20,000 bases of DNA from positions 312,367 to 332,366 of the forward strand of contig MU004204.1 of NCBI GenBank assembly GCA_010093605.1, given 5' to 3'. The stretch comes from Lophium mytilinum (taxonomy: Eukaryota). This document shows, in pieces, positions 1-20,000 of the stretch. Position 1 is the first letter of the stretch. Every line of letters begins with the position of its first letter. Below the pieces are notes generated by a model that was not told the DNA's origin, searched no databases, and saw nothing but the letters and a program-made list of their open reading frames with translations. The position numbers were made by a program, and so were the translations under genes.

Positions 1-341
1 CACATATCACTCCGACCGTCCGACGTGGAGACGACATACGAAGTACCCAAACGCGACCGCTTCAACCATACTCAAAGCATCTGGACCCGAAGTAGGCTTG
101 AATGAGATTAATCGTAGAGCTATAGTACGGCGCATTTAAGAGTAACTCCGGCATTAACTCCGCAGATATGTAACATGCGCAGGGCGTGACCCCTCATCGC
201 GAATGCTGGCCGGAACTTACGTGACGCCATAGCCGTCCTGCTGTATAAGATTAACCTGCAATACCTTTCGTCGACTCAACAAGTCGAAAGACCATTTACC
301 ACCAGCAACAAAGCACCGTACGAGGGAACTCATCAGGAACA

Positions 342-1529
342 ATGGCCTCCGCCACCATTGATCGTCTGCTCGCCGAATCCAAAGCGGAGTACCGGCAATT
401 GGGCAAGTCCGGATTGCGTATCTCAGTGCCCATTCTAGGAGCTATGAGCCTGGGCGACAAGAGGACTCTGCCGTGGTCTCTCGAAGAGAAGGAAGCACTG
501 CCCATACTCAAAGCTGCGTACGATAGGGGCGTCAACACATGGGACACGGGTATGAGACTCTACCATGCATGTAGAATGTAAACTTCCACAGCTAACGCCT
601 GGCGCCAGCAAACACCTACAGTAACGGCGAAAGCGAACGAATCATTGCAAAAGCAATCGAAACCTACAAAATACCACGAGAGAAGGTCCTCATCTTGACT
701 AAGTGCTGTAGCTATGTCGGAGAACAACCTGAGCTGCGGGCTGTATATTTCCGCGAGCAATTACCAAAGTTGAAGGATTATGTTAACCATGGAGGACTAT
801 CAAGGGCGGCGATATTCAACCAGGTCAATGCTTCCCTGAAGAGGCTGAACACGGACTACATCGATCTGCTGCAAATACATCGGTACGACAAGGTCACGCC
901 AATTGAGGAGACAATGGAGGCATTGAATGATCTTGTCAGAAGTGGCAAGGTCAGGTATATTGGAGCGAGCAGCATGTGGGCCACAGAATTCGCGGAGATG
1001 CAGTTCGCAGCAGAGAAGCACGGCTGGACGAAGTTTGTGTCTATGCAAAACCAGTATAGCCTGCTATATCGGGAAGAAGAAAGAGAAATGAATAGGTTCT
1101 GCAATAAGACAGGAGTTGGCTTGATTCCTGTAAGTATTTTTGGTATATTCCTCTCTTTCTCAATCACTGACAAGCCTCACACAGTGGGCACCCCTTTGCC
1201 GCGGCCACCTCGCTCGTCCAGCATCCCAATATGGCACCACCGATCGTTCCGCGGGAGAGCAGAAACAGTCTTTCTTTACGTCTGGAACATTGGACGCTGA
1301 TAAAAAGATCATACAACGCGTGGAAGAGCTGGCGGAGAAGCGTGGTTGGAAAATGAGCGAGGTTGCCTTGGCTTGGATCAATAAGAGGGTCTCATCGCCG
1401 ATCATTGGATTTAGCACTGTTGAAAGGATAGATGAAGCTCTTGGAGCACGAGACAAGACTTTGACGAATGAGGAGGAGAAGTATCTTGAGGAGCTCTACC
1501 AACCTCGTGCGATAGAGGGGCATTTCTGA
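342..1529 (+). CDS. Aldo-keto reductase (aryl-alcohol dehydrogenase/Kv-beta-like AKR). 3 exons: 342-549, 609-1129, 1185-1529; ~357 aa
   Basis: Spliced translation gives [13 protein letters not shown]..., [13 protein letters not shown] (catalytic D/Y), ILTKC (catalytic K), [42 protein letters not shown] and WAPLCRG. Introns 550-608 (GTATGA..GCTAAC..CAG) and 1130-1184 (GTAAGT..CTGAC..CAG) keep the frame. Confidence 0.93.
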
Positions 1530-1811
1530 GGTGGAGTGGAGGGAGAAAGTACGCACATATATCACTCTACTAAAGCTGTAGGAAACTGCACCTTCGTTGT
1601 CCTGTAACCTCAGCATCCACCGCCGCCACCATAGATGGTGTCACCTAAGCAACAAGCATCGTAGCAAAAGAGATACAAAATTAAGCAAATTAGAAGGCTC
1701 GTGCACATCTCGTCACTTAAAATCAAAGCACAGCCCAAGGAAAAACCTCTCATCTCATCTATAATCTTACCTCGTGGAATGACTTAGTCCGCTCCGTTAG
1801 CAGCCTCGAGG

Positions 1812-2567
1812 CTACGTACTTCGAGCATCCGGATCCAGGTGCCTACACCGCCAATACCCACAGTAGCAATACTGACCCCCCTGGAAGTACCACGGGCCGT
1901 AATCCACCGTAAGCTGCTCTCCAACCTTCACCGCCCTATTGCCCTTCATCATAATCGCAGTTACTCTCGTCCTCCCCACTCGACCCGTGACAAAACGTGC
2001 CTTCGCGTTGCAAGAGTGGTTCACAAACCGTGCGAAGGACCCTTCATGTGTCGCATCGATAGACCCACATGGCTTCGAGGATATCGATGGACCCAGTGGC
2101 ACTTGAACATGATACCCGACTTCGCTCGTATCGTAAAGATGCCCAGGAGGGTTCAAGACGCCAGTGTACTCACCAATCACCGTACGCGGCCCGATCCTCT
2201 TCTTCGCAAATACACCGACGCCCATACCTTCGACCTCTTTCAGCTCAAAGAGCTTCTCCCACTGTGCTTCCTTGGCACGGAAGGCTTCGAGGCTGCATTT
2301 GCAGCTGTTAGGCTTGGGGGTTTCGTCGCCGCACAAGAGACACATGCCTTCTGTAGTCGTTAGCAGGGTATCTAAGGACGGTTTCCAGGTTTTTGGGCCA
2401 TTCCAGCCTTTTGGGCGGTTGGTGGGCCACTCGGATGGGTTGAAGGTTACGGAGCCGCATTGCCTTGGGATTGTTTTTGAGCGGATATTTTTGGCGATGC
2501 GGCGTCTGCCGGATATGGAGGTGAAGCGGAAGGGCTTGGATTTTGGGGGAGCTTTGAGTCGCACCAT
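1812..2567 (-). CDS. SET-domain protein (putative lysine methyltransferase), 251 aa, intronless, with a small Cys-rich pre-SET region and a post-SET motif
   Basis: SET motifs GMGVGVFA, IGEYTG, IDATHEGSFARFVNHSC and GEQLTVDYG; post-SET CYCGYWRC; upstream CLLC-x9-CKC; ATG has A at -3 (caaaatATG). Confidence 0.9.
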   Translation of the reverse strand: MVRLKAPPKSKPFRFTSISGRRRIAKNIRSKTIPRQCGSVTFNPSEWPTNRPKGWNGPKTWKPSLDTLLTTTEGMCLLCGDETPKPNSCKCSLEAFRAKEAQWEKLFELKEVEGMGVGVFAKKRIGPRTVIGEYTGVLNPPGHLYDTSEVGYHVQVPLGPSISSKPCGSIDATHEGSFARFVNHSCNAKARFVTGRVGRTRVTAIMMKGNRAVKVGEQLTVDYGPWYFQGGQYCYCGYWRCRHLDPDARST

Positions 2568-2976
2568 ATTTTGAATGGCTGATGCTGTCGGTAACCTGGT
2601 GTCCGCTGAGGTCTGTAAGTGCTTTCGTATGTTTCTTATTAGGAATCGAGATCTTCAATGTTGATGGAGAACGGGGTGCTGCGAAGAACGGGGCACAAAA
2701 TGGCGGGTAGACAAAAGAACAAAGACTCGGCTGACAATGAGATGCAGCGTGGCTAGCACCTCTGATAATTGGTCTTTGTGACTTTGTTGCGGACATAGGC
2801 TCTACCCATCAGAGTCTTTGTCCCATTATGTGCAGGTAATCCCTTTCATCGTCAAGCAGATAAGATCGACTGCACGTGGCAGACCTCCGGCAACACAGAT
2901 ACTACCATACGCAGGTAAAGTTGAGGAGAACAACTCCCAAGAAGATAAACCAATCGTCGAATAATCAGCCGCAAAA

Positions 2977-4332
2977 ATGTTCAAGCGAAGCTACTTTTAC
3001 TATATAGATCAAGCAGGTAAGAGGAAAACGGCAAAAAACACCTCACCGGAAGGCCTAAGTAAAGTTATTCCTACGCGTTTCAATGGTCTCAAATTTTTCA
3101 AGAGCCGCCAGTGGGCGGAGTTCAAAAAGCCTGATAACTGGATAGACACATGGCCCCTAACAACGCTCGCAGATGTTGTCACCACTGACGGACTTAGGGA
3201 ACCATTATGCCGAAACTGTGGTAATCATTTTTCAAATATGTGCGATTGCAAAATCAATGATTTTCGGAAGAATTACGAGAAGTGGGACAAACACTATTTT
3301 CTGCAACACACGGGCGACGCGAAGGGCCTCGGGCTTTTCTGCGGAAAAAAATTCGGGAAAGATCTTAAGGGAGGAGTTCTTACTGAAGGTGACTTTGTAG
3401 GTGAGATGACGGGCATTTTGAGACCTCCCGGTTATGACTTCGGTAAGAAAGACGGATACAGCGTTCGCTTCCGGATCGGCAACTGTAGGCGCCCCAGCGT
3501 CTGGGGATACGTGGATCCATATGATACGGGCAGTTACATGAGGTTTGTCAATCACTCCTGTGATTCCAATTGCGAGTTTCAACATAGCAGGGTTGGGAAC
3601 ACCCGCATTAGTTCTGTTGTCGTAAAAAAGGGCAAAACTCTCAGGGCGGGTGACGAAATCACTACGGATTATGGCCCGGGGTATTTCGAAAACATCAAAG
3701 AATGTTATTGCGGGACATCGCAATGTCGGAAGCCACCACAGAACGACGATGATGAAGAGGATGATGACGATGAGAAGTATGATGAGGATGACGAAGACGA
3801 GGATGATAAGGATGACGAAGATGATGATGAGGATGATTGCGATGATGGCGATGATAGGGATGGCGACAGCGGAGAAGGCCCACCTCCAAGTGATGATGAA
3901 ATGGACGTAGATCAAGAGGATGGCGACCTTTCTCCACGGCAACCCAAACCAAGCTCCTACAAGGGAAAGGGTAAAGGCAGAGCTGAGCCTATACAAGAAA
4001 GTGAAGATGAAATGAACATAGATGAAGATGAAGAATCGGACAATGAGATTGGGACCAATGGTACAGGTAAGGGATACCGCGGAAAGAAAACGTACAATAT
4101 CATAAGCAGTCGGTCGGCTCTGGAAGTTTCTCGTAGTCGGAAAACGAAGATCAGTGCGAGCAGCGCCAAACCAACTTCTTACAAGCAGGTGAGCTCTCAC
4201 GCCCGACCAAACCCTGGCGACCTTAAAAGAAAAAGGCCTGCTGTAGAAGAAGAGGCTCGCTCGGACCAGAGCGAGGCCGATGAGGCTCCTCATAGGTCTA
4301 TTAAGAGGTACCGTAGAAGGGGATTCAAATAA
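2977..4332 (+). CDS. SET-domain protein (putative lysine methyltransferase), 451 aa, intronless, with a long acidic tract and a basic C-terminal tail
   Basis: KGLGLFC, VGEMTG, VDPYDTGSYMRFVNHSC and AGDEITTDYG; post-SET CYCGTSQC; upstream CRNC-x7-CDC; then a D/E-rich stretch and NLS-like KRKR and KRYRRR. Confidence 0.9.
   Translation: MFKRSYFYYIDQAGKRKTAKNTSPEGLSKVIPTRFNGLKFFKSRQWAEFKKPDNWIDTWPLTTLADVVTTDGLREPLCRNCGNHFSNMCDCKINDFRKNYEKWDKHYFLQHTGDAKGLGLFCGKKFGKDLKGGVLTEGDFVGEMTGILRPPGYDFGKKDGYSVRFRIGNCRRPSVWGYVDPYDTGSYMRFVNHSCDSNCEFQHSRVGNTRISSVVVKKGKTLRAGDEITTDYGPGYFENIKECYCGTSQCRKPPQNDDDEEDDDDEKYDEDDEDEDDKDDEDDDEDDCDDGDDRDGDSGEGPPPSDDEMDVDQEDGDLSPRQPKPSSYKGKGKGRAEPIQESEDEMNIDEDEESDNEIGTNGTGKGYRGKKTYNIISSRSALEVSRSRKTKISASSAKPTSYKQVSSHARPNPGDLKRKRPAVEEEARSDQSEADEAPHRSIKRYRRRGFK
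3745..3870 (+). repeat. Coding low-complexity (GAY/GAR)n tract encoding poly-Asp/Glu
   Basis: gacgatgatgaagaggatgatgacgat... in frame within the 451-aa SET ORF. Confidence 0.85.
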
Positions 4333-4899
4333 GACCAGAGACAAGTTGAGAGACATAAGCTCGGTAAGGTAAGTACACCAGAATACCCGGCTTAAAGCGT
4401 GCGGGAGGTGAGCATCTGCAAGAGGTAAGTCTTGGTATTGCCGAACTAGTGGTCAGAGATAAAACTCTTTCCGAAGCTGCGTATTAGTGCATTCGGTATT
4501 TATAAATACTCTGCGGTTATGTGATTTTTGAGAACAGTGGGGATCCCCGCCATGCCAAGCAGTTCGTAATGACATGCTGCGACCTCCCTAGTCGCATCAC
4601 AACCACCTGCTTCATTAAGCATATTCGCCATTATCCGACCGGCGAACACGATGATTTACTCAGACCATATGCTTGGCACTTGCCGACGTAGGATGGTGTT
4701 ATGGATACCGCCTGGGCACCGAGGTGAGACTGTCTAGGTGGGAATGGCTTGATTTGAATTCACGGTGTTGCGTTACGTGACACTAGTAGCACGTCTTCTC
4801 CTTATGTTACTCCGGAATCTTCCTTTAAATTGGCGTGCTGCGCGACCGAACTTACTGCTACGACCTTTTTCACACCTTACTCGGTGAAGTGGATGCACA

Positions 4900-7562
4900 A
4901 TGGTTAATTGGTTGTCTATCTTCGCAATTGCGTTGCTATGTGCACGCGGATGGGCCATCACTCCCGAGTAAGTCGCGTACCAAACCTTTTATCTGAAGCG
5001 AAGTCAGCCGTGGAACTTGTCACTTCTTCTGCTACCTAGAGTTGCTTCCGTTGCTGTGCTCTACTCAAATTGCACCCCGCTAACAGGTATGTACATAGGC
5101 AAATGCTCAGCGCCCCACGTCGCTCAGGAGCTGTGCCTAATCCTACTGGCGAATATGCTATATTTTCCGCAAGCTCTTATTCTTTCGAGAAACGAGCATC
5201 ATCGTCGAGCTGGAACTTACTTCATTTAAAGAATGGAAGCATTCAGACGCTCGACGCGCTCACCGAGGACGTTTCTGAGGTTGTGTGGATTTCAGGAAGC
5301 AAATCTGAAGTGATATATGTTAATGCGACTAACGAGGAGATCCCTGGGGGTGTGACCCTGTGGCTTGGTGATCTCTTCGAACCATCAAGGTACCTTTTCA
5401 TCATTTCTCCTACCCTACAATGCAGGACGTCGATTGATTGAGTATATCAGCTTCAAACTAGTGGCTTCTTTACCTGGGGCGTTCTCCGGATTGAAAGTCT
5501 CCAAGACACATTCGGGCGATCTTAAGTTCCTAATCAATGCGTTGGCTTATCCTAATGGTGGGTTTTCGTTGTCCGCTCTGGCGGAGCATGGCACTAATGG
5601 ATTCTCTAGGCACCATATACAATGCCGAGACAGCCTCAACGCCAAAAGGTACCGGCAGATTGTATTCAGACACTTTCGTCCGCCATTGGGACTTTTGGTT
5701 GACTCCTGAACGTTATGCCCTTTTCTCGGGGACTCTCAAGTCAAAAGAAAATCATGCACTATCCCAGGACGGGGTGCAAAACCGCCTTACCAACCTCAAC
5801 TATACTGTAACGCGACCTGAGACCCCTGTTCAAGTAAGGCTCCAGCTAAGCCCACCACATGTCCTCCTCCTAACCCTTCATTATAGCCTTTTGGAGATGA
5901 AGGTGATTATGATCTAAGTCCGGATGGCAAGTGGGTGGCATTCCTTTCGAAAGCTCCCGAACTAGCAAAGGCAAACTACACCGCAAGCTATATATATCTT
6001 GTTCCTTTCGATAGCCCCGAGGTGGCGCCCATAGCGATCAATGGGCCGGGGACACCAGCCCAGGGTATTGGCGCACTTGGGTAAGTTGCAACCCGCCTCG
6101 ACACTCACGGACACTAACGTTGAGAAGCGCTTCTGCGGGGCCGAGATTCTCGCCCGACAGCTCAAAGATTGCATTCTTACAGCAGGATGGTATTAGCTAC
6201 GAGTCGGATAAAAGCAAAGTCTACGTTGCAGCCGTCAGACACTCCGCGCCCTACGGTGGAGGGTGGTCAGCCATTGCCGGTGATTGGGACCGGTCCGTCG
6301 ACTCTCTTGCATGGAATCCAGATGGGAAGTCACTACTAGTTTCTGCGTCAGATCTTGGAGAGGAAAAGCTATTCACTCTTCCCATTGACGCGCCATCCGA
6401 TTACGAGCCTCGTAACTTTACCACCGCGGGCACGAACGTTGCAGACTTCCACGTCTTGCCCGATTCTAGCGTTCTGGTGTCCGGTAATAGCATTTGGTCG
6501 TCTAGAGACTTCTACATCAAGTCTGAGAAAACCACAAAGTATTTGTTCTCCGCCACCACGACAGACCCTGAGCTTGAGGGCTTGAGCTCCGATGATGTGG
6601 AGCAGTTCTACTTCATTGGCGCTTTGGGGATACCGATCCAGAGCTGGATAATCAAACCCAAGGGGTTTCAGGCCAATGCCACTTATCCTCTAGCATTCAT
6701 CGTCCATGGAGGACCTCAAGTAGGTTGTGATTCCCGTTTCTATCTCCCCTCGCTGAGCTAGACCAAAGGGTGGCCATTACAACTCCTGGAGTACACGCTA
6801 GAACTTCAAGGTGTTCGCCGATCAAGTAGGTCATATCTTCCCTGCGATTTGATTGGTTCCAAGAAATTGACTTCCTAGGGATACGTGGTTATAGCTCCCA
6901 ACCCCACAGGCAGTTCAGGATGGGGGCAGTTCCTGCAAGACTCCATCCAGAACCAGTGGGGTGGTCATCCCTACGACGATTTGGTCAAGGCCTGGGACTA
7001 CATAGAAGCTAACCTGACATATATCGACACCGACCGCGCCGTTGAACTCGGAGCAAGTTACGGAGGATACATGACAAACTGGATCCAAGGCCACGACCTC
7101 GGAAGGAAGTTCAAAGCCTTAGTCGCGCACGACGGTCTGGTAAGCACCCTCGGTGCTTATGCTACGGAGGAGCTTTGGTTCACTCAACACGAGTACAATG
7201 GCACCCTCTGGGATAATCGCGAGAATTATGAGAGATGGGATCCTGGTACGTTACCAACATCTCACTCCATGTTTGTGACCCCAACTGACTTCGCTCAAGC
7301 TGCCCACATCAAGAATTTTAGCACCCCGCAGTTTATTATTCATAGTTCGGAAGACTACCGGCTGCCGGAGACAGAAGGGATTACCATGTTCAATTATCTT
7401 CAGTCGAGAGGCGTGCCGTCCAGATTTCTCAGCTTCCCGAACGAAAATCATTGGGTCTTGAAGCCAGAGAACTCGTTGCAATGGCATGAGAATGTGCTGG
7501 GATGGATTAATCATTACTCGGGTATTGGTGGTCCTCTTAGTGATGATGCCATTGGCAGTTGA
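4900..7562 (+). CDS. dpp5: Secreted dipeptidyl peptidase V (peptidase S9), ~720 codons, with one in-frame TAG at 6799-6801. 9 exons: 4900-4967, 5099-5389, 5451-5557, 5610-5833, 5887-6080, 6128-6719, 6769-6825, 6879-7245, 7300-7562
   Basis: Signal peptide [19 protein letters not shown] followed by [13 protein letters not shown]. Motifs [58 protein letters not shown]; catalytic triad GASYGG / DYRL / NENHWV. All 8 introns are GT-AG with branch-like motifs, and the exon sum of 2163 nt is divisible by 3. Functional status is uncertain because of the stop. Confidence 0.9.
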
Positions 7563-8481
7563 TCGGCGGCACGAAGCTGGGCATGTTCTACGGCTTGTGG
7601 CGATGTGACCGCTGCATAAAACCTCCAAAAGCTTTGACCTGTAGAGGCTATAGGCTCGGCAGTCACTTCTGCATCTACATCATCTATTCGTGTAGATCTA
7701 TACATTTGAGTACGTACATTCGGCATCAGCTTCCGTCCTACGTAGCTATAGAGCATCACGTCACTCTCCTTTCTATCACGTATATGAGCTCATGTATTCA
7801 CTCCAATATAATTCCCTGTTCAAGTCAATCAATTTTACGAAATCTGGCGCTTTCGCCAGAAATCAGTATGCTGTTTGTATGCATGAGATTGAAAGTCTGC
7901 GCGAAGTATACGTACTTGGGAACAAACCTCGAAAGTAGAGAGTCTGCAGTTGGCATGGTGATTTGGCTGAAATTATCTGTTCACCCGAGAGGCGCGTCGG
8001 ACTGACCTCGTAGGAAGCATGAGGCTTGGAAAACTTGACATAGCATTTTCAGAACACGGTCTACGAAGTCTTCATGTTTCTCACGTGAACGTGCTTTAAT
8101 CTTGCTGGGGGTGGTGAAATGGACAGTTAGAGGGAACGCCAGAGAAAACGCAGGAATGAAATTCTCGCTCACTCGCTAGTCAGTAGTCACGTACCTTCTG
8201 CTTAACACACACCTGCAAACTGACCAAGTGCCACAGAGGAAGCACGGCTGGGAAGTTTTAGTACTTGCTGTTTGAATAAAGACACCAGTGTAGATAGCAT
8301 GTATGTTCACACGTAGTCAATCTTGATGCAACTTCAGGTAAGATAATGAAGTACATAGTATATATTTTGGAGGTGAGGTGAGATCAGGTATCTCTTCTAC
8401 GGAGTCTCTTGCGGAGCGCTGAACCTTGAGCAAGACTGTATTTCCGCTCACCCATGGTTCGTATCGCTATAGCTGTCACAT

Positions 8482-10792
8482 TCAGGCGGCCGATGAGACG
8501 CTCGCCCTTCGATTCTTCTTACCGAGATACGTACTATCCGGCAGCATGTTGAGTTTGTCTTCGCGCTTATCAAGCCTCTTGTTCTGGAGCCAGAACAGCA
8601 CACCACCAACAGCTGCCAGAATAGCAACGGTAGCGTAATTCCAGACAAGCAAAGGATCGTCACTCAGCGAGACAAATGCCTGGCCGATGGCGTTACTGAA
8701 CGCCGACATGAAGTGCCAGTAGCTAGTCACCAGCGAACGCATGTTTGTAGGCGCCTTGGTGAAAGCGTACTCCAGGCCGGTGATGGATGCGAAAATCTCC
8801 GAGAAGCCGATGAGGACGTAGGGCACGGTCTGCACCCAGACGTTTATGGGCGCGGCACCCTCCTCGCAAGTGTTCATGTACTTGCCGCATGGGCCGAGCT
8901 TGTAAATGTAGTGCTGGATGATGGTTGCGGAAATCATGGCGCACGAGGCTAGGCCGAAGCCCAATGCGATTCGCTTGACAGGGGTAAATTTGATACCCTT
9001 CTTGCGAAGGAAGGGGTAGAGGAAGTTGTCCACGATTGGAATGAAGATAACCAAAGAGATTCTGGCCATGGGATTAGCTTATAATGTGTCATAATATTTT
9101 GTATCTCACTTACGGGTTCAAGTTGGTGATGATGTCGTTAGGCACGCCATGGAGCTCCATGGTTGCCGCCTGAGACGTGAGGTTGTTGTTCATTTGGTTG
9201 TAAGTAAGCCCTATAGAGCTTGTTAGAATGAGAGCTTTCGAAAAGCATTACGACGACTGACAATAGAGGGGAATCCATGTGAAAACTCGGCACGCTTTCA
9301 ATCCACGGGCAACCTGGTCAACCCAAGGATCGTCAAAGGTCATCCAAGCTGGTTTTCTTTCGCCAAGATGGCTAGGCTTCACGTCATTCCAGAAGTTGGG
9401 GTCCGTAAAGTTCTTCTTGCTATAGAACGCATTGTGAGTGGCAAATCGGACAGCTAGGGAGGCGTCGACTTACAGTGTGACTGGGTTAAATGACCATTTA
9501 CCTTTCTGCGCCAGTCCCCACAATAGCCAGAAATTCTTTAGCACTGATCCCGTTGGAGGGCTTCTGGTGTACTTGTTCCGGCAAGCGTACAACACAATGG
9601 GGCAGAAGCAAAACATAATGGTTGGTAGGAGGAAGGCACACCAGAATCCAACGTATTTCTCGACATAGACCATAGATATCTGACCTGTCAAGCTGCCAAC
9701 ATTGACCATCATATCTTACACATATTAGCGGGGTTTTGTGAAGAAGGGGGAATGGATTAGGACAGATACTGAATCCTCTGGTATTGGCTGTCCTGGAGTG
9801 CCGCTTGAATCGTCTTTTGACACAATTCCAGAACAATGACACCAGAGGACTCTGGTAAGTGTATTAGGACCTTACGTACAAAAGTATAAGAAGATCCGGG
9901 CGATGGTAATGTTTGGGTCCGAGATTTGGCGTTCACCGGTCTTAGGGTCTATCACGATCTTTGGCTTGGTCTGCTTATATTGCTCCGCAATCAAGGGAGA
10001 CACGTTTGCCCTATGGTTGTGTTAGTCAAATTGTCATACAATAGTGGTTATCAAGAAAGACTCACTTGAAGGCTCCTGTGCCGAGACCAAGAAGAATGAG
10101 TCCGGGAATGAAAGCGCCGAGGGCATGACCGCTAGCGATGACAGATGGAACGGCAGAGACGACGATGACGATGTGGCCAAGGATAGCGACGGCAACGGCG
10201 ACCATAATGGTGTTGAAGCGGCCGAGATATTCATCCGCAACGTAGGCGCCGATTAATGGGGTAGTGTAAGCCCAGAACGAGTTGACTTTGAGGCGTTAAT
10301 TCTACCAAAAGCCAGGGAAGAAAGCTATAGGGGTGACTACTCACAGGTCCCGAGCCCAAATGACGCTCTTTGGCCCATATCCAAGGCTCCCGACTGGCCG
10401 TTCGCGCCACTTTTACCAGTAGTCGATCCAGGAGGCAACGGGCGCTGAATGTAATTGGTATCTTCAGTGAAACGTTAGTACTCTGCTTTGCTATGTAAGT
10501 TCACAGAGTTGTTGAATATATACTCACAAAGCACTTGACAGCCGTAATAGCCAAATCGCTCGCACATCTCCGTGAACGCGATCGTATACGCCACCCACGG
10601 AATCTTGCCAGAGACACGAGTGAGCGTCGCTAGCTCCTCTTCGGTAGGGTCTTCCCCAGAATCATCGTCCGGACGGTTCGAGTCGGCATGGCTAACGCTG
10701 AATTCCTTCTCGCTTTTGGCATACTCCGCCAGCCCTTTCGGGGTGCGGGCCATGGCCACCTCCTCGATGTTTGTGCCGGCTGCCGCAGACAT
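8482..10792 (-). CDS. ptr2: POT/PTR2-family proton-coupled di/tripeptide transporter, ~602 aa. 8 exons: 10792-10528, 10461-10345, 10285-10066, 10010-9880, 9714-9474, 9419-9262, 9210-9114, 9061-8482
   Basis: EMCERFGYYG (ExxERFxYYG motif), GAYVADEYLGRFNTI, GTGAFKANVSPLIAEQ, FYMMVNVGSL (PTR2 signature) and SEIFASITGLEYAFTKAP. Intron phases are consistent and the exon sum is 1809 nt. Confidence 0.93.
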
Positions 10793-12670
10793 GGTAGTTT
10801 TGGACAACAGGGGAGCTTCTGCAGGAGGAAGATCTAGACATGGGAAGAGGGTAGAGAGAATCTTTTATAACTTCACGGGAGTAACTGGGGCAAAACATCA
10901 TGGTTGCTACTGTAAAGAGAAGGTAGCAAAGCAGTCGCGAGATTGTTGTGTTACATTGCAAAGAGCGGCGACCAACGACGTCCGACCGTCTTGGGAGACA
11001 GGCTTTGGGAAGCCAAACGTCTTTACAAGGATTGATAGAGAAAGCAATCGAGGCGCCCAAGGCTTGGCATATATTGGCACATTGTCGATCTTCTTGGGTC
11101 TTGGCGCAGGAAGCTCCCCAGAATAACGCATGGTGCAGGGCTAAGGCCGGATCAAAGCGCGAACTGTGCCGCCGGTGATAAGACGCTATTCACTGCCAAG
11201 GCGCACTGCAACCGAGTTCACGGCGGAGGGTGGCCAGATGCTCAGCAGCGCAATCGAGTTTCCTGAACGAGGGTCGACGACGAGCAGGGCGACCGGCAAG
11301 GTGCCCGCGAATGGCGCCAGCCACCCGGATGCATCGTGCCGCCAGGGTGGCCGTTTACCAAGAGTACGGGGGCGGAAAATCTTGGCGCTTCTTGGCTTAT
11401 CTTCACGGGTTCTACAGTAGAATATATCTCTATGCCCGAGACGCTGTCACTGATATCGCTCCGCTTTGGGCACTCTCCGGGATTTGCTGGTTGGTGGAGG
11501 CGGGGATGCGCATGCTTCAAATATTCTAGAACAGTGCCAGGAGGCCGGGTCGGAGGCCTTCCAGAATGTCTAATATCTTTGCAGGCCCTGTGTGGATGGA
11601 AGCATGGGATTTCAACAAGGCAGGCACGGGACATTTACGAGGCCGTAAGCGTTACCATGTCATACTGGAATAGGAAAATGCGCGACAGGCGAAAGAAAGC
11701 ACGCGATGATACAAGAAAATACAAGGGATGTGAGCATATAGAACTCCAGACAGCGATGAACAGAATAGTGAGAGATGAGGAAGGAAAGTACGGTGTACAG
11801 GTCGGTGCAAGCCCGTGAGAGCAGACGAGAGTAACGGCAACAGGCTTGATAGCGCCCTATATTATCAATGCTCTATACAATTGAATGAGGGTTGCCATGG
11901 AAGACGAAAACACATCCCTTTGGAGTGATGTGCGAAGGGTGGGCCCACTCGAAGAATCGGGTACTCCGTCTTACTCACGTGACAACCGTCCCACCAGGGC
12001 TCCTCTCCCGGAGCCCCGAGCTCTTTTGCGCTAATTGGTATTCTGAACCATGCAGAATGCGGAAGGTGGAAATACGCCAGAACACAGCCAGAAGACGCAA
12101 GGCCTTGGCATTTCGAAGTTGAATTGCGATCATGTCACTTTTGAGCAGCCTGCTTTCTCCGCGCTGCTTTGCCATCACTTCACACTTCCGCTCTGGCAGA
12201 GAACGCTACACCAGCTCACTACTGCCTACAGCGACCCACACATCATCTTACTGATGCGACAGCATAGATCTAACGCTCTCAAGGTGTATCCGGAACTCAC
12301 TCCCGTCTGTAATAGTTCAACCATGTCGTATGTTAACCCGCAAAAATAGCCTTTCACGTAGAGCAAGTTTAGCAAGCCTCCATAACCGACTTGTAGTATC
12401 TTCGTGAGTACTACAGTGTGGCAACTTAGACGGAAGAAGACGGGCTTTGGTGACGGGAGGCCTGAGCGGGAGGCCTTAAGAGCATTCTCACTTCTTATAG
12501 GTTACACAGGGGTGGCTGTTTCGAGTTAGATGCACGTTGGGGGCGTTATTATAGGGCTAGCCAAGCTTAAGCTTGATCCATCTGCGACCATCAATCACAA
12601 CAACACTGCTATAAAGCCTTGCACTCGCCACGTTAAGCATTTCGCAGCCTTTACGCTTCTTCTCGAGACA

Positions 12671-12716
12671 CATGCTGCACCGTCTAATTGAACCATGCTG
12701 CACCGTCTAATAGAAC
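12671..12716. repeat. 23-bp tandem duplication (2 copies, 1 mismatch)
   Basis: catgctgcaccgtctaattgaac / catgctgcaccgtctaatagaac. Confidence 0.9.
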
Positions 12717-12751
12717 CCATACTACGTCAATAAGACAAAGGTTCGTCGACT

Positions 12752-13725
12752 ATGGACAATAGGCCAGGTGAAGGTTCGGAGAGAAGCGCTGAGACGTGGC
12801 GGAGGTTTCGAGACTCTTTCTATAGGACTAAGAATCCCTTTAACAAAACTTCATTCTAGAGATCCGATTACGATCCGTATGGATTCATCGACAATTCTCT
12901 CGCAAACCTATGCCTTCGCAGTCCGTGCAGACTTTCTTATAGGGAACAATAATTTGTTGGGTGTAAAACAGCGTGCATTCCTTAGTAAAGGTCCCTATAA
13001 TACACACATTAATTTATATAAGGACTATTAGAATCCTATCTAGAGAACTTAATTTTTTTACTATATCTTAATACCGCCTAACTTAATAATTAGTAAGGCT
13101 ATTAATACTATTATAGAGGCTATATACTAACTTTTTCTAGTATTATAGTACCTTTAAAAGCCTTTAATATCTATATTTCTATATAGTTAATATATAGTAA
13201 AGTCTACTATATCTTCTTTAATTAGAAGGCCTCTACCTCTACTATTAGTACTCTAGATAAGGCTATTTCTAATTCTCTAGATATATTAATACTAGCTTCT
13301 AGAAAGGTACTAAAGGCTTTAAAGGCTATAGTAGCGCCTATAAAGGCGCCTATATCTATAAAGGCGCCTATACCTATAAAGGCTTCTATAAAAGTATAGG
13401 CATATATAATAAAGTAGGCCGCCTAATATAAAGAAAAGGCGTACTTAATAGAAGAGAAAAACCTATTATAGAATAAAGTAGAGGCTTAAGTTACTAAATA
13501 TCTATTAGCTACTACTATATATAAGGCTATAGATAAGAAGCCTAAAGCTATAAAAGGCTCTATAAAAGGTAGTAGCGCCCTTTTAAATACTATAGTAGCT
13601 TCTACTAACTATAGAAAAGGCTCTACTACTAGTTATAAAAGGGGCTCTACTACTACTAAGTTAGTAGCTAAGCGCCTAGTAGCTCTTAAGAAAAGGCGCC
13701 CTAATATTACTATTAATTTATCCTA
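12752..13725 (+). pseudogene. RIP-inactivated ORF of unknown product, beginning at the edge of the AT-rich block
   Basis: Frame from ATG 12752 reads MDNRPGEGSERSAETWRRFRDSFYRTKNPFNKTSF*RSDYDPYGFIDNSLANLCLRSPC..., and the stops I read are TAG/TAA. The same frame continues through a peptide repeat KAIVAPIKAPISIKAPIPIKASIK at ~13322-13393. Confidence 0.5.
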
Positions 13726-13873
13726 GGGCTAGAGTATTAGTAGTACTTTATATAACTAGCACCCTAGTTTACTTAAGGCTAGATATATATATATTAAGAC
13801 TCTAAATAAGTATAAGTATTAAAATATAGAGAATAGAATAGACTCTAATCTATTAAGAAATAGTAATAGTAAA

Positions 13874-15300
13874 ATACCGCCTAGCTAAAAGCTATAAGAT
13901 AGGTACTATAAGCGTTACGCTAATAAAATTATAGTAGATATAGAGAAAGTAGATAAGAAAGAAAAAAAGAAAAAGAAGAATAATCTACTAATATTATCTA
14001 AGCTAGGTAAGAAGATAAATAAGAAGCTTAAGCGCTTTATAGAATAGTTTATAGTAAAGTATCTTAATAGAACTAGTAGGCGCCTCTCTATAAACTAGAT
14101 AAATAAGATTAAGGTAAAGGCGTATATAAAGAAAAGGAGGTAGTTATTTACTAAGATAGACTTAACTATATCTAATATTAAGATAATATTTATGCCTATA
14201 AAGTAGCTTATTAATAACTTTATTATACTTATATTATTTAAGTTATTTATAAATAGTAAGACTATTAGCTAAACTATATAGCTAAATAGTATATATATTT
14301 AGCTTAATAGTAGGGTTATTAAAAAGAAGCTTAAGAAGATAGTAGAGAGAGCTATTTAAAAGGGTAACTATAATACTATTTATAGAGTTATTAAGTATAT
14401 AGCTAGCATTAGAATATTTACTAGAAGAGAAGAAATGCGCTATTATAACCTAGAGGACTTCTTAATAATAGAGTTTACCTAAGTATATACGCTAATAGAT
14501 ATAATATAGAGGAACTATCCGCGCTTAATAATTATAGTTATTTTTAAGTATAAGGTCTTATATAATACCTAGGCGCCGCCAGCTAAGAGAAAGAGATTTA
14601 AGTAGCTTAATAGCTTATTACCTGCGTCTATATTAGGTAAGAGGTACTATACTAGTAAGCTATTAAAATAGTAGTATATCTAACTAGGTTACTTTACTAA
14701 TAGAGAAGATCTTAAGCTTAAGATTATAAAGAACTAGATATATATAGGTAGTAATTACTTAAATAAGAATAATAGTTACTTTATTAATAAGGGTAAGTAG
14801 TACTATATTCTTCTTCTAAAGCACTATAAAATATAAGTAAATACTATACTTAGTAATAATACTATAATTTATACTTCTTTTATAAAGCTACTCTAAGAGC
14901 TAATAGAAAATAGGCTAATTAATAAGTAATACTAGAGGCCCGTAAGAACTATATAGGTATAGTTAGTATAGTAGATAGTATAAAATACCTAGAATACTAT
15001 AGCTAGCTTTATAAATATATAGATAAAGATAATATAGATAAAGATAGCTATATTAATATCTAAGATAGACTTTAACTAGCCTCTATAGTAGCTATAGTAG
15101 GCTTTTTTTCTATTCTATTCTTAGCTACTACTATACTAGGGGGCTTCTACGCCGCTAAACCCCTATACTATAGCTAGATATACTTCTTCTCTATCTACTT
15201 CTACTCTATAGCCTATTTCTACTCTATAGCCCTTTATAGCGCCTCTTTCTTATACGCCTATTATTTAACCTAGAAGCTTAAGCCCTATATTAGAAAAATC
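13874..15300 (+). pseudogene. RIP-inactivated ORF relic of unknown product: acidic N-terminus, inferred Cys/His motif, Q/P-rich C-terminus
   Basis: A single frame from ATA(ATG?)-CCG-CCT at 13874 runs through an AAR/GAR-rich tract (13940-13985) to codons at 14735-14836 that back-mutate to W-x-C-x4-C-x6-C-x7-H-x2-L-x7-W. Boundaries are approximate. Confidence 0.4.
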
Positions 15301-16340
15301 TAAAACTATAAAAGTTAGAGCTATTAGTACTTAGTAGTAAACAGCGTAAACTTTTAGTAAACTATATAAATTATATAATATCTATATAAACTACTAGCGC
15401 AGGTAATATTACTATATAAACTAGTAGTAGTTTACCTATATACTATATAGCCTAATAATACTTAATTATTATCTATTATTTTAAACTATTAATAATTTAG
15501 TTCTATAGTATCTTTTACCTAATTAGCCTTAGTAGTACTAAAGCTAATATATATATACCCTATATATAATACTACCTATATTCTACTATAAAATAATTCT
15601 ATTTACTACTCTTTCCTCTCTATAGTAGTGCAAGGCGGAGGTAGAAGTAAGTAGAAATAGTAAGTACTTAGGCTAGAATATCTAATCTTTATTCTATAAA
15701 TAGTTAGTATAGTAAAGTTAGGGCTATAGTAGTTAAAAAGTAGATTTAATAGATATATAGAGAATAGGTAGAAAAGATATAATCTATTTATTCTATAATT
15801 TAGTGCTAGGTCTAGCTTATAAATTATAATTAGAATGCTTAATATATTCTTAGGTAGACTTTTACTATATTACTACTAAGACCTATTATTTAAGAGTTAG
15901 GCTGTAGTATATAACTATCTATAAATAATAAAAAGTATATAACTATTCTACTACTAATATAAGCTCTAGTAGTAGTTTCTTATATTTATATTATAGAATA
16001 GCCTCTAGTATTATAGCTATAACGCTACTGCCTCTATAGCTTCTTCTTTCTATTTACTTCTTCTATATTTCTTATTTCCCTCTATATTAGTATACTTTAC
16101 TTCTTCTATCTATATTTTAGGTTACTACTTCTCTATTTATAGTCTCTTCTATTATACTTCTAACCTTAGAAGTTAGAATACTATTATTTTATAACCTAGC
16201 CTATAGTATACTTATATACTAGAAGATAATAAAAATATATACTCTCTATCTAGTAGGGTAGTTATAGAACCTAAAATATACTTAAAGAAATAGGCTAGAG
16301 TCTCTTTTAAAATATAAGAATATAGAGAGTATACTATAAT

Positions 16341-16380
16341 AATTATAGATAATCTTATATAATTCTAGATAATCTTATAT
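16341..16380. repeat. 20-bp tandem duplication (2 copies)
   Basis: aattatagataatcttatat / aattctagataatcttatat. Confidence 0.75.
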
Positions 16381-16711
16381 AGTACTATAAGAAGAGTTAG
16401 AGATATTAGAGTAGAGATAGCTTTATTTTCCCTCTTTCTACCGCGTTATTATATAGTAGATAGTTATCTATTACTAGTATATATAAGGGCTAGGTTATCC
16501 CTATAATACTAGATTAAAGTATATCTAGCGCTAGTAATAGAGTATATATTCTATTTACCCGCTTATTTTCTAAGAAAAGTAGGGCTAGAGAAGTAGTAGT
16601 TAGGGTAGAGTTAAAAGCTAGTAGAAAATATAAATATATAGTTATATATAGTAGTTAGAAAGATTAAGAGCTATATATATAAAAGATTATACTAGAACTA
16701 AGGCGCTATTA

Positions 16712-16855
16712 TATAGAGTAGAGTAGAAGGAATAGAAAAACTTAGTAGAAAAAAAATTCTATAAAGTAGAGTAGAAGAAATAGAGAAACCTAGTAGATAA
16801 AAAAGCTTATAGAGTAAAGTAGAAGAAATAAAGAAGCTTAGTAAATAATATAAGC
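16712..16855. repeat. 48-bp tandem repeat, 3 degenerate copies
   Basis: Units start at 16712, 16760 and 16808 (tatagagtagagtagaaggaatagaaaaacttagtag...). Differences are mostly G/A or C/T transitions. Confidence 0.85.
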
Positions 16856-18190
16856 TAGTAATACTAGAGTATATTACCTTTATCTAATATAGCTCTATAG
16901 AACTATACTAGTTTAACTACTAACCTAGATATTAGTATACTATTAGCTTTCTATTATAGTAGATACTATTAGTAAGCTATACCTATATACTATCTCTTAT
17001 TCTCTATATTCTAGCTTTTTAAATAAGTTTCTACTAGCTTTAGCTTCTACTATAATTTATTAGTATATGTAATTTTAATATCTACTATATTTTAAATAGT
17101 TAGCCTTAAGTTAATCTCTACTATAACTCTTCTACCTTTTTAACTCTTACTACTTTCTACTACTCTATAGTATAGAGAAAGAAATGCAGGGTAGGCTTTT
17201 ATATCTATAGAATAGAGAAGAATAGTCCTATTATATATATAGGTAGGCGCTAGAAATTTAAGGCTTAGGTGTATATCTTTTAACTAATAGTTACTATATA
17301 CTTTTCTCTTAAGTATACTATTAAAATCTTATATAAGTATATCTTTATAGTAGTATACTATTATTACTAATAGTTATTCTTAATTAGCCTTAGGTTTAAT
17401 CCCTTATATTATAGCTTAACGCGCTAGGTATTATAACTATAGAATATCTCTAAATAGGTATTATAAGACTAGTAGTATTTTTAAGTATATATAGTTTAGG
17501 GGGTTTATATTAAAAGTAGATAGATAAGTAGTTTTTAAGTTAGAGCTTAGAGTAAGAATAGGCTTTAAGATATAAGGTATATATATATACTACGCATCTA
17601 TTAAAAGTTAACTTAATAGTAGTATAAAAATATAGAAGGTATATAGAGAGTATATATAGATAGACTTATATAGTTCTATTTAAGGCTGCTTTCTACCTAT
17701 ATATATACTAGAAAATTAGTAATTTCTTAAGAAGGTACTTACTATACTAAGTATATACGCCTTCTATATCTACTTTTAAATATCTCTTAGATAATATTAG
17801 AGGAGTAGAAAATAGTAGAGTTAGTATTCTTTTCTTTATTTCTTACTATATAAGTATATATAATTTCTAAGGCCTTCTTAATACTAGTCTAAGCTATAAT
17901 TAGGCCTATTTTAGCCTTATATAAGGCTGCCTCCACCGCCTTTAAGCTATCTAGGTCTTCTATAGATAATACCTCCTCTATAGTATTTTCTTTATTCTAG
18001 TTAACTTTCTTTATCTAGTTCTTTCTATTATTAAAGTAGTATATATTTAATTTATCTTTATCTTCTATAAGGTTTATAGGCTCTAGTTTATTAGATAGCG
18101 CTTTATATTTATTCTTTAAGGTTACACCTTAAGTCTCTTATTCTAATACTACTATTTCTAAGTTCTTCTCTCTAGCCTTAGCTATTACTA

Positions 18191-18352
18191 AGGTCTCTAG
18201 TAATAATAGCGCCTTTTATATACTTCTAGTCTTCTAGTATATTAAGATCTATAGCTTATCTATAAAGATATAGGTCTCTAGTAATAATAGCGCCGCTTAT
18301 ATACTTCTAGTCTTCTAGAATATTAAAATCTATAGCTTAACTATAAGAATAT
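18191..18352. repeat. 81-bp tandem repeat, 2 copies
   Basis: aggtctctagtaataatagcgcc...tatatacttctagtcttctag...tctatagctta occurs at 18191 and 18272. Confidence 0.88.
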
Positions 18353-20000
18353 ACTTAGTATAAATTTAGACTTCTAGTTAGAGATTATAGTTATTTTTTT
18401 CCTCTTTTTCCCTATATATAGCTATATAGTAGCTAATAGCCTTACCTAAAGTAGTATAATTTAAGTAGAATAATATTAGGTTTATAAGGCTAACTTTAAA
18501 TATAGAACTATCTTTAGAGTTAATAAAGTAGGTATATATTAGTAAGAGAACTAAATATAGATTAGTAAATATATAATCTTCTTATATATAGTAGTAGTAT
18601 ATATTTTAGATCTTAGTAGTAGTAGAAGGTCTTTTTAATATCTATATTAATAATTATAGATTAGAATATACTTAGTAGAATAGGTATTAAAGTGTAGCTT
18701 ATATATATAATTAGTACTATACTACTAGTAATATTAAGTATATTTATAAATATATTAACTTAAAGTCTATAGCCTTTATATAGCTATACTACTATACCTT
18801 CTTTATCTCTAGAGTATTTAAAGCTACTCTTATCTAGAACTATAGGTACTATAAGCTTCTTATACTAGTAAATAGTTAGTAGATATAGATAGAAAAGTAG
18901 TAGATAGACTTATATAGGCCTAATTCTTAATAAAGAAGCTCTTAGAGCCCTCTTTATAGGCTTTCTTTACTACCTCTAGTATAGTTTTTATCTCTAGCTT
19001 ATTAGACTAGCCGCCCTTTATATTACCTAATTCTTAACTTAGAACTAGGTATAGTAAATACTTATATATAGACTAGATAAGTATATTATATTTAATTTTA
19101 AAGTTAGTAATATCTTTTTAAGAGTGCTAGAAAAATATAGTAGCTTTCTCTAGATTATCTCTACTATATATAGTATATAGCGCTTTAAAGTAGTCTATAT
19201 AGCTATTAATATAGATAGTAATAGTAAGGTCTACTAGTCTATTCTAGTAGACTACTATCTACTCTATTATAGTAGCGGAATTATAGTAACTTAAGCTATT
19301 AAGCTATTAGTAATATAGTAAGAAAGAGTATAGTAAGGCTTATATATAAGAGTAAGGTTAGAGTTAGATTTTACTTACTAGCCTACTTAGTTATTAGTAG
19401 AGAAGGTAAAGGTCTTTACTAGCTATAATATAATACGCGCCTACTAGGTAAAGTAGGTTTATAGCCTTAGCTTAGGTAATAGATAATACTATATAGCCTA
19501 AAAAGTTAAATAGTTAAAATAAACTTTATACTATTATAAAAGGGTAATAATCTCTAATTATAATTAATTATATTAAGTATTAAAGGTAATAGAATAGAAG
19601 CTGCGGGCAATACTAGGCTCTATAAAGGGCGGTTTTCTAGTATTAGAGCCTAAAGGTAAAGAATAATATATACTACTTTAGAATTAGAGAAAGAATTTAG
19701 GTCTATTAAATAGGGTAGTAGGTCTACTAATAGAATACCTCTTAATATTATTAGAAATGTAGCCCCTAATATTAGCTACCCTAGGTATTACTTTAAATAG
19801 TTTATAGAGTATAAATCTTAACTAGTATAACTAACTTATATATACCTGCGCGGTATTTAAATAAGTAGTAGCTCTACTTAATAAGAAGGGGTATAATAGA
19901 ATTAAAATAGGTAAAATAATATAAGTAGCGGGCTAACTCTAATTATAAAAGGGAGATATATATAATCTCTAATTATAATTAATAATCTATAAAAGAGAAG

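Follow-up and report, generated by a model that had tools for sequence, protein, structure and literature searches.

Divergent SET-domain genes of Lophium mytilinum as probable local duplicates in an uncharacterised, fast-evolving family of predicted lysine methyltransferases

Two SET-domain genes, SET-A and SET-B, lie head to head in the 20,000-nucleotide stretch of the Lophium mytilinum genome analysed here as a whole (the window). Do they form a dedicated two-gene module, as an initial annotation had proposed, or are they neighbouring members of a larger family? The SET enzymes at the centre of fungal chromatin research are conserved and number six or seven. Many further SET groups are listed as being of unknown function in the survey descriptions (PMC9692433, PMC9676040). 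The layout read by the initial annotation, two genes diverging from a 409-bp spacer, was confirmed exactly in coordinates and strands (Table 1). Repeats present in the spacer are short and at chance level only. Each gene is one open frame and a scan for splice-signal patterns came back empty, which supports the reported absence of introns; we regard the antisense ORFs at 3232-4356, 2308-2796 and 2046-2363 as shadows cast by the SET frames. Intron-richness, claimed for the neighbours, holds for the dipeptidyl peptidase and the peptide transporter, but not for the aldo-keto reductase with its two introns. Because its joints are GT-AG, we regard sequencing run X1 as RNA-like; none of the 15 joints listed of its 17 falls in SET-A or SET-B, where thin cover gives this count little weight. 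The cover of both genes consists of short contigs from this one run, is no better than over the non-coding stretch 11257-12019 and drops to zero in the spacer bin, and such contigs are unable to rank genes by expression.

Table 1. Features of the SET-A/SET-B locus and its surroundings, in window coordinates.
Feature	Position	Strand	Remarks
Aldo-keto reductase	342..1529	+	PF00248; 2 introns, joints 548/608 and 1129/1185; convergent on SET-A
SET-A gene	1812-2567	-	251 aa in one ORF; basic N-terminus, then W/P-rich N-terminal segment, pre-SET knuckle, SET and post-SET
SET-A SET domain	1896..2222	-	PF00856; G116/G118, Y134, R180-F-V-N183-H184-S-C186, V221 at F/Y switch, catalytic Y223
SET-A pre-SET	2295..2342	-	C76-x2-C79-x9-C89-x-C91; probable single Zn site, predicted to bind Zn
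Divergent spacer	2568-2976	.	409 bp; candidate shared promoter, from sequence
SET-B gene	2977-4332	+	451 aa, single ORF
SET-B start	2977	+	start backed by N-terminal family residues F7, G14, W46, P52, W59, P60, C78, C81; context CAAAAATG
SET-B pre-SET	3208..3249	+	C78-x2-C81-x7-C89-x-C91, by alignment
SET-B Met144	3406..3408	+	replaces active-site Tyr (SET-A Tyr134; G9a Y1067 / EZH2 Y641 equivalent)
SET-B acidic low-complexity tract	3745..4056	+	aa 257-360; net -46; built on GAT/GAC repeats
SET-B basic tail	4057..4329	+	KRKRP and KRYRRR; net +15
S9 peptidase (dpp5-like; dpp5 is the initial annotation's label)	5103..7562	+	PF00326; multi-intron, 6 listed joints, one 5' of ATG
POT/PTR2 peptide transporter	8482..10792	-	PF00854; 7 joints
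AT-rich RIP-mutated block	12990..20000	.	GC 0.26, composite RIP index 1.75; ~8.7 kb from SET-B; runs on toward the end of contig C24, continuation (L043) largely N

Both proteins carry SET as their only Pfam domain, SET-A at aa 116-224 (E 2e-13, 50.9 bits) and SET-B at aa 137-233 (E 2e-10, 41.8 bits), above the PF00856 cut-off of 22.4. The SAM motifs (GxG; RFxNHSC), the catalytic Tyr (A223/B232) and the ligands of the post-SET Zn site (C186 plus CxCx4C in SET-A numbering) occur in both, and all eight Zn ligands are kept in SET-B. The F/Y switch residue is V221 in SET-A and T230 in SET-B. Positions in SET-A were mapped onto G9a via the family profile; in G9a, the catalytic Tyr and both specificity positions are described as tied to function (Wu et al. 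2010, PMC2797608). Across 105 family sequences, R180, C186, Y223, C234 and C236 are invariant, H184 is found in 104, and the four pre-SET ligands of SET-A are kept in 105, 104, 92 and (C59+H34) sequences; the pre-SET window holds 3-5 Cys in 96 of the 105.

The description of the pair as compact proteins with a four-Cys pre-SET stands for the cysteines, present in both, but only SET-A is compact, since SET-B has a 195-aa tail. Within this tail, KRKRP and KRYRRR are presumably NLS-like, judged by the usual consensus, and a run of at least 10 D/E like that of SET-B was found in 0/99 database family members. SET-B further differs by a 9-aa insertion and a longer branch than SET-A (1.33-1.66). Its public model, P0009 (364 aa), begins at Met88 and so omits conserved positions, with two of the four pre-SET cysteines among them.

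In a BLASTP comparison, 80 of 250 residues are identical (32%; E 1e-40; A13-242 / B7-251) and the motifs listed in the initial annotation are present in the alignment, so its view of the two as paralogues along the core is upheld. Third codon positions are 28% identical, which agrees with an old or fast-evolving duplication. The suggestion that divergence lets both copies escape RIP is likewise supported: they are too diverged for the identity threshold of RIP and carry no RIP signature. In the best trees, SET-B is sister to SET-A plus P0003 (85 SH; 73/87), the 77% identical SET-A orthologue of Mytilinidion resinicola, and the duplication would therefore be older than the split from M. resinicola; grouping SET-A with the unpaired C7 copy is not rejected (p-AU 0.28), so that the sisterhood of SET-A and SET-B is not firm. 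Another tree was drawn with a Set9 outgroup whose rooting is unreliable, and we read it as unrooted. Complex prediction for SET-A with the SET-B core, run without alignments in use, scored 0.00 twice and is no evidence either way.

We then asked how the pair relates to the conserved enzymes. Genes that we take, by their motifs, to be Set1, Set2, Ash1, Dim-5, Ezh2, Set9 and Set3/4 are located elsewhere in the genome. All six AU tests reject SET-A or SET-B with Set2 (p-AU 3e-9 and 4e-4; Ash1 is placed with Set2 in this tree), Dim-5 (0.0025 and 0.0011, from one single-exon Dim-5 row) or Set1 (0.007 and 0.009), that is, at p<=0.009, which bears out the earlier classification of the pair as non-canonical. 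Domain content agrees. The Dim-5/KMT1 pre-SET is a 9-Cys cluster, and SET-A and SET-B have four ligands only and no PF05033 match; Pfam finds none of AWS, WW and SRI (Set2/Ash1, KMT3) or N-SET/RRM (Set1, KMT2). The CXC domain of Kmt6/Ezh2 also has no match, and Ezh2, represented in the trees by its C-terminal exon alone, falls on the canonical side (95/94). SMYD/split-SET (Cluster 3) and Rubisco-LSMT types were rejected, the SET domain being continuous over ~110 aa and SMYD chains reaching Z 8.0-8.7. An AlphaFold2 model of SET-A built on a 68-sequence alignment has a pLDDT of 93.8 (an earlier model on 7 sequences, pLDDT 41, was set aside). It has a SET fold, without an i-SET helix, and its closest folds are tied among SUVH6, G9a, NSD2, SETD2 and ATXR5 (Z 14.9-15.8, 167-188 residues aligned, rmsd 2.6-3.9).

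Word-based searches from SET-A or SET-B alone return 7 and 1 matches and miss the family, and an orphan status drawn from such a search is therefore an artefact. A profile search retrieves 131 clusters at E<=1e-30, and 105 of 154 sequences span the whole core. All ten family sequences with a species name are from Dothideomycetes; the family probably reaches more widely in Pezizomycotina. The L. mytilinum genome holds six copies including SET-A and SET-B, all single ORFs, at four sites, the others in gene-dense, normal-GC DNA. A second adjacent pair (C5) is on the same strand, so pairs recur. Positional orthologues in other fungi are only 37-40% identical as against 51-92% for their neighbours, from which we conclude that the family is fast-evolving; these relatives occupy stable syntenic sites next to housekeeping genes, namely at loci marked by mitochondrial L5, PrpD and YOP1/MGM101. 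By sequence, this is an uncharacterised family of compact, intron-free, fast-evolving SET proteins with what appears to be a one-zinc-type, four-ligand pre-SET knuckle. A literature search for a description of the family found nothing relevant. Cluster 1 of Han et al. 2025 (PMC12581908) contains 0/10 family accessions in its Table S3; MoSET6 has been described as resembling S. pombe Set6 (PMC4521839) and was therefore dropped as a relative; and N. crassa set-6 (NCU09495), a virus-induction lead (PMC7648066), could not be linked to the family.

The loci at hand give no sign that the divergent arrangement is conserved: a partner is present at 0/10 other loci with at least 2 kb upstream. Among 53 metagenome loci, none has a second SET gene; 25 of them, L089 among these, were excluded as doubtful members (low in GC, split by introns, or weak), and of the 13 distinct family loci, the borderline L069 counted in, 10 have at least 2 kb upstream. 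SET-A and SET-B themselves would fail to match the search pattern, [NS]WTRF[IV]NH, so these singletons represent other subclades. No neighbour gene is common to the SET-A/SET-B locus and 16 other family loci. With four more copies in the genome, a family spread over many Dothideomycetes, singletons at other loci and no SET-B orthologue in the protein set, a lineage-specific two-gene module is not borne out.

We favor, at a probability of about 0.6, the reading that SET-A and SET-B are old local inverted duplicates within an uncharacterised Dothideomycetes SET family, that each is a solo nuclear SAM-dependent protein-lysine methyltransferase, and that their pairing is incidental. Each protein would bind SAM and methylate a target lysine by itself, and the small aliphatic residue at the F/Y switch may leave space for di- or trimethylation. 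The basic NLS-like ends, together with the acidic tract of SET-B, would direct the enzymes to chromatin or another nuclear substrate. As the fast evolution suggests, they may be used only under particular conditions, for example in the sexual cycle or in defence. The head-to-head layout would be a by-product of the duplication, with no required module.

There is a modest chance that the family acts outside chromatin, on a peptide natural product or a cytoplasmic protein. GigC, a fungal SET-domain protein described as methylating a RiPP lysine, sets a precedent (PMC10540207); the lack of an i-SET helix in the SET-A model implies a peptide groove unlike that of histone enzymes, and i-SET charge is mixed (SET-A -3, SET-B +3, family median -3). 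However, the scanned neighbours give no DUF3328 or kexin match, visual inspection of 1500-5150 showed no precursor-like ORF, housekeeping genes flank the family members in other fungi, histone enzymes have the nearest folds, and NLS-like clusters occur in 62/99 members by a loose pattern. It is unlikely that the two genes cooperate from a shared promoter, with SET-A (Tyr134) placing first methyl marks and SET-B (Met144, acidic tail) extending them to trimethyl or recruiting histones, by analogy with wild-type plus Y641-mutant EZH2. The 409-bp divergent spacer, the Tyr134/Met144 difference at a specificity position and the intactness of both frames though third positions are saturated are consistent with cooperation, as are the descriptions of G9a Y1067F as a trimethylase (PMC2797608) and of EZH2 Y641 changes raising trimethylation in cells with one wild-type allele left (PMC3868588). 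That Met144 could allow a relay is nevertheless speculative: the equivalent position is Tyr in 85/105 family sequences but non-aromatic in 15/105, including the C7 copy, so a Met144-type change needs no partner. Moreover, SET-A has an orthologue whereas none was found for SET-B among proteins of 140-790 aa, and the other loci are singletons. We also doubt that SET-B is a drifting or weak duplicate, retained fortuitously or in a non-catalytic binding role, with SET-A as the sole functional enzyme. Its longer branch, Met144, insertion, repeat-built acidic tract and undetected orthologue would fit; yet a 451-codon frame with its eight Zn ligands, RFxNHSC and catalytic Tyr kept at such third-position identity implies long purifying selection.

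A fast-evolving Set9/SUV4-20 offshoot methylating H4K20 is very unlikely. The genome's Set9 falls amid family rows in two trees, the grouping is not rejected in AU tests (p-AU 0.32 and 0.20), and a small switch residue and a YG..YF motif are common to both. Against this, Set9 has a long branch (2.17), lacks the GxG and ID..xG motifs and carries a CxCx2C post-SET where SET-A, SET-B and 98/105 members have CxCx4C; SUV420H1 matches the SET-A model at Z 10.1, whereas SUV39/SET2 types reach 15-16, and the family profile gives Set9 50.8 bits and Set2 93.2. Finally, the idea of mobile or retro-inserted cargo among housekeeping genes near heterochromatin, also put forward initially, we consider highly improbable. 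The genes are intronless, family copies sit at four unlinked genome sites and the AT-rich block lies 8.7 kb off, but intron loss is a family-wide trait and therefore no sign of inserted cargo. Nor are there end or terminal repeats around the pair, which has normal GC and no RIP; the other copies have no AT-rich DNA inside ~4-5 kb, relatives sit at stable syntenic sites, and viral contigs yielded two weak partial SET matches only.

By itself the pairing is of modest interest and resembles an ordinary local duplication; the family merits study. It combines a histone-enzyme fold and catalytic residues, yet is not included in a list of histone-type SET proteins from 1038 genomes (10 accessions checked), outpaces its neighbours in evolution and has expanded to six copies in L. 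mytilinum. SET-A, with 251 aa, a single exon and a confident model, should make substrate discovery easy, single-copy syntenic members in other fungi make clean knockouts possible, and the pair offers a natural comparison of Tyr with Met at a position with a known role in specificity. A long shot is that the family is an unrecognised, arms-race-like class of chromatin writers (sexual-cycle or anti-virus/anti-transposon) setting a new lysine mark, with the pair as a one-promoter relay of Tyr primer and Met trimethylase. If true, the arrangement would be as in lymphoma with wild-type plus Y641-mutant EZH2, and SET-B would bear its own acidic histone-binding tail.

Compared with known systems, GigC, the Epichloe epichloecyclin lysine methyltransferase, is likewise a fungal SET protein outside the core histone enzymes; going by its published description, it differs in lying in a RiPP cluster, none of which is seen at SET-A/SET-B (PMC10540207). 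Group 7 of Ding et al. 2022 comprises 31 Pezizomycotina-specific genes of unknown function and resembles our family in having SET as the sole recognised domain, with single copies scattered over Pleosporales, Eurotiomycetes and Leotiomycetes (PMC9692433). By the per-species counts and descriptions in that survey, on which this comparison rests, a single Group 7 gene occurs in Aaosphaeria arxii along with one member of our family, while Cucurbitaria, in which 3/32 SET genes are ungrouped, has zero Group 7 genes in spite of its family member (P0049); the survey's account of Group 7 mentions neither a pre-SET knuckle nor loss of introns, rapid evolution or expansions (PMC9692433). The family profile matches SETD2 at E 6e-26, and NSD2 (Z 15.3) and SETD2 (Z 15.0) are close folds, the family's last pre-SET Cys aligning with the AWS end of the Set2/Ash1/NSD (KMT3, H3K36) enzymes. 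With ATXR5/6, the plant H3.1K27 monomethylases, the family shares a compact N-extension and the SET fold (Z 14.9, rmsd 3.2 over 178) at 18% identity; it differs in lacking the PHD and the Tyr at the switch and in having a Cys post-SET. SUV39/G9a/DIM-5 (KMT1, H3K9) have a common pre-SET/SET/post-SET layout with the family, together with the CxCx4C post-SET and the catalytic Tyr (SUVH6 Z 15.8, G9a Z 15.3; profile E 7e-26 to G9a), and the family is set apart from them by fewer pre-SET Cys, by Val/Ile where they have Phe at the switch, and by the lack of an i-SET helix in the model.

We observed that SET-A (A) and SET-B (B) diverge from a 409-bp spacer and are identical at 80 of 250 aligned positions (E 1e-40), with SET as the sole Pfam domain in each, which bears out the divergent paralogous pair of the initial annotation. 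Its description of both proteins as compact fails for B, which past residue 256 carries an acidic tract (net -46) and then a basic tail (+15). The public model of B, P0009, begins at Met88 and so lacks the first 87 residues (window 2977-3237) and half of the pre-SET cysteines; database proteins P0010 and P0011 seem to be truncated in a like manner, and such models hide the family's N-terminal segment. In an RNA-type run, 2, 6 and 7 splice joints were listed for the three neighbours (15 of 17 joints shown), and none of those shown fell in A or B, where cover is short and thin. The two joints not listed would, judged by lengths, fit the last two introns of the peptidase. The picture of an intronless pair among three intron-rich neighbours holds for the single frames of A and B and for two of the neighbours, and fails for the third.

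Coordinates of the SET pair and of features at its locus and at related loci (G000, genome of the window; C, its contigs; L, loci)
Feature	Location	Strand	Description
SET-A	window 1812-2567	minus	251 aa, single open frame
SET-B	window 2977-4332	plus	451 aa, single open frame
RNA-type contig	window 11257-12019		763 nt, upstream of the transporter
ORF in this contig	window 11432-11818		sole ORF scanned there; no Pfam match
Short direct repeat	window 12681-12720		catgctgcaccgtctaat twice, ~300 bp before the AT-rich block
CAF-1 large subunit gene	L042:890-1978		~10 kb upstream of the A/B pair, same contig
C5 pair locus (L040)	G000:C5:1502500-1512400		second family pair, same strand, CxH type
C7 copy locus (L039)	G000:C7:1892500-1902400		copy with Leu at the Tyr134 position
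Gene beside C13 copy	L041:8318-9481		35% homologue at L059
Homologue of that gene	L059:11256-12242		distant metagenome locus, ~5 kb from a family gene
HET-domain gene	L061:7253-9514		directly after a family gene
SMYD-like SET genes (L026, L035)	G000:C18:660235 and 663036		two genes, 3 kb apart

The family to which the pair belongs is a distinct, uncharacterised variant of histone-type SET enzymes and extends beyond a local oddity. A search of the window's genome with A returned four further members: contigs C7 and C13 carry one each, and C5 has two in tandem on one strand. Searches with two more family sequences led to these six genes again, and all copies are single ORFs. The genome holds 35 SET matches, of which 30 were fetched; by their motifs we take separate ones to be Set1, Set2, Ash1, Dim-5, Ezh2, Set9 and Set3/4. 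Run against 1.84 billion representatives, a seven-sequence profile matched 131 clusters at E<=1e-30, and 105 of 154 sequences examined (6 from this genome, 148 from databases) cover the whole core. Ten of 30 proteins looked up carried a species name, including Mytilinidion, Glonium, Lepidopterella, Paraconiothyrium, Delitschia, Cucurbitaria, Trypethelium and Aaosphaeria, and all of them are Dothideomycetes. The range is likely wider than this class; ESM Atlas clusters of 70-102 members each are mostly Ascomycota (best structure match TM 0.83 over residues 8-249).

Next to the C5 pair are a YJU2 gene, an APH-like ORF and a long gene of WD40 repeats, which looks HET-E-like by eye and for which Pfam confirms WD40 alone. 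One member of the pair, with an RS-rich tail, is nearer to P0013, a protein of another fungus, than to the copy beside it. The C7 copy has RSE1 on one side and, on the other, a small gene encoding a stand-alone BRCT domain.

We placed the pair relative to the canonical KMTs. AU tests on the SET region, in which each canonical group was one row and often a single exon, rejected a grouping of A or of B with Set1, Set2 or Dim-5 of this genome in 6/6 cases (p<=0.009). Grouping with Set9 was not rejected (p 0.32 and 0.20). We read Set9's placement as attraction: its branch is long, the GxG and ID..xG motifs are missing from it, and its post-SET is CxCx2C, as against CxCx4C in 98/105 family members. 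The proposal that the pair is non-canonical is supported with respect to the Set1, Set2 and Dim-5 groups.

How old is the pair? Best trees make B sister to A plus its Mytilinidion resinicola orthologue (support 85 in one, 73/87 in another; 287 of 400 bootstrap trees), so the duplication predates the M. resinicola split if this sisterhood is right; the alternative of A with the C7 copy was not rejected (p 0.28). A and B are 47% identical in DNA and 28% at third positions, their longest exact run is 7 bases, and neither shows a RIP signature, in agreement with the suggested old or fast-evolving duplication that escapes RIP. B-core searches over lengths 140-790 returned B alone: no annotated B is detectable in M. 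resinicola, where an unannotated one is possible. Of 53 loci from a metagenome scan, 28 are family members in 13 distinct groups, each one ORF over the part available. A second SET gene is absent from all 53 (10 of the 13 groups extend at least 2 kb upstream), and no neighbours of the window's locus recur at the family loci. These singletons belong to other subclades, since the scan pattern would not match A or B. The proposed lineage-specific two-gene module thus gains no support from them, and an old duplication is the best reading of the head-to-head pair.

Several of the metagenome loci show synteny among themselves, and their SET proteins are less conserved than the genes beside them: 37% identity at L057/L087 against 92% for the adjacent methylcitrate dehydratase (PrpD); 40% at L046/L047 against 80% for ribosomal L5 and 54-78% for a ubiquitin hydrolase; 39% at L055/L059 against 78% for an AMP-binding enzyme and 51% for a further gene; and 40% at L060/L064 against 73% for YOP1-like, 85-88% for MGM101 and 54% for a WD40 gene. 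Rapid change at a stable position fits either relaxed or conflict-driven selection, and argues against the idea that the pair is mobile cargo near heterochromatin. Also against cargo, the pair has no flanking terminal repeats, viral contigs gave 2 partial, weak matches only, and the AT-rich RIP block lies 8.7 kb off, past two ordinary genes, with none near other copies. L057 and L087 come from two distinct fungi, and across the family gene from PrpD, L087 has a citrate synthase-type gene. The neighbour shared by L041 and L059 possibly reflects old synteny or chance.

Conservation in A numbering (of 105) covers the N-terminal segment (F13 84, G20 81, W47 82, P52 97, W61 96, P62-equivalent 95), the pre-SET (C76 105, C79 104, C89 92, C or H at 91 in 93), the SET core (G116 103, G118 97, Y134 85, Y152 101, R180 105, N183 99, H184 104, C186 105, and R-V-G at 196-198 family-wide) and the catalytic and post-SET residues (Y223 105, C234 105, C236 105, C241 102). 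The family has a CxC and a CxH type, which differ in the fourth pre-SET ligand. This ligand is lost (D, E, N, K, A or F) in a 12-member subclade: P0053, P0057, P0060, P0061, P0063, P0075, P0084, P0085, P0088, P0095, P0096 and P0100.

Profile alignment to G9a pairs Y134 with Y1067, position 221 with F1152 and Y223 with Y1154. In the available part of Wu et al. 2010 (PMC2797608), Y1154 is essential, Y1067F permits trimethylation and F1152Y restricts the enzyme to monomethylation. The switch position is Ile, Val, Ala or Leu in 100/105 members. Fold and residues suggest that A and B would most likely act in the nucleus, where each would bind SAM, close a post-SET zinc site on the substrate and then transfer one or, probably, more methyl groups to a lysine. 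A relay, with A and B acting in sequence, might be drawn from Met144 of B at the Y1067 position by parallel with EZH2 Y641 (PMC3868588, available part); it is weakened by non-aromatic residues there in 15/105 members, one of them the unpaired C7 copy. The substrate may also be a peptide, as it is for GigC in the accessible text of PMC10540207, against which no GigC-like cluster was seen.

We found no description of the family in the literature searched, although subscription papers, figures and supplements may hold one. Group 7 of Ding et al. 2022 (PMC9692433), in its available text Pezizomycotina-specific, SET-only, of 31 genes and given no function, may, by its description, be the family or part of it. 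None of 10 family accessions is listed in the histone-type cluster in the accessible part of Han et al. 2025 (PMC12581908), and what is available of Veerappan 2008 (PMC2474616) and an Aspergillus survey (PMC9676040) names uncharacterised SET groups without detail.

Finally, AlphaFold2 (68 sequences) predicted the whole of SET-A, including the N-terminal segment, at pLDDT 93.8. The closest solved folds are tied: SUVH6 (Z 15.8), G9a (15.3), NSD2 (15.3), SETD2 (15.0) and ATXR5 (14.9); Foldseek likewise puts Set2, ASH1L and GLP at the top. Enzymes of this type have an i-SET helix, as described in the portion of PMC2797608 available, whereas the SET-A model has a proline-rich loop in its place.
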